Shown here one piece after another: positions 1 through 64,000 of a DNA stretch of 64,000 bases. Origin of the DNA: Nitrospiraceae bacterium. Its GTDB lineage: Bacteria > Nitrospirota > Nitrospiria > Nitrospirales > Nitrospiraceae. The notes under the pieces were generated by a model. The model saw nothing but the letters and a program-made list of their open reading frames with translations. It did not search any database and was not told where the DNA came from. Positions within the stretch are counted from its first letter, which is position 1, and the number at the start of each line of letters is the position of its first letter. The stretch is from positions 128,001 through 192,000 of the forward strand of contig JBFWWG010000006.1 in the NCBI GenBank assembly GCA_050246315.1, written 5' to 3'. Both the position numbers and the translations under genes were made by a program.

Positions 1-604
1 TGCTCCTAATCGTGAGTGGATGCACGTGATGGAACTTGACGATGTTGTCGGGGTCGATGACGAACGTGTGACATCGGCTTGGCGTCGCACTCCTCCTGAC
101 ACCGTAAAGGCGGGACAGCCGCCTCATCGGGTCGATCAACAGTGGAACGGAGATTGGCGCGGAAGGTGCTGCGCAGGATTCGTCTCGAGTCAGTTCGTCC
201 GGTGCAACCGCGAGGAGCGCGGTTTCTGCCCGCGCGAACAGATGGCCCTGTCGATCTAGCAACATCCGCTCACTCAAACCCATCGAACCGGGAAAGCATA
301 GGACCACCCACCGGCCTTGATAGTGCGCGGAATGTAGAAAGACCGGTTCGCCGTTGATGACCGCCGTAAGACGAAAATTGGGTGCTGGTTGACCGACGCG
401 CAAGGGAACCCGTAGGCCTTGACGCTGTGCTCCGGACCCGGACCAGGGCGAGACGGGTGCGGATACCGACTGAAGGCTCTCGACGGCCGGCAGTGTTCGG
501 CCGCAATTGATACATTTCAATGTTGGCAGACGGGGATACTCCTCGCCACTATAGTCAGGTATCAGTAGACCTCCACATCGGAAACAATGCGTTGACGCAG
601 TCAT
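1..604 (-). CDS. Zinc-ribbon + AhpC/TSA(redoxin)-like fusion protein, runs off left edge (not in ORF track)
   Basis: AAAGGAG RBS, ATG at 604; open frame MTASTHCFRCGG...KCINCG...LRVGQPAPNFRL...YQGRWVVLCF...PLLIDPMRRLSRLYGV...HTFVIDPDNIVKF. Confidence 0.8.
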   Translation of the reverse strand, partial: MTASTHCFRCGGLLIPDYSGEEYPRLPTLKCINCGRTLPAVESLQSVSAPVSPWSGSGAQRQGLRVPLRVGQPAPNFRLTAVINGEPVFLHSAHYQGRWVVLCFPGSMGLSERMLLDRQGHLFARAETALLAVAPDELTRDESCAAPSAPISVPLLIDPMRRLSRLYGVRRSATPSRCHTFVIDPDNIVKFHHVHPLTIRS

Positions 605-650
605 ATCACTTTACTCCTTTCTTCCGTACTCTATTTCGTCAGAGGCCAAT

Positions 651-688
651 GAAGAAGAAAGCCCGAGTGTATGCAATACGCTCGGGCT
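651..688 (-). terminator. Intrinsic terminator/attenuator in leader
   Basis: GCCCGAG-CGTATTGCATACA-CTCGGGC followed by TTTCTTCTTC on minus strand. Confidence 0.65.
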
Positions 689-751
689 CCGGTCATCGAT
701 GACTCCGGCCTCTCTGCTACGATCTTCAGACCGGCGCGGCTCCTCATACAT

Positions 752-772
752 TGATAATGAGAACTCATATCA
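752..772. promoter_or_regulatory. Fur-family box
   Basis: TGATAATGAGAACTCATATCA; 14/19 match to GATAATGATAATCATTATC; minus-strand TATAAT at 785-780. Confidence 0.7.
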
Positions 773-825
773 TTTAATGATTATAATGATCCAAATGGAA
801 AAAGTACAGACATTTTCCGATGGAG

Positions 826-1578
826 CTAACTGCGGATCCCCGACACGCGGGTCAGTACCATGGCGGTGATGTACATGAGACTGATGCCGAAGAAGATGCC
901 GGAAGCGACCTGGAGACGTCGCGTCGCCGTGTAGGCGATTGCGGTGAGCGAAAGAATCACGTAGAGCAGCGATCCGGCGGCTATGCTATAGAAGGCGATT
1001 GAGAAATACGACGATAGATCCTGTCCGCTCAGCAGCGTGCCCATACAGGTGGGACCGCCGGCCAAAAGGCCGAGCCACAACACATCGATCCAGTGTATCG
1101 GCGTCTTCCCCGCAGCCCCAACGATCCCGAACCCTTCCGTGCCGTTGTGGAGCGCGAACCCGGTCACGAGCAGCGCGCTCAGGACCCACTCCCCAGCGCC
1201 ATAGCTCGCGCCGATCGCCAAGCCCTCTCCCAAATTGTGAAACCCCATGCCGAGGGCGATCATATAAGGAAGCGAGCACCATCGCCCGGCAGACCCGGTT
1301 CCAAGAATCTGCTTGGATTCCAACGCGACCAGCCCGATCAAGCCAATGCCGAGACTACCCAGAAACACCGCCCACGACAGCCCATCTCGCGCGCCGGTCA
1401 GTTCCACCGCTTCATGCATAAGGTCGAAGAAGAGATACGCCAGAACACCCGTCGCTACACCGATCAAGGCTCCTTCCCAAGTTCGAGGCAAGACCTTACC
1501 GAGCGCCAAGGCGGCGGCGATTCCGAGATACACCGGGATGACGCCGGCGACAAGACCGAGACCGATGAGATCAATCAT
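826..1578 (-). CDS. ZIP (ZupT-like) divalent metal transporter
   Basis: Multi-TM protein with HNLGEG and HNGTEG metal-site motifs. Confidence 0.85.
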   Translation of the reverse strand: MIDLIGLGLVAGVIPVYLGIAAALALGKVLPRTWEGALIGVATGVLAYLFFDLMHEAVELTGARDGLSWAVFLGSLGIGLIGLVALESKQILGTGSAGRWCSLPYMIALGMGFHNLGEGLAIGASYGAGEWVLSALLVTGFALHNGTEGFGIVGAAGKTPIHWIDVLWLGLLAGGPTCMGTLLSGQDLSSYFSIAFYSIAAGSLLYVILSLTAIAYTATRRLQVASGIFFGISLMYITAMVLTRVSGIRS

Positions 1579-2457
1579 GCACGATCAGCTCCCGCGTTGA
1601 CGAGGCGACCACACCTGACTGTCGTTGATCGACGCACCGCTCCAACCCGCACATGTGACTTCCATGTGGCACAGGACCGAAGGAACGAATTCGGTCGTAC
1701 ACACGATCCGGGTCTCACCAAGCCGAACACCTCGCCATAGTGCATGGGAAGCAGACAGGCCTCGAATGTATCACCCGAAGTCAAGTTCCGCCAGTCACGA
1801 ACACCCAGGACGCCCCCTGTACTGATTGAGCCACATCAAGCTCTTCCCCCTCGTTTCACGCACCTCATCCGGCCGGAGTAGCAGCATTTGAGAAAGGCCG
1901 CCCGACTTGTCATGCTCCCCGAGAACGTTGATGCTCCCGTCCCGAAAAACCTCGTGAGGAAGCGCCACCGCCTTCGTATCGAGCTGCCTGGTGCAGCGGA
2001 GCCTGGGTGCATCGGGCGCAGCTCTTCCTTCCTCGGGAGATCCTTGGATAGAGAAAATGATGCGACCATGGAGACTACCTCCGATGAGAATTCCAGATAG
2101 GCCTCGGTGATCGCGGGAGGTGCCACCACGGGTGCGATATGGAGGACGGGGAGCTTGTTGCTATCGTCATGGCATCGAGCGACGCCCGCGCCTGGTTCCA
2201 GTGAGAACATCTGCCTTAATCCGCCGCGGCTCGTCCACCTGAGAGGCCATCCGGTTCCGATTCGACCCGCGAATCAGCGGAGCTGCACCAGATCGTGAGT
2301 CGGAATCGTATACAACGCGAGAAGCGTGACTCGATATGTCCGAAAGGCCGGATCGCCACCAGACGTCACTCTTCCAGCCGGCCGCTCCTCCCATCGCGTT
2401 GCTCCCAGTGAACCAGCGGGATTCAGCCGCGAGTGATCGATGCGTCAAGTCAGCTAG

Positions 2458-2555
2458 GGAAGGTCTGAATAATTCCCAATTTCGATTGGTAGGTGTACAA
2501 AAGACGGGAAATCTGGCGGATCGCGGCCTAGGATTTTGAATTGATCAGACCTTCC
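2458..2555. mobile_element. 98-bp non-autonomous IS5-like element (MITE)
   Basis: TIRs GGAAGGTCTGAATAATTC / GGAAGGTCTGATCAATTC (16/18); CTAG on both flanks (2454-2457, 2556-2559). Confidence 0.75.
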
Positions 2556-3419
2556 CTAGGAACCGCACATCAATGGCTCTATAAAACACGAGGTGGCTGC
2601 AGTTACGGTCGAAAGAGTCGAACAGCTCACCGATAATGAGGCCCCGGTAGAGACGAGTCTTGAGCCAAGACTTCCGAAGTGCTCCAAGACCATGGGCAAG
2701 CAGACAGTAGGAACCCCGCGATATGGCACCACAAGCTTTTCGCTCGCACCCGGCCGTGAGGCCTCTGCCTCGTTCATCTTGGTGGGCATGGCCTATGGTT
2801 TATACAATCCAAGGTAGCCCGCGGCAGGCCATGGTGACTCCCAACACCTTCAGATGGTAGGAGAGAGGTGAGACAGGTGGAACTCGCTGCTATGCTATTT
2901 GGACTTCTCCTTCTTGTCCTCCCTACATAAATTTGACGTTTCGGAGGGCTGTGCTGCCGGATCGGGCATGAGGTTGTCTCGACTGCTATCCAAGATCGCA
3001 TGGCGAACAGAAGGCCGTCGGCGAGGACCGGAGTTACCTCGCACCGTTCAAGCCGCGCAATGCGCCAGGAGCATCGGTCTCTATAGGTTAGGAAGTTGAA
3101 GCGGAGCACAGGGTAAGAGCCGAGAGACTCAACGGCCAGGTAGAAGTGACTGAGGAAATTTGGCAACCCCAGCGCGATTGCGACGATCCCAAGTTGAACC
3201 TGCTCCGCGTACTCCCTCGTACCTGCAGACGATTGGCCGTGAGGTGTCGGTGTAAGGCCCTTGAAAGCGGCTCCGTCTGCCACCCTTCAATATGGATAGG
3301 GTGAAGGAGGACAGGACGAAGAGCGCAGGCTACCCACTCTTGTCACTCGTCAAATCGGCTGTCCGAAATCGGGACGGCCACGTCACCATCGAGGAGCCCA
3401 CCACTCCTCGCAGGTTCCA

Positions 3420-3590
3420 TCATTGAGGCGAGCGGCCGGTTGCTTTGTCACGGGTCCGTTGTCCTCCGGCAAGATCGAACGCCAACGCTTGGTCTGTCAC
3501 GGCCAGCCTACAGACGGCGCAGGACCAAAACGCTCCGGTAAACACTAAGCTGTGCTGATGGCAAGCGGGGCACGATCGAATTTTCATCAT
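3420..3590 (-). CDS. 56-aa zinc-ribbon protein (not in ORF track)
   Basis: GAGAGGAG RBS; MMKIRSCPACHQHSLVFTGAFWSCAVCRLAV... Confidence 0.65.
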   Translation of the reverse strand: MMKIRSCPACHQHSLVFTGAFWSCAVCRLAVTDQALAFDLAGGQRTRDKATGRSPQ

Positions 3591-3674
3591 GGTCTCCTCT
3601 CGGTAGTTGCACTGAAGGCGCTTGACCGATTGGCCGCTCGTGGATGCCGACGCGACAGTCCAGTGACCAGCATC

Positions 3675-3893
3675 TCAATGACAGGTCGTCCGCTCGTGAT
3701 CAACCACGCGGCTGACCCCGGTTCGGTTGAGGTGGCGGCTGAACACCGCCGCCAAGCCGCACACGTCGCGGGCGAAGGCAGCGAACTCGTTGGGCTCAAA
3801 ATGAACCGTGATCATGCCATAGCGAAAATGCAGCTTGCCACAATCACAGACGGCCAGTGAGGTTCTTCCTTGTTGATGAACGGTGTCTCTCAT
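3675..3893 (-). CDS. 72-aa hypothetical protein with CxCG-x2-H motif
   Basis: GGAAGGAGG RBS before ATG 3893; MRDTVHQQGRTSLAVCDCGKLHFRYGMITVHF. Confidence 0.7.
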   Translation of the reverse strand: MRDTVHQQGRTSLAVCDCGKLHFRYGMITVHFEPNEFAAFARDVCGLAAVFSRHLNRTGVSRVVDHERTTCH

Positions 3894-3938
3894 TGACGCC
3901 CTCCTTCCATGAATTTCGAACATGGCCCTTCCGAGCAC

Positions 3939-3975
3939 AAAAAAGCCCGAGGACATCGAGGAGTGCCTTGGGTTT
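3939..3975 (-). terminator. Terminator/attenuator-like hairpin in leader
   Basis: Imperfect stem ending CCTCGGGC followed by TTTTTT. Confidence 0.55.
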
Positions 3976-4091
3976 CCTCTGATGCTGTTAACCTCTGGCC
4001 TCTTTATGAATCCTGCTGTCTGTCCGGCACAGAGCTTTCTGCGGACCCGCGTCTCAACGCACGACCAAATGCGAGCCCGCATGGCATATAT

Positions 4092-4112
4092 TGATTTCAG
4101 TTCTCAATATCA
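4092..4112. promoter_or_regulatory. Fur-family box
   Basis: Minus strand TGATATTGAGAACTGAAATCA, 18/21 identical to box at 752; TTGACA at 4133-4128. Confidence 0.65.
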
Positions 4113-4232
4113 TTATATGCCAACAACTGTCAACCCCCTTCTCCCCCAGACTCACGTCTTCATGCTTCCAAATGCTCGACCACTATAGAATACAATCAAT
4201 GGCCTCCACCGGGCGCACGCGAGAATGAGTCC

Positions 4233-4631
4233 ATGATCATTGAAGTCGAATCAAGCGACAATTGCGAGACCGCTCTGTTCGTACGATTCAAGGAAGTGAG
4301 CCCGGCGCGTCCGCTGCTCCAGGTGCGGCTCTATGATCGCAATCCGGCCGGTGCGTGGTACTGGGTAGTGGGCTGGAGCGACAACGGTGCGGCGCCGGTC
4401 TGCCCCGCCCATTCCCAGGTGGTGGAAGACTCTGGATCAGGTCTGGCTCATGTCGTCTTCGGAGGGCTCTACGGTCTACGGTTCAAACCTATCGACCTCG
4501 ATGAACCCTGGGATCTGGGAAACCGACATTAGTGGGGAGAAGCCTATCTGTTGCTGGCCAGTGATCGTGATCTACGCTATGCCGATGAGGTGGTTGTAGC
4601 CAAATCCTCTCCGAAGATGCCGTCCAATTGA
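4233..4631 (+). pseudogene. Hypothetical protein apparently interrupted by in-frame TAG at 4530-4532
   Basis: Frame continues after TAG as WGEAYLLLASDRDLRYADE... to TGA at 4629-4631. Confidence 0.5.
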
Positions 4632-4648
4632 ACAGCCGCTTCAACTGA

Positions 4649-4912
4649 AAAGGAGGAATGAAGAATTCGTGAGGTGTTTCTCCGCGGGCGACAATGAGGA
4701 AGGCTGCGCCTGAAGAGGCCGCGGTTCAAGCTTAGGGCAATTCGATGCGGAACAGGCGAATCACTGGAGGTGCTTTTCCGGCGGCGTCAATGAAGAGGGG
4801 CTTCGCCCGATGAGCCGCCGGCTCACACGAAAGGAAGGAATGAAGAACACTGGAGGTATTTCTCGGCGGGCGACAATGAGGAAGGCTGCGCCTGAAGAGC
4901 CCGCCGATCAAC
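4649..4912. repeat. Three tandem ~85-95 bp hairpin repeats 3' of tRNA-Arg
   Basis: 34-nt identical core at 4684-4717 and 4866-4899; diverged middle copy ~4765-4825. Confidence 0.8.
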
Positions 4913-4924
4913 CAAAGGTTGGTA

Positions 4925-5001
4925 TGGTGCGCCCGGCAGGAATTGAACCTGCGACCTGCGGGTTCGAAGCCCGACGCTCTATCCAACTGAGCTACGGGCG
5001 C
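4925..5001 (-). tRNA. tRNA-Arg(UCG)
   Basis: 77-nt cloverleaf GCGCCCG...CGGGCGCACCA, anticodon loop CTTCGAA. Confidence 0.93.
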
Positions 5002-5122
5002 ACTGAGGCTATTTGAACCACGGGGTGAGCACGCTGTCAAGCTGCGTGTTGCTTCACGAGCGGACGGGCCCGCAGCCGAGCGACGACGTGTCGCAAGATT
5101 GCACGGCGGAGCTATGATACCT

Positions 5123-5653
5123 TCACCGAACCGTCGTACGTTCCGACGCGCTGTGGGCGGCAGCGATCACACGATCCGCGATCTCGGACGGACTCAGTTC
5201 GTCCGTACGGATCTCTTGATCCGCCGCCGCTTGATATTTAGGCAGGCGCTGCCGCAAGACCTCTTCGATCTCTTCTATGAACGATTTGGTGCCGGTGAGC
5301 GAGGGCCGTTGATTATCGCCCTCGATGCGCCGCGCGATGGTCTTGACCTCGGCCGTGAGCCACACCAGTAGGCCGTTGGCTTTCAAGGCCCGCACATTTT
5401 CCTCGCGTAGAATGGCCCCGCCACCGGTGTCGATTACAAGCCGATCCCTGGCTCCGATGTCGCGGCAGACTTCAGACTCCCGATCACGAAATGGTTCCCA
5501 TCCGTATCGTTGAACGAGCTCGGGAATCGTGGCCCCTGCCCGCCTGACGAGCTCGGCATCGGTCGAGACCGCCTCATAGCGCAACCGCTGAGCCACCAGC
5601 TTTGCGACGGTGCTTTTGCCCGTTCCTCTATAGCCGATCAGGACAATGTTCAT
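5123..5653 (-). CDS. aroK: Shikimate kinase
   Basis: GYRGTGKS P-loop, FRDRE, TGGG, RPSL motifs. Confidence 0.92.
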   Translation of the reverse strand: MNIVLIGYRGTGKSTVAKLVAQRLRYEAVSTDAELVRRAGATIPELVQRYGWEPFRDRESEVCRDIGARDRLVIDTGGGAILREENVRALKANGLLVWLTAEVKTIARRIEGDNQRPSLTGTKSFIEEIEEVLRQRLPKYQAAADQEIRTDELSPSEIADRVIAAAHSASERTTVR

Positions 5654-5714
5654 CGCACCTCGTGAATTGTGAGGAGTGCGCAGTGAGCGCCTCGGACACT
5701 CTTGGCCGGCCTCC

Positions 5715-6572
5715 TCACGCGAACTTCGATTCGAGGACCTGCCGCATGACCGCCGCAGGCGCCTTCCGCTCCGTCCAGAGTTCGAACTGCTCGACCGCCT
5801 GATTCAAAAACATATCAAGGCCGGGAATGACTCGACAGCCGGCCGCCTTGGCTTCCCGCAGCAACCTGGTCTCTCGCGGATTGTACACGATATCCATCAC
5901 GGTGAGAGCCGGATGCAACAGAGCAGCCGGCACACAGGTCTGCTCGACCTTGGGGGACATCCCTACGGGCGTGCAATGGATCATGACCTGCGCATCCGGC
6001 ATGACCTCGCGCAGATGTGGCTCATCCAGAGATCCGTCCTGGATCTTCGCAGCCGTGGCCGAGGCTAGATCCAAGACTAGCTTCCGCCGCTCTCCCTCAT
6101 CGATGCCCAAAATGGTCAGCCGTTGCACTTCGTTCCGGGTCGCCAATCCGAAGGCAATCGCACGAGCCGCCCCTCCGGAACCGAGCAGGAGCACGTGCCG
6201 GTCCTTGAGCTCGGTGCCTGCTTCCTGCAAGGCTCGCAGTGCGCCGCTCGCGTCGGTGTTGTAGCCGGCGAGCTTGCCGTCGCGAAGGACAATCGTGTTC
6301 ACGGCCCCAATGTGGCGAGCCGTCCCGTCTACCTCGTCCAGATGCGCCATCACGGAGACCTTATGGGGAATGGTCACGCTGAAGCCACCCGCGTTACCGA
6401 GCGATCTGATGCCGCGGACTGCGTCGTCGATCCGCTCGACCCGGAAGGCCAGATAGACGTAATTCAATCCACATTCCCGAAACGCGGCGTTATGGATACT
6501 GGGCGACAGAGAATGTTCGACGGGGTTGCCGATCACTCCGCACCACTTCGTGTGAGCGTTGATCTCCATCAC
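5715..6572 (-). CDS. aroE: Shikimate dehydrogenase
   Basis: HSLSP, VTIPHK, GAVNT, NTD, GSGGAARA motifs. Confidence 0.95.
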   Translation of the reverse strand: MMEINAHTKWCGVIGNPVEHSLSPSIHNAAFRECGLNYVYLAFRVERIDDAVRGIRSLGNAGGFSVTIPHKVSVMAHLDEVDGTARHIGAVNTIVLRDGKLAGYNTDASGALRALQEAGTELKDRHVLLLGSGGAARAIAFGLATRNEVQRLTILGIDEGERRKLVLDLASATAAKIQDGSLDEPHLREVMPDAQVMIHCTPVGMSPKVEQTCVPAALLHPALTVMDIVYNPRETRLLREAKAAGCRVIPGLDMFLNQAVEQFELWTERKAPAAVMRQVLESKFA

Positions 6573-6625
6573 TCATCCGCCTCCGTCATCTCTCTGCGCC
6601 AAGCGCGACAGCCGGTCGGTTCCAC

Positions 6626-6988
6626 TCACTTGGCCTTCTTCGCCACAACTTGGGCTTGGTACTGGCTTCCGACCACTTTGTAGAACACCGTCACCGCCTC
6701 ACCTTTCTTGAGATCGTTCACGCTCTTCAACCCTTCACCCTTGAATTGGGTTTGATCGTTGGTGACAAAGGTGAAGCGGGTACCGCCTCCGTCCTTCAGC
6801 ACGACAAATTTCTTCGCTCCGGCATCCACGGAGAGCACCGCACCGGCAAACTCAGCACTCTGTTGGGCCACGGCTTGGATCGGCACTACGAGCCAGACGG
6901 TCAGAGCGAGACAGATCAATTGCAGCCTCGTCGCCCTCGCCCCCAATTTGCTGGATTGCTGACTGGATTGTTTCGCGCCCAACTCCAT
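6626..6988 (-). CDS. Small exported beta-barrel (OB-fold-like) hypothetical protein
   Basis: GAGG RBS; signal peptide; LKKGEAVTVFY pattern. Confidence 0.65.
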   Translation of the reverse strand: MELGAKQSSQQSSKLGARATRLQLICLALTVWLVVPIQAVAQQSAEFAGAVLSVDAGAKKFVVLKDGGGTRFTFVTNDQTQFKGEGLKSVNDLKKGEAVTVFYKVVGSQYQAQVVAKKAK

Positions 6989-7020
6989 AGAGCACCTCAC
7001 CAGCCATGTGATCGATACCC

Positions 7021-7776
7021 TTATCTGATCGTCCGGCCTCCATCAATCGCAAAGGTGGCTCCGGTCACCCAGGTGGCTTCGTCGGAGGCCAGGTACACCA
7101 ACATGTTTGCAATCTCCTCCGGTCGGCCCGGGCGCCGTAGCAGGTACTCGCCCAGGACCTGCGCTGCCCGCTCCTTGTCCTGGAGGAGGCTTGTCGCCAT
7201 CGGCGTATCGACCAGGCCTGGATTTACCACATTGCACCGGATGTTTTGTTCGGCATATTCCGCGGCGAGCGCCCGCGACAGCGCATCGAGTGCCCCCTTC
7301 GTGGCCGCGTACGCTGTTCCGTAGGGGATGCCTACCAGGCTCGCAATGGATGAGACATTGATGATGCTTCCGCCGCCGCCGGCAATCATCTCGGGAATCG
7401 CGGCTCTTGTGAATCGAAACACGCCGGTCAGGTTGACGTCGATCAACTGATCCCACGTGGCATCGTCGGTTTCGTGCAGCTTCTTGCCGAAGGCCCCGAT
7501 ACCCGCATTGTTCACGAGGCAATCGAGCCTTCCGAATCGCCGCAGGGTCTGGCTGACTGTTTCACGGGCATGGGCCTCATCGGTCACCGAGCCGGCCACT
7601 GCCAACACCAGCCCGCCTGCCTGTTCCAGATCACGCGTCACCCGGTCCAACTCCTCCTTCCGACGTCCTGTGATCGTCACCGCCGCCCCTTCCCTGACGA
7701 AGACCCTGGCAACGGCCTCACCGATCCCCGCGTTGCCGCCGGTGATGATTGCGACCTTGCCGTCGAGCCGCTTCAC
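7021..7776 (-). CDS. SDR family oxidoreductase
   Basis: TGGNAGIG, NNAG, YAATK motifs. Confidence 0.93.
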   Translation of the reverse strand: MKRLDGKVAIITGGNAGIGEAVARVFVREGAAVTITGRRKEELDRVTRDLEQAGGLVLAVAGSVTDEAHARETVSQTLRRFGRLDCLVNNAGIGAFGKKLHETDDATWDQLIDVNLTGVFRFTRAAIPEMIAGGGGSIINVSSIASLVGIPYGTAYAATKGALDALSRALAAEYAEQNIRCNVVNPGLVDTPMATSLLQDKERAAQVLGEYLLRRPGRPEEIANMLVYLASDEATWVTGATFAIDGGRTIR

Positions 7777-8675
7777 GGCTGTGCTTCCTCCTGCTCATCC
7801 TCGTCATCGTGATTCGTCGGCGACGCATTGTCGGCATCGAGCTGCTCCGGATTCGACGACCCTGTGGCTCCGGATCGAGTCTCCAACAGCGCTTCAACCT
7901 TACGCGCCACCGTGATGAACCCGGAATGCGCCACCATGCGGTGGTCGGGACGAACGCTCCGGCCCTGAATGTTCCAGGTACGCAACAAGGTTTCAAAAGT
8001 CTGAATCATGCCGAATACGGCGGCCCGTTCCAATGCCTCCACCGTCTGCATGACTTGAGGCACCGTCGGCACATAACTCGCGTACACTCCACCCGATCGC
8101 AGCACAGAGACCGCGTGTGGAACAACACGCCAGGGCTCCGGCAAATCCAGCACCATGCGATCGAACTGGTCTTCGCCGGGAGTGAGGAGAATCCCCTCGT
8201 AGACATCGCGCCGCGCTTGGAGCAGATTGGGGACTTCCCCCATATACCGCCGGATGTTGGCGGCCGCAGTTCGCGCAAAGTCTTCGCGGGCTTCATACGT
8301 CACCACACTACCTCGGTGCCCAACCGCTCGCAGCAGCGCCATCGTCAGGGCGCCCGATCCGGTGCCGGCTTCGAAGACCCTGGCACCGGGGTAGATGTCG
8401 GCCCAAACCGTAATCATGGCCAGGTCTTTCGGATAAATCACCTGGGCGCCTCGGGGCATTTTCAGCACATACTCTCCGAGGGTCGGACGCACGGCCAGCA
8501 TGCGGCGGCCGCGGGCGAGAGTCACGATGGTGCCGTCCGGTCGTCCGATTATCGCGTCATGGGCAATGGTTTCGCCGCTCAATTGAAAGGTCTCGCCCGC
8601 CTTGAGCGTAAAAGCATAGTGGCGGGCTTTCCGGTCGACCAGATGTATCCGGTCGCCGCTCTGTAAGGTCACCAT
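7773..8675 (-). CDS. trmI: tRNA (adenine58-N1)-methyltransferase
   Basis: MPRGAQVIYPKD, EAGTGSGAL, LDLPEPW, RPDHRMVAHSGF; GGAGG RBS before 8675. Confidence 0.92.
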   Translation of the reverse strand: MVTLQSGDRIHLVDRKARHYAFTLKAGETFQLSGETIAHDAIIGRPDGTIVTLARGRRMLAVRPTLGEYVLKMPRGAQVIYPKDLAMITVWADIYPGARVFEAGTGSGALTMALLRAVGHRGSVVTYEAREDFARTAAANIRRYMGEVPNLLQARRDVYEGILLTPGEDQFDRMVLDLPEPWRVVPHAVSVLRSGGVYASYVPTVPQVMQTVEALERAAVFGMIQTFETLLRTWNIQGRSVRPDHRMVAHSGFITVARKVEALLETRSGATGSSNPEQLDADNASPTNHDDEDEQEEAQP

Positions 8676-8872
8676 GTCGCCTCCGCGATGATCACGATCG
8701 CCAGATCCTCTGGGGAGGCATTCTAGGAGACGGCTCTCGGCCATTGCAACCGGAGGAGACCTTGTCGGCCGCTTCCTTGACAGGCCTGTGAGGGCCTCGT
8801 AAGATTTTCTCCTGAGTTCAGTCCCATGTGTCTCGCCACTCGCCCGTGTCTTTGCAGGAAGGTTTTCCGAGC

Positions 8873-10231
8873 ATGATGCGCCAAGCACATCCAGGTTGCG
8901 CCCGGACACCACCTGTGCTGGCGCGGAGGGCGGGTTTGCGGTGCCTGCTCCTGACCTCGTGGGTCTGGTGCTGGCTGCTCACCCCTGGTGTAGCCACGGC
9001 GACCCCCCAGGTCGTCGTGGCTTCCTATGACGGAGTGATCAACCCCGTGGCGGCGGAATACGTGCGTGACGCGCTCGACCATGCTTCGGCTGTCCAGGCG
9101 CAGGCGCTGGTGCTCCAACTCGATACACCAGGCGGCCTTGACACATCCATGCGCTCCATGATCAAGGACTTTACGGCTTCGACCATGCCGGTCGTCGTCT
9201 ACGTCGCTCCATCCGGAGGTCGGGCCGCGTCGGCCGGCGTCTTTCTCACGTTGGCCGCCCATGTCGCCGCCATGGCCCCGGGCACGAATATCGGCGCCGC
9301 CCATCCGGTCGCGATGGGGGGCGGTGAGATGGATAAGACCATGAAGGAGAAGGTGGAGAACGATTCGGCTGCTTACATCAAGTCCCTGGCCGAACAACAT
9401 GGGCGCAACGCGAAATGGGCGGAGGAGGCGGTCCGAAAGAGTGTATCCGTGACCGAAAAGGAGGCGCTCTCCCTGAAGATCATCGATCTGGTGGCCGAGG
9501 ATCTTCCGACTCTCCTCACAGCGCTCGACGGACGATCGGTCATGCTGGGCAACCGGAAGGTGACACTCCACACGGCACAGGCACCCTTGGAGCCCTTTCC
9601 CATGAGCCTCCGGCTGCACATCCTCAAGACTCTCAGCGATCCGAACATCGCCTACATTCTCATGACTTTAGGCACAGTCGGGCTCCTCGCGGAACTCTAC
9701 AACCCCGGCGCGATCCTCCCCGGCGTCGTGGGAGCGATCAGCTTGATCCTGGCCTTTTATTCCTTTCAGTCCCTCCCGGTGAATTATGCCGGCATCTTGT
9801 TGATTCTCTTAGGGATCGTGTTTTTCATCCTGGAGGCGTTGGTCGTGAGTTTCGGGGTCTTGGCCATCGGAGGTGTGACGGCCATGGTGCTGGGGTCGTT
9901 GATGCTCATGAAGACCGATGCGGAGTTTCTCCAAATCTCCTGGTCAGTCATCATTCCGGTTGTGGCGGCCGTCGCCAGCCTCTCATTGTTCATCGTCGGG
10001 GTCGGCCTCCGGGCCTTGCGGCGCAAGCCCATGACCGGGCTTGAAGAAATGATCGGCCTCGTCGGGGAGGCCAAAACGACGGTGGCGCCCCGCGGCCAGA
10101 TCGCGATCCGCGGCGAACTCTGGGATGCTGTCAGCGATGTGCCGCTTCAACCGGGCGACACCGCCGAAGTTACACGCGTGGAGGGGTTGCGCCTCTACGT
10201 CAAACCGGTTCTCCGGAGAAAAGAGGCCTAA
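8873..10231 (+). CDS. nfeD: NfeD family membrane-bound protease (start approximate)
   Basis: [20 protein letters not shown]-terminal GELWDA OB domain. Confidence 0.92.
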
Positions 10232-10233
10232 CG

Positions 10234-11007
10234 ATGGGACTGACAGGGTTAGTGCTGGTCCTCTTGTTCTTTTTGCTCATTGCCAAGCTCACATTCAATG
10301 TCCTGCCGGAATACGAGCGAGCCGTCATATTCCGACTTGGTCGCCTCTCACAGGGCCTGGTCGGGGGCAACGGACCGGGACTAGTCGTCATCCTGCCCTT
10401 CATCGATCGACTGGTTCGTATCAGTCTCCGAACCGTTGTCATGGATGTCCCGCAGCAAGACGTGATCACCAAGGACAACGTCACGGTCAAAGTCAACGCC
10501 GTCATTTACTTCCGAGTTGTTGATCCGGAACGCGCCGTCATTCAGGTGGAGGATTACTTCACGGCCACTTCCATGATGTCTCAAACGACACTGCGGAGCG
10601 TCCTGGGCCAATCTCAGCTTGACGAATTGCTGTCCAAGCGCGAGGAGATCAACGCGAACCTGCAACAGATCATCGACCAACAAACCGAACCCTGGGGGAT
10701 CAAGGTGACCGCCGTGGAGGTGAAGAACGTCGATCTTCCTCAAGAAATGCAACGGGCCATCGCGCGGCAGGCGGAGGCGGAGCGGGAGAGACGGGCAAAA
10801 ATCATTCACGCCGAAGGGGAGTTTCAAGCCGCACAACGCTTGGCCGATGCGGCCAGAGTCATCAGCCAGGAACCGGCAACGTTGCAACTGCGGTACCTCC
10901 AAACACTCGTGGAAATCGCCACGGAGAAAAACTCCACCATCATCTTTCCGATCCCCGTCGATACCCTCGCCCCTTTCCTCAAGTACCTGCCGGATCGCAA
11001 ACCCTGA
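10234..11007 (+). CDS. SPFH/stomatin (slipin) family protein
   Basis: [30 protein letters not shown]; canonical nfeD partner. Confidence 0.93.
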
Positions 11008-11397
11008 TTGACGTGCTCCACCCGCGCGTCCCCAGACTCTACTCCACCTTCCTCTGCCATGGGTGGGAAGCTATCAAGCCATCACGCGCACCGGTTTGTC
11101 GTTCGTCATCCTTTGTTTATTAGCGTCTTCTAATCAAATTCTAATCCCCACCTTACCATCCTGTGGCAAGGTTGCGACAACAACTGTGGCACCTATGCAT
11201 CGCAGCCGGAGCAACATCCCGCTCGGGTTCTGCGCTCGTAGAAAGGGCGGGGGCTGCGGGTGATCGAGGGAGGTGCGAGCGGAATCCAAATGAATCGTTT
11301 GACGAACTTCTACCTCTAAGAGTAATGCAAGAAGGAGCAGACGCGTAACCATTCGGCGAGTCGATATGAGACGATCGGCTCCTGGGAGGAGGGCACG

Positions 11398-12669
11398 GTG
11401 ATTGCAGATCGATTAGGCATCATGACAATTCACAAACAGCAGACCAGCGCAACTGTTCCGGTCGATATCGAGCAGGACGATCGCGTCGCCAGCGAAATGC
11501 TCGAGGTCATTGCACAAGATAATCAACAGTCCGCCCTCACGCCTCCGGGCGAACAAAGGCCGGGAGAGAAGCGGTCGGTGCTCGGCGATCGCTCGATGGA
11601 ATTGGAGTCGGTTTATTTCCGTTCGTTCGGTCCACGCCCCCTTCTGACGAAAGCGGAAGAAGTGGCCTTGGCGCGCCGGACCGACGAAGGGACCCGCCTG
11701 ATTCGAGCCGCCCTCCGAGAGGCGGTGCAGGTCGCTTCCCGGACCAAGAAATCTCCGGATACAGCACACCTCATCGCGACCCTCGACGAAACCCGAAAGC
11801 TGAGCGGGTTCTCGGCTCCGGTATTGGATCGCACAGAAACGACCGTGCGGGCGCTTCAGGACCTGGTGGAGAAACAGGGGAAGGTCGGCGTGACGACAGC
11901 GAAGCGGCTTTGCGCATGTCTCGCTCAAATCCGGCAGGGCCGCATCACCCTGGAGCAGGCGAAGGACGAACTAGTCCGATGCAATCTTAGACTGGTAGTG
12001 GACGTGGCGAAACATTACACCAATCGGGGGCTGGGGCTGCTCGACCTTGTCCAGGAGGGCAATATCGGCTTGATGAAAGCGGCCGAGCGATTCGAGTTCC
12101 GAAAAGGCTTCAAGTTCAGCACCTATGCGACTTGGTGGATTAGGCAAGGCATCACGCGCGCACTGGCTGATCAATCCAGGACCATCCGAGTGCCGGTCCA
12201 CCAGACAGAGGCGTCCAACCGTATCCTCCGCACATCACGCCGCTTGGGGCAACAGCTCGGACGTCCGGCCAGACTGGAGGAGGTCGCCCACAACCTGCGC
12301 ATGCGAACCGACAAGCTTCAGGAAACGATGTTGGTCTTTCAGGAACCGATAGCTCTGGAGCATCCAGTAGGCGACGGTGAAACGCAGTTCGGTGAATTGC
12401 TCGCGGACCAGAATATCGTCCCGCCGGATTCTCACGTCAACCGATCCGAACGGACGCGCGAGTTGGACCGCATCCTCTGCACATTGACGCCCCGCGAGCA
12501 GCTTGTGATCCGGATGCGGTTCGGCATCGGACAGGACCAGCCCCGAACACTGGAACAGGTCGGGCATCAGCTCTCGGTCACACGCGAACGGATCCGGCAG
12601 ATCGAAGCGAAGGCGCTCAAGAAACTCAAGAGTCCGGAGGTCCGCGAGATGCTGACCGCGATTCGTTGA
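11398..12669 (+). CDS. Sigma-70 family RNA polymerase sigma factor (RpoD-like, non-primary)
   Basis: NLRLVV, DLVQEGNIGL, FSTYATWWIRQ, VTRERIRQIE. Confidence 0.92.
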   Translation: MIADRLGIMTIHKQQTSATVPVDIEQDDRVASEMLEVIAQDNQQSALTPPGEQRPGEKRSVLGDRSMELESVYFRSFGPRPLLTKAEEVALARRTDEGTRLIRAALREAVQVASRTKKSPDTAHLIATLDETRKLSGFSAPVLDRTETTVRALQDLVEKQGKVGVTTAKRLCACLAQIRQGRITLEQAKDELVRCNLRLVVDVAKHYTNRGLGLLDLVQEGNIGLMKAAERFEFRKGFKFSTYATWWIRQGITRALADQSRTIRVPVHQTEASNRILRTSRRLGQQLGRPARLEEVAHNLRMRTDKLQETMLVFQEPIALEHPVGDGETQFGELLADQNIVPPDSHVNRSERTRELDRILCTLTPREQLVIRMRFGIGQDQPRTLEQVGHQLSVTRERIRQIEAKALKKLKSPEVREMLTAIR

Positions 12670-12743
12670 CCTTCCACCATCCCTGTGCGGCATGCGCAGC
12701 GGCGATGCCGCGGTAGAGACCAGGCAGAGGCACGAAGAGGATC

Positions 12744-12786
12744 AGGCGGGCGGGTGATGCGGCCGCGTCACCCGCCCGCCTTTTTT
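12744..12786 (+). terminator. Intrinsic terminator
   Basis: GGCGGGCGGGTGA...TCACCCGCCCGCC + T6. Confidence 0.85.
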
Positions 12787-12854
12787 GCTCCATCCACTTG
12801 GGTCATTTCTCGCAAATGTGAGAGAATATCGGCATCCATAGGAGAGGGCCTTGT

Positions 12855-13901
12855 ATGTTTCTTCGCCTGAGTCAGTTCTGTACCCTACTCTGCACGTTGC
12901 TCCTCGGTTTTCTGTCGTTGGACGACGCTGCCCGCGCTACTTCCCCGCTCCCCGCACCTGAGAAGCCCCTGTCCGTACCGGCTGTGGTGTCCAGCGTTCG
13001 CCCCTCAGTGGTCACCATCATGTCGCGCGGGGTCGCACCGAGTCCGGCCCCCCATACAACCTCCGCGGGATCTGGCTCCGGCATCATCATCGATGCCGCC
13101 GGTTACATTCTTACGAACAACCACTTGGTGGAGGGAGTGAAGAGCGTCGTAGTCGGTCTCTCAACAGGACGGTTGACGCCGGGACGTGTGGTCGCCCGCG
13201 ACTTCCTGCTGGATCTCGCCCTGGTTCGGATCAACGCCACCGAACTGGTTCCCGCGCGTCTGAGCGAAGGTCCGGCGCTGGAGATCGGGGAAACCGTGGT
13301 CGCCATCGGCAATCCGCTGGCGCTCAAGGGAGGATCGAGCGTCACGGTCGGGGTCGTCAGCGCATTGGATCGGGCCGTCTTGGCGCCAAACGGGGAAACC
13401 CTCTATGACTTGATCCAGACCGATGCCGCCATCAATCCAGGCAGCAGCGGAGGCCCTCTGGTAGATCTGTCGGGGCGGGTCGTGGGCATCAGCGTCGCCG
13501 TGGCCCCATCCGCCCAAGCCATCAGCTACGCCATTTCAATGGGCGCCGTGTATCCTCACCTCCAATCCATGCTGGTGCGCGGGACGATCATGCGCCCAGA
13601 CTTAGGTTTCATCCCGGTCACCGTGACCCCCAGCATCGCCGCTAGCTTCGGCCTCGAAGCCGACCGGGGCATTCTGGTTGCGCATGTGGACCCGGATAAG
13701 GCCGCGGCCGTGGCTGGCCTCAAGATGGGGGATGTGATCACGGCTATCGACAACCATGCGATTTACAACCTGGGAGACTTCTGGCATGCGTATCTGTCGA
13801 CGCGTGATCACAATCCCGCGCAACTCACTCTTCAAGGCAGGCCGGGACAGGAGACGATTCCTTTGCCACGCATGAATGGCGGCGCTCGTCCGAGCCCATG
13901 A
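12855..13901 (+). CDS. HtrA/DegQ-like S1C serine protease with PDZ domain
   Basis: TNNHLV, DLAL, QTDAAINPGSSGGPL. Confidence 0.9.
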   Translation: MFLRLSQFCTLLCTLLLGFLSLDDAARATSPLPAPEKPLSVPAVVSSVRPSVVTIMSRGVAPSPAPHTTSAGSGSGIIIDAAGYILTNNHLVEGVKSVVVGLSTGRLTPGRVVARDFLLDLALVRINATELVPARLSEGPALEIGETVVAIGNPLALKGGSSVTVGVVSALDRAVLAPNGETLYDLIQTDAAINPGSSGGPLVDLSGRVVGISVAVAPSAQAISYAISMGAVYPHLQSMLVRGTIMRPDLGFIPVTVTPSIAASFGLEADRGILVAHVDPDKAAAVAGLKMGDVITAIDNHAIYNLGDFWHAYLSTRDHNPAQLTLQGRPGQETIPLPRMNGGARPSP

Positions 13902-14695
13902 TGCCCGGAGCCATGCCGCGACCGCTGCGATCTGTACGGACCATGACCAACCCCATAAACGCGCGCTCCGCTACCGAGCAAGGGTCCGCCTCACGTGCGG
14001 CGCTGCTCGTCACGCCGGGCCGGCTCCCGTACGACATGGTCTGGCAGACCCAACGGGCGTGGGTGGAGCATCGTCTGCGTGATCGCCATCCAGATGCCCT
14101 ATTGTTACTGGAGCACGACCCAATCATCACGATGGGACGCCGCACGACCTCACAACACCGGGAAGAGGCTGCACGGGTGATCGCCGCCCACGACATCCCA
14201 CTTTTGGAAGTCGATCGCGGCGGGTCCATCACCTATCACGGACCGGGACAACTCGTAGCCTATCCGATCGTCCGTCTCGCACCCCCCTGCTACGGACCCA
14301 AGGCCTATGTCGCGCGGCTAGAAACGATCGTGATCCGGACGCTCGCCGAATGGGGCATTGAGGGTTTTCTGCGCCCAGGCCTGCATGGAGTCTGGGTCAG
14401 TCCGTCCCATCCCCTCAAGATCGCCTCGATCGGCGTCCGGATCGTCAAGGGCGTGACCATGCATGGTCTGGCGCTCAACGTCTCGATGGATCTCACACCT
14501 TTTCGCTGGATCACCCCTTGCGGGGTCGACGGCTGCAAAGTAACGTCTATGGCGGAACTGTTGGGGCGCGCCATGGTGGTCAACGATGTGCGCACCCGGC
14601 TGGCCCATTGGTTTGCCGTCCTGTTTCAGTGGACCTGGTTGGAACACCGGTGGACCTTGCATTCACCCCTGGAGAGGCTCTGTCATGCAGAATGA
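13898..14695 (+). CDS. lipB: Lipoyl(octanoyl) transferase (start uncertain)
   Basis: LLEH, DRGGSITYHGPGQLVAYP, KIASIG, HGLALN, ITPCG. Confidence 0.92.
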   Translation: MMPGAMPRPLRSVRTMTNPINARSATEQGSASRAALLVTPGRLPYDMVWQTQRAWVEHRLRDRHPDALLLLEHDPIITMGRRTTSQHREEAARVIAAHDIPLLEVDRGGSITYHGPGQLVAYPIVRLAPPCYGPKAYVARLETIVIRTLAEWGIEGFLRPGLHGVWVSPSHPLKIASIGVRIVKGVTMHGLALNVSMDLTPFRWITPCGVDGCKVTSMAELLGRAMVVNDVRTRLAHWFAVLFQWTWLEHRWTLHSPLERLCHAE

Positions 14696-15944
14696 ACTCG
14701 ATACGCCCGCCTTGCGATTGGCGGTGGCGCAATTTGATGAAGCAGCAAGGCGCATGAACTTGGACGGCAATCTGCACCAGCGGCTGAAACTGCCTCAACG
14801 TTCTCTGATGGTCAGTATTCCGGTGCGGATGGATGGCGGCCACGTGGAGGTATTCACGGGCTATCGGGTCCACCATGACATGTCCCGAGGCCCGTGCAAA
14901 GGCGGCATCCGCTATCATCCGGGCGTCACGCTTGGAGAGGTTGCGGCCCTGGCCATGTGGATGACCTGGAAGTGCGCGCTGGCCGGTTTGCCCTACGGAG
15001 GCGCCAAGGGAGGCGTGAGGGTCAATCCCAAAGCGCTCTCCCGCGACGAGCTACAGCGCATGACTCGCCGCTATGCGGCGGAGATTTTTCCACTCATCGG
15101 GCCGGATCGCGACGTGCCGGCGCCGGACGTCGGCACAGATGCCCAGGTGATGGCCTGGATCATGGACACCTACAGTCAGCAGGTCGGCTATGCGTCACCC
15201 GGAGTGGTGACCGGGAAGCCGCTCTCGATCGGGGGGTCTCTCGGGCGAGAGGACGCGACCGGACGCGGAGTGGTGGATGTGACGCTCGCCGCCATGCGAC
15301 ACCTGCGGCTAGACCCGTCCCAGGCTACCGTTGCGGTGCAGGGATTCGGCAACGTCGGCTCGCACACAGCCCGCATTATGCAAGAGGCCGGCTTCAAGGT
15401 CGTGGCGGTCAGCGACGTCAACGGCGGGATATACAATTCGAAGGGCCTGGACATTCCGGACATTCTCAAACGTTACCGAGAGGAAGGCACGCCCCTTGGA
15501 AAGGTCCAGACCGGTGACCGGATCAGCAACGAAAACCTGCTACAACTGCCCTGCACCGTCTTGGTGCCGGCAGCCCTCTCGGAACAGATCACCGAGAAGA
15601 ACGCGGACAAACTCCGATGCCGTATTCTCGCCGAAGGCGCCAACGGCCCGACGACCATGGAGGCAGACGCCATCCTGGCAGAGAAGGGCACGTTCGTCAT
15701 TCCCGATATCCTAGCGAATTCCGGCGGCGTCATCGTCTCGTATTTTGAATGGGTGCAGGATGCCCAACGATTCGAGTGGAAGTCCAAAGACATTCAAGAG
15801 CGGTTACACGACATCATTACCACCGCCTTTGGCAGGACCTTGGCCTTCGCGACGGAACACAAGACGACCATGCGAATGGCCGCCTTGATGGGCGGCATCG
15901 AGAAGGTCGCACAAGCACATCTCCACCGCGGGCTCTATCCGTAA
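14685..15944 (+). CDS. gdhA: Glu/Leu/Phe/Val dehydrogenase (glutamate dehydrogenase)
   Basis: KGGIRY, GGAKGG, VPAPDV, QGFGNVG, EGANGP. Confidence 0.92.
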   Translation: MQNELDTPALRLAVAQFDEAARRMNLDGNLHQRLKLPQRSLMVSIPVRMDGGHVEVFTGYRVHHDMSRGPCKGGIRYHPGVTLGEVAALAMWMTWKCALAGLPYGGAKGGVRVNPKALSRDELQRMTRRYAAEIFPLIGPDRDVPAPDVGTDAQVMAWIMDTYSQQVGYASPGVVTGKPLSIGGSLGREDATGRGVVDVTLAAMRHLRLDPSQATVAVQGFGNVGSHTARIMQEAGFKVVAVSDVNGGIYNSKGLDIPDILKRYREEGTPLGKVQTGDRISNENLLQLPCTVLVPAALSEQITEKNADKLRCRILAEGANGPTTMEADAILAEKGTFVIPDILANSGGVIVSYFEWVQDAQRFEWKSKDIQERLHDIITTAFGRTLAFATEHKTTMRMAALMGGIEKVAQAHLHRGLYP

Positions 15945-15976
15945 CCGGCGGGACGAGGCCGACCGGATGATCGCAC

Positions 15977-16375
15977 ATGCTGCACGGGATCCTGACCTTG
16001 CTGGCGGTGACCTGGGCCATCGATGGGCTCGCACTCGTGTTCTCGCCTCGGACTGTGATAGAACTCCTGCGCAACTACCTCGATCGAGACACTGGTCCCT
16101 CACGCTGGTGGGGGCTCACCGGTCTCATGGGCATGGCCTTGCTGGTACTCCCAGACATGTTTCGCTTCCAACCGCTCTGGCTGCTTGTCGGCGGAGTGAT
16201 GGTCCTGAAGGGCCTCTTCATCGGGTTGGCTCCTGAGACGTGGCGGAAGCCTGCGGTTGCGTGGAGCCTCTCCAGAGAGGAGGTGGACTATCGTCTCTGG
16301 GGACTGGCTCTCTGCACGTTCGCTCTGCTGCTGGGCAAGGGACTGGGCGCATTTGGATCACAGCCGGCGCCGTAA
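15977..16375 (+). CDS. Small membrane protein
   Basis: Several hydrophobic segments; follows gdh. Confidence 0.7.
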   Translation: MLHGILTLLAVTWAIDGLALVFSPRTVIELLRNYLDRDTGPSRWWGLTGLMGMALLVLPDMFRFQPLWLLVGGVMVLKGLFIGLAPETWRKPAVAWSLSREEVDYRLWGLALCTFALLLGKGLGAFGSQPAP

Positions 16376-16386
16376 ACTGTAGCCGT

Positions 16387-16686
16387 ATGAACCCTAACGC
16401 AAGCCCAATGGATGAATTCACCAGACTCTGGGAGACACACCGCGACAGCGAATGGCCGAAGTTCATCAGCGCCGATCAGGGCGAACTGATGACCCTCGAT
16501 ACCGTGATCAGCGGCTGCGTTACCTGTTACCTGGACACCCCAGCGGGACTCGATCCTCAGCGTCGCGTGATCCTCCTCCAGTGTCTCGATGACCTCCAGA
16601 CGCTGCTGCCTCGTATTCCGGATGAGGCGACCGACTATTTCATCCGACTCCACCGACTCGCCCGGCTCTTGCATCAGGCCTCTTAG
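16387..16686 (+). CDS. Hypothetical protein
   Basis: ORF MNPNASPMDEFTRLWE...; operon context. Confidence 0.65.
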   Translation: MNPNASPMDEFTRLWETHRDSEWPKFISADQGELMTLDTVISGCVTCYLDTPAGLDPQRRVILLQCLDDLQTLLPRIPDEATDYFIRLHRLARLLHQAS

Positions 16687-17094
16687 CCCCCATTACTCAC
16701 TAGAGTTCGTCACGAAACGACGGGGATGCGACGCGTGGCACCCATTGCATCGGAGGAGCAATGGATCCCCCGTGCGGAGCCGCGAGGTCCCGAGGCATAC
16801 GTGCAACAGTATGTCGAGGGGGTGAGCGGCGAGTCCGCCCGCCATACCGCACTTCGTGTGAACCGGCGGCTCGTCGGGCTGAGCCCCTCTTCATTGTCCC
16901 GCCGGAGAAATCCCTTCGACTGGCCAGGCTTGTCGCTGGGGCGGATACGCAGTTGCAGTAGAATCGTTCATGAATAACGCGGATTAGCCCGCATTCCTCA
17001 TGACACTTCGTGACGCTCCAGCCGTTGCATGACGTAACCCGTAACGGGTCGCATGGCGGGTGCAGGAGAAGCGGTCATGAAGGATGTGGGCTCG
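16684..17094. mobile_element. Two tandem copies of MITE family A (CCCGCATTATTCATGA termini)
   Basis: Degenerate TIRs at 16684/16987 and 16985/17094; internal similarity to 19120-19327 and 21843-22065. Confidence 0.7.
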
Positions 17095-17262
17095 TCCCGC
17101 TGCGACATCGATGAGATTCAGTTTGAGAGCTGGTTCGTGCCCCCGTTCTTGCAACGACCGGACCCCTCCGCTAGAATGCGCCGATTGTGCCGGCCTGAAG
17201 CCGGCCTTGTGACAAGACCATCTACTGTTGACCGTTTGAGTGTCGAGATGAGGGAGGTTGCT

Positions 17263-17796
17263 ATGCGCGCTTGGGTCCGATTTCTGGCATGTTCCGCGGT
17301 GGTAGCCACCAGCCTCTTCGGTGCAGCGGCCTGGACGCTCGCCGAACCCTATGAATTGACCAAGCAGGATCTGATGGACCCGGCGCAAATCAAAAGTACG
17401 GACGTCTCTCTCTTCGGCGTCAAGCTTGGAGATTCCGAAGGCAAGGCTCTGGATATGTTGCTGAATGAAAAGATCCAGGGAGTCAAGGCCGAGCAGGAAG
17501 GCACCTTCATCCTGCTGTACGATCAGCGCAAGCCGATCGGCGCGATGGCGGGCGTCCGGGTGATGGACGGCAAAGTCGATATGTTGTTCATCAACAACCG
17601 GTTCGCCTTTAAGACTCGGGGCATCTTCCGCAACGTGTTGAACAGCGAAAGCTCGGAGGACGTACGGCGCCACCTCGGAAAGGAAACCTCCGGCGACGAG
17701 AATGTGATGGGGGCCAGGCTAGCCTACGATCAGCAGGGCTTCGAAGTGAACTATCTTGGCAAGGATGTGAACGTCGAGTTCATCATGCCGCGGTGA
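17263..17796 (+). CDS. Exported hypothetical protein
   Basis: GGAGG RBS; signal peptide MRAWVRFLACSAVV... Confidence 0.75.
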   Translation: MRAWVRFLACSAVVATSLFGAAAWTLAEPYELTKQDLMDPAQIKSTDVSLFGVKLGDSEGKALDMLLNEKIQGVKAEQEGTFILLYDQRKPIGAMAGVRVMDGKVDMLFINNRFAFKTRGIFRNVLNSESSEDVRRHLGKETSGDENVMGARLAYDQQGFEVNYLGKDVNVEFIMPR

Positions 17797-17839
17797 TCCG
17801 TTCCCTCGGGCGGTCCGACGGGCGACCGTCCGGACGAGT

Positions 17840-18778
17840 TTATTCGTAGGCTTGGTCCCGGTCCGAGATTTGGAACTCCGGGGTCGCCAGCTGAAGCACC
17901 GTCAGGCCGTACTTGATGAGGTCTGACGCGGTCGTCCATCTTCGCTTCGCACCCAAGAGCACGAGCAGCAGCTCCCGCCCGTCCTGTGAGACCTTTGCAA
18001 TCAGACAACGGCCGGCCTTGGACGTAAACCCGGTTTTCACCCCTTCCACTCCCGGCACTCGTCCCAACAGGCGATTGGTATTGTGCAGCAGATAGACCCG
18101 ATTCCCGTTGATCGGTGAGATGAGGTCGCGTTCTTGTCGGACCAAATCTCGAAAGATCGGATTCTCCAGCGCAATTTCGCTGAGGGTCGCCAGATCTTCC
18201 GCGGTCGTGTAATGACCGGGAACGTCAAATCCGCAGGGATTCCCAAAGTGGGTGTCCTTGAGTCCTAAGGCCACGGCCTTCGTGTTCATCAACTCCACGA
18301 AACTGACCTCGTCCGAGGCCACATGCTCCACTGCCGCGACACAGGCGTCGTTGGCGGACACGATCAGCATGGCTTTCAACAAGTCCTCCAGCCTGAACAC
18401 CTGACCAGGCCGCAAGCGGAGTCGCACCTTGTGGGCTCGGGCCGCGCGCTCACTGATCACCACCTCGTCATTCAAATTCCCCTGTTCGAGAATGATGAGC
18501 GCCGACATGATCTTCGTCAGACTGGCAGGAGACAGTCGTACGCCCGCCCGGAACTGATAAAGCGTTTGACCGCTCTTCATGTCTTTGAGGAGAATGCCGT
18601 GAGCCGGGACATGTCGCCACTTGAGCAGCCGGAGACTCTTCGTGGCCTTGTGCGTCAGTCCGGGCGGTTGACTTTCTTCAGCCTGAGCCCAGGCGCCGAC
18701 GCCGCTCATCCCCCCGATCACCCAGAAGAGGAGGACCCGGACAACGACTCGTAGGACCTGCGCTCGCGCAGGCGTCAC
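17840..18778 (-). CDS. D-alanyl-D-alanine carboxypeptidase (peptidase S11)
   Basis: SxxK (SLTK), SxN (SAN), KTG motifs. Confidence 0.92.
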   Translation of the reverse strand: MTPARAQVLRVVVRVLLFWVIGGMSGVGAWAQAEESQPPGLTHKATKSLRLLKWRHVPAHGILLKDMKSGQTLYQFRAGVRLSPASLTKIMSALIILEQGNLNDEVVISERAARAHKVRLRLRPGQVFRLEDLLKAMLIVSANDACVAAVEHVASDEVSFVELMNTKAVALGLKDTHFGNPCGFDVPGHYTTAEDLATLSEIALENPIFRDLVRQERDLISPINGNRVYLLHNTNRLLGRVPGVEGVKTGFTSKAGRCLIAKVSQDGRELLLVLLGAKRRWTTASDLIKYGLTVLQLATPEFQISDRDQAYE

Positions 18779-18826
18779 GGCAGTCGCCTCAACAGGATAC
18801 CCGTCGATGAAAATACCCAGGACATA

Positions 18827-19015
18827 TCAGAGAGTGAATTCCTCGCGGACCTTTCGGCCCCGCACTCCGCTCTCGATAACGCGATGGAAGAATCGCAGCA
18901 GGTCCGCCAGGTCAAGCCAGAACCCACAATTGATGCAGCGCGCATACAGGCGTCGGCTCAGCATCGTGTAATGCCGCTCAATCAGCATGCACCCCTTACA
19001 CTTGAGACAATGCAT
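18827..19015 (-). CDS. Small zinc-ribbon protein
   Basis: MHCLKCKG...RCINCG. Confidence 0.65.
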   Translation of the reverse strand: MHCLKCKGCMLIERHYTMLSRRLYARCINCGFWLDLADLLRFFHRVIESGVRGRKVREEFTL

Positions 19016-19119
19016 CGTCAGTTCGCACAATCCAGGGGCAGCACCCGCGTAGACGCCGCCCTATCTTGCTCATTCCCTTCAAGGGCCTTGACCGGCCCGT
19101 GCCCTGGTTGGTTACCTAG

Positions 19120-19327
19120 CCCGCATTATTCATGAACGTTTCTACTACAATTGCGGACTCGCTGCTGCGACAAGCCTGCACACTCTTTCCACGGTGCAGG
19201 CGGGCCGGTTCGCCGCTCGCCCCCTCAATATGCTGTTTCAAGCATGCTTCGGGGTCTTGCGCCTCCATGGGCTCGTCTCGCCACGCGACTCCGCCATTTC
19301 GTGACGAACTGTCATGAATAATGCGGG
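19120..19327. mobile_element. MITE family A, intact copy
   Basis: Perfect 16-bp TIR CCCGCATTATTCATGA; CTAG on both flanks (19116-19119, 19328-19331). Confidence 0.85.
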
Positions 19328-19528
19328 CTAGCGGAGACGATTGATAATCAGCGCCAGACAGCCAGCAAGAATGCCTCCTCCGAGGATCGTCATGAGAAAC
19401 GACACATAGGCCGGCGTACTGCCGCTGGGATGATGGCCGTAGACAAGATCCCGCACCCCACCTTGCACCATGAGGACCGCTAACGTGGTCAAGGACCCCA
19501 TGGCGAACCACCAGACGAAGGTCCTCAC
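19328..19528 (-). CDS. Small 2-TM membrane protein
   Basis: GGAG RBS, GTG start, two hydrophobic helices. Confidence 0.55.
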   Translation of the reverse strand: MRTFVWWFAMGSLTTLAVLMVQGGVRDLVYGHHPSGSTPAYVSFLMTILGGGILAGCLALIINRLR

Positions 19529-19664
19529 CGGACTCCGAGAGGATGAATGGCAGGCGAGTGGCGCTGACAATCAGGCATCGACACGTGCGCAAATGGTACG
19601 TGCGAGGTATCACCCTGTCAAGGAAAATACCAGCTCGGGCCTCACCGCTGCGCGATCAGCGCGA

Positions 19665-20864
19665 CTACCCCTTACCCACCTCCTGCGTTGGAGGCGGAGA
19701 TTTGAATCCGCGATGCAAGAACACCGAGACGCTCCCTGCTCCATTGTTGGCGATGACCAATCCAGGGACCGCCGTCTGTTCGGTCATGACGGAAAAATCC
19801 GCGAGCGCGAACGGCCCTCCTTTGGTTCGATAGTTTCTGGGCGGGTACCGGAACGTGCCGTCTCCGCGTCCGAAAAGAATTGAGAGGTCGTTTGACTGAA
19901 TGTTGACAATGGCCACATCCAAGATCCGATCCCCGTCAAAATCCCTTGCCACTCCGTAATTGGGGCCGGCGTCGGCCCCTGATTCTTTGCCGGGCTGGAA
20001 GCTCCCGTCCCCCTTGCCGAGAAAAATCGTGAACGTATCCATCTCGCCGTTGATCACAAAGAGGTCATCGAGCTGATCGTTGTTAAAGTCCGCAACGCTG
20101 ACGCCCAGCGGACGTTTTCCCGTGCGATAATCGGTCGGACCGGTAAAGGAGCCGTCGCCTCTGCCCATCCACACGGACACGGCGTTCGACATACGCCCTC
20201 CGTTCGTCACCAGCAGATCCGGCTTACCATCGGCGTTCAGATCCTTGAGTACCAGCGAAGTCGGCGTGTCCCCGTATTCATAAAGCGGCCCGTCCGAGAA
20301 TTCCCCATTGCCGCGTCCGAGGAGAATCTTGATCTTGTCGTTGCGAAGCGCCACGGCCAGGTCGATGGTGCCGTCGCCGTCCACATCCGCCCCGTCGATG
20401 GAAACCGGGATCTTGTGAACGGTATACAGGTGCGCTTCTTGAAAGCCGCCCTCCGGACGTCCCAGATAGATGCCGATCTGATCGCTGCCCGCGCACACGA
20501 TCGCCATATCGCCGAGCCCATCATGGTTGAGATCCTTCACCGCCAGGGCCCGCGGCTCCGCACAGACCTTCATCTGAATCTGATCCTTGAAGCTACCGTC
20601 GCCGTTGCCCATGAGAAACGACAAGGTGTTGTTGCCGATATTGGTTGTAACCACATCGGTCACTCCGTCATGATCGAAATCAGCGGTGGTGACGCTGGTC
20701 GGATTTCTCCCAACTGCATAGTGGGCGTATAGATAAAACAGGTCGGGCGGATCGTAGGCGTCGGTCTTGGGACAACCCCACAGCCCCGCGAGGAGGGCAC
20801 TCGCAACCAGCATCATGGCCGAGACGTGGCGGATGCGCCATGATGTCGCTTGGAAAGGGTACAT
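19665..20864 (-). CDS. FG-GAP/VCBS repeat lipoprotein (start approximate)
   Basis: Lipobox-like LWGC; repeated DFNxDGxxD and GRGDGSF motifs. Confidence 0.88.
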   Translation of the reverse strand: MYPFQATSWRIRHVSAMMLVASALLAGLWGCPKTDAYDPPDLFYLYAHYAVGRNPTSVTTADFDHDGVTDVVTTNIGNNTLSFLMGNGDGSFKDQIQMKVCAEPRALAVKDLNHDGLGDMAIVCAGSDQIGIYLGRPEGGFQEAHLYTVHKIPVSIDGADVDGDGTIDLAVALRNDKIKILLGRGNGEFSDGPLYEYGDTPTSLVLKDLNADGKPDLLVTNGGRMSNAVSVWMGRGDGSFTGPTDYRTGKRPLGVSVADFNNDQLDDLFVINGEMDTFTIFLGKGDGSFQPGKESGADAGPNYGVARDFDGDRILDVAIVNIQSNDLSILFGRGDGTFRYPPRNYRTKGGPFALADFSVMTEQTAVPGLVIANNGAGSVSVFLHRGFKSPPPTQEVGKG

Positions 20865-21239
20865 GGAACGCGGGACCTTGGCCGTCGGTGCAGCGCGAGT
20901 ATACTTGGTCATCGCCGAACAGAACAACCATCGGCCCGACGGGTACGTGCCTGAGCCACGACCGTACCGGCTGATGCGAGGCCGACCGCAGACCATGCGG
21001 TACGGGGGAGCGCCGGGATTTCTCAAAAATTGAAATATGCCTCGTGTCTGAGCTACCATAATACCTTCATACATGTCGCCGGATAGACGGAAGTCCATGA
21101 CGCGCTTTGTCCGGCAGCTACGAGCCATCGCAGGGGCGGGTTCTCGCGAAAATGTTATTAGGAGCCTGTCCGGTGGCAGTAGTGACGAGAGGGCCCAGAA
21201 GAGCCAACGGTGCTCATGAAGCTTGATAGGGAGGGATCT

Positions 21240-21560
21240 ATGGCAGAGAAGATGAAGATCGATTTAACCATGTACGGCATCGCCGAAGTGTTGAAGTGGT
21301 GCCACGACCGCAACAACGGACGGGTACCTGGAGTAGATACAGAGGGGTTTAAGAAAATGCAGGCGCTGGTTGCCGAGAAGCCTCAAGCCGGCGACTACTT
21401 CACACTTGACCAGTTTTGGAAGAAAAACGTGACGCTGGAGTTCACACCGGAGGAGGTCCAGGTGATCGACCGGTGTCTCTACGACATTCCCAACTTCGAC
21501 AACGTACCCCTACCCCAAATCCGGCACAAGTTTTGGCCCCAGCACTCCGGCGTCCACTGA
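21240..21560 (+). CDS. Hypothetical protein
   Basis: GGGAGG RBS; MAEKMKIDLTMYG... Confidence 0.75.
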   Translation: MAEKMKIDLTMYGIAEVLKWCHDRNNGRVPGVDTEGFKKMQALVAEKPQAGDYFTLDQFWKKNVTLEFTPEEVQVIDRCLYDIPNFDNVPLPQIRHKFWPQHSGVH

Positions 21561-21579
21561 TTCCTGCGTATGGAGCCGA

Positions 21580-22065
21580 CATAACCAGCGATTACGTTTG
21601 CTCCGCAATCGCTCGCCGAGGCCGCGCCTCTCCAGAGGCGCGGCCTCACCGGGTGAGGAGTCGAAGGAGATACCTGCCGCACTTCATATGGACCAGCGGC
21701 TCATCGGGGAAAGCCCATCCGAGTTGGCGTTGCTGGCGAGACCCACCAGCGAGTTTCGAGCCTCATCCGCGCTTCGTACGATCCGGCCGCCCATCGGATA
21801 GATCTCGACGAACAGATAAATCTCTTCAGGGTTGAGCCTCTTCGCGCATCACCCATTGCATGGACAAGAGCAATGGGTACTCCACGCGGAGCCGCGAGGC
21901 AGGAAGGTGTACTTGAAACCGTATGCCGATCGAGCGGCGAGCCTGCCAGCTTGGGAGCGGAGAACTCGCGCCCAAGCTAGTCGCCGCTGAGGCACCCGTT
22001 GCATCTTGATCGCAACGGGTCGCACGGTGGTTGCAGCAGAAGTGCTCATGAATAATGTGGGCTAG
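21580..22065. repeat. Composite hairpin/MITE family A remnant
   Basis: Right end CTCATGAATAATGTGGGCTAG; modules shared with 16684-17094. Confidence 0.65.
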
Positions 22066-23060
22066 AGTGATCCTTCCCCCTTGAGATACTTCCTGAACCG
22101 GTCCATCAGCTCAGCACCCAGCGTGCCGCCTTCGGGTTTCTTCGTCTCCGGATCGGCAAAGTGCTGTCGAATGTCCTGAAGCCGCTTTTCGGCCTGATCG
22201 TTTCCCTGCAGCCGCTTCGTCTTCTGGAGCGCAGTCTCAAAGGCATCGAACGTGAGTTCCCGGAAACCGTAGGAGCGGATGCGTTTCACCGCCTTCATCA
22301 TGGCTTGGTTCCGAAACTGCGTGAGGTGATCTGAATCGATCTCCATGAGTCCGAGTTTGCGTGCCCGTCGTTCGGCGGCCTTCCGAATGCCGCTCCGGAC
22401 GAAGTCGGGCGAGGTCTGCAACCGCTTCCAGGCTTCATCGGACCAGCCGACCCGTTCTTGCGGTCGGTCCCACACCTGAACCAGTGCCGCCTCATCGATT
22501 CGCGACAGTCCCTGCTCACGGGCCATCTCTTCAGTGTCGCGCTTGAGCATGTCGGCCACAAATTCTTGGGCGATGGCCGGTGCTTCCTTGATCTTCTCCT
22601 GAAGCCTGCCCGCCGCCCCTTCGGTCCACTCCATCGGAGGCGCGGCGGCCTCCTGAAGATCTCCCAAAGCTTCGACCTTTTCGAAAAGATCGACGTTGAC
22701 CTCCATATGCCCATGTTCGCGAGCCAGTTCTTCGGCGATCTGCTTGATCATGTGGCGCATGAACTCCGGTACGGAATCCAATCGGGCTTGCGCCGCCGCC
22801 GTCCATGGCAATCGCCCGGCCTGCATCTGAGACGCCGCTTGGGCCATCCCGGCGCTCCCGCCCATGCTGCCCATCATCTGCCCCTTGAATTGATCGAGAA
22901 TCTCTTCCGTAATCGTGCCGTACCCCAACTCACGGGCCTTCTTTTCTGCCAAACGTTTGACCATGCCCCGCAAGAAGGCCGGTGCGCGCTCCATCCGTTG
23001 GAGCGCTTCCGGAGTCCACATGATATCGTCGAACGCGATTGGTGAGGTTGACTCGGCCAT
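22062..23060 (-). CDS. Protein of tandem PCP_red (BchB/ChlB C-terminal-like) repeats
   Basis: Four W-T/S-x2-A-x2-R-[LM]...P-x-F...E-x2-AR-x2-G repeats. Confidence 0.82.
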   Translation of the reverse strand: MAESTSPIAFDDIMWTPEALQRMERAPAFLRGMVKRLAEKKARELGYGTITEEILDQFKGQMMGSMGGSAGMAQAASQMQAGRLPWTAAAQARLDSVPEFMRHMIKQIAEELAREHGHMEVNVDLFEKVEALGDLQEAAAPPMEWTEGAAGRLQEKIKEAPAIAQEFVADMLKRDTEEMAREQGLSRIDEAALVQVWDRPQERVGWSDEAWKRLQTSPDFVRSGIRKAAERRARKLGLMEIDSDHLTQFRNQAMMKAVKRIRSYGFRELTFDAFETALQKTKRLQGNDQAEKRLQDIRQHFADPETKKPEGGTLGAELMDRFRKYLKGEGSL

Positions 23061-23092
23061 GATGACGCCTCGTACCTGTTGTGTCGTGAACG

Positions 23093-23371
23093 TTATTGAT
23101 TCAACAGCTCCTTCAATTCCTTGCCCGCCTTGAAAAACGGGACCTTCTTGGCCGGGACGGCCACGGTCGCGCCGGTTTTCGGATTCCGCCCCTCCTTCAT
23201 CCGACGCGAGCGAAGACGAAAGCTGCCGAACCCGCGAATCTCGGTCTTATCGCCGGCCCGCAAGGAATCACGGATGCTGTCAAAGACCGTATTGACCACG
23301 ATCTCGGCCTGGCGCTTCGTCAATGTCGGCACCTGCTCCGACAACCGTTCGATGATTTGGGCTTTCGTCAT
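23093..23371 (-). CDS. ihfB: Integration host factor beta
   Basis: EIRGFGSF, GRNPKTG, PFFKAGKELK; follows rpsA-sppA. Confidence 0.88.
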   Translation of the reverse strand: MTKAQIIERLSEQVPTLTKRQAEIVVNTVFDSIRDSLRAGDKTEIRGFGSFRLRSRRMKEGRNPKTGATVAVPAKKVPFFKAGKELKELLNQ

Positions 23372-23412
23372 TCAACCCCCTTCCTCCGCTGCATGAAAGA
23401 CCGGCGCGGCCG

Positions 23413-24312
23413 TCAATAGGCCATCAAGTACTTCAGATTCACTCCGGGATGCCAATCGAACTCCGGCAATGCCCCCGACAATTTCGTTTCGATCAGCTCG
23501 CGAATCGAAAACCGCTTCCTCGGTTCCACCACTTGAGGCTCCCCTTCGATGCCGGCCAAATCCGCGGCCAGTTGAATGGCATCATCCAGATCCCCGAGTT
23601 CATCGACCAGCTTCATGTCCCTCGCCTGCCGCCCGGTGAACACCCGTCCGTCCGCGAACGTGTGCACATCGGCGAGAGCAAGCGACCGCCCCTCCGACAC
23701 CGCCTCGATGAATTGTTGATGAACGTCGTCCATCACGGTTTGGAGGACGGTGCGCTCCTCATCCGTCATTTTCCGGAGCGGCGAGCCGACATCCTTGAAC
23801 CGCCCGGACTTGATCACGACGCCTTCGACCCCAAGCTTCTTGAGTAAGCCTTCCAGGTTGGCAGTCTCCATAATCACGCCGATGCTGCCGGTTAACGTGC
23901 CGGGATTCGCCATAATCCGGTCGCTGGCTACCGCGATATAATACCCTCCCGATGCGGCAACGGTTCCCATCGACACAACCACGGCCTTGTTCGTCCTGGT
24001 TCGCAGCCGCCTGACGGCCTCGTAAATTTCCTGAGACGGCACCACTCCTCCCCCGGGGCTGTCGATCCGCAGCACGATCGCCTTGACCGACGGGTTGTCG
24101 CCGAACCGTTTCAGCTCGCCCACCGTCTCTTTGGAATCCACGATGACCCCTTCGATCCTGATCAGCGCCACACGGTCCTCCCCGAGCATCTCCAGCCCGG
24201 GGAGGATCCAACTGCCGAGTAGCGTCAATAGGGTTCCGAGCACGAGAATCCAGAGCGTCAGCCGCCACCCCTTCTTGCGGGATTTCGCTTCTGCCACCGA
24301 CGCCTCCGTCAT
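23413..24312 (-). CDS. sppA: Signal peptide peptidase
   Basis: DSPGG, AASGGYY, TGSIGV. Confidence 0.93.
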   Translation of the reverse strand: MTEASVAEAKSRKKGWRLTLWILVLGTLLTLLGSWILPGLEMLGEDRVALIRIEGVIVDSKETVGELKRFGDNPSVKAIVLRIDSPGGGVVPSQEIYEAVRRLRTRTNKAVVVSMGTVAASGGYYIAVASDRIMANPGTLTGSIGVIMETANLEGLLKKLGVEGVVIKSGRFKDVGSPLRKMTDEERTVLQTVMDDVHQQFIEAVSEGRSLALADVHTFADGRVFTGRQARDMKLVDELGDLDDAIQLAADLAGIEGEPQVVEPRKRFSIRELIETKLSGALPEFDWHPGVNLKYLMAY

Positions 24313-24362
24313 GCTCGCATCGCTCTTTCTTCGGGGCGGGTCGTGAATCCACCGACGACCGT

Positions 24363-26072
24363 TTATTCGTCGTCGCCCTTGCCGCGCTTCCGCTGCTTGA
24401 CCGCACGGCCGAGGCTCTGGTCCACCGCGCCTTGAGAGGCATGGAATTCGTCCACCTGCCGCGACTCCACATCCGAGTGGTGGTCCCGCTGGCTCAGCGC
24501 GATCTTCCGCTCCTCCCGATCGACCTTAATAATCTTGGCGGTCACTTCATCCTGGAGCTTAAAGGCCTCTTCGAGTCGGCCGGACGGCTCCATTCTGGTT
24601 TCGCTCACGTGGATCAACCCTTCGACCCCGCCCTCCAACTCGACGAACACACCAAAATCCACCACCTTGCTGACCCGCCCCATGACGGTATCGCCCACAT
24701 GGAACCGGGCGGGGATCTCATCGTCCCAGGGATCGCGTGCCAACTGCTTGTACCCCAAGGACAGCCGTTCCTTCTCTTTGTCGATCCGGAGCACGAGGGC
24801 CTCGACCTTCTGGCCCTTCTTGAAGAGCTCCGACGGGTGCTTGATGTGCTTGACCCATGACATGTCGGAAATGTGGATGAGCCCATCGATCCCCTCGTCC
24901 AAACCCACAAACGCGCCGAAATCGGTCAGGCTCTTGATCTTGCCTTCGATCCTCGTCCCGGCCGGATATTTGGTCTCGACCACGTCCCATGGATTCGGCG
25001 CGGTTTGCTTCATCCCGAGGGAGATCTTCCGGTTGCCCGGGTCCACATTCAGCACGGCCGCCTCAACCTGATCGCCGATCGACACGACTTTGGAAGGATG
25101 GCGGACTTCGTGCGTCCAGGACATTTCGGATACGTGGACCAAGCCTTCCACACCCGGCTCCAACTCGATAAACGCGCCGTAGTCGGTGAGACTGACCACT
25201 CTCCCCTTCACCCTTGTCCCGATCGGATACTTCACCGCCACGTTGGTCCAGGGATCCGCCGTTTTCTGTTTGAGTCCGAGAGAGATCCGTCCGGTTTCCC
25301 GATCGTACTTGAGCACGGTCACTTCCACACGGTCTCCGATCTGGAACATTTCGGAGGGATGGCCGACTCGGCCCCACGACATATCGGTGATGTGCAGCAA
25401 TCCGTCGATGCCACCCAGATCGATGAAGGCGCCGTAGTCGGTGATATTCTTCACCATGCCTTGGATCAACTGGCCTTCCCGCAGATTCGCCAAGGTGGTC
25501 TGGCGGTTCCGGTCGCGCGTCTCTTCGAGGAGCACGCGCCGGGACACCACCACGTTCCCGCGCCGGTGGTTGATCTTGATGATCTTCATCGGGAAGACCT
25601 TTCCAATCAATCCGTCGAGATCGCGAACCGGATGGAGGTCGATCTGCGATCCCGGCAAGAAGGCCTTCACGCCGATGTCCACCATCATCCCGCCCTTGAT
25701 CTTGGAGAGAATCTTTCCCTCCACATGCTTCTCTTCTTTGAAGATCTTTTCCAGATCCTCCCAGATCTTCATCTTGTCGGCCTTCTCTTTCGACAAGACG
25801 AGATTGCCCTCCGAATCCTCCGTGTCCTCGATATAGACCTGAACCCGGTCGCCGACCTTCAGGTGGCTCAATTCTTCCTGAGAGAACTGCTCGAGCGAGA
25901 TGAGCCCTTCCGACTTATATCCGATATCGACGACGATTTTATCCTTCCCAATGGCGACGATACGTCCCTCGACGATCGTCCCCTCTTCGAAATTCCGAAA
26001 CGTCTCCTCATAGAGGGACTCCATGGCCCCCCGATCCAAATGTTGACCTGTCGGCTGCGTGGCAATAGTCAT
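24363..26072 (-). CDS. rpsA: 30S ribosomal protein S1
   Basis: Six S1 repeats (YGAFIDLGGIDGLLH etc.). Confidence 0.97.
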   Translation of the reverse strand: MTIATQPTGQHLDRGAMESLYEETFRNFEEGTIVEGRIVAIGKDKIVVDIGYKSEGLISLEQFSQEELSHLKVGDRVQVYIEDTEDSEGNLVLSKEKADKMKIWEDLEKIFKEEKHVEGKILSKIKGGMMVDIGVKAFLPGSQIDLHPVRDLDGLIGKVFPMKIIKINHRRGNVVVSRRVLLEETRDRNRQTTLANLREGQLIQGMVKNITDYGAFIDLGGIDGLLHITDMSWGRVGHPSEMFQIGDRVEVTVLKYDRETGRISLGLKQKTADPWTNVAVKYPIGTRVKGRVVSLTDYGAFIELEPGVEGLVHVSEMSWTHEVRHPSKVVSIGDQVEAAVLNVDPGNRKISLGMKQTAPNPWDVVETKYPAGTRIEGKIKSLTDFGAFVGLDEGIDGLIHISDMSWVKHIKHPSELFKKGQKVEALVLRIDKEKERLSLGYKQLARDPWDDEIPARFHVGDTVMGRVSKVVDFGVFVELEGGVEGLIHVSETRMEPSGRLEEAFKLQDEVTAKIIKVDREERKIALSQRDHHSDVESRQVDEFHASQGAVDQSLGRAVKQRKRGKGDDE

Positions 26073-26117
26073 GACGATACAACCCAATCCTCCGAACTCT
26101 GTCGGGTGCTGATATGA

Positions 26118-26834
26118 TTATGACCCATGGCCGCTCTCAGCGCTGAGCGACTGTGGGGCCGGTGGTTCGTGTGTCACGCCAGCGGAAGAGGCTCCTCTTG
26201 GTTTCGCCTCCCGTGGTGGCTCGACACCTCCCAATTCCGCAATCTTCAGCATCACACGCCGGCTCACCTCTCGATAAAACGTCTTTTCCGGCCACTCCCC
26301 CGGTTTCCCATCGAAGGAGAGCGCCGGCCCAAACCGCACAGACAACGGTCGCATACGGGGCCACGATGCGCCCGGCGGCAACACGTCATAGGTCCCTCCA
26401 ATGTGAACGGGAATCACCGGACATCCGGTTTGTGCGACCACAAGGCCGATTCCTGGTTTTCCCGCTCTCAGCTTCCCGGTGAGACTTCGTCCGCCCTCCG
26501 GGTAAATGACCACCGCCTTTCCCTGGCGAATGAGGTCGATCGCCAGTTCGAATCCTTTTCGATCCAACCGATTCGCGCTGATCGGAATCCAGCCCAAGGC
26601 CCGAATCAGGGGCCTGAGCCATGAAAAAAACAAATCCCGCCGGCCCAGATGCCAGAGTCGGCGCCGGACGGCACAACCCAGAATGGGAATGTCCAGGTAG
26701 CTCGCGTGATTCGCAGCGAGAAGCACCCCGCTCTTCTTCGGAACATGCTCCTGACCCTCGACGCGGAATCGGAAGAACAGATGCGCAAGAGATCTGATCA
26801 GCATCCAGAGGATGCCATACAGCAACGAACTCAC
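26118..26834 (-). CDS. plsC: 1-acyl-sn-glycerol-3-phosphate acyltransferase
   Basis: NHASYLD, YPEGGRS. Confidence 0.9.
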   Translation of the reverse strand: MSSLLYGILWMLIRSLAHLFFRFRVEGQEHVPKKSGVLLAANHASYLDIPILGCAVRRRLWHLGRRDLFFSWLRPLIRALGWIPISANRLDRKGFELAIDLIRQGKAVVIYPEGGRSLTGKLRAGKPGIGLVVAQTGCPVIPVHIGGTYDVLPPGASWPRMRPLSVRFGPALSFDGKPGEWPEKTFYREVSRRVMLKIAELGGVEPPREAKPRGASSAGVTHEPPAPQSLSAESGHGS

Positions 26835-27553
26835 AGTTTGGCTGAAACGGCCGCCAGCATCTGCTGGAGCACGTGCTCGACGTCCAGGTTCGAAGTATCG
26901 ATGGTCAACGCGTCCGACGCCGGGACCAGCGGCGCATGCTCCCTGGTTCGATCTCGGGTATCACGGGCGGCCAACTCTTGGGTCGTGTCCTTCAGCGAGA
27001 CAGACCGTCCCGATGCTGCGAGTTCACGATAACGCCGTTGAGCGCGGACTTCAGGGGTAGCCTCCAGAAAAAACTTCACGTCCGCGGCAGGGAACACCCG
27101 GGTGCCCAGATCACGCCCGTCGGCCACCACGGCTCCCTGCTTCGCGATCTGTCGTTGCACCGGGAGCAGCCAGTCGCGAACCGTCGAAAGGGAGGAGATC
27201 ACGGACGCCATCGCGCTCGTGTCGGGAGCACGGAGGTCCTCGCTGACCTCGCATCCATCGACCGACACCCGCATCCCTTCGCCATCCGGATGGCGGATGT
27301 CCAGCCGCGTCGTCGCCAACAGTCGCTCCACACCCGCCGCATCGTCGGGTGCGACGCCGGCTTGCTTTACCTTCCAGGCCACTGCCCGGTACAGAGCGCC
27401 GGTATCGAGATAGAGATAGCCCAGCCGGGAAGCCAGTAGCTTCGCGACCGTACTCTTCCCCGCTCCGGCTGGTCCGTCGATGGTGATCACGAATGCGGAC
27501 CGCTGAGTGCGGCCGTGGGTATCGGCGGCTCGTGGCGCTTGTATTATAGACAT
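26831..27553 (-). CDS. cmk: Cytidylate kinase
   Basis: IDGPAGAGKS, LDTGALYR, DGRD. Confidence 0.95.
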   Translation of the reverse strand: MSIIQAPRAADTHGRTQRSAFVITIDGPAGAGKSTVAKLLASRLGYLYLDTGALYRAVAWKVKQAGVAPDDAAGVERLLATTRLDIRHPDGEGMRVSVDGCEVSEDLRAPDTSAMASVISSLSTVRDWLLPVQRQIAKQGAVVADGRDLGTRVFPAADVKFFLEATPEVRAQRRYRELAASGRSVSLKDTTQELAARDTRDRTREHAPLVPASDALTIDTSNLDVEHVLQQMLAAVSAKL

Positions 27554-28863
27554 CAGCTCAAAGGTGTCAACAAATCCAATAACTTAGATTCGAATCCCGG
27601 GAAAGATGTCTCAATGCATCCCGAGTCGGCGATCGTCGTGGCTCCCTCGGCGACAAGACCGGCCACCGCCATCGACATGGCAATGCGGTGATCGCCATGA
27701 CTCTCGCAGCAGCCTCCGGTCAATCGGGCTTTCTCCCCGCCTCCATGAATGACCATCCCATCCGGCCGCTCGGTCATCGAGACGCCCATCTTCCGCAATT
27801 CCGCGGCCATGGTGGCGATCCGATCGCTTTCCTTGACTCGCAATTCTTCGGCGCCAGAGACGATGGTGTCTCCCTCGGCAACCGACGCGGCCACGCAGAG
27901 AATGGGAAACTCGTCGATCATATTCGGAATCTCCTCCGCCGTGACCGTGACACCTTTGAGCGCCGCGGACCGAACCACCAGGTCGGCGACCGGCTCCCCG
28001 GCCTCCTCCGCAATATTCATGACCTGAATATCCGCGCCCATACGGGTCAATATCGTCAACAACCCGACCCTGGTCGGATTGACGCCCACCCGGCGAATCG
28101 TCACATGTGAACCGGTCACGATCGTCGCAGCCACCAGAAAAAACGCGGCGGCGGAGAAATCACCCGGCACACGCAGATCCTTGGCCGGCCAGCCCGCGGC
28201 GGGGCGTCCTTCCACAGATACGGTCGCGCCATGCTGCGAACAGGCAATGCCGAAATAGCGGAAGATCCGCTCAGTATGGTCGCGCGAGACCCGCGGCTCG
28301 GTCACGCTCGTGGCCCCCTCCGCAAAGAGACCGGCCAATAGCAGGGCCGACTTCACCTGCGCGCTGGCAACAGGAGAGGTGTAGGCAATGCCTCGTAGCT
28401 TGCCTCCCGTGATGGCCAGAGGCGCCAGTTCACCGCCGCGCCGACCGGCGATGGAGGCGCCCATCTCCCGCAGAGGGCGGACGACGCGACCCATGGGCCG
28501 ACGCCGGATGGAGGTGTCGCCCGTCAAGACCGTGAAAAAATCCTGGCCTGCGAGGAGGCCCGCCAGGAGCCTGATGCCGGTCCCTGAGTTACCACAATCG
28601 ATCGGGCCGTTCGGTTCGCTAAGTCCCCAGAGTCCCTTTCCCTGCACGTCGAGCCGCTCGGGCGACTCCTGGATCTCGACCCCCATGGCCCGACAAGCCC
28701 GCATCGTGTTCAGACAGTCCTCACCACGACAATAGCCGGTGATGGAACTGCCCCCCTGAGCCAAGGAGGCCAACATGATGGCACGATGGGTCACGGACTT
28801 ATCCCCCGGCATGTCTATGACACCGCGGAGCGATCGAGCCGGCTTGATGGTCAATGATGACAT
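27553..28863 (-). CDS. aroA: EPSP synthase
   Basis: PGDKSVTHR, GNSGT, SAQVKS, ELRVKESDR, DHRIAM. Confidence 0.96.
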   Translation of the reverse strand: MSSLTIKPARSLRGVIDMPGDKSVTHRAIMLASLAQGGSSITGYCRGEDCLNTMRACRAMGVEIQESPERLDVQGKGLWGLSEPNGPIDCGNSGTGIRLLAGLLAGQDFFTVLTGDTSIRRRPMGRVVRPLREMGASIAGRRGGELAPLAITGGKLRGIAYTSPVASAQVKSALLLAGLFAEGATSVTEPRVSRDHTERIFRYFGIACSQHGATVSVEGRPAAGWPAKDLRVPGDFSAAAFFLVAATIVTGSHVTIRRVGVNPTRVGLLTILTRMGADIQVMNIAEEAGEPVADLVVRSAALKGVTVTAEEIPNMIDEFPILCVAASVAEGDTIVSGAEELRVKESDRIATMAAELRKMGVSMTERPDGMVIHGGGEKARLTGGCCESHGDHRIAMSMAVAGLVAEGATTIADSGCIETSFPGFESKLLDLLTPLS

Positions 28864-28882
28864 GGTGTACAGCGGAGAGTCC

Positions 28883-29767
28883 TTACGCCGGCTGTCCGTT
28901 GAGCTGCTCTCGGACGGTCCTGGCCGCTTCCATTTTCTTTTCCAGACCGGGTCCGTCACCGGATTTGATCAGCTCCTTCAATTGCCGGAGGTGCTGTTCA
29001 TAGACCTCGATCAATTGAACCAAATTGTCCGGATTCCAGAGGCAGATATCGCGCCACATTTCAGGAGAGCTGGCCGCGATGCGTGTCGTGTCGCGCAGCC
29101 CACCACCCGAGTGCAGGCGGAGATCCAAATCCGGCGCCATGCGATCCCGCACCTCCGCGAGCGCATTCACCAGGGCAAACGCGGCCATGTGCGGCAGATG
29201 GCTGACCGCGCCCAAAATCTTGTCGTGGAGAAAGGGGTCCATCGAGAGCACGGTCGAACCTGTTCGTTCCCACAACTCCGTGATCGCCTGCAACGCCTCC
29301 GGATCGGTGCGCGGCGTCGGGGTGACAATGCACCGGGCTCTCTTGAAAAGCGTCACCGAAGCCGCTGCCACGCCGGTTTTTTCCTTGCCGGCGATGGGAT
29401 GTGCGCCCACAAAGCGGACTTGCGCAGGGAGGTGATTTTCGGCCTGAATCACGAGGTTTCCTTTGACACTCCCCACGTCACTGACGATCGCGTGAGGCCG
29501 TAGGACCGCCCCCCAGTCCTTGAGGTGCGGCTCATACGTAGAAACCGGGGTTGCAAGAATGACGAGGTCCGCGTCCCGCACCCCTTCACAAGGATCGGAG
29601 ACATACCGGTCGATCGCGCCGACCTCCATCGCCGTCTTGAGATTCTCGATCCTCCTCCCGACCCCCACGACGGTCTCGGCCAGCCCTTCTCGCCGCACGA
29701 TCATTCCCAGGGAGCCTCCGATCAGGCCGACCCCGATGATCGTCATCTGTTTGAAATGTACTGTCAT
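28883..29767 (-). CDS. tyrA: Prephenate/arogenate dehydrogenase
   Basis: GVGLIGGS, DVGSVK, HPIAG, SHLPH, DTTRIA. Confidence 0.93.
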   Translation of the reverse strand: MTVHFKQMTIIGVGLIGGSLGMIVRREGLAETVVGVGRRIENLKTAMEVGAIDRYVSDPCEGVRDADLVILATPVSTYEPHLKDWGAVLRPHAIVSDVGSVKGNLVIQAENHLPAQVRFVGAHPIAGKEKTGVAAASVTLFKRARCIVTPTPRTDPEALQAITELWERTGSTVLSMDPFLHDKILGAVSHLPHMAAFALVNALAEVRDRMAPDLDLRLHSGGGLRDTTRIAASSPEMWRDICLWNPDNLVQLIEVYEQHLRQLKELIKSGDGPGLEKKMEAARTVREQLNGQPA

Positions 29768-29855
29768 CTCTCCTATTCAGCTCGGCCGATCGGCCACATC
29801 GTCAAGCCCCAGCCCGTCCGAATCGCCATTGCCGCGGTTTCACCGAACGGACCGG

Positions 29856-30869
29856 CTATAGCTCGCGCCCGACCGCCTGTCCGATCTTTTTGATCTCGAC
29901 CATCAACTCTTTGAACTTGGCCGGCTTGATCGATTCCTCGCCGTCGCACAGTGCGCACTCAGGATTCGAATGCACCTCGATAAGCAGCCCATCCGCTCCC
30001 GCCGCGATCGCGGCTCGTGACATGGGGGCGACCAGGTTCCACTTGCCGGTGGCATGACTCGGGTCCACGATGACCGGGAGGTGCGACAGTTCTTTGAGTG
30101 TCGGAACGGCCGAAAGGTCGAGCGTATTGCGATATTGCGTTTCGAACGTCCGGATGCCTCGTTCGCACAACATCACGTTGCGATTCCCGCGCGACATCAC
30201 GTATTCCGCCGACAGCAGGAACTCCTTGAGCGTCGCCGAAAGCCCGCGCTTGAGCAGCACCGGTTTGTCGTAGGAGCCGACCTCCTTCAGCAGCTCGAAG
30301 TTCTGCATGTTGCGCGCGCCCACTTGAATGATATCCGCCTTTTCCAGAAATAGATCGATGTCGCGCGTGTCCAGGATTTCGCTCACGACCGGCAGCCCTG
30401 TCTGCTTCTTGGCCTCCAACAGATAGTCGAGCCCTTCCCGGCCCACTCCCTGGAACGAATACGGAGAGGTCCGCGGTTTGTAGGCCCCGCCCCGCAGGAT
30501 GCCCGCCCCACCGGCCTTGACCTCGTGGGCGATGCCGACGGTCAATTCCAATCGCTCCACCGCGCAGGGACCGGCCATGATGGTCAGTTTTTGATCGCCG
30601 ATCTTAACCCCGCCGACATCGATCACCGTCCCCTCTTTCCTGAACTCACGACTGACGAGTTTCCAAGGAGCCAGAATCGGCGTGACGCTTTCCACGCCCG
30701 GGAAGGCCGTGAGCGGTTGATTGTGCAGGATCCGATCATCCCCGATCACCCCGATGATCGTCCGTTCCTGTCCAGTGGAAATGTGCGATTTCAACCCCAG
30801 TTCCCGCAGTCGTTCCAGCAGATGATCGATCTGCTTTTCCGTCGCGTCCGGTTTCAAGACAATGATCAT
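29856..30869 (-). CDS. aroF: DAHP synthase (type I-beta, N-terminal ACT)
   Basis: [22 protein letters not shown]. Confidence 0.93.
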
Positions 30870-30900
30870 GGTGTCGCCTCGACGATCGATACGGAATCGG

Positions 30901-31980
30901 TTAACGCCCCAGGACTTTCCGGAGCGCGGCAAGAAACAGTTGGTTTTCCTCCGGGAGACCGATTGTCACGCGCAGCATCGCCCCTTCAATGTGCCGGACG
31001 ATGACGCCTTCGCGCAGCAGGGATTGGAACAGGACTCGTCCGTCCCGTCCCGAATCGAAATACAGAAAATTCGCCTGGCTCGGAAGGGGCGCAAAACCCA
31101 AGGCCTCGAGGCCCTGTCGCACCACGTCCATTTGTTCCCGATTGAGACTCCGGCTTCGCGCCACATGCCGCTCGTCGCCCAGAGCCGCGATGGCAGCTTC
31201 CTGCGCGACGCTGTTGGCGTTGAAGGGAGGGCGGAGCCGGTTGAGGTAATTCGTGATCTCCGGGGTAGTCAGACCGTAGCCGATGCGCAACCCCGCCAGG
31301 CCATAAATTTTCGAGAAGGTCCGCAACACAATTGCATGGCGACCCTGTTTCAGATAGGAAAGTGAATCGGCATAGTCCGCCGCCTCGGCATATTCGTAAT
31401 AGGCTTCGTCAAACACGACGACGACCTGCTCGGGCACACGCGGCATGAGGGTCCGAACCTCAGCCTCGGTCACCATGGTTCCCGTGGGATTATTGGGATT
31501 GCAGATAAACAGGAGCCTGGTGCGCGGGGTGATGGCGTCAGCCATGGCGGGAAGATCATGGCGTCCGTTCTTCATCGGCACCGCGACCGGCTTTCCATGC
31601 GCGGCGGTGACTTCCATTTTGTAGATCACGAAGGTATTGCTGGCCATGACGGCTTCATCCCCAGGAGCAAGGAACGTTCGGGCCAGCAACCCAAGGATTT
31701 CATCCGATCCATTCCCCAAGATCACCTGGTCGGGAGCGACCTTCCATCGTTCCGCCAGCGCGGAGCGCAGCCGAAATGCCCCACCGTCGGGGTAGCGATG
31801 CAGCGATTCAGTCACCGGGCCGATCGCGGCCACCGCTTTCGGGGAGGGCCCCAATGGGTTCTCGTTCGACGCTAACTTGATGATCCGCGACAGCCCCAGT
31901 TCCCGCTGCAACTCCTCGATCGGTTTGCCCGGGACATAGGGAACGAGCGAATCAATATCGGGATGAACGGTCAGTGCCAT
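30901..31980 (-). CDS. hisC: Histidinol-phosphate aminotransferase
   Basis: KLASNENP, NPNNPTG, DEAY, TFSKIYGLAGLR. Confidence 0.94.
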   Translation of the reverse strand: MALTVHPDIDSLVPYVPGKPIEELQRELGLSRIIKLASNENPLGPSPKAVAAIGPVTESLHRYPDGGAFRLRSALAERWKVAPDQVILGNGSDEILGLLARTFLAPGDEAVMASNTFVIYKMEVTAAHGKPVAVPMKNGRHDLPAMADAITPRTRLLFICNPNNPTGTMVTEAEVRTLMPRVPEQVVVVFDEAYYEYAEAADYADSLSYLKQGRHAIVLRTFSKIYGLAGLRIGYGLTTPEITNYLNRLRPPFNANSVAQEAAIAALGDERHVARSRSLNREQMDVVRQGLEALGFAPLPSQANFLYFDSGRDGRVLFQSLLREGVIVRHIEGAMLRVTIGLPEENQLFLAALRKVLGR

Positions 31981-31982
31981 GA

Positions 31983-33059
31983 TTACGCGTGTGCCGGATA
32001 CGACCCGAGTATCTTCATGAAGAGGCACCGAGATTTCACTTCCTCGAGCGCCTTCTTCATGCGCTCTTCCTCGAGGTGCCCTTCCACATCGACGAAAAAG
32101 ATGTATTCCCAAGCCTTTCGCCGCGAGGGGCGGGATTCGATTTTGGTCATGTTCATGCCAGACGAAGCAAAGGGCCGCAGCAGGTCATAGAGGGCGCCCG
32201 CGCGGTCTTTGACCGAAATCATCACGGAGGTCTTGTCCTTTCCGGTCCGCTGGGGAGCGGTCTTAGCCAGGATCAGAAACCGGGTAAAGTTATGGATGTT
32301 GTCCTCGATCCTCGATTGCACCACCTTGAGGCCGTACAATTGCGCCGCCAGTTCCGAGGCAATGGCTCCGGCGGAGGCGTCTTCGGACGCCATTTCGGCG
32401 GCGCGTGCGGTGCTGGCAACCTCGGACAACGGAACGTTCGGGACATGAGTTTCCAGCCAATTCCGGCATTGGGCCAAGGCATGGGGGTGTGAATAAATCT
32501 TCGTGATCTCCTCCTTCACCCCTGGTTTGGACAAGAGGTGATGTGACACCTCCAGCAGAACCTCCCCATAGATCAGCAGGGGGGAATCGATGAACATATC
32601 AAGGGTGTGGCTGACCACTCCTTCTGTCGAATTCTCGATCGGTACCACACCGAAGTTCGCCCGGCCCCGTTCAACCTCCGTGAAGACATCTTTAATGCTC
32701 GTGACCGGGACATATTGCGCCGACTCGCCGAACTTCTGCCGAGAGGCCAGATGCGTGAATGTGGCGCGTGGCCCCAAATAGACAACTTTTTGCGGTCCCT
32801 CCAGCGACAGAGAGGCAGACATGATCTCTCGATAGACCGACCGGATGGCGTCGCTTGGAAAGGGTCCGGCATTCGCGCTGGTGAGTCGGTGGATGATCTC
32901 CGCTTCACGCGCGGGGGTATGCAGGTTGGCTCCCGCGTCGTTCTGCCGCTTCAGGTTGCCGATTTCAATCACATAGGTCGACCGCTCGTTTAACAAGCGA
33001 AGAATTTCGTCGTCCAGTTGGTCGATGCGTCGCCGTAGCTCGTGCAGATCCGTGTTCAT
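31983..33059 (-). CDS. pheA: Chorismate mutase/prephenate dehydratase
   Basis: N-terminal AroQ, PIENSTEG, TRF, IESRP. Confidence 0.95.
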   Translation of the reverse strand: MNTDLHELRRRIDQLDDEILRLLNERSTYVIEIGNLKRQNDAGANLHTPAREAEIIHRLTSANAGPFPSDAIRSVYREIMSASLSLEGPQKVVYLGPRATFTHLASRQKFGESAQYVPVTSIKDVFTEVERGRANFGVVPIENSTEGVVSHTLDMFIDSPLLIYGEVLLEVSHHLLSKPGVKEEITKIYSHPHALAQCRNWLETHVPNVPLSEVASTARAAEMASEDASAGAIASELAAQLYGLKVVQSRIEDNIHNFTRFLILAKTAPQRTGKDKTSVMISVKDRAGALYDLLRPFASSGMNMTKIESRPSRRKAWEYIFFVDVEGHLEEERMKKALEEVKSRCLFMKILGSYPAHA

Positions 33060-33336
33060 CGCCGGGGGGGTCCGCTCCGTCACAATACAATCCCTCACAA
33101 TCCCGCTGGTGTCGGAGGGGAGCCTCTCAGCCCGAATCCATCCCGCAGCGCGGGCTCGGCTTCCCTGGAATGGATGGCCTGAGAGGTAGAGGGCTCCCTT
33201 CAGAACCAAAGAAGGAATGTTACTAAAAACCCCTGAAGTCTTGCAAGGATAGGAAACTCGGTCGAATCGAGCGTCCTCCGCTGATTATTCCAGCGCCCGC
33301 GGCAGGAAGCGTGCGAGGGGTCGCGAGAAATCGAAG

Positions 33337-34341
33337 CTATGCAAACAGGTCCCTCTTCCTTCCGAAATGCTCATAGGCCACCCTGGTCGCGCAACGACCG
33401 CGAGCGGTCCGCTCCAGATACCCGGCTTGAATCAGATAGGGCTCGTAGACTTCTTCGAGCGTGGCTCGGTCTTCATTGATGGCGGCCGCGAGGGATTCGA
33501 CTCCCACCGGCCCTCCGCCAAACCTCTCCAGAATCGTGAAGAGAATATTTCGGTCCATCTCATCGAACCCGGCCCGATCCACTCCGATCCAATCCAAGGC
33601 ATCCTGGGCCACCTGACGGGTAATGTGCCCTTGGGCCTTGATCTGAGCAAAATCCCGCACCCGCTTCATCAGCCGGTTGACGACTCTGGGCGTTCCCCTG
33701 GCGCGGCCAGCAATTTCCCTGGCGCCGGCTTCGTCGATCTCCACGCGCAGGAGGCGCCCGGTCCGCCGAACGATCGCCTCCAATTCCTCTGGAGCATAGA
33801 ATCCCAGCCGATAGACCAGTCCAAACCGCTCCCGGAGGGGGCTCGTCAGGGCACCGGCTCTGGTCGTCGCCCCCACCAACGTGAAGGGTGGCAATTCGAG
33901 CTTGACGGTCTTCGCCTGCGGTCCCTGCCCGACGACCAGGTCCAACTGGTAGTCCTCCATCGCCGGATACAACGCCTCCTCTACCGAGGCAGGCAGGCGA
34001 TGGATCTCGTCGATGAACAGGACATCGCCCTGCTGTAGGTTGGTCAGGATGGCCGCGACATCCCCGGCATGAGCCAAGACCAACCCCGAGGTAGAACGGA
34101 TCGCTGCCCCCATCTCTCGCGCGATGATATGTGCGATCGTGGTTTTGCCGAGTCCCGGCGGCCCATAAAAGATCGCATGGTCCAGAGCCTCGCCCCGTTG
34201 CTTGGCCGCATCGATACAGACTTGTAACGATTGCTTCATCGACACTTGGCCGATGTATTCCTGAAGCGTCTGAGGTCTGAGGGTCAGTTCCAATCCCTGT
34301 TCTTCATCCGTGGCTCCGGGCGACACGATGCGCCGATCCAT
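33337..34341 (-). CDS. ruvB: Holliday junction branch migration helicase
   Basis: [25 protein letters not shown]. Confidence 0.97.
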
Positions 34342-34346
34342 TGGTG

Positions 34347-34829
34347 CTACTTGCTCCCTGGAGCCGGTGAAGGGGGCGGCGGCAAGGTCTGCCCGGGAGG
34401 AGGCAGGCCCCCCTGTCCCGGCGTGGGTAACTGCCCGGCGCAATCAGGCGGGCAAAAGCGGCCGCCTTGCGAGGGATTCGGCGTGATGGAATCCATTTTT
34501 TGAAGTTGGCACCGGCTCATCGCGCCCGCGTCTCGCGCGCACTGCGACGGCACCATGGTTCCTCCGACCTTGACATACCCCTCAGGACATTCTCCGCACA
34601 CGGACAGGAGATTGCCTCCGAGCGGGACGCACTGAACGAGGGTGGGATCACCGTCCGGACAGGTTTTCGGATCGGCAGTGACCGCGGTGGTGGCAAACCC
34701 CTCCGGGCAGCTCCCGCAGCGCAACTGCCTGATCTTGGGTTCTCCCTTCTCTTCCGCCCAGGCGGGAAACCCGGAAAGACCAGCGGCAAGGACAACCGCA
34801 GCCAGTCCCATCATGGCCAACTGTCTCAT
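34347..34829 (-). CDS. Exported cysteine-rich protein with Pro-rich tail
   Basis: Signal peptide; 10 Cys; duplicated CGxCPEG[FY]. Confidence 0.75.
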
Positions 34830-34832
34830 CGT

Positions 34833-35432
34833 TCACCCCTTGGCTAAGTGCTTGAGTGTCGCCCGTATGACGTCGGTGAGATCGGCCTGTTCGAGATGGA
34901 GCCTGCTCAAGACCTGTTTGACATCGGCCGGCTTGTAGCCCAGATTGACCAGAGCGGATGTCGCATCCTCATAGACGGATGTCACAGGAAGACTCGCAGC
35001 GGGTGACGATCGCCCCCCGACCCCATACAACCGCTCGACTTTGTCCTTCAGTTCCAAGACAAGGCGGCTGGCAGATTTCTTCCCGATGCCCGGCACCGTC
35101 GCGAGTCTGTCGATGTCATTGCCCTCCACCGCCGAGGCCAAGTCCGGGATCGTGAAGGTCGAGAGCAGACTCAGCGCCAGTTTAGGCCCGATGCCGCTGA
35201 CGGTGGTCAGCAGCCCGAATGCAGCTTTCTCAGGCTCCGTCAGGAATCCGAACAACTGAATCGCGTCGTCCCGGAGGCAGGTCTGCACATGAAGAGTGGT
35301 AACCTGCGCGACCTCCGGGAGCCCGCAGTAGGTGCTGAGGGGAATAAAGAGTTCGTAGCCGACGCCTTGCACATCGACAACGGCCTGGCTGGGGGATTTG
35401 CGGACCAGTCGGCCCGTCAATGAGGCGATCAT
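34833..35432 (-). CDS. ruvA: Holliday junction DNA-binding protein
   Basis: MIASLTG, GVGYE, HhH SGIGPKLA / PGIGKKSA. Confidence 0.96.
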   Translation of the reverse strand: MIASLTGRLVRKSPSQAVVDVQGVGYELFIPLSTYCGLPEVAQVTTLHVQTCLRDDAIQLFGFLTEPEKAAFGLLTTVSGIGPKLALSLLSTFTIPDLASAVEGNDIDRLATVPGIGKKSASRLVLELKDKVERLYGVGGRSSPAASLPVTSVYEDATSALVNLGYKPADVKQVLSRLHLEQADLTDVIRATLKHLAKG

Positions 35433-35477
35433 GCCGGCTCGGCCAGCCCGATGACTCGACAGACAAGCAGCTCGAAG

Positions 35478-36230
35478 TTAACCGGCTGCCGCAGCCTTCT
35501 CCATGATTTCTTCCGAGATGTCGAAATTGGCGTGAACCTTCTGCACGTCGTCGTGATCGTCGAGAATTTCGAGCAGCTTCAGCATTTGCTCCGCTGCCTT
35601 CTCCTCAAGCTGAACAGAGTTCTGGGGCAGGAATGTGACTTCAGCCAGCGACGGTTCGAGGTGGGCATCCGCAATGGCTTTTCTCACCGGCTCGAAATCG
35701 TGCGGCGCCGTCACGACCTCAAACGTCTTGTCCGTGACTTTGACATCTTCGGCCCCCGCATCGAGGCTCAGCGACAGGAGCCGATCTTCGTCAACCTTGG
35801 CCTTATCCACGATGATGAGGCCCTTCTTGTGAAACTGCCAGGCCACGGCGCCAGCCTCGGCCAAGCTGCTGCTGTTCTTGGTGAGGAGACTGCGGATTTC
35901 CGCCACGGTACGGTTCCGGTTATCGGATTGGATCTCGATCAGAAGCGCGGTCCCGCCAGGACCGTAGCCTTCGAGCGAAAACTCCTCGATCGTCACGCCG
36001 GGTAATTCACCGGTCCCCCGCTGGATGGCCTTCTTAATCGTGTCGTTGGGCATGTTGGCTTCGCGCGCCTTGATAACAGCCAACCGTAAGCGAGGGTTGC
36101 CGTCTGGGTCCCCTCCCGCCCTGGCCGCGATCGTGATCTCGCGGATAACCTTGGTGAAGAGCTTGCCTCGTTTGGCATCGACCGACGCCTTGTGCCGCTT
36201 GGTGGTGGCCCAATGACTATGGCCGCCCAT
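35478..36230 (-). CDS. yebC: YebC/PmpR family protein
   Basis: MGGHSHW, NPRLR, EGYGPGG, DNRNRT. Confidence 0.94.
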   Translation of the reverse strand: MGGHSHWATTKRHKASVDAKRGKLFTKVIREITIAARAGGDPDGNPRLRLAVIKAREANMPNDTIKKAIQRGTGELPGVTIEEFSLEGYGPGGTALLIEIQSDNRNRTVAEIRSLLTKNSSSLAEAGAVAWQFHKKGLIIVDKAKVDEDRLLSLSLDAGAEDVKVTDKTFEVVTAPHDFEPVRKAIADAHLEPSLAEVTFLPQNSVQLEEKAAEQMLKLLEILDDHDDVQKVHANFDISEEIMEKAAAAG

Positions 36231-36323
36231 ATGACCCTCCTGCAATCAATCGGTGTAACTCGGTACAGCTAGCACAGTCTCAACGGGGGTGTCAACGAAC
36301 CGAGGTGCAGAGGTGATTTACAG

Positions 36324-37136
36324 CTAATCCCGATACAGTAGCAACTGCACGGCAATCGTCAGCACAAGCAGCGACCAGGTGAGGTCCCACCAGGAAATGT
36401 TGTGAGTGCCGGCATGCTCCAAACCGGCTTTTGGAGGAAGTTCACGAACGGCCTTCCAGCCGGCCAGGGTCTTGGCGATCCCCCCTGCGATCGCGGCGGC
36501 TCCCATTTGGAGGTGATGAACCGCAATGTGCGCGGCGTGAGGATGGGCCCCATGGTCGTGCGAGAACAGCATGAACCCGCCAACGATAGCAAACAGCGGC
36601 AGAGGAAAGCGCCAGACGGGAGATCGCAGCACCTCTCGTCGTCTGGCCAATTCAATCGCACCGACGCTCAAGGCGAGCAGACCATACAGTTTGTGCTGCG
36701 CGATCTCATTCGTGGCCCTGACGAAGGTGTCGAGAAAACTCATGTGCCCGACCGGCCAGGCATCATGATCACTCCAGATCAGGAGCCAGATCCCGGCCGC
36801 CATCAACGCTCCCGGCAGGAGATACGTACCCCAATCTCTGCCGCGTACACCTGCGCTGGCTCGAAGTTCACTCAAGCCGATCAACAAAACAAAGAGTGCA
36901 CTGATCTGATGGCTGAACTCGGAGTAGGCCCTGCCTTCTGCCGACCCCTCCCACTGAGGGAGCTGCGACACGGCATGGGCATGCCCGGATCGTGCGTAGT
37001 AGGCGTCGGATTTCGCTTGATGCTCCTGGTTGTGCTGGGCTGAAAGAAGGGAGGGGGAGAACCAGGGCGCAAGCGCGAGCACTAGTGCAAGCAACAGATT
37101 CCGGAACGAAAACCACCGACGTTCGATATCAGACAT
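36324..37136 (-). CDS. His-rich multi-pass membrane protein
   Basis: N-terminal signal/TM, several TMs with intramembrane His. Confidence 0.7.
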   Translation of the reverse strand: MSDIERRWFSFRNLLLALVLALAPWFSPSLLSAQHNQEHQAKSDAYYARSGHAHAVSQLPQWEGSAEGRAYSEFSHQISALFVLLIGLSELRASAGVRGRDWGTYLLPGALMAAGIWLLIWSDHDAWPVGHMSFLDTFVRATNEIAQHKLYGLLALSVGAIELARRREVLRSPVWRFPLPLFAIVGGFMLFSHDHGAHPHAAHIAVHHLQMGAAAIAGGIAKTLAGWKAVRELPPKAGLEHAGTHNISWWDLTWSLLVLTIAVQLLLYRD

Positions 37137-37172
37137 TCCTTCCAACTGCTCGATCGACAGCACCCGACAAAC

Positions 37173-37202
37173 AAAAAGCCCATTCGGCTTGCCGAATGGG
37201 CC
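37173..37202 (-). terminator. Intrinsic terminator
   Basis: GCCCATTCGGC-AA-GCCGAATGGGC + TTTTTGTTT. Confidence 0.75.
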
Positions 37203-37231
37203 CCGTACCGCAGCCCGCCGCGAATTCCTGC

Positions 37232-37993
37232 CTACATGAATTTCAGAAACTTGTCCTTCGCCTCGTCCATCACCTGAGCGGTGACGGTCGCAGCCCCGCG
37301 TTCCTTGGCCAGCCGTTCGATCTCGCGCCGCGCCATCGGTCGGATGAAGTCGGGGATATTTTCAAGCCGTTGTTCCGCTTCCGCCGTCCAGGTAAGTCCG
37401 TTCGGCTCGCTCTTCGCATCATCCATAACCTGTAGGGTGATGCTGGCAAATCCATGTCGTCTCGCATAGGCTTCCACACTGGCCTGCACCATCGGCTTGA
37501 CAAAGGACGGCAATCGTTCCAACCGCTCCGTCGCATCCGGAGTCCAACTCAACCCTGATGGAGCCGCCTCCGCCTGTTTATTCCCACTTCCCATACCCAT
37601 CTGCGCGACAACGGCGGCGAAGGGACAGGACCCGCCAGATTTTTCTCCCTCCTTCGGAGAAGTGGAGACGCCTGGCTTGGGATGGGCTGCCTGATGCGCC
37701 GGTTGCCCGGCCTGGATTTTTTCGTTCAGATAGGTCGCCATCTGCCCCATACCGGCCTTGGCTTCTTCCTTCAGTGTTCCCCGTGTCATCTCAAACGGCT
37801 CGGCCGGAGCCGGTCTTCCGCCGAGCTTCACCCCGAGCGAACTGACCATCTGCGTCTCTCCAGGATTGGTGACCATGGAGAACTTTGCCCCACAGGCCGG
37901 GCAGCCGAAAAACACTCCGAGAGACCCTTCCGCCGGTTGCTCGACCTTCTGGAAGGTCATGTAGGTTTCACAGTTGAGGCAGACGAACTTCAT
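37232..37993 (-). CDS. Zinc-ribbon + two PCP_red repeats protein
   Basis: CLNC...CPAC; SCPF; two WTxxAxxRL repeats. Confidence 0.82.
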   Translation of the reverse strand: MKFVCLNCETYMTFQKVEQPAEGSLGVFFGCPACGAKFSMVTNPGETQMVSSLGVKLGGRPAPAEPFEMTRGTLKEEAKAGMGQMATYLNEKIQAGQPAHQAAHPKPGVSTSPKEGEKSGGSCPFAAVVAQMGMGSGNKQAEAAPSGLSWTPDATERLERLPSFVKPMVQASVEAYARRHGFASITLQVMDDAKSEPNGLTWTAEAEQRLENIPDFIRPMARREIERLAKERGAATVTAQVMDEAKDKFLKFM

Positions 37994-38039
37994 GCCAGCA
38001 CCTCGTAATGTCGCACGTCAAAAAAAGATGACGGTGTTT

Positions 38040-38978
38040 CTATAACTTCTCAGCCAAGACCTTTCGGTATTCGGCCAACGTCACAACCCGTTCGGCTATC
38101 TGCCGATACCGTTGCAGAGTGGGATAGCTCTCGTCGAGCAACGGCATTCCTTTGTCGAAGGTCTTAGCCAGAGTTCGGTCGAAGGGAATCCTCCCGAGCA
38201 ACGGCACGTCCAGAGCGTCGCACATGGCCTCAGTGTTGCCTTCGAAAAGTTCGTGCTCCGCCCCGCAGGAGGGGCAGCGATATTGGCTCATATTCTCGAC
38301 GACCCCGAGCACGTTGATGCCCATGTCGCGCGCATAGGTAATCGACTTCTGGACGACATCGGAGGCCACCTCCGACGGCGTGGTTATCACAACGGCGCCC
38401 GCCAGGTCGGGAATAAAGCCGGCGATGACAGGCGGCTTGTCAGCCGCGGCTCCAGGGGGAAGATCCGTGAGCAGGTAGTCCAGCTCCCCCCATATGACAT
38501 CGCCGAGAAACTCTCGAATCACATTCATTTCCATCAAACCCAGCCAGACCGGGCTGAGATCCATCGGCCCCTTCCAGCGCACAGGGGAGGTCGCGTCGAG
38601 AAAGAAATCCATCGAGGCGACCTTGATATTCAAGGGTCCGATCGGCGGAAGCGCGCCTTCCGGCGTCAGCGTCAACCGTTGGCCGTGCATCCCCAGCATG
38701 CGGGGGACGCAGGGCCCGTTCAAATCGACGTCCAGCAACCCCACCTTGTAGCCCATCCGGGCCAGGGCCAGCGCGAGATTCACGGTCGTCATGCTCTTGC
38801 CGACCCCGCCTTTCCCGCTCATGACCACCAGCTTGTGCTTGATCCCGGCCATGCGGCCTCGGACCTGCCGCATCTGCGCCGTGATCTGCTCCACGACCTT
38901 GGCATCATCGCGATACTGGAGCTTTGTCAGAATGTCTTTAAGATTTTTGTCCGGCGTCATGGTCGTGGCGTCATTCAT
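38040..38978 (-). CDS. Mrp/NBP35 (ApbC-like) Fe-S carrier ATPase
   Basis: GKGGVGKS, DLPPG, ENMS..CPSC. Confidence 0.92.
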   Translation of the reverse strand: MNDATTMTPDKNLKDILTKLQYRDDAKVVEQITAQMRQVRGRMAGIKHKLVVMSGKGGVGKSMTTVNLALALARMGYKVGLLDVDLNGPCVPRMLGMHGQRLTLTPEGALPPIGPLNIKVASMDFFLDATSPVRWKGPMDLSPVWLGLMEMNVIREFLGDVIWGELDYLLTDLPPGAAADKPPVIAGFIPDLAGAVVITTPSEVASDVVQKSITYARDMGINVLGVVENMSQYRCPSCGAEHELFEGNTEAMCDALDVPLLGRIPFDRTLAKTFDKGMPLLDESYPTLQRYRQIAERVVTLAEYRKVLAEKL

Positions 38979-39095
38979 CGCAGAGCACCGTTCGTAACCG
39001 GGCACCGTAGCACAGGCTTTTCGGGAGAGTCAAACCGCAGAAGTGTGATTGGCTCGACATCCTCCATTGCCACGGATCGGTCGATCCCTTGATCT

Positions 39096-40937
39096 TCAAA
39101 TGGAATATTGCGCAGAGGGCGCGCCTCCCTCCTGACGGGAAAGGATGCCGCGGCCCTTCAGCTCGGCAATGATCTGCTTCGCGATGGCTTCAAAATCTTT
39201 CGGACCCGCATACGCCAGATCAGTCCCAGGCGGAGGCACCTCCGATTGATTGGACAAATGCACCGTGATGACCGGCGTCGGCTGAACCAGAGTCCGGACA
39301 TCCTGGTGGTCTGCACGGCTGAACGTGTTCGTCGTCGAAATCACGATCAGGCCGGCATCCGTGATGAGACGGGCGACTTCGCCGAACCGCCGGACCAACT
39401 CCTTTTCCTTCGCATCTCCATCGCGCACGTCGCTGTCGAGGCCGTGCCGGAGATTCTGTCCGTCCAACAGGTAGGCGTGCCGTCCTTCGGCGATCAGGCG
39501 GACCTCCAGCCGGCGGGCCAGGAAGGATTTGCCGGCATGGGCGCCTCCGGCGATCAACACCATCGCCGCACGGTGCCCGAACACCGACGCTCGTTCGTCC
39601 GGACTCACATCCCCCTTCACCCAGGCGATGTCTCGCCGCCGAGCCTCCTCGCGGAGCTGGGTCTGGTCATCCTTAAGCCCCTCGGTAATGATGCCGCCGC
39701 CCGACACATCGAACTGGTCTACGAGCACGAAACGTCCGGTGACATCGGAGTCCGAGTAGCGATCGAACGCGATCGGCGACTTGGTGCGGATGGTCAACTC
39801 GGCGACTTCGTTTCGGGCAACCGAGGTGTGGACCTGCTTCGCATCCAGATCCTGTGTGTCGATAATGCGATGGATGGTCGCGACCTCGCAGTCCACTTCG
39901 CGGGTGGCCAGACGCAGGAGATACTTCCGACCGATTTCCAGCGGCCTCCGCCCCATCCAGAACAAATTGCACCGCAACATCGTCGAAACCTGCGGCACGG
40001 TTTCCTGGTGGGACGCCATCTCGCCTCGCTCGACGAAGATCTGCTCATCCAGCGTGATGCCGGTGGATTGGCCGGCCCTCGCCTCGGTGGGAACGGGATC
40101 AACGTTGAAGGCTTCGATGGTCCGGACCACTGCGGACTTGTTGGAAGGTGAGAACAACAGGCGGTCTCCGACCTTGAGGACCCCGCTGGCGATGCGCCCT
40201 GCGAGAATACGCCGCGCGTCAAACTTGTAGACGTCCTGCACCGGGAATCGCAGCGGCTGCTGTTCGCGCGCCGTCTCCTTGGTGAAGGATTCCAGCATTT
40301 GAAGCACGGTCGGCCCGCTGTACCATGGCATCTGGCCGCTCGGCTGCGCGATATTGTCTCCCAGCTTCGCGCTGACGGGGATGAACCGCTCCGGCTTCAC
40401 CTTCAGTTGCGCCAGAAACTCACTGTATTCCTGTTCGATGCGGACAAAGGTGTCCTGACGGTACCCGACCAGATCCATCTTGTTCACGACCACGGCCACC
40501 TGTTTCACGCCGAGCAGAGAGAGGAGGTAGCCGTGCTTTTTGGATTGCTCTTTGACACCCTCGTGGGCATCAATCAGCAGTAACGCCGCTTCCGCCCGCG
40601 CGGCGCCCGAGACCATGTTCTTGAGAAACTCCTTGTGGCCTGGCGCATCGATAATGATGTATTGCCGGTTCTTCCATGAAAAGAAGGTGCGGGCCGTGTC
40701 GATCGTGATCCCCTGTTCCTGTTCCTCCAGAAAGGCATCGAACAGAAACGCGTATTCGAACTCCTTGCCCTGTTGGCGGCAGATCGCCTGGACCTTTTCC
40801 AGCTTCCCATCCGGCAACGAGCCGGTATCGGCGTAAAGTCGGCCGACGAGGGTTGACTTGCCATGGTCCACATGGCCGACGATGACGATATTCAGATGGG
40901 CGTGAGAAACGTGGGGGTCGGTTGCAGTCGTCATCAT
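39096..40937 (-). CDS. cysN: Sulfate adenylyltransferase subunit 1 with C-terminal APS-kinase-like domain
   Basis: [24 protein letters not shown]-terminal [11 protein letters not shown]. Confidence 0.92.
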
Positions 40938-40947
40938 CGTATGCTTC

Positions 40948-41238
40948 CTAACAGGATGATCAAACAGGTTGTCCTTCTCACCCGCCCACCCCGGCGCGCC
41001 ACCTCATTGCGCTCGTGCATGGGACACCTGTCATGAGATTTCCAGCAGGATGATTCAAAAGGCCCGTCAGCGCGGCCGCAGAGCTCGTCGAACCCCTAGA
41101 AATCTCATAGACGAAGAACGCTCAAAACGGTTCCCCAGTGAGGCCGCAAGGAGCGAAAACCACGAGGCGTAGCCTTTTCCTACGTTGAGAGGTTTGAGCG
41201 ACTGAGAACAAAACTGGGGGTCGTTTTCAGCGTTCTTC
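40948..41238. repeat. Cluster of MITE family B fragments between cysD and cysN
   Basis: CAGGATG ends, GCGCGGCCGCAG core; unit 41113-41238 with 16/17 TIR. Confidence 0.65.
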
Positions 41239-41239
41239 A

Positions 41240-42037
41240 TCACATGTATCCGTCCTTGCGAAGCATCTCCATGCCCCGCCCCTCGTCCTGCGCCCGGCCC
41301 GCCCGCTCTGCGGTCTTGGTGCGCCGCAGCTCATCGATAATGTCATCGACAGTCTTGGCGGTCGAACGGATGGGAGCGGTGCAGGGTGCGCAGCCCAAGC
41401 TGCGATACCGGATGCCCTCCCCTCTGTCGAGGTAGAGATCGATGAATGGAATGCTCTCCAACTTGATGTATTCCCAAATGTTGACTTCCGTCCAATCCAA
41501 CAGCGGATGGATGCGGATATGGGTGCCAGGCGGGAACGATGTTTTGAATTGATCCCACAGTTCGGGCGGCTGCTCCCGGAAGTCCCACTCTCCATGCTTG
41601 TCTCGGGGGGAAAAATACCGCTCTTTGGCCCTGGTGGCCTCTTCGTCGGCTCGTACGCCGAGAATAATCCCGGTGTAGCCGTTTTTCTCGATGAGCTGCT
41701 TCAGCCCGTTCGTTTTCAACGCCGTGCAGCAGACCTGCCGCCCCAGCGTGTGGTTCATACCGGCTGCCAACGCTTCCGTGTTCTGCCCCACCACCAGATT
41801 GAGCCGCCACTCGCGGGCCAACCGGTCACGGTATTCGATCATGGCTGGAATTTTGAAACTCGTGTCCACATGGAGCAGAGGAAACGGGACATGCCCGAAA
41901 AAGGCTTTGCGCGCCAGCCACAAGAGCACGGTCGAATCCTTCCCCATCGACCAGAGCATCGCCAGATTGTCGAAGTGCTTGTAGGCCTCTCGGAGAATGA
42001 ACACGCTCTGATCTTCCAGTTGCCGGAGATGCTTCAT
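41240..42037 (-). CDS. cysD: Sulfate adenylyltransferase subunit 2
   Basis: [29 protein letters not shown]-terminus. Confidence 0.95.
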
Positions 42038-42061
42038 CGATGGTGTCCCTTTCGCCCGCTC

Positions 42062-43120
42062 CTACCCAGTCCGCACTCGCGATCCAGGAGTCGCCGCACC
42101 GATCTCTGCCAATGCCCGCAGCTTGTCACGCGCCGCCCCGCGATCGATCATCTCGTTCGCCAACGGCACTCCTACGGCAATTGAAGGGATCACGCCGCTT
42201 CCATACAGCAGCATGGCGGCATTCAGCACCACCCAATCCCGCGGCCCGCCCTTGACTTCGCCCTGGAGAATCTTCACGAGCAGCGCGGCCTCTTGTTGCC
42301 GCTGCGACGGTGCGAAACCGGCCATGTCTCGCGTGGTACCCAGCGACAGGCCCACATCTTTCGGGTGGAGCGCCACGGGAATGAGCCTGCCGTCCCGTAG
42401 CTCGACAATCCGGGTCAGCGATGCGATCGACAGCTCCGGCTCGCCTTCCACTCCTCGCATGACCATGGCGTGGGATGCGCCCAACATATTCATGGCCTCC
42501 ACCGTCTTGTCGAAATAAGGTGGATGGGCCATGCCGATCACCTGGCAGCGGGCCCGCGCCGGATTGATCATGCGCGCCACCGGATGAAAACAATTCCGCA
42601 ACCCCAACTCCCGGCGAAGGTCGAGAAATCGCGCCAATGGAGGATGGTAGTTCGCCATGTCGAGATACGCGAACCCCTTGGCGAGCAGCGCTTCGCTCAC
42701 CGCCAAGGGTCCAAGGTCGGTGGGAATGCCCAACTGACCCAATACCGCCATGGGGCCAGGCCGCTCCGGCGTCCCTTCCCACCCATGCACGAGTACGGAC
42801 GCGCCGGCCGAGGCCGCTACAATAGCCGCGCCGACGCCCGCGTAAAAGGTGTCGCGTTTGCCCGCGTAGCAGGGCACGTCCACCATATTCAGACCGGCAA
42901 GGCCGGCAAGCGGCGGAACATATTGGCGCGCCACCGCGGTAAAGGCGGCCAATTCGCCGACTGATTCTCCCTTCATCCGCATGGCCATCAAAAAGGCCCC
43001 GGTCTGGGCCGGAGTGGCCGTCCCCTCGATCAGCAGGCTCATCGCCTGCTTGGCCTCGTCCCAGGTCAAATCTTTGGAGGTCTTGGCCCCCTTTCCCACC
43101 TTGGCGATGAAGGTCTGCAT
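42062..43120 (-). CDS. Anthranilate phosphoribosyltransferase-like (TrpD2/YbiB) protein
   Basis: GKGAKTSKDL, GAFLMAMRMKGES, LRRELGLRN, RGVEGE. Confidence 0.82.
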   Translation of the reverse strand: MQTFIAKVGKGAKTSKDLTWDEAKQAMSLLIEGTATPAQTGAFLMAMRMKGESVGELAAFTAVARQYVPPLAGLAGLNMVDVPCYAGKRDTFYAGVGAAIVAASAGASVLVHGWEGTPERPGPMAVLGQLGIPTDLGPLAVSEALLAKGFAYLDMANYHPPLARFLDLRRELGLRNCFHPVARMINPARARCQVIGMAHPPYFDKTVEAMNMLGASHAMVMRGVEGEPELSIASLTRIVELRDGRLIPVALHPKDVGLSLGTTRDMAGFAPSQRQQEAALLVKILQGEVKGGPRDWVVLNAAMLLYGSGVIPSIAVGVPLANEMIDRGAARDKLRALAEIGAATPGSRVRTG

Positions 43121-43533
43121 CAAAACGCCACCACCTGGTCGGCCGCACTGATACCTTCCTTCCAAAAGGCATCCAATCCCTGCACCTCGTCAATCTCGGC
43201 GATGACCTGATCCACAGTGATGTCGAAGTAGGCCAGCGAATCACGGCAGATGGAAAATTTCACGTCGCCTTGTTCCTTCATCCCGCGGATCAGCGCGGCC
43301 AGATCATGCCGCTGTTGCTCCTTCAGCAGATTCTTCACGCGCGTTTCTCGCCCACGATAGGCGTCAGAAAACGGGATGTCGCGGACCTTATCCTTGGTCA
43401 TGCGGGAGGCCGCTTCATCTCGGAAGAGCACGCTGACCTGTACGCCATGTTGCGTGGCCGCACCGGCGAACTCCAGCGCCTGCAGCAGCCGGTTGTATGT
43501 CCCGGTGGTCACGAGGACGGCGAGTTTTTTCAC
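43120..43533 (-). CDS. DsrE-like protein
   Basis: KKLAVLVT...VSVLF..EA...VKFSIC pattern. Confidence 0.7.
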   Translation of the reverse strand: MKKLAVLVTTGTYNRLLQALEFAGAATQHGVQVSVLFRDEAASRMTKDKVRDIPFSDAYRGRETRVKNLLKEQQRHDLAALIRGMKEQGDVKFSICRDSLAYFDITVDQVIAEIDEVQGLDAFWKEGISAADQVVAF

Positions 43534-43585
43534 GAGACGCGCCTCTGGTTCTCACTCATTGGATGCTCGGACAGGATGATGCCGG

Positions 43586-44305
43586 TTACTTGTGGAGCCC
43601 GCACTCGGTCTTGCCGAGATGCTTCCATCGTCCGGAGCGCGGATCTTCCCCGTTGCCCACCGGAGCCGTGCAATGAGTACAGCCGATGCTCGGATAATTC
43701 CTATCATGCAGCGCATTGTACGGGACCTCGTGCAGACGAACATAGGTCCATACCTCGTCGCTCGTCCAACGGGCCAACGGATTGACCTTGACCAACTCGA
43801 ATTTCCGATCCCACTCGATGATGCCGGCCCCGGCCCTCGTCGGAGCCTGGTCCCGGCGAATGCCCGTGATCCATGCCCGGTAATCCCTGAGCACGCGCGT
43901 CAGCGGTTCGATCTTGCGCAGACCGCAGCATCGATCCGCCCCCTCCGGCCTCTGAGCCCACAGGGCCTCTCCATATTGACGGGCCTGAGCCTCAGGCGTC
44001 AGTAACGGCCTCATCCGGATGACCTGGTCCGGCTTGAGCCCGTACCGCTCGATGATGCGGTCCCGTACATCATAGGTCTCAGGAAACAGAAAATCCGTAT
44101 CCAGATAAAACAGTGGCGTGGAGGGATCGATCCGGTGGATCATGTCGATCAAGGCCACGTCTTCCAGTCCGAAACTACAGGCGAGGACGATTCGAGGCGC
44201 ATAGCGCGGCAACACCTCGACTAACACCTCCCACGGTTGTTTCGACTCGAGCGAGTCGCTCAGCTCCTTCAACTCTCTCTCCGATGGTCTGACCGGTTCC
44301 GTCAT
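43586..44305 (-). CDS. cysH: APS/PAPS reductase, Fe-S (APS-type)
   Basis: CCGLRK, SIGCTHCT, RSGRW, ECGLH. Confidence 0.93.
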   Translation of the reverse strand: MTEPVRPSERELKELSDSLESKQPWEVLVEVLPRYAPRIVLACSFGLEDVALIDMIHRIDPSTPLFYLDTDFLFPETYDVRDRIIERYGLKPDQVIRMRPLLTPEAQARQYGEALWAQRPEGADRCCGLRKIEPLTRVLRDYRAWITGIRRDQAPTRAGAGIIEWDRKFELVKVNPLARWTSDEVWTYVRLHEVPYNALHDRNYPSIGCTHCTAPVGNGEDPRSGRWKHLGKTECGLHK

Positions 44306-44445
44306 CGTTCGCCTCTGCCCGCTTCAAGCCATCTGGACCGGCATCGGCCCCGATCGCATCGATCGTCAATGGTCACTGGTCAGTAGCACCACGAGCCGGG
44401 CGTCCACTCTCACCGAGTGACCACTGACTGATGAACATTGACCCA

Positions 44446-46956
44446 TCATGCCTCCACCTTCTCAACCAGGATCTTGAAGTGCGCCGCCGGCGCGTTCGGC
44501 ACGTCCGGATCGAGCGGCTGCTCCGATAACACCCTGTGCCCGTCGTTGCGCAAACTCATCGGGACATTGCGAATCGGCTCTCCGGCGTCCAACCAGACCT
44601 CGAGTCGCTCACCGGTCTCCATCATTTCGAGTTTGAGCTTGGTCTTGACATAGTTCATCGGGCAGGCAACCCCACGAAGATCGTAGACCGGTGCCGCAGA
44701 GCGCTCCGACGCCGGCGCAGCGCTCACCGCCGCCTCCCCGGTGTCTGCCTGCGTCGAGGATAAATCTGTCGCGGACGCTTTCAGTTTCAGATCCTTTCCA
44801 ATCCCCTCCGTGGCGTTGCGGCACGCGTCGATGAACCCCTTGGCAAAATCGAGCCGTGCCCGTGCGAATTCCGCAGTGGCGTCCTTCGGTCCGAGATCGC
44901 CGCAGCGTTCCTGCAAATTCCGGTAGGCAGGAGGGATCACCCCCTTGCTGGCCAGCCGAGACTCGAACTCGCGGAATGTGTCGACATCGGTCGCCGGTTC
45001 GATGCCCTCTGTCACGAGAAGCGCTTTGGCGCAGGCGAGGATGGCCCGGTAGGCCTTATTGACGGCCACCGGATACTGATGTTTTTCCAACAGCAATGTC
45101 GCCTGGTAACACTCCTGCTCGGCCTCCAGCATTTGGTTGTCGATCAATTCGAGAGCGCCGCCGGCGCACTCTCCCGGCCCCAAGTCCTCGAGCACAAATT
45201 CTTTCTCCCCTTCCCAATCATAATAGTAGGTCGCGTCCTCCTCGAACGACGGGAGAATCGTGTGGGGAATCAATGCATCCTTGAGCTTGGCCTTGCCGAC
45301 CCGAGCGACAAAGGTCGGTAAGGTTTCGGTACCCTGACGGTCCCGGCGGAAGACCTCGATCAGATGTGCCACCGCCGCCGGCACGTTCTTCGCCGGCAGT
45401 TTGACGACGAGTTGGCCGATACGGGCCGTGCCGTTCACCGCGCCTCCGATGTGCAACTCATAATGCGGCGCGGTATGGTCCCCGATGCGCTTACCGACAC
45501 CGTGCAGCCCGATCGTGGCAATGTGGTGCTGGGCACACGAATTGTGGCAACCGCTGATCTTGATGCTGGTGCCCTTGAGATCGTCGGGGACGGAGCCCGC
45601 GGGGAACACTTCCGCCAAGGCTCTCGCCAGACCCTTCGACGAGGTGATCCCGAGGCCACAGGTATCCGTGCCGGGGCAGGCCACGATGTCCTCCACGAGT
45701 TCCGCTCCCGGTTCGGCGAGCCCGTGCGCGGCCAGCAGATCATAGAGAGCAGGTAATCTTGAGTCCGGCACCCAGCGGATAATGAGATTCTGACTGATCG
45801 TGGTCCGTAGATTGCCGTTCGCGAACTGCTCGGCAGCATCGGCCAGAATGTACATCTGATCGACGGTGGCATCTCCCATGGGAAGTTTGACAAACACGGC
45901 CGCGTAGCCCGGCTGTTTTTGGGCCAAGACGTTGGTGCGTCTCCATCGGTCATAGGCTTCGACTTCTGTGAGATGCGCGCCCGACACATGCCCGTTGCCA
46001 TGGCCACCGGTCTGCCCGCCATTTCTGGACGGCATGATCAGCGGACCCGGATCATCCCGATACTCAAGCACGCGGAGGGGTTCCGTCCGAACAGCTCCGT
46101 GCGTCATCGAGGCATAGGCCGCTTCCCAACGCCGCTTGAACTCGTCGAACCCGAGCTTGTCGATGACGAATTTCATCCTCGCCTTGTGCCGGTTCTTGCG
46201 GTTGCCGAGTTGGTCGAACACCTTGATCACCGCCTCGATCGTGGGAATCAATTCGGGCATCGGCACGAAGTCGCGCAACACCTGCGCGATGCGCGGCGTC
46301 GATCCAAGCCCTCCGCCGACGACCATCCGAAACCCGATATCGCCGTTGGAGTGTCGCGCTGCGAGCAATCCGATATCGTGAATCGGCGTCAAGGCGCAGT
46401 CATGGGCACAGCCGGAAAGGGCGATCTTGAACTTCCGCGGCAGGCTCTGGGTCAACGGGTTGCGCAGGAGATGCAGCGCGACGGTCTTGGCGTAGGGCGT
46501 GACGTCGAAGACCTCACCGGCGCAGACCCCTGCCAGGTGGCAGGCCGTGACGTTGCGGACGGTATTGGCGCAGGCTTCCCTCGTCGTGAGACCGACTTCG
46601 GCCAAACCGCGCATCATCGTGCCGACATGCTTCAGTTCGGCATAATGGAGTTGGATGTCTTGTCTGGTCGTCACATGGGCGACCCCTGTCGTGTAATGCT
46701 CGGCCAACTCGGCAATCCGACGTAATTGGTTGCCGGTCAGCCCACCGAACGGAATCTTGATGCGAAACATTTGGACGCCGGGTTGCCGTTGTCCATAGAT
46801 CCCATGCTGGAGGCGGAAGGGTTTGAAGAGATCGCCGGACAGGTCGCCCGACAGCACCCGTTGCGCCTCGATCTCGAAGGCTTCAATCTCTTCGAGAATA
46901 TTCTGTGGAATGGGCGTGGTCTGTACTGGCACGCGTTGTATGGTGGCTGTGGTCAT
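44446..46956 (-). CDS. sir: Siroheme sulfite reductase fused to HEPN-like and TusA/SirA domains
   Basis: LPRKFK, CPGTDTC, SGCHNSC; C-terminal DLRGVACPMN. Confidence 0.88.
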   Translation of the reverse strand: MTTATIQRVPVQTTPIPQNILEEIEAFEIEAQRVLSGDLSGDLFKPFRLQHGIYGQRQPGVQMFRIKIPFGGLTGNQLRRIAELAEHYTTGVAHVTTRQDIQLHYAELKHVGTMMRGLAEVGLTTREACANTVRNVTACHLAGVCAGEVFDVTPYAKTVALHLLRNPLTQSLPRKFKIALSGCAHDCALTPIHDIGLLAARHSNGDIGFRMVVGGGLGSTPRIAQVLRDFVPMPELIPTIEAVIKVFDQLGNRKNRHKARMKFVIDKLGFDEFKRRWEAAYASMTHGAVRTEPLRVLEYRDDPGPLIMPSRNGGQTGGHGNGHVSGAHLTEVEAYDRWRRTNVLAQKQPGYAAVFVKLPMGDATVDQMYILADAAEQFANGNLRTTISQNLIIRWVPDSRLPALYDLLAAHGLAEPGAELVEDIVACPGTDTCGLGITSSKGLARALAEVFPAGSVPDDLKGTSIKISGCHNSCAQHHIATIGLHGVGKRIGDHTAPHYELHIGGAVNGTARIGQLVVKLPAKNVPAAVAHLIEVFRRDRQGTETLPTFVARVGKAKLKDALIPHTILPSFEEDATYYYDWEGEKEFVLEDLGPGECAGGALELIDNQMLEAEQECYQATLLLEKHQYPVAVNKAYRAILACAKALLVTEGIEPATDVDTFREFESRLASKGVIPPAYRNLQERCGDLGPKDATAEFARARLDFAKGFIDACRNATEGIGKDLKLKASATDLSSTQADTGEAAVSAAPASERSAAPVYDLRGVACPMNYVKTKLKLEMMETGERLEVWLDAGEPIRNVPMSLRNDGHRVLSEQPLDPDVPNAPAAHFKILVEKVEA

Positions 46957-47020
46957 CGTCGTCCCTCTCGGCGCCATGAGATACAGGCGCGCATCCGCCG
47001 CAATCGTCCGTCGATCGCGA

Positions 47021-47467
47021 CTAAATGTGGTACATCTGGCTGTCCGCCCGGTGGGTCATTCGATAGCGATCAATCAATTCTTGAAGCGTGATGCGGTTGA
47101 GCACGTCATTTTCCGCCTGGCGAAGTCGCTCCGTCACGACACGGAGCAGCCCATCGATCTGACTGGGTCCGTGCAGGTGCGCCGGCCCCCTTGCTGCCAT
47201 CCGTCCTACGATCGGACCTTCGACAGATTCCACGATTTGCGCCAGGGAAATTTCAGCCGGTTGCTTCACCAAGAGATAGCCCCCTTGCGCTCCGCGCACA
47301 CTGTCAATCAGGCCCGCCCGCTTCATCGCATTCAGCACATGTTCCAGAAAGCGCGCAGGGATGGATTGTCGCCGCGCGATGGTTCGAGCCTGAACCGGGT
47401 TGGATCCGCCGTAGAGCGCCAGGTCGATGATGACCAAAATCGCGTAATTGATTCGCTTACTTATCAT
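47021..47467 (-). CDS. Rrf2 family regulator, CymR-like
   Basis: SVRGAQGGY; no Cys; C-terminal MYHI. Confidence 0.88.
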   Translation of the reverse strand: MISKRINYAILVIIDLALYGGSNPVQARTIARRQSIPARFLEHVLNAMKRAGLIDSVRGAQGGYLLVKQPAEISLAQIVESVEGPIVGRMAARGPAHLHGPSQIDGLLRVVTERLRQAENDVLNRITLQELIDRYRMTHRADSQMYHI

Positions 47468-47475
47468 GCAATGAG

Positions 47476-47504
47476 ATAAATCCTACATATCCGATAGAGA
47501 TTAT
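47476..47504. promoter_or_regulatory. Putative Rrf2 operator
   Basis: AT-rich imperfect palindrome ATAAATCCTAC-N7-ATAGAGATTAT just upstream of Rrf2 start. Confidence 0.4.
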
Positions 47505-47997
47505 TTTACCATGAGGAGCCTAGCGTATCGTCATGAGAGCTGTCAAGACACCCATGGCCAGGATCGGATCACGATGAACTCACCAGACCAAACTTGCCGC
47601 CTCAAGAAGGGATGCCACGTCACGTTCTCCACACTGCTGTCTGAACCAAGGTGACAACCTGGACGTACCTTCTAGATCGCCCACCGATCGACTCGATCTT
47701 GTGCGCCTTTACGGCATCGACTTCGGCTTGAGAATTCTGTCAGGCGCCACGACACCGACTCCCGACGATCCATTTTGCGACTCACGTTGTGCTCATGATG
47801 GTGCCGGTTGATACGGAAATACGTCCAATTCCAAGTTGTTGAGATGCCTGTGCGCCCGCTTGTCCTGTTGGTTTGCGGCGATCACTCAAGGATCACCGTT
47901 TGAGGCTCGTGGTTGTATCGGCGCACAAGATTCCGAATTGACAACGTACCGGAGGTGGGACATAATCCCGCCCTCTTCTGCTGCTGGAATCCACACC

Positions 47998-48585
47998 ATG
48001 GTTCGTGCCGTACCCCTGAATCTGCTGCTCGTGACTTCAGATGCGGACCTGCAAGCACAGGTCAAACGCACGTTCAAGGAAGCGACGGTCACGCATGCGA
48101 AGGAAGTCGGGGGGCTGTCACGGCTGCTCCCCAAGAAACGGTTCGATGTGGCTTTAGTCGAAGGCACAACCAATGCCTTTGCCGAACCGGGGCCGCTCAA
48201 GACAATTGTCGATTCGCACAAGACGCTCGTCGTCGCAGGATCGCGACAGTCTCTGCAGCAAGCCATCCAGTTCCTCCATGCATGGCCGGAAGCCCACAAC
48301 GGCCAGAAATCGAACGGATACGTGCTGTCGCTGGAGGAACTGATCGAGTCTAAAGTGGGGGACTTCGTCAGAGGCATGCGCCACGGCTCCGCGAAGAACC
48401 TCTATCCGGTACTCATGTCAGCCGTCGAACGTCCGTTGCTGACCCACGCACTTAAAGAAACCAATGGTAACCAAATTCAGGCTGCTCGATTGCTGGGGAT
48501 GAACCGCAATACGTTGCGGAAAAAAATCACGGCTCTACACATTGTCGTTTCTCGAACCAAATCCGTTCAGACCATCGCCAGCTAG
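47998..48585 (+). CDS. Fis-type HTH regulator with degenerate receiver-like N-terminus
   Basis: GNQIQAARLLGMNRNTLRKKI. Confidence 0.8.
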   Translation: MVRAVPLNLLLVTSDADLQAQVKRTFKEATVTHAKEVGGLSRLLPKKRFDVALVEGTTNAFAEPGPLKTIVDSHKTLVVAGSRQSLQQAIQFLHAWPEAHNGQKSNGYVLSLEELIESKVGDFVRGMRHGSAKNLYPVLMSAVERPLLTHALKETNGNQIQAARLLGMNRNTLRKKITALHIVVSRTKSVQTIAS

Positions 48586-48691
48586 GCTCCGGCCTGTGGC
48601 CTGAGTTTCATATCACCATTAACCCGTGAGGACGTCCCCATTGAGAGTAATGGGGAGAACCCCTCGTGGCGTGTGACGGGAGGAATGAGCG

Positions 48692-48964
48692 ATGACCAAA
48701 GAGGAACTGATCGCGAAGATGTCGACATCGGCCGGCATTACCAAGGTGGCAGCCGGAACAGCCCTTGAGGCCTTCACCGCGGCGGTCTCGTCATCCTTGA
48801 AGAAGGGGCAACGCGTCAGCCTGGTGAATTTCGGCACGTTTTCCGTGAGCAAGCGAAAGGCCAGAACAGGTCGAAATCCGCGCACCGGCGAGCCGCTCAA
48901 GATCCCTGCCGCTCGCGTGCCAAAATTCTCTGCCGGTAAGGAACTGAAGGCTGCGGTGAGGTGA
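48692..48964 (+). CDS. hup: DNA-binding protein HU
   Basis: MTKEELI, FGTFSV, GRNPRTG. Confidence 0.93.
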   Translation: MTKEELIAKMSTSAGITKVAAGTALEAFTAAVSSSLKKGQRVSLVNFGTFSVSKRKARTGRNPRTGEPLKIPAARVPKFSAGKELKAAVR

Positions 48965-49102
48965 CATGACGCGTCCTTCCCGGGAACGGCGCTTCAACCG
49001 AGGCTGGAGCTGGAACAGATGTGTCGGAGAACGGGGCATCTTTCCAGTTCCAGTTTCTTGACACTCAAGAAGACCATGTATTAGCATTCCCCTTTGGATT
49101 CT

Positions 49103-49177
49103 AGGCGCGTAGCTCAGGGGGAGAGCGCTACCTTGACACGGTAGAGGTCGACGGTTCAAGACCGTCCGCGCCTACCA
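49103..49177 (+). tRNA. tRNA-Val(GAC)
   Basis: AGGCGCG...CGCGCCTACCA; anticodon arm CTACC-TTGACAC-GGTAG. Confidence 0.95.
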
Positions 49178-49253
49178 TGTAATCGCGGGCATCGAACCGC
49201 TGGTGCAGGTTCCGGTGCCTTTCTTCTTTTCCAGGCCATTTGTTTTGAGTTCA

Positions 49254-51179
49254 GTGCCGATCACAATCACCCTCCCAGACGGGTCTCGCCGACAGGTTCC
49301 GACTGGTTGCACGGTGCAGGAAGCCCTGGGCCAAGCGGGCGCGCACCTGGGCCAGACCATCCTCGCGGCCAAGGTGGACGGCCGCCCGGTGGACCTCTCT
49401 TCGATGCTGACGAAGGATGCGGCGATTGAGCCGCTCATGTTTGATTCGCCGGACGGCAGGGAAGTCTATCGACACAGCAGCACCCATATCATGGCGCAGG
49501 CGGTCAAGGAGGTCTTTCCAACCGCACAGTTGACCATCGGCCCGGCGCTCGAAGAGGGGTTTTACTACGACTTTGCGTTTGACCGGCCCTTTACACCGGA
49601 AGACCTGGAAAAGATCGAATCCCGCGCCAAGGAGATCATCGCGCGCGGTCTGACCGTCAAGAGGATCGAGCTGCCGAAGGAAGAGGCCGTGTCCTTCTTT
49701 CGCTCGAGGGGTGAGCACTATAAGGTCGAGATGATTCAGGGATTCGAGGACGGTCAGCCGATTTCGTTGTACAGCCAGGGAGAGTTCGTCGATCTTTGCC
49801 GCGGACCCCATCTTCCGACGACCGGACATGTCGGTGCCTTCAAGCTGCTCAGCACCGGGGGTGCCTACTGGCGCGGCGACGAACGGAATCCCATGTTGCA
49901 ACGGATTTACGGAACGTCGTTTCCGACCCAGGCGGACCTCGACGCTCATCTCCATAAATTGGAAGAGATCAAGCGGCGCGACCACCGGAAACTGGGAAAG
50001 GAGCTCGACCTGATCACCATCCAGGACGACATCGGCCCTGGATTGGTCCTCTGGCATCCCAAGGGCTCGTTGGTCCGGTTGCTGATTGAAAATTTCTGGA
50101 GAGAACAGCACCTGAAGCAGGGGTATCAGTTAGTCTACTCCCCGCACGTAGCCCGCCTCGACCTGTGGAAGACCAGCGGCCACGTCGACTATTATCGCGA
50201 GAGTATGTTCGCCTCGATGAAGGTGGAGAACAGCGAATACCAGCTCAAGCCGATGAACTGCCCCTTCCACATCATGATCTACAAGTCTCATCTCAGAAGC
50301 TACCGGGACTTGCCGATCCGTTACGGCGAACTGGGGACGGTCTACCGGTACGAGCGCACCGGTGTCTTGCACGGCCTCCTGCGCGTGCGCGGCTTCACCC
50401 AGGACGATGCCCATCTCTTTTGCCGACCGGACCAGATACAGGACGAAGTCAGTCGCGTGCTGGACTTCACCTTCTTCGTCCTCCGGACTTTCGGGTTCAC
50501 AGAGTATGAGGTCTTTCTCTCGACCAAACCGGAAAAGGCCGTCGGAACCGATGAGAACTGGGCCATCGCGACCGCCGCATTGGAGGCTGCGCTTCAGAGC
50601 CGGAACATCGCCTATCAGGTCGATCCCGGGGAAGGCGTGTTCTATGGGCCGAAGATCGACATTAAAATCAAGGACGTGCTGGGGCGCTCCTGGCAATGTT
50701 CGACTGTTCAGGTGGATTTCAACAACCCGATCCGGTTCGACTTGGCCTATACGGGTGAGGATGGCCGCCCGCACCAGCCGATCATGATCCATCGGGCACT
50801 GATGGGTTCGATCGAACGATTCTTCGGCATTCTGGTCGAGCACTACGCGGGGGCCTTCCCCACCTGGTTGGCGCCCGTCCAGGCCGTGATCCTGCCGATC
50901 TCCGAGAAGCAGCATGTCTATGCGGAAGCGTTGCGCGCCCAGTTATCGGAAGCCGGTTTTCGGGTCGAGGCGAATCTCCGCAACGAGAAGATCGGTCTCA
51001 AGATCCGCGAGGCGGAAACGTCCAAAATTCCCTATATGTTGGTCGTGGGAGATCGTGAAGTTCAGAGTGGTACGATCTCCGTGAGGGGGCGTCACAAGGC
51101 GGACTTGGGCAGCATGGCCGTTCCAAACCTGCTTGACATGTTGCGGGCGGACATGACACAACCCTCCGGCCGGTCTTAA
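49254..51179 (+). CDS. thrS: Threonyl-tRNA synthetase (GTG start inferred)
   Basis: TGS domain, DLCRGPH, RDHRKLG, KPMNCP, IHRA. Confidence 0.97.
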   Translation: MPITITLPDGSRRQVPTGCTVQEALGQAGAHLGQTILAAKVDGRPVDLSSMLTKDAAIEPLMFDSPDGREVYRHSSTHIMAQAVKEVFPTAQLTIGPALEEGFYYDFAFDRPFTPEDLEKIESRAKEIIARGLTVKRIELPKEEAVSFFRSRGEHYKVEMIQGFEDGQPISLYSQGEFVDLCRGPHLPTTGHVGAFKLLSTGGAYWRGDERNPMLQRIYGTSFPTQADLDAHLHKLEEIKRRDHRKLGKELDLITIQDDIGPGLVLWHPKGSLVRLLIENFWREQHLKQGYQLVYSPHVARLDLWKTSGHVDYYRESMFASMKVENSEYQLKPMNCPFHIMIYKSHLRSYRDLPIRYGELGTVYRYERTGVLHGLLRVRGFTQDDAHLFCRPDQIQDEVSRVLDFTFFVLRTFGFTEYEVFLSTKPEKAVGTDENWAIATAALEAALQSRNIAYQVDPGEGVFYGPKIDIKIKDVLGRSWQCSTVQVDFNNPIRFDLAYTGEDGRPHQPIMIHRALMGSIERFFGILVEHYAGAFPTWLAPVQAVILPISEKQHVYAEALRAQLSEAGFRVEANLRNEKIGLKIREAETSKIPYMLVVGDREVQSGTISVRGRHKADLGSMAVPNLLDMLRADMTQPSGRS

Positions 51180-51205
51180 TCCATCCACGTTCAAAGAGGT
51201 GGCTT

Positions 51206-51715
51206 ATCGTTCCGAAGCTGAGAGTCAATCGGGAAATTCGAATCCGCGAAGTCCGCGTCATCGGGCCTGAGGGCGAGCAACTGGGGATTCTCCCGACGGT
51301 TGACGCGTACCGGCGGGCTCAGGAGATCGGATATGACCTGGTCGAAGTCGCGCCCATGTCCCAGCCTCCCGTGTGCCGGATTATGGACTACGGGAAGTAT
51401 AAGTACGAGCTCAGCAAGAAGGAGCATCAGAGCCGGCGACACCAGAAATCCACGCAGGTCAAGGAAATCAAGCTGCGCCCAAGAACGGATAAGCATGACC
51501 TGGAGATCAAGATTCGCCAGATCCGAGGGTTCCTCGAAGAAGGTAATAAGACCAAAGTCAGCGTGAACTATCGAGGGCGCGAGATGGCGAATCAGGAGAT
51601 GGGGCGTAGCATGATGCAGAGCGTGATCGCCAATCTCACCGACTGCGGCACGGTGGAATATGCGCCCAGGATGGAAGGGCGCAGCCTCATCATGGTAGTG
51701 GCGCCGAAAAACTGA
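51206..51715 (+). CDS. infC: Translation initiation factor IF-3 (ATC start)
   Basis: GAGGT RBS, then ATC GTT CCG AAG CTG AGA GTC AAT in frame with CRIMDYGKYKY. Confidence 0.93.
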   Translation: MVPKLRVNREIRIREVRVIGPEGEQLGILPTVDAYRRAQEIGYDLVEVAPMSQPPVCRIMDYGKYKYELSKKEHQSRRHQKSTQVKEIKLRPRTDKHDLEIKIRQIRGFLEEGNKTKVSVNYRGREMANQEMGRSMMQSVIANLTDCGTVEYAPRMEGRSLIMVVAPKN

Positions 51716-51744
51716 CCAGCGAATCAGGAATACGAGGACTGAGC

Positions 51745-51948
51745 ATGGCGGGGAAAAAACTCAAGACACACAGCGGAGCGAGCAAGCGATTTAAAAAGAC
51801 GGCGTCAGGTCGCGTCTTGCACAAGCCGGCCGGGCGCCGGCACCTATTGACCGGCAGGACACGCAGCCAAAAGCGGCGGCTGAAGGGAAAGAGCGAAGTG
51901 TCTCGGACCCAAAGCGGGACGATCACCAGGCTGCTACCGAACGACTGA
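51745..51948 (+). CDS. rpmI: 50S ribosomal protein L35
   Basis: KLKTHSGASKRFK. Confidence 0.95.
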   Translation: MAGKKLKTHSGASKRFKKTASGRVLHKPAGRRHLLTGRTRSQKRRLKGKSEVSRTQSGTITRLLPND

Positions 51949-52062
51949 GCCGATCACTCGTTTCTGCGAATGACCACTGACACCTGACAGACTGGCACTA
52001 ACAATCTGGACACCATCGAGGGGCCGCTGCAACGCGATCTCGGTCTGCCAGAATCATACAAC

Positions 52063-52204
52063 CAGGATGTTCAGAAAGGCCGTTCAGCGCGGCCGCAGCG
52101 AGCGAAGAGGCGAGGCATCCTCTGTTCCGTATTATGTTGAGCCTCTGAGCGATGCGATCAGCCGCCGGACGGGTCCCCGGCTGGCGGACTCTTTCAACAT
52201 CCTG
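52063..52204. mobile_element. MITE family B copy
   Basis: CAGGATGTTCAGAAAG...CTTTCAACATCCTG followed by CTAG; similar to 62952-63075. Confidence 0.8.
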
Positions 52205-52224
52205 CTAGAAGGGAGCACATCGCC

Positions 52225-52587
52225 ATGCCACGGGTCAAAGGCGGGCCGAAAACCCGACAACGAAGAAAAAAGCGTCTCAAACTTGCAAAAGGCCAATACG
52301 GCGCCAAGAGCCGGCTTTTCCGATCAGCCACCGAATCGGTTGATAAGGGCCAGACCTATGCCTATCGGGAGCGGAAGAAGCGCAAGCGGAACTTCCGACA
52401 ACTGTGGGTCGCACGGATCAGCGCGGCCACCCGTCAGCATGGCCTGACCTACAGCCGGTTCATGAACGCGCTGAAGAAGGCCAAGGTGTTATTGGACCGG
52501 AAAGCCCTCTCCGAGCTGGCGATCAAGGACCCCAGCGGATTCGAGCAACTGGTCGTCCTCGCGCGCCAGCACGTGGCGACCGCTTGA
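52225..52587 (+). CDS. rplT: 50S ribosomal protein L20
   Basis: MPRVKGG, RKRNFRQLW, LDRKALS. Confidence 0.96.
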   Translation: MPRVKGGPKTRQRRKKRLKLAKGQYGAKSRLFRSATESVDKGQTYAYRERKKRKRNFRQLWVARISAATRQHGLTYSRFMNALKKAKVLLDRKALSELAIKDPSGFEQLVVLARQHVATA

Positions 52588-52606
52588 TCCAGTCGTAAGC
52601 GCAAGA

Positions 52607-52651
52607 GACGGCCCTGGGACGCTGCTCGAAGAGCTTGGTCCCAGGGCCGTC
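52607..52651. terminator. Hairpin between convergent rplT and pheT
   Basis: GACGGCCCTGGGAC...GTCCCAGGGCCGTC. Confidence 0.6.
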
Positions 52652-52701
52652 GTCTATTCTCACGGTTCCCTTCCTATGCCGCAGGATGACGATGTCGCGC
52701 C

Positions 52702-54462
52702 CTATTCTGGTTCCTCTTCTGTCAGGGCGGTCAGATTCAGCTCCAATCCAGCGGCAGGAACACCGATCTGCCACTGTTCCAACACCTCAGGGTGGAACTC
52801 GCCAATGAGACCGACTGCCCGATCACGGATCACGATTTCGCCCACGCGGCCGTCCATGAACGAGGGATGCGCGATCGGCTTCAATTGGTAGTCTAGTCCG
52901 AGATAGTACAGGAGCAGGTCCAGCGCCGAGTGCACCTCCGAAAACGAGACCGACTGGTGCGCCGCCAGGACGCCCAGCGCCGTGAGCGTACACGAACCGA
53001 TCGGGCGATTCTCGTCCGGCCTGGCCAACTCGCCAACCTCAAACAGCCGATGGGGATAGAAGGCTCGGTTGGAAGCCGCTTCCACCCGCAACAGAGACGG
53101 CAGCAAACTCTGTCGGAGACAGGCATAGGAGAGCGACATCACATTGTCCACTTCCACCACTCGCTCCCACTGGGTGCCGGCCAGGCGCATGCGGTCCACC
53201 AATTCCGGTCTGGAAGCCATAATATTCGACATGACCTCCTGGTACCCGAGACCGACCATGAGATCCCGCACCTGGTCCGAACGCCGCTCAATCCGAGACA
53301 AGCCGCCCACGGTAAACTGCTGCGGCATCACGGGCGTGAAGCTTCCGTAGCCCCGGCTGATGGCCACGTCTTCGACCACATCGACCGGATGCATCACATC
53401 ATTCCGATAGGGCGGGAGCTTGACCACCACGCGTGCCTGCTTCAGCTCGACCTCATAGCCGTAGGTCTGCAACGCCTTCCGAATCTCCTGCCCGCTCAGG
53501 TCCTGACCCAGCGCGGCGCCGATCGTGTCGAGGGAAATAGCCTGGGCCTTCGCGATTTCACACGGGGTGACGACCGATTTGCCGAGGGGCGTCTTGGAGC
53601 CATACCGCACCTCCACCGGTTCGATCCGCGCGCCTCGGTCCGCAAGATTGACTGCAAAGATATTCAGCGCCAGGATAACCATCTGGAGGTCCGTGCCCGT
53701 CACCTCCACGAACAGTTCCCGATCGCCGACCTGAACCTCTCCGATTTCCCGGCTGTTGATGATCGGCGGAAAACTCAAGGCCTGCCCGGCGTCGTCGCGC
53801 AACAACGGCAGCCGTTCCGCTCCGGCCAGAATTCCGCCATACTCGACGCCCTTCGGATGCACCAGCAGCATCTCGCCCAGGGTCATGGGCTGGTCCAACC
53901 CGAGCGGCGTGAAGCGCGCGTCATCCGGCTTGACCAATTCGTAATGGACCGGGAACCGGATCTTCGCGAGACGATAGATGCCGATTGAGACCGTCCGCCG
54001 TTTGCGCCCGAACATATCGGCCAGTTTTTCCTGTGTCTGAATCAGTTGAGCCAGCCCGGTCTCGGTCACCTCATAGCCGATGGCCGAACAGGCAGCAACA
54101 AAGGGGCGGACCTTCTCGATGCCCGGACCGACCAGGATACGCTGCGTCGCCTTGGCCTTCTTGGAAAAGAACGGATACGGGAGGGGCTTCCCTCCCCGCT
54201 TGATGCGGATCTGGCGGGCGATGCCTTCGCAGCACCAGAGGTCGGGACGGTTGCTGTCCTGCAGCTCGACCCGCCACTCGCCCGTGTCGGAATCCTGTCC
54301 CTTATACTCGCCCTTGACGAGCTGGAGCAGCTCCTCCAACTGTTCGGTCGAGATCCGTTCTCGTTCCCGCGCGGCCGGTCTGCGCGCAGACGCGTTCGGC
54401 CCCATCGGCATCGGATCAAGGAGCGATTCCAGATCGGTACGGTAGAGACTAATCGTCGGCAT
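52702..54462 (-). CDS. pheT: Phenylalanyl-tRNA synthetase beta subunit, archaeal/eukaryotic type
   Basis: MPTI start, NRPDLW, SFPPIINS, DVVEDVAI; only 586 aa. Confidence 0.92.
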   Translation of the reverse strand: MPTISLYRTDLESLLDPMPMGPNASARRPAARERERISTEQLEELLQLVKGEYKGQDSDTGEWRVELQDSNRPDLWCCEGIARQIRIKRGGKPLPYPFFSKKAKATQRILVGPGIEKVRPFVAACSAIGYEVTETGLAQLIQTQEKLADMFGRKRRTVSIGIYRLAKIRFPVHYELVKPDDARFTPLGLDQPMTLGEMLLVHPKGVEYGGILAGAERLPLLRDDAGQALSFPPIINSREIGEVQVGDRELFVEVTGTDLQMVILALNIFAVNLADRGARIEPVEVRYGSKTPLGKSVVTPCEIAKAQAISLDTIGAALGQDLSGQEIRKALQTYGYEVELKQARVVVKLPPYRNDVMHPVDVVEDVAISRGYGSFTPVMPQQFTVGGLSRIERRSDQVRDLMVGLGYQEVMSNIMASRPELVDRMRLAGTQWERVVEVDNVMSLSYACLRQSLLPSLLRVEAASNRAFYPHRLFEVGELARPDENRPIGSCTLTALGVLAAHQSVSFSEVHSALDLLLYYLGLDYQLKPIAHPSFMDGRVGEIVIRDRAVGLIGEFHPEVLEQWQIGVPAAGLELNLTALTEEEPE

Positions 54463-54476
54463 GGGCCCCGTGTATG

Positions 54477-56042
54477 CTAGAAGCGGCCGCGGGTCGTCCG
54501 GATCAAATCCAAATCCGCTGCAAACAAATCCCGAATATCGTGAATGCCGAGCGCCACCATCGCCATCCGGTCCAGCCCCAGGCCCCAGGCGATCACCGGC
54601 ACGTCAACACCAAGCGGAATCGTCACTTCCGGTCGGAACAGTCCCGCCCCGCCCAGCTCCATCCAGCCTAACTTAGGATGGCGCACATGCAACTCGACGG
54701 ATGGCTCCGTAAAAGGAAAATAGGCCGGCAAGAATTTGCTCTCCTTCGCCTGTGCGACTTCGCGCGCAAATAGGTGGAGCAATCCGAGCAAGGTCCGAAA
54801 ATTGATATCGTCGCCGAGCACGATCCCTTCGATCTGGAAAAAGTCCGTGGCGTGCGTGGCATCCACCTGGTCGTAGCGAAAGCAGCGGGCGATCGAAAAG
54901 TATTTGCCGGGGATCAGCGGCTTGCTCGCCAAACAATGGGCGGAGACCGCCGTGCCCTGGCTGCGGAGCACCAATCTCCTGGCGCGCGTTTCGTTGAATT
55001 CGTAGCCCCACCCGGTCGAGCCGGTCTTGCCGCCGGACCGATGCGCGGCACTCACCCGCGAGAGAAACGGCTCCTCGATCGCGGAGGCATGAGTCGGCTC
55101 CTTCACGAAATACACGTCGTGGATGTCGCGAGCCGGATGGAACTGCGGCATGTAGAGCGCGTCCATGTTCCAAAATTCTGTTTCGACCAGCGAGCCCCGC
55201 ATCTCCTGGAATCCCATGCTGACAAGCTGCATCTTCACGAGATCCAGGAACTCGCGGTAGGCGTGTCGTTTTCCGGGCGCCACCCGCGGCGGTCGCAGGC
55301 TGATCGTATACTTGCGGAACCGTTTGTTGCGCCAGGACCCATCTTTCAGCATCTCCGGCGTGAGCTGCGAGACCTCCTCGATCTCGCCGACCTGCGCCAA
55401 GGACTTGGCCGCCTCCTGACCCTCGTTGGTGAGCGCATAATCGCGTGTGACGCGCTCGTCGATGCGGAAGGGTTCCTGCGCATTGCCCCGGCGGACCGCA
55501 TACTGCTTGAGGACGGCCTGGGCCGGCTCCGCGACGGACGCAAGATCAGTCGGGCCACTCTTCACCTGCTCCAACAGTGCTCGCAGCGTATCTGCAGTTG
55601 AGCTGGACCGGCCGGTGGCCTGTACATAGCCGCCTTGGACGATCCGGATCGCGCCTTCCTTCTTGAGCGTGCCGACGACGCCGCTCATCTGCGCCGGGTC
55701 GATCTGTTCCTTCGCCTGTAACTCCTGAATGGTATAGCTCTGCCCCAGGTCACTGGCCGTTCGCAGGGTGGCCAGCGCCCGTTCGATCGGCGCGCGTCCC
55801 TGAAGGTACTGCTCGCCGATGTTGGTGAGGGACACGTGAGAGGTGAGAAGTTCGGATGCGACGCGAATCAGTTGTTTGGCGAGGAGCCATTCCACCGCCA
55901 TGCTGAGCTGCGAGGGTTCGAGCTGAGTCGTCTCCGCGAGGTCCTCCAGGGATAGGGCTCCCCGATCCGCCTCCCGAGCCAGGGCGGTGAGGACCTTGCT
56001 CTCAAGAGGATGGAGGCTGTCGATCAATCCTGAGCGGTCCAC
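54477..56042 (-). CDS. pheS: Phenylalanyl-tRNA synthetase alpha subunit, archaeal/eukaryotic type
   Basis: ~521 aa; FWNMDALYMPQFHPARD, YFPFTEPS, AWGLGLDR; GAGGT RBS before GTG 56042. Confidence 0.93.
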   Translation of the reverse strand: MDRSGLIDSLHPLESKVLTALAREADRGALSLEDLAETTQLEPSQLSMAVEWLLAKQLIRVASELLTSHVSLTNIGEQYLQGRAPIERALATLRTASDLGQSYTIQELQAKEQIDPAQMSGVVGTLKKEGAIRIVQGGYVQATGRSSSTADTLRALLEQVKSGPTDLASVAEPAQAVLKQYAVRRGNAQEPFRIDERVTRDYALTNEGQEAAKSLAQVGEIEEVSQLTPEMLKDGSWRNKRFRKYTISLRPPRVAPGKRHAYREFLDLVKMQLVSMGFQEMRGSLVETEFWNMDALYMPQFHPARDIHDVYFVKEPTHASAIEEPFLSRVSAAHRSGGKTGSTGWGYEFNETRARRLVLRSQGTAVSAHCLASKPLIPGKYFSIARCFRYDQVDATHATDFFQIEGIVLGDDINFRTLLGLLHLFAREVAQAKESKFLPAYFPFTEPSVELHVRHPKLGWMELGGAGLFRPEVTIPLGVDVPVIAWGLGLDRMAMVALGIHDIRDLFAADLDLIRTTRGRF

Positions 56043-56058
56043 GCCACCTCGACTTTCG

Positions 56059-56769
56059 TCACGCGGAGACGGCGTTCCGTCCTTGGCGAGATCCCGGTAT
56101 TGCGTGGCCTGCCTCGCGCATGGCCTTGATGGTGCCGGCGTAGTCGGTGCTGCAAAAGATGGCCGAGCCGGCCACCAGCACATCCGCGCCGGCCTCGACG
56201 ACGGAGACGGCATTGTCCACCTTCACGCCCCCGTCCACCTCCAGCAAGGCATGGCTTCCGGCTTGATCCAGCATCGCACGAACCTTCCTGATTTTTTCCA
56301 GCACGCCGGGAATAAAATGCTGGCCTCCGAAGCCGGGATTGACCGACATCACGAGGATCAGATCGACATCGGGGAGGATTTCTTCCAGCGTGAACACCGA
56401 CGTGGCGGGATTCAGCGTGACGCCGGCCTTGACCCCGCGCTCTTTAATGAATTGCACGGTGCGATGCAGGTGCGGACAGGCCTCCACATGCACGGTGAGA
56501 TAGTCGGCGCCGGCCTCGGCAAACGCGCCGATGCAGTCGTCCGGATTCGTCACCATTAAATGCACGTCGAGCGGCAGGCGCGTCACCTTGCGGATCGACT
56601 CCACGATCGGCGGTCCCACCGTGAGGTTCGGCACGAAATGACCATCCATGACATCCACGTGCAGCCAATCCGCACCGCCCTGTTCGACCCGGGCGATTTC
56701 GTCGGCCAACCGCGCGAAGTCCGCGGAAAGGATGGAAGGAGCGATCTTCAGGGCCGGGCGAGTCATCAT
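56059..56769 (-). CDS. rpe: Ribulose-phosphate 3-epimerase
   Basis: PSILSADF, HVDVMDGHFVPN, VDGG. Confidence 0.96.
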   Translation of the reverse strand: MMTRPALKIAPSILSADFARLADEIARVEQGGADWLHVDVMDGHFVPNLTVGPPIVESIRKVTRLPLDVHLMVTNPDDCIGAFAEAGADYLTVHVEACPHLHRTVQFIKERGVKAGVTLNPATSVFTLEEILPDVDLILVMSVNPGFGGQHFIPGVLEKIRKVRAMLDQAGSHALLEVDGGVKVDNAVSVVEAGADVLVAGSAIFCSTDYAGTIKAMREAGHAIPGSRQGRNAVSA

Positions 56770-58280
56770 GCGGAGCGGCGCAATCGGGCCGCGAAAAAGC
56801 CGTCCATGTTGAATGCGTTCACGGCTGAGCAGAATTCGCCGCGTGCGCTGACTAACGACTGGGCAACGGGAGGAAGCTCCGGCGCCACCGACTCTCGCAC
56901 AAACTCCGGATGCGCCTCGGAAAAGCGGTCGATCACCTGGGTGGTTTCTTCTGGCTCAGTCGAGCAGGTACTATAGACGATCACGCCGCCGGGTCGCAAG
57001 AGACGGCTGGTCCGATCCAAGAGGTCGAGCTGGGCCGAGTGTGCCTCTATAAGATTGGCAACGGTCTTCTGCCACTTCGCTTCGGGGTGCCGACGCAGCA
57101 CACCGAAGGCGCTGCAGGGCGCATCGAGCAGAATTCGATCGAACGGTTGCTGCAGGTCCGTCGTAAACTCGGCCCGAGGCTGTGTTCGCGTGGCCGGTTG
57201 ACGTGTCTGTTCATGTAATTGATCTGGGTGCGACAGCGTCGCAAGGTCATGGACGAACGACTTCACGTTGGTCGCGCCCAATCGCAGCAGGTTGTCCCTC
57301 AGAAGCCGTAATCGAGACAGGCTGCGATCCAGAGCGATGATCTCTCCTTGGTTTTGCATCAGCGCAGCCAGATGCGTCGCCTTGCCACCCGGTGCCGCGC
57401 AGGCGTCCAGGATTCGCTCTCCCGGCCTCGGGCTAGCCACGAGCGGGATCAACTGGGCCGCCTCATCCTCTACGTAGAATCCTCCTTCACGGAACAGAGG
57501 AAACTCGACGGGGCTCCCGCCTCCCTCAACGACAATTCCATCCGGGCTGACATCCGTCGGCCAGGCCACGATACCGGCCTCTTGGAAGGCAGCAAGCAGG
57601 TCGGCCCGCTGGAACCGAATCGTATTGACGCGGAGCGTCAGCGGAGGTGCTGAGGCCACCTGCCGACACAGGGTTTCGGCCTCTTCAGTGCCAAGACGCG
57701 CGATCCACCGCGCGACCAGCCAGGACGGACAGGAATAGCGGAGGCTCAACGCTTCGATGGGATCGATCTGCGGATCGGATGAAGGATCGGGCAGCGATAC
57801 ATCGGGAGCCCGCAGCAAGGCCCGAAGCACGGCATTGACGAATCCCGTCCAGTGAGGGCGGTTATGGAGGCGAGTGTCGCGAACCAACTCCACCGTCTCA
57901 TGGACAGCCGCGCGAGGCGGTATTTTGGTCAGAAGCAGGATCTGATAGGCGCCGAGCCGCAGAATCCATCGAATCGGAGGAGGCAGCCGCTCAATGGAAC
58001 GATCGGCCACCTGATTGACCCGCCAATCGAGCAGGCTCCGCTGCCGCAACACACCATAAACCAGTTCCAGCACCAGGGCCCGGTCCCGCTGATCCAACGA
58101 CGCGGCGGCGCTCGCGCGATCGAGTTCGTCCTCGGCATGAAGTCGCCGATCCTCCACCGCGCCGAGCACGTCCAGCGCCACTGCCCTGGCGCCCTTGCGC
58201 CGGAGTCTCTCTGTCACGATTCGTTCAGAACGCTTCACGAGCGGCACTTCACGATGCGCCTTGGTGGATGGGTTCATCAT
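56766..58280 (-). CDS. rsmB: 16S rRNA m5C967 methyltransferase
   Basis: NusB-like N-terminus, DACAAPGGK, DAPCS, YSTCS. Confidence 0.93.
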   Translation of the reverse strand: MMNPSTKAHREVPLVKRSERIVTERLRRKGARAVALDVLGAVEDRRLHAEDELDRASAAASLDQRDRALVLELVYGVLRQRSLLDWRVNQVADRSIERLPPPIRWILRLGAYQILLLTKIPPRAAVHETVELVRDTRLHNRPHWTGFVNAVLRALLRAPDVSLPDPSSDPQIDPIEALSLRYSCPSWLVARWIARLGTEEAETLCRQVASAPPLTLRVNTIRFQRADLLAAFQEAGIVAWPTDVSPDGIVVEGGGSPVEFPLFREGGFYVEDEAAQLIPLVASPRPGERILDACAAPGGKATHLAALMQNQGEIIALDRSLSRLRLLRDNLLRLGATNVKSFVHDLATLSHPDQLHEQTRQPATRTQPRAEFTTDLQQPFDRILLDAPCSAFGVLRRHPEAKWQKTVANLIEAHSAQLDLLDRTSRLLRPGGVIVYSTCSTEPEETTQVIDRFSEAHPEFVRESVAPELPPVAQSLVSARGEFCSAVNAFNMDGFFAARLRRSA

Positions 58281-59239
58281 TCTGCTGCCGGAAGAGAACC
58301 CAGCACCAGGCCGGGAGTAATCGCATGACCGGCCAAATACTGAGCGACAGTCATGCGCCGGCCCCCGGCCGGCTGGAGGGCTGTGATGGCAAGCATGCCC
58401 TGTCCCGTGGCCACCAGCAATTGGCCCTTTTCCACCTTGATGATGGTACCGGGCTGGCCGGAAGAGTCGGCCGTCTCTGAGGCATGGGCATCCCAGATAT
58501 TCCATCGCTCCACATGATCATGATGCTGGACAAAGGCGTAGGCGCCGGGCCAGGGGGTCAACCCACGCACGCGATTGGACAGGGCTGAGGCACTGAGGTT
58601 CCAGTCGATCAACCCATGTTCCTTTTTGAGGATCGGAGCCAGCGTGGCCTGACTGTGGTCTTGGACAATTGGATGCAGATGCCCGGCTTTAAGTTGCCGC
58701 AGGGTTTCGATCAGCAGCCTGGCTCCCACTTGCGCAAGCTTGACCCCGACCGAGCCGCCCGTATCGTCCGGCTCGATTGGAATGGCTTCCCGTAACAGCA
58801 TCGCGCCGGTATCCATGCCCTCGTCCATCAACATGGTCGTGATGCCGGTCTCCCGCTCTCCGTTGATGACGGCCCATTGAATTGGAGCAGCACCACGATA
58901 CTTGGGCAACAGAGACCCGTGGACGTTGATGCAGCCCCGAGGCGGCAATGACAAAATAGACGGAGGAAGGATTCGCCCGAATGCCGCCACAGCTATGACG
59001 TCCGGCTGCCAGGCTTGGAGCGCAGAGAGAAAGCCGGGGTCTTTCATTTTGGTCGGTTGCAGGACAGGAATCCCCGACCGCGTGGCCAGTTGTTTGACGG
59101 GCGGGGCCGTTAATTCCTGGCCCCGTCCCTTCGGCCGGTCGGGTTGCGTGACGACGCCGACCACCTGATCCTCCGAGCGCAGCAGCGCCTCCAGGGAAGG
59201 GACCGCAAACTCCGGTGTGCCCATGAAGATGATCCGCAT
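58277..59239 (-). CDS. fmt: Methionyl-tRNA formyltransferase
   Basis: FMGTPEFA, NVHGSLLPKYRGAAP. Confidence 0.97.
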   Translation of the reverse strand: MRIIFMGTPEFAVPSLEALLRSEDQVVGVVTQPDRPKGRGQELTAPPVKQLATRSGIPVLQPTKMKDPGFLSALQAWQPDVIAVAAFGRILPPSILSLPPRGCINVHGSLLPKYRGAAPIQWAVINGERETGITTMLMDEGMDTGAMLLREAIPIEPDDTGGSVGVKLAQVGARLLIETLRQLKAGHLHPIVQDHSQATLAPILKKEHGLIDWNLSASALSNRVRGLTPWPGAYAFVQHHDHVERWNIWDAHASETADSSGQPGTIIKVEKGQLLVATGQGMLAITALQPAGGRRMTVAQYLAGHAITPGLVLGSLPAAE

Positions 59240-59327
59240 GAATGCGTGTTACCATTCTTCACCGATGCGGCGCAACTTTCCTGCGCGACATCTTGTATTC
59301 GGTCAAACCGTTCTGTTAGCATCCGCC

Positions 59328-59707
59328 TGCGGGGTGGAGCAGCTTGGTAGCTCGTTGGGCTCATTCCGCAGGATCTCCATGAGCACGACCCCCATGGGTC
59401 ATGGTTCCGCCGCTTATCGGAACGCATGGCATCTGATCCTGCAAAGGGCTGCGCAGGGGGAAACCTCTGCGAGATCACCTGTCAAAGTCGGGGAAGCCGT
59501 TGGCGGGGTAACCCCGAGCCAAGCTCAAGTGGCCATACCGGTCCTTGAGAAGGTGTAGAGACTTGATGGCAGGCACCCTCCCGGTGGCGCGAGCCAGCCG
59601 AGGGTGAAGGGAAAGTCCAGACCACGAACTGGTCCAACCAGGCAGCGAAAGCTGTAGCGGTACGCATAACCCAAAGGTCGAAGGTTCAAATCCTTCCCCC
59701 GCAACCA
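59328..59707 (+). tRNA. Initiator tRNA-fMet(CAU), split: exons 59328-59361 and 59665-59707
   Basis: Spliced 77-nt cloverleaf; three G-C pairs closing anticodon stem (TTGGG/CCCAA); CCA end. Confidence 0.93.
59362..59664 (+). ncRNA. Group I self-splicing intron (IC3-like), 303 nt, no ORF
   Basis: P3 CCTGTCA/TGGCAGG, P7 GACTT/AAGTC, GAAGGTGTAGAGACT, P9 GAAA tetraloop, terminal G, U.G pair at 5' splice site. Confidence 0.9.
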
Positions 59708-59723
59708 ATTTGATTCCGCAGTG

Positions 59724-59767
59724 AGCAAACGGGCTATCTGGTGACGCCAGATAGCCCGTTTGCTTTT
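59724..59767 (+). terminator. Intrinsic terminator
   Basis: AGCAAACGGGCTATCTGG-TGACG-CCAGATAGCCCGTTTGCT + T run. Confidence 0.85.
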
Positions 59768-60060
59768 GGATTCTCAGTTGGCCGCCCACTTATCGATGCC
59801 TGAGTAGGAGCAATGTGTGATTGCAAGACCTGACCCCGTTTCCCGCGCCGTTTCCCGCGTTTCGTGATGCGTTGGTGTCGATGTGATGCATGAGGTCATG
59901 CTGTCGGCCACCGCCCCTGCAGCCTCGCATCTCACGCGTCATCGCTGCGCCGTCCGTTACTTCCACACTGCAACCAAACGGCTCTCGTAGGCCGCTGTCC
60001 GCCAAAAGCACCTCGGCTGAAAAGTTGAATGTCCCCTTTTTGCTTTCCTGATCTTGTCCG

Positions 60061-60339
60061 CTATTCTCCGTGCGCGATGACGCACTCGCGTCCCACCCCT
60101 TGAACCGTGTTCACTTGATACTCGACACTCCGAAGCTGGGTGATCCCGCCCTGGCGCATCGCCTTTCTCCCGGTCACGTCCGCCATGCCACCCACTCCGA
60201 ACACCTGATGCCGACAGTCCTGACCTTGTTTCGCATCGGCGATCAACGGATTGGTGTATCGTAATGGCCGGGTCTGAGACTCGCAGGCTGCAGTGCTGAC
60301 GAGCAGTACCATCAAGATCAACATTCGTCCGCTGCTCAT
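60061..60339 (-). CDS. TRL-like small lipoprotein
   Basis: Lipobox TAAC; KQGQDC...AMRQGGIT..SVEY...CVIAHGE. Confidence 0.7.
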   Translation of the reverse strand: MSSGRMLILMVLLVSTAACESQTRPLRYTNPLIADAKQGQDCRHQVFGVGGMADVTGRKAMRQGGITQLRSVEYQVNTVQGVGRECVIAHGE

Positions 60340-60399
60340 GGTCACCTCTCCTTCTCGTCGCGATGAGACAACGTCCTGTGACGCCACGAGGAGTCTTTC

Positions 60400-60672
60400 C
60401 TACCGGCACATAATCGTCATTTTCTGAGACGGCCAATCTTCCAAGCCGCCTCGTTTCGACACGGTCTCGGCTCCCGACGCCAGGCGAATCGACTCGTATC
60501 CGGCCAAGCATAGGTCGTTGGCACGTTGTCGGCAATCGTCCATCGTGTGGAACCATCCGTTACAGCTCACCGATGCGATCAACTTTCCATTCGGTCCCAT
60601 GAACTCCGTGCGTGGCGCTGCGATGCAGGACACGCTCGCGAGCCCAGCCAGAAGCAGTATGAACGATCGCAT
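60400..60672 (-). CDS. Small Cys-containing lipoprotein
   Basis: Signal ending SVSC; GPNG..SC..DC..A..LC..GY pattern. Confidence 0.7.
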   Translation of the reverse strand: MRSFILLLAGLASVSCIAAPRTEFMGPNGKLIASVSCNGWFHTMDDCRQRANDLCLAGYESIRLASGAETVSKRGGLEDWPSQKMTIMCR

Positions 60673-60862
60673 ACGACACCTCTTTCTCTCCGGCGCATAG
60701 GGATGGTCCGATGGCTCTCCCTCAGGAACAACTACGCTTGGTTCCATCCTTTCGCGTCCTTTTCTTTCCCTTCCAGCTTAGTCTGGCGAAAAAAGTGGTC
60801 ACAGAGCGCCCGCCACCGTGAAGGTGTTCGTCGCGTTCCTTGTTGTCCGTCGTCATCGGTGC

Positions 60863-61552
60863 TCAGTCTTCCACGCCCACACCGATCACGATGAGAACCG
60901 CATAGTCCTGCTTCGTGCAGCCCTCGACCGGAGGCATCGATCCCCCTGGCGCAACTGGAAACGCAGTCTGCTGCACGTTTGCCGGCGAGCACGAACCACC
61001 ACCCGCTGCCGGTGTATAGCGCGCGGAGCGACAGGCCAGGTGCGTCACATCATAGAGCGTCGCCCCTTTATCGAGATCCCAACGCCTGTCGCCGTTCTTG
61101 TCGGCGGGATGAATGGTCAGCACAGCCGTCACGTCGCGGGCGCCCGTGACCAGGTATTTGCCGGGAGGGAGCGGAAAGGTCGGCTGCTCCATAATCAAGC
61201 CGTGTTCCTCCAGCCACCAGTCCGTGCCGTCGAATTGCCACCGCGCCGGGGCGACGCCACCTGCATCCCTTAACCGTTTATAGCTGTTCAGCTCGACGCC
61301 CCGAGGACCCGGGTCCAGAGGCCACAGACCCCACGCCTGGGCGCCGCTCCCGGAAGTCGCACCTGGATTGCCCAACGCCGCGATGAACTGTGTCGAGATG
61401 CGCTGGAACTTCGTCTGCCCTCCGCCTGCGGCATGGGCTTGGCTTCGACTCTGATTGAATGAGGGGAGCACGAACGAACCGAGCAGAAAGAGCGCCAGGA
61501 TGAGCAGGAAAAACGTACACCGGGTAGAAGAACTTCCATCCTCTTCTGGCAT
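60863..61552 (-). CDS. Exported hypothetical protein
   Basis: AGGAG RBS; hydrophobic N-terminus; long ORF. Confidence 0.72.
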   Translation of the reverse strand: MPEEDGSSSTRCTFFLLILALFLLGSFVLPSFNQSRSQAHAAGGGQTKFQRISTQFIAALGNPGATSGSGAQAWGLWPLDPGPRGVELNSYKRLRDAGGVAPARWQFDGTDWWLEEHGLIMEQPTFPLPPGKYLVTGARDVTAVLTIHPADKNGDRRWDLDKGATLYDVTHLACRSARYTPAAGGGSCSPANVQQTAFPVAPGGSMPPVEGCTKQDYAVLIVIGVGVED

Positions 61553-61763
61553 CGTTGCTCCTGCGTCCCGTCTCCGATTTACGCGTGGGTTCCATACCAG
61601 GGCATAACACTTCGCAGGAAGGTCGATTTTAGGGTCCACGGTGTCGGATTCGCAACAGCGAGTCTAATCACCGAGCCGCAGAATAACCTTCGCCGCGGCC
61701 GATACACGTTCAGCCCCATCGGACAAGACGTTGGATACAGGGCCGGTTCACCACGAGCCTTGG

Positions 61764-62225
61764 TCATAACCACCGACGAACCGAACGCTTGTACGCCGTA
61801 AAGGCATCCGGAAACTTGGCGCACAAGGCTCGTTCCTCGGGCACGATTTGAAATCGATTCATGTACAACGCGAAGAGGGGAAGGAATGCGAACGCCAGCA
61901 AATTGGACAGATACATCGCCCACCCGGCAAGTACAAAGAGGAAGCCAAGGTACATCGGATTACGGGTGAAGCGGTAAATACCCGAGGTGACCATCGCCGT
62001 GGTCGCTTCCGGTGTCAGCGGATTGACCGTGGTCTTCGCCCGGCGAAACGCCAAGACGCCGGCCAAGGCGACCAGGAACCCCACGGTGAAACACATAAGG
62101 GCGAACGCCGCGCGCCATGGCAGGAAGAGGGTGAACGCAGAAGAGACGGAGGCGAGCCACATCGCAGCGGCGAATAGCACGACGAGCGCAAGCGGGGGGA
62201 CTTTTAATTCCAGCGCATTGAACAT
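61764..62225 (-). CDS. Isoprenylcysteine carboxyl methyltransferase family protein
   Basis: GIYRFTRNPMYLG, PEER, Y..SVRRWL. Confidence 0.9.
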   Translation of the reverse strand: MFNALELKVPPLALVVLFAAAMWLASVSSAFTLFLPWRAAFALMCFTVGFLVALAGVLAFRRAKTTVNPLTPEATTAMVTSGIYRFTRNPMYLGFLFVLAGWAMYLSNLLAFAFLPLFALYMNRFQIVPEERALCAKFPDAFTAYKRSVRRWL

Positions 62226-62379
62226 AGAAGTCACGCGCGGATTGCGTTTCTATTCCGACCTGAGTCCGGAATGGATGAGGACCCGTATGTCCATCATCTC
62301 GTTGTCGCTGGTTCAGTGGTGGTTGGCGACCCTCCAAAATCGGTTTTCCGGCAGCCCGCTGGATCAGGTTCACTCTCCG

Positions 62380-62814
62380 TCAAGAACGGAGTCTGAACCT
62401 CCCGCTCTGTCTGGAACGGGTAAGGGCCATCACCCACAGCCCCAACACGACATCAATGCTCCCACAAAAGGTCGGCCACCAGATCGGGACGCCGGCGTTC
62501 TCGATGAGCATGTCATGCACAAGATCAAAGAGACCGTGTGCCACAATCCCAGCTCCCACGAGCAGGGGAAAGAAGAGAGCTCCCATTATCGCGACGGTTG
62601 CAAACCCGACGGCGTATACCAGTTCCCAGACCAAGGCGTGACTGGAACCGCCCAGAACCGCGAAGAGCACATAATAGGACGCGATGATGACGAGAACGGT
62701 GGAATAGAAGCTGCGTTTTTCATCGAAGCGTGTGAACTTGGCCAGTGCAGCGATCGCAATACCAAGGAGAACGCCAACAACAAGGGGCATCAGGTATCGC
62801 CTGTCGATGTCCAA
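62380..62814 (-). CDS. Membrane protein
   Basis: ~5 TMs; HGLFDLVH, WWPTFC motifs. Confidence 0.72.
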   Translation of the reverse strand: MDIDRRYLMPLVVGVLLGIAIAALAKFTRFDEKRSFYSTVLVIIASYYVLFAVLGGSSHALVWELVYAVGFATVAIMGALFFPLLVGAGIVAHGLFDLVHDMLIENAGVPIWWPTFCGSIDVVLGLWVMALTRSRQSGRFRLRS

Positions 62815-62874
62815 TGAGGAGTCGACTCATGTTACGTTTGTGATACGGACATGTCTATAGTGAGCGACGACTAC

Positions 62875-63075
62875 CAGGCTGTTGAAAAACCCTTCGAGTA
62901 CCCGTGAGAGCCGGCACAGCGAGGGATCACGGATGATTTCAGAACCACGTACAGGATGGTCAAAAAGGCCGTCCAGCGCGGCCGCAGTGAGCGAGGAGGC
63001 GAAGCGTACTCTTTTCCGTACGTTGAGCCTCTGAGCGACGCGAGAACAAAGCTGGCGGACTTTTTCAACATCCTG
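62875..63075. mobile_element. MITE family B, nested copy
   Basis: TIR CAGGCTGTTGAAAAA / CAGGATGTTGAAAAA (14/15); CTAC duplicated on both flanks; second left end at 62952. Confidence 0.82.
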
Positions 63076-63254
63076 CTACGCATCGTGAGGCGCGAGACCG
63101 CTGGGGGAGTACCTCGGCCGCCCCGCGCCGCGAAATTCAGAATGTGCTCCTCTCCGCATGAGAACCCAACGATCGAAGTTCACATCCTTCCCCCGCAACC
63201 AACCACTTCAAGCACTTAAGAACCCTCCTCATCGCTAAAGCTCGGTATTCCGTC

Positions 63255-63295
63255 GTTCAGAAACCGCTTGCGCTATCCAACTGAGCTACCGGCAT
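63255..63295 (-). pseudogene. tRNA(Arg)-like 5' half remnant
   Basis: GCCGGTAGCTCAGTTGGATAGCGCAAGCGGTTTCTGAAC; no T-arm or acceptor 3' strand. Confidence 0.45.
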
Positions 63296-63355
63296 TTGCC
63301 TGTCTTCTGTTGTTTTCGTATGCTGGAGTCACTTGTCCTCAGAAAGGAGGGCTCC

Positions 63356-63901
63356 ATGATAAAGACACTGAGCCTTCTGAGCGCTTGTTTCATCTTTGCA
63401 ATCGCGGCCGGGCGTTCACAAGCCCAAGAGGCACCTGCTGCCTCCACAGCCGCACCAGAAGCTGCCGCGAAAGTGACTCCCGCGGACGGCCATGTCATTC
63501 ACGTCACGGCCCCGCACTTGATCGATGGAAAGGTACGGGGGCCATTCCATCACTATTGCAAGATCGTCTCTCCTGAGCCATTCATTGAATGCCTTCTCTA
63601 CGAGACGGAAGACAACCACGCGAGACTCATCGGTGTGGAGTACATAGTCGCCAAGACTGTGACTCGCGACGAGAAGGTCCTTCCCAAGAAGGCTTGGAAA
63701 AAGGTCTGGCATGATCATTCCGTGGAGGGTGTCATAGGGAACGTCAAGGTACTGGATATGTCTCCCGAAAAGGCCAAGGAATTCGCGGACACGGTGGCCA
63801 AGACCGACGGGCTCATCTTTTCCCTATGGCCCGAGGGCGCCAAATTGCCGACCGGGAAAGTCAGCATCGGCACGATGGTTGGGCATGCCGTACACGAATG
63901 A
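63356..63901 (+). CDS. Exported DUF1264-like protein
   Basis: AGGAGG RBS; signal peptide; HHYC, CLLY, ARLIGVEY, WHDH. Confidence 0.8.
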   Translation: MIKTLSLLSACFIFAIAAGRSQAQEAPAASTAAPEAAAKVTPADGHVIHVTAPHLIDGKVRGPFHHYCKIVSPEPFIECLLYETEDNHARLIGVEYIVAKTVTRDEKVLPKKAWKKVWHDHSVEGVIGNVKVLDMSPEKAKEFADTVAKTDGLIFSLWPEGAKLPTGKVSIGTMVGHAVHE

Positions 63902-64000
63902 CATGGAACCATACGAGCACCTTGGCTCCATCCCTCTCAACGGCACGTATCTTTGATAGAGAAGTCACGCTTCACACGTGCGGTCTCGACAAATATGGGC

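Follow-up and report, generated by a model that had tools for sequence, protein, structure and literature searches.

The IC3 group I introns of Azoarcus tRNA-Ile and Anabaena tRNA-Leu are small, lie in the anticodon loop, and combine a GAAA-capped P2 with a compact P4-P6. One of the four classical IC3 types in bacterial tRNAs, fMet.2Ug, is defined by the initiator tRNA as host, anticodon-loop position 2, a U at -1 and a G at omega; its IC3 assignment is given by Williams (2020, bioRxiv 10.1101/2020.01.27.920355), citing the group I intron database, and in the same work the tFind survey of 80,413 bacterial genomes yielded 5292 split tRNA genes. The intron of this kind in Synechocystis sp. PCC 6803 is 655 nt long and carries the 150-aa homing endonuclease I-Ssp6803I, which is the sole PD-(D/E)XK case listed in the relevant part of Haugen et al (2007, PMC1995217). 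Here, we analysed a 64,000-nt stretch of a Nitrospiraceae draft genome (the window) that contains a split gene whose setting is identical to the fMet.2Ug definition. In our reading, in which we have high confidence, this Nitrospiraceae-like bacterium has one initiator tRNA gene, into which a classical fMet.2Ug intron is inserted between U33 and C34, and this intron has lost its homing-endonuclease gene. The host is new or little-described for the tRNA-fMet intron family; a literature search of titles and abstract starts found no paper on tRNA introns in Nitrospira. The find does not alter the known working of such introns.

The initiator-type tRNA(CAU) gene occupies positions 59328-59707 of the window, on the plus strand, and is split after U33 by a 303-nt intron. 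The 5' exon (59328-59361) comprises the 5' strand of the acceptor stem, the D arm, the 5' strand of the anticodon stem, C32 and U33; it ends in GGGCT and contributes to the A11:U24 pair, to G29-G31 and to the U1-A72 pair. The intron (59362-59664), a group I intron without an intact homing-endonuclease gene, ends in G, and the 3' exon (59665-59707; CATAACCC...ACCA) supplies the anticodon CAU, A37, A38, the 3' strand of the anticodon stem, the T arm, the 3' strand of the acceptor stem and an encoded ACCA. As read from the gene sequence alone, the expected exon joint is GGGCU/CAUAACCC (59361/59665). When the exons are joined by coordinate, ARAGORN reports a 77-nt tRNA-Met(cat); run on the unspliced window, the same program calls no tRNA at 59328-59707.

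The intron matches the Rfam group I model RF00028 at 59429-59637 (cmscan in E-value mode over 59200-59850), covering model positions 1-253, i.e. the whole model, with 40.4 bits and an E-value of 7.8e-9. The Infernal check proposed with the original prediction is therefore positive in E-value mode, but its score lies below the RF00028 gathering score of 50 bits, and a scan of the whole window in gathering mode lists only two ordinary tRNAs and not RF00028. Note that two family members, from Scytonema hofmanni UTEX 2349 (L119, 46.4 bits) and from the family of the window (L005, 39.0 bits), are likewise below this score, so the gathering threshold misses accepted members of the family. An intron-core HMM matches the window intron with an E-value of 2e-53, which excludes a chance match. 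Judged on these matches and on the covariation described below, the window intron is genuine, well preserved and a member of a known group I family; we assign it to fMet.2Ug (IC3), the IC3 label being taken from the literature. The central claim of the original prediction holds: in a non-cyanobacterial host, an initiator-type tRNA(CAU) gene carries a group I intron after U33. The gene also escapes both ARAGORN and Rfam at the gathering score, and such genes had been expected to be missed by annotators; the result is of use mainly for annotation, as the genome appears in consequence to be without an initiator tRNA.

To describe the fold, we compared the window intron with its homologues. Both exons lie inside the fetched DNA for 89 of the 132 loci collected in all, and removal of three taken to be att-like (L030 and, wrongly, L035 and L052, see below) leaves 86 introns, 71 of which, among the matches listed, are 350 nt or shorter, so that most family members are without an endonuclease ORF and belonging to the family does not call for one. 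From these 71, near-copies were greedily removed and the 50 non-redundant ORF-less introns that remained were aligned with MAFFT (alignment A1). Over P1-P9 and the P7 pseudoknot, 97.0% of the 2798 cells are paired, and 31 of the 56 pairs are changed on both sides. None of 500 shuffles reaches any of the five measures used, and controls in which the register was slid pair 33-44% of cells; A1 was not fitted to the structure, whereas the P1 and P7 pairs were picked on the window sequence, which somewhat favours the unslid register in this comparison. RNAalifold on A1 recovers P2, P3, P4, P5, P6, P8, P9 and a GAAA-capped hairpin, with compensatory changes in 31 of 53 pairs, and closes the anticodon stem of the tRNA over the intron, one pair of this stem being C-G in 34 sequences and U-A in 16.

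The 5' splice site is marked by pairing with an internal guide, (A)GGGCU at 59445-59450, whose GGGCU (59446-59450) lies directly 5' of P2 and pairs with G30-G31-C32-U33 and the first intron base, C1, to form P1. U33 (59361) faces G59447, giving the wobble pair at the splice site, and this U.G is found in 50/50 aligned introns. The guide GGGC is invariant (50/50), the G-C, C-G and U.G pairs of P1 are present in all 50 sequences, and the remaining C-G pair is present in 49, with one U-G. The tRNA dictates the exon side of P1, which therefore cannot covary and is supported by conserved sequence and position. The minimum free energy fold of 59354-59474 forms P1, a P1 extension and P2 (z -3.24). 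In the extension hairpin (59368-59442), GCAGGATC at 59368-59375 pairs with GATCCTGC at 59435-59442, and its loop is the site of the ORF in two relatives (L003 and L005). In the window, an A stands just 5' of the guide, and the pair with intron A2 that is present in 42 of 50 relatives is thus absent, so P10 is weak in this copy. The guide had earlier been placed elsewhere, as ATGGGTC at 59394-59400 with a P10 to match. This placement fails: the motif sits inside a 17-nt stretch (59387-59403) that is present only in L002 and L063 and is missing from the other homologues, i.e. in unconserved filler, while the conserved guide is GGGCU at 59446-59450. An RNAalifold pairing of the guide GGGC with GUCC of the 3' strand of P7 was also discarded: it stems from a folding method restricted to nested pairs, and the two strands are invariant and explained by P1 and P7.

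Downstream of the guide, the helices follow the group I plan, all on the plus strand. P2 is a hairpin with a GAAA tetraloop (59452-59471 in the minimum free energy fold), in which 8/8 pairs show compensatory changes; its base carries a G.A mismatch in the window. The core helices P3-P8 are paired in 97-100% of cells (n = 50), and each of them has compensatory changes, those of P6 lying in its inner part. The 5' strand of P3 (59478-59483) pairs with 59568-59573 through six pairs, paired in 100% of cells and compensatory in three; P4 (59488-93/59512-17) closes around a short P5 (59497-98/59507-08), the whole spanning 59488-59517; and P6 (59518-59554) consists of 59518-20/59552-54 and 59524-27/59546-49, the inner pairs being compensatory in 4/4 cases. 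The 5' strand of P7 (59558-59564), made of G59558, a bulged A59559 and GACUU at 59560-64, pairs with the 3' strand at 59613-59618 in 100% of cells by pair counts on A1. Its last, outermost pair occurs as U-A, G-C, A-U and C-G, with one G-U, and is changed on both sides in 30 of 50 sequences. P7 forms a pseudoknot with P3 and is presumably the guanosine-binding helix. P8 (59574-59606; 59574-79/59601-06) has compensatory changes in 4/6 pairs, and P9 (CTGG 59629-32 with CCAG 59638-41), followed by the GAAA-capped hairpin (59642-46/59651-55), covers 59629-59655 with 9/9 pairs compensatory. The intron ends at omega-G (59664), and a G precedes CATAACCC in 50/50 aligned introns. The alignment-based structure agrees with the P3 (59478-84/59567-73), P4/P6 core strings and P7 (59560-64/59613-17) read from the window beforehand, as well as with the GCAGC-GAAA-GCTGT hairpin, which is the second of the P9 region, and the omega-G.

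Two relatives of the window intron are more than twice as long. In the genus of the window, L003 has an intron of 656 nt, and in its family, L005 has one of 658 nt; the ORF-bearing introns examined range from 635 to 695 nt. The L005 ORF (P0001, 177 aa) aligns almost end to end with PDB 2ost_A (E 2.1e-62); in Pfam, it matches PDDEXK_5 (E 8.7e-49). We take PDB 2OST to be I-Ssp6803I. The structure of I-Ssp6803I is attributed to Zhao et al (2007) in the passage of PMC3384342 that concerns it, in agreement with this identity. In L003, the ORF (1772-2227, minus strand) is split by a frameshift. The L003 intron matches positions 1-25 and 43-303 of the window intron, with 96% identity in the shared parts, and has 370 nt where the window has the 17-nt filler at 59387-59403 (plus strand), which is the presumed junction of the deletion.

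A 59-codon open frame at 59379-59558 (plus strand), in which the start and the first three codons of the endonuclease are joined to its C-terminal part, appears to be the relic of this gene, and it overlaps the ribozyme core. Its residues 10-49 are 75% identical to P0001 residues 128-167, and a Pfam search of the frame gave no match. In the ORF-bearing members examined, the last ~45 endonuclease codons overlap the ribozyme core, so C-terminal similarity alone is no proof of a relic; for the same reason, tblastn matches of the endonuclease C-terminus (~133 to ~167) in ORF-less introns were rejected as relics, that region being the conserved core. We infer the deletion from the start codon region, from the comparison of the window (L001) with L003, and from intermediates with differing remnants in Nitrospirota (L015, 514 nt; L023, 344 nt; L070, 329 nt; L004 and L083, 321 nt; L059, 321 nt), and the direction of change would then be a deletion in the window lineage. 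In L015, residues 1-59 and 113-177 remain on either side of an internal deletion, and L023, L070, L004 and L059 keep only C-terminal remnants of differing lengths, so that the Nitrospirota display a visible series of endonuclease decay states. The absence of an endonuclease ORF that had been noted from the window is thus correct for an intact gene, with the 59-codon relic remaining.

The distribution of the intron was followed by scanning species-representative genomes for the 3' junction motif (a G, then CATAACCC and the remainder of the 3' exon), which gave at least 120 loci. The intron-core HMM matches 113 of the 120 junction-pattern loci listed (E < 1e-5); the seven core-negative loci include L057 and L125, which have no upstream DNA, and L030, a false positive as a split gene that consists of an intact tRNA and a partial repeat. 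Two Acidobacteriota introns (L035 and L052) begin with CATAACC, the same as the first seven bases of the 3' exon, and are genuine group I introns, scoring 52.5 and 57.3 bits against RF00028. Among the matches listed, with groups taken from record names, core-bearing loci number at least 38 in Cyanobacteria, at least 21 in Nitrospirota, at least 16 in Acidobacteriota, at least 9 in Omnitrophota, at least 6 in Rhodothermales and at least 23 in about a dozen further groups, so at least 75 are not cyanobacterial; most of the latter come from metagenome bins, and some may be mis-binned. The 244-nt intron of L080, labelled 'uncultured Acetobacteraceae', has the same first bases as several Nostoc loci, and this bin label may be wrong. 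The junction pattern has no match in viral contigs.

Closer to the window, 12 loci with the intron were found among 41 related genomes, and most of the others are intron-less, as judged by exon-only matches at overlapping, adjacent coordinates (e.g. G001, of the window's genus); G009, an unpublished genome, was counted only among the genomes without the intron. The core is present in 47 of 151 genomes sampled from the order of the window, distributed very unevenly: 3/62 in its own family (f1, own genome excluded), 40/62 in a second family (f2), 3/21 in a third (f3) and 0/5 in a fourth (f4), while genus g23, within f2, reaches 32/34, many of these genomes being single-contig. G110 has a second, partial core copy ~300 nt from the full one (G110:C1:3236354-3236981), and in G106, a 16-Mb 'genome', two contigs each carry a full copy, so this bin may be mixed. 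The window intron and its flanks are 98.7% identical to L063, on a contig of Nitrospiraceae bacterium isolate NOB01, which makes the host a non-cyanobacterium, as originally predicted, and L002/L063, in another genome, carry the same split gene with 99% identity over 380 nt.

In a maximum-likelihood tree of 50 introns, rooted at the midpoint and with bootstrap values not fully settled, support of 99/97 joins the 25 cyanobacterial rows into one group, to which neither the window nor the other Nitrospirota belong, and a second group (100/99) takes in the Omnitrophota and Planctomycetota rows. The window lies, like the other Nitrospirota rows, in an unresolved comb with rows from Actinomycetota and Elusimicrobiota. 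Because the cyanobacterial rows group apart, the window copy is no recent cyanobacterial import; the phylogeny proposed as a check on the original prediction therefore places the window outside the cyanobacterial group. The patchy occurrence is compatible with lateral spread and loss. Introns after U33 of tRNA-fMet had been presented as classically cyanobacterial and laterally spread: the classical fMet.2Ug type and the patchiness stand, but the rarity outside Cyanobacteria that this implied does not, given the at least 75 non-cyanobacterial loci. Overall, the 'cyanobacterial' fMet intron with an I-Ssp6803I-type endonuclease in fact spans many phyla.

The ARAGORN drawing of the joined tRNA has the CAU anticodon, the three G-C pairs 29-31:39-41 and A11:U24, and G2, C3, G70, C71 and A72 are as in the initiator consensus. 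The A11-T24 pair is conserved in 100% of tRNA-fMet genes except one divergent tRNA of Bordetella bronchiseptica, according to the section of Silva et al (2006, PMC1635315) on this feature. The 1:72 mismatch, usually C1 x A72, is absent here and is replaced by U1-A72, a weak Watson-Crick pair (59328 and 59703), which is found in 25 of the 86 split genes among the matches listed, including L001-L012, L015 and L021. The same section of PMC1635315 gives A1-U72 or U1-A72 in 1.5% of bacterial initiators, 'probably not affecting' formylation. Initiator tRNAs of the window's order have U1-A72, and those of Cyanobacteria mostly have C1 x C72. Taking these features together, we keep the gene as 'initiator-type' despite U1-A72.

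The genome is a 30-contig draft with an estimated completeness of 100%, in which ARAGORN finds 46 tRNAs. Besides the split gene, only two carry CAT; in both, 1:72 is paired and Y11:R24 is present, and by these elongator or Ile2-like features they would be elongator Met and Ile2. The 5' exon has no second copy in a blastn-short search over the genome, and the count of intron-less initiator genes among the 30 contigs, by ARAGORN and blastn, is zero. Because no other initiator gene was found, mature initiator tRNA, and with it translation initiation, should depend on splicing, a second gene in an unassembled part of the draft being the possible exception. This supports the suggestion made from the window that initiation may depend on a ribozyme, in which case an essential single-copy gene in a nitrite-oxidiser-type lineage would rely on it.

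Such an unassembled second gene would allow the split gene to be an inactivated pseudogene and its intron a dead relic. The 30-contig state of the assembly is in keeping with this, as are the A.A at the P1/P10 edge, the G.A at the base of P2 and the sub-threshold Rfam score, yet we hold it to be extremely unlikely. The window copy has every column that is invariant in the 50-sequence alignment, its core-HMM match is as strong as given above, and the near-identical L002/L063 retain the gene in another genome; moreover, the completeness estimate and the single 5' exon speak against a missing gene, and the single-contig g23 genomes with the intron indicate that split initiator genes are viable in this order.

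We therefore favour a working intron, for which catalysis and autonomous splicing in vivo are inferred. In the precursor, G30-U33 and the first intron base would pair with the guide GGGCU to form P1 with the U33.G59447 wobble; free guanosine held in P7 would attack after U33, following the standard group I pathway; G59664 would then occupy the same site, and the 5' exon would be ligated to C34. The expected products are a 77-nt tRNA with CAU and a released 303-nt intron. By word match only, at least half of the sampled words of 59250-59800 occur in 20 runs from 12 studies, 17 of them on record as RNA and sludge and wastewater runs among them. As to its history, the intron would have entered the lineage as a mobile element, its movement powered by a PD-(D/E)XK endonuclease of the I-Ssp6803I type whose gene lay in the P1 loop; a later deletion of that gene in the window lineage would have left the 17-nt filler and the 59-codon relic frame.

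Splicing might instead proceed in vivo only with a host protein or under some conditions, making the intron a valve on the supply of initiator tRNA rather than a neutral passenger. That it lies in the sole initiator gene found, is nearly fixed in the related genus g23 and has a weak P10 in the window copy would fit such a role; nothing in the data points to a cofactor or to regulation, however, and the patchiness in the window's family, together with the decaying endonuclease genes, fits the invasion and decay cycle of a selfish element, so that we regard the valve as highly unlikely. The position in a sole initiator gene and the near-fixation in g23 also raise the idea that, in Nitrospirales, the intron is no longer only selfish and was recruited as a checkpoint linking the maturation of initiator tRNA to intracellular levels of guanosine nucleotides and Mg2+. 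We give this idea a very low probability; if true, the checkpoint would link the capacity for translation initiation to cell state in slow-growing bacteria.

A 17-bp perfect hairpin followed by TTTT, read from the sequence at 59725-59763 (plus strand), 18 nt past the tRNA 3' end, is likely a transcription terminator; a consensus terminator scan does not list it, and a promoter scan of 59150-59850 gives no sigma-70-like site. Upstream, 89 bp from the tRNA and divergent from it, lies a methionyl-tRNA formyltransferase-like (fmt-like) gene (58277-59239, minus strand; Formyl_trans_N E 5e-46, Formyl_trans_C E 3e-26), followed by an rsmB-like gene (56766-58505, minus strand). The true rsmB start is probably internal to the listed ORF, since the fmt-like and rsmB-like ORFs as listed share 229 nt. 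About 40 nt from the 3' end of the tRNA recur in degenerate form (90% over 40 nt) at 63163-63201, 3.45 kb downstream of the gene; within this stretch, at 63178-63201, lies the partial 24-nt copy that is the only further match of the 3' exon in the genome by blastn-short. The degenerate copy resembles the distal boundary of an island that had inserted at the 3' end of the tRNA; the genes between it and the tRNA gene include two on the minus strand, for a PEMT/ICMT-like methyltransferase (61764-62234) and for a DUF6010 membrane protein (62380-62814), and no integrase was seen in this interval. A similar partial tRNA repeat is present ~480 nt downstream in L003.

Compared with known systems, the window intron lies in the same host gene as that of Synechocystis sp. 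PCC 6803 and, going by how fMet.2Ug is defined, at the same U33/C34 site, and a close homologue of I-Ssp6803I occupies the same place in the introns of the window's relatives (L005, as above). It differs from the Synechocystis intron in its length of 303 nt, in its 17-nt filler and relic frame and in its Nitrospiraceae-like host, and the likeness between the two rests on the relatives and on the class definition. A direct match is given by blastn to the ORF-less, ~244-nt type of a classical host, Scytonema hofmanni UTEX 2349 (L119), with 74% identity over 181 nt of the core (E 3.5e-29), and blastn also matches the cyanobacterial loci L020 and L036. L119-type introns of filamentous cyanobacteria share with the window the P1-P9 plan, the guide GGGC adjoining P2 and the omega-G context, and the window intron is 59 nt longer than this ~244-nt type, mainly in the P1 extension, P6 and P8. 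The Azoarcus tRNA-Ile and Anabaena tRNA-Leu introns, likened to it here by description only, lie in another tRNA and at another position of the loop.
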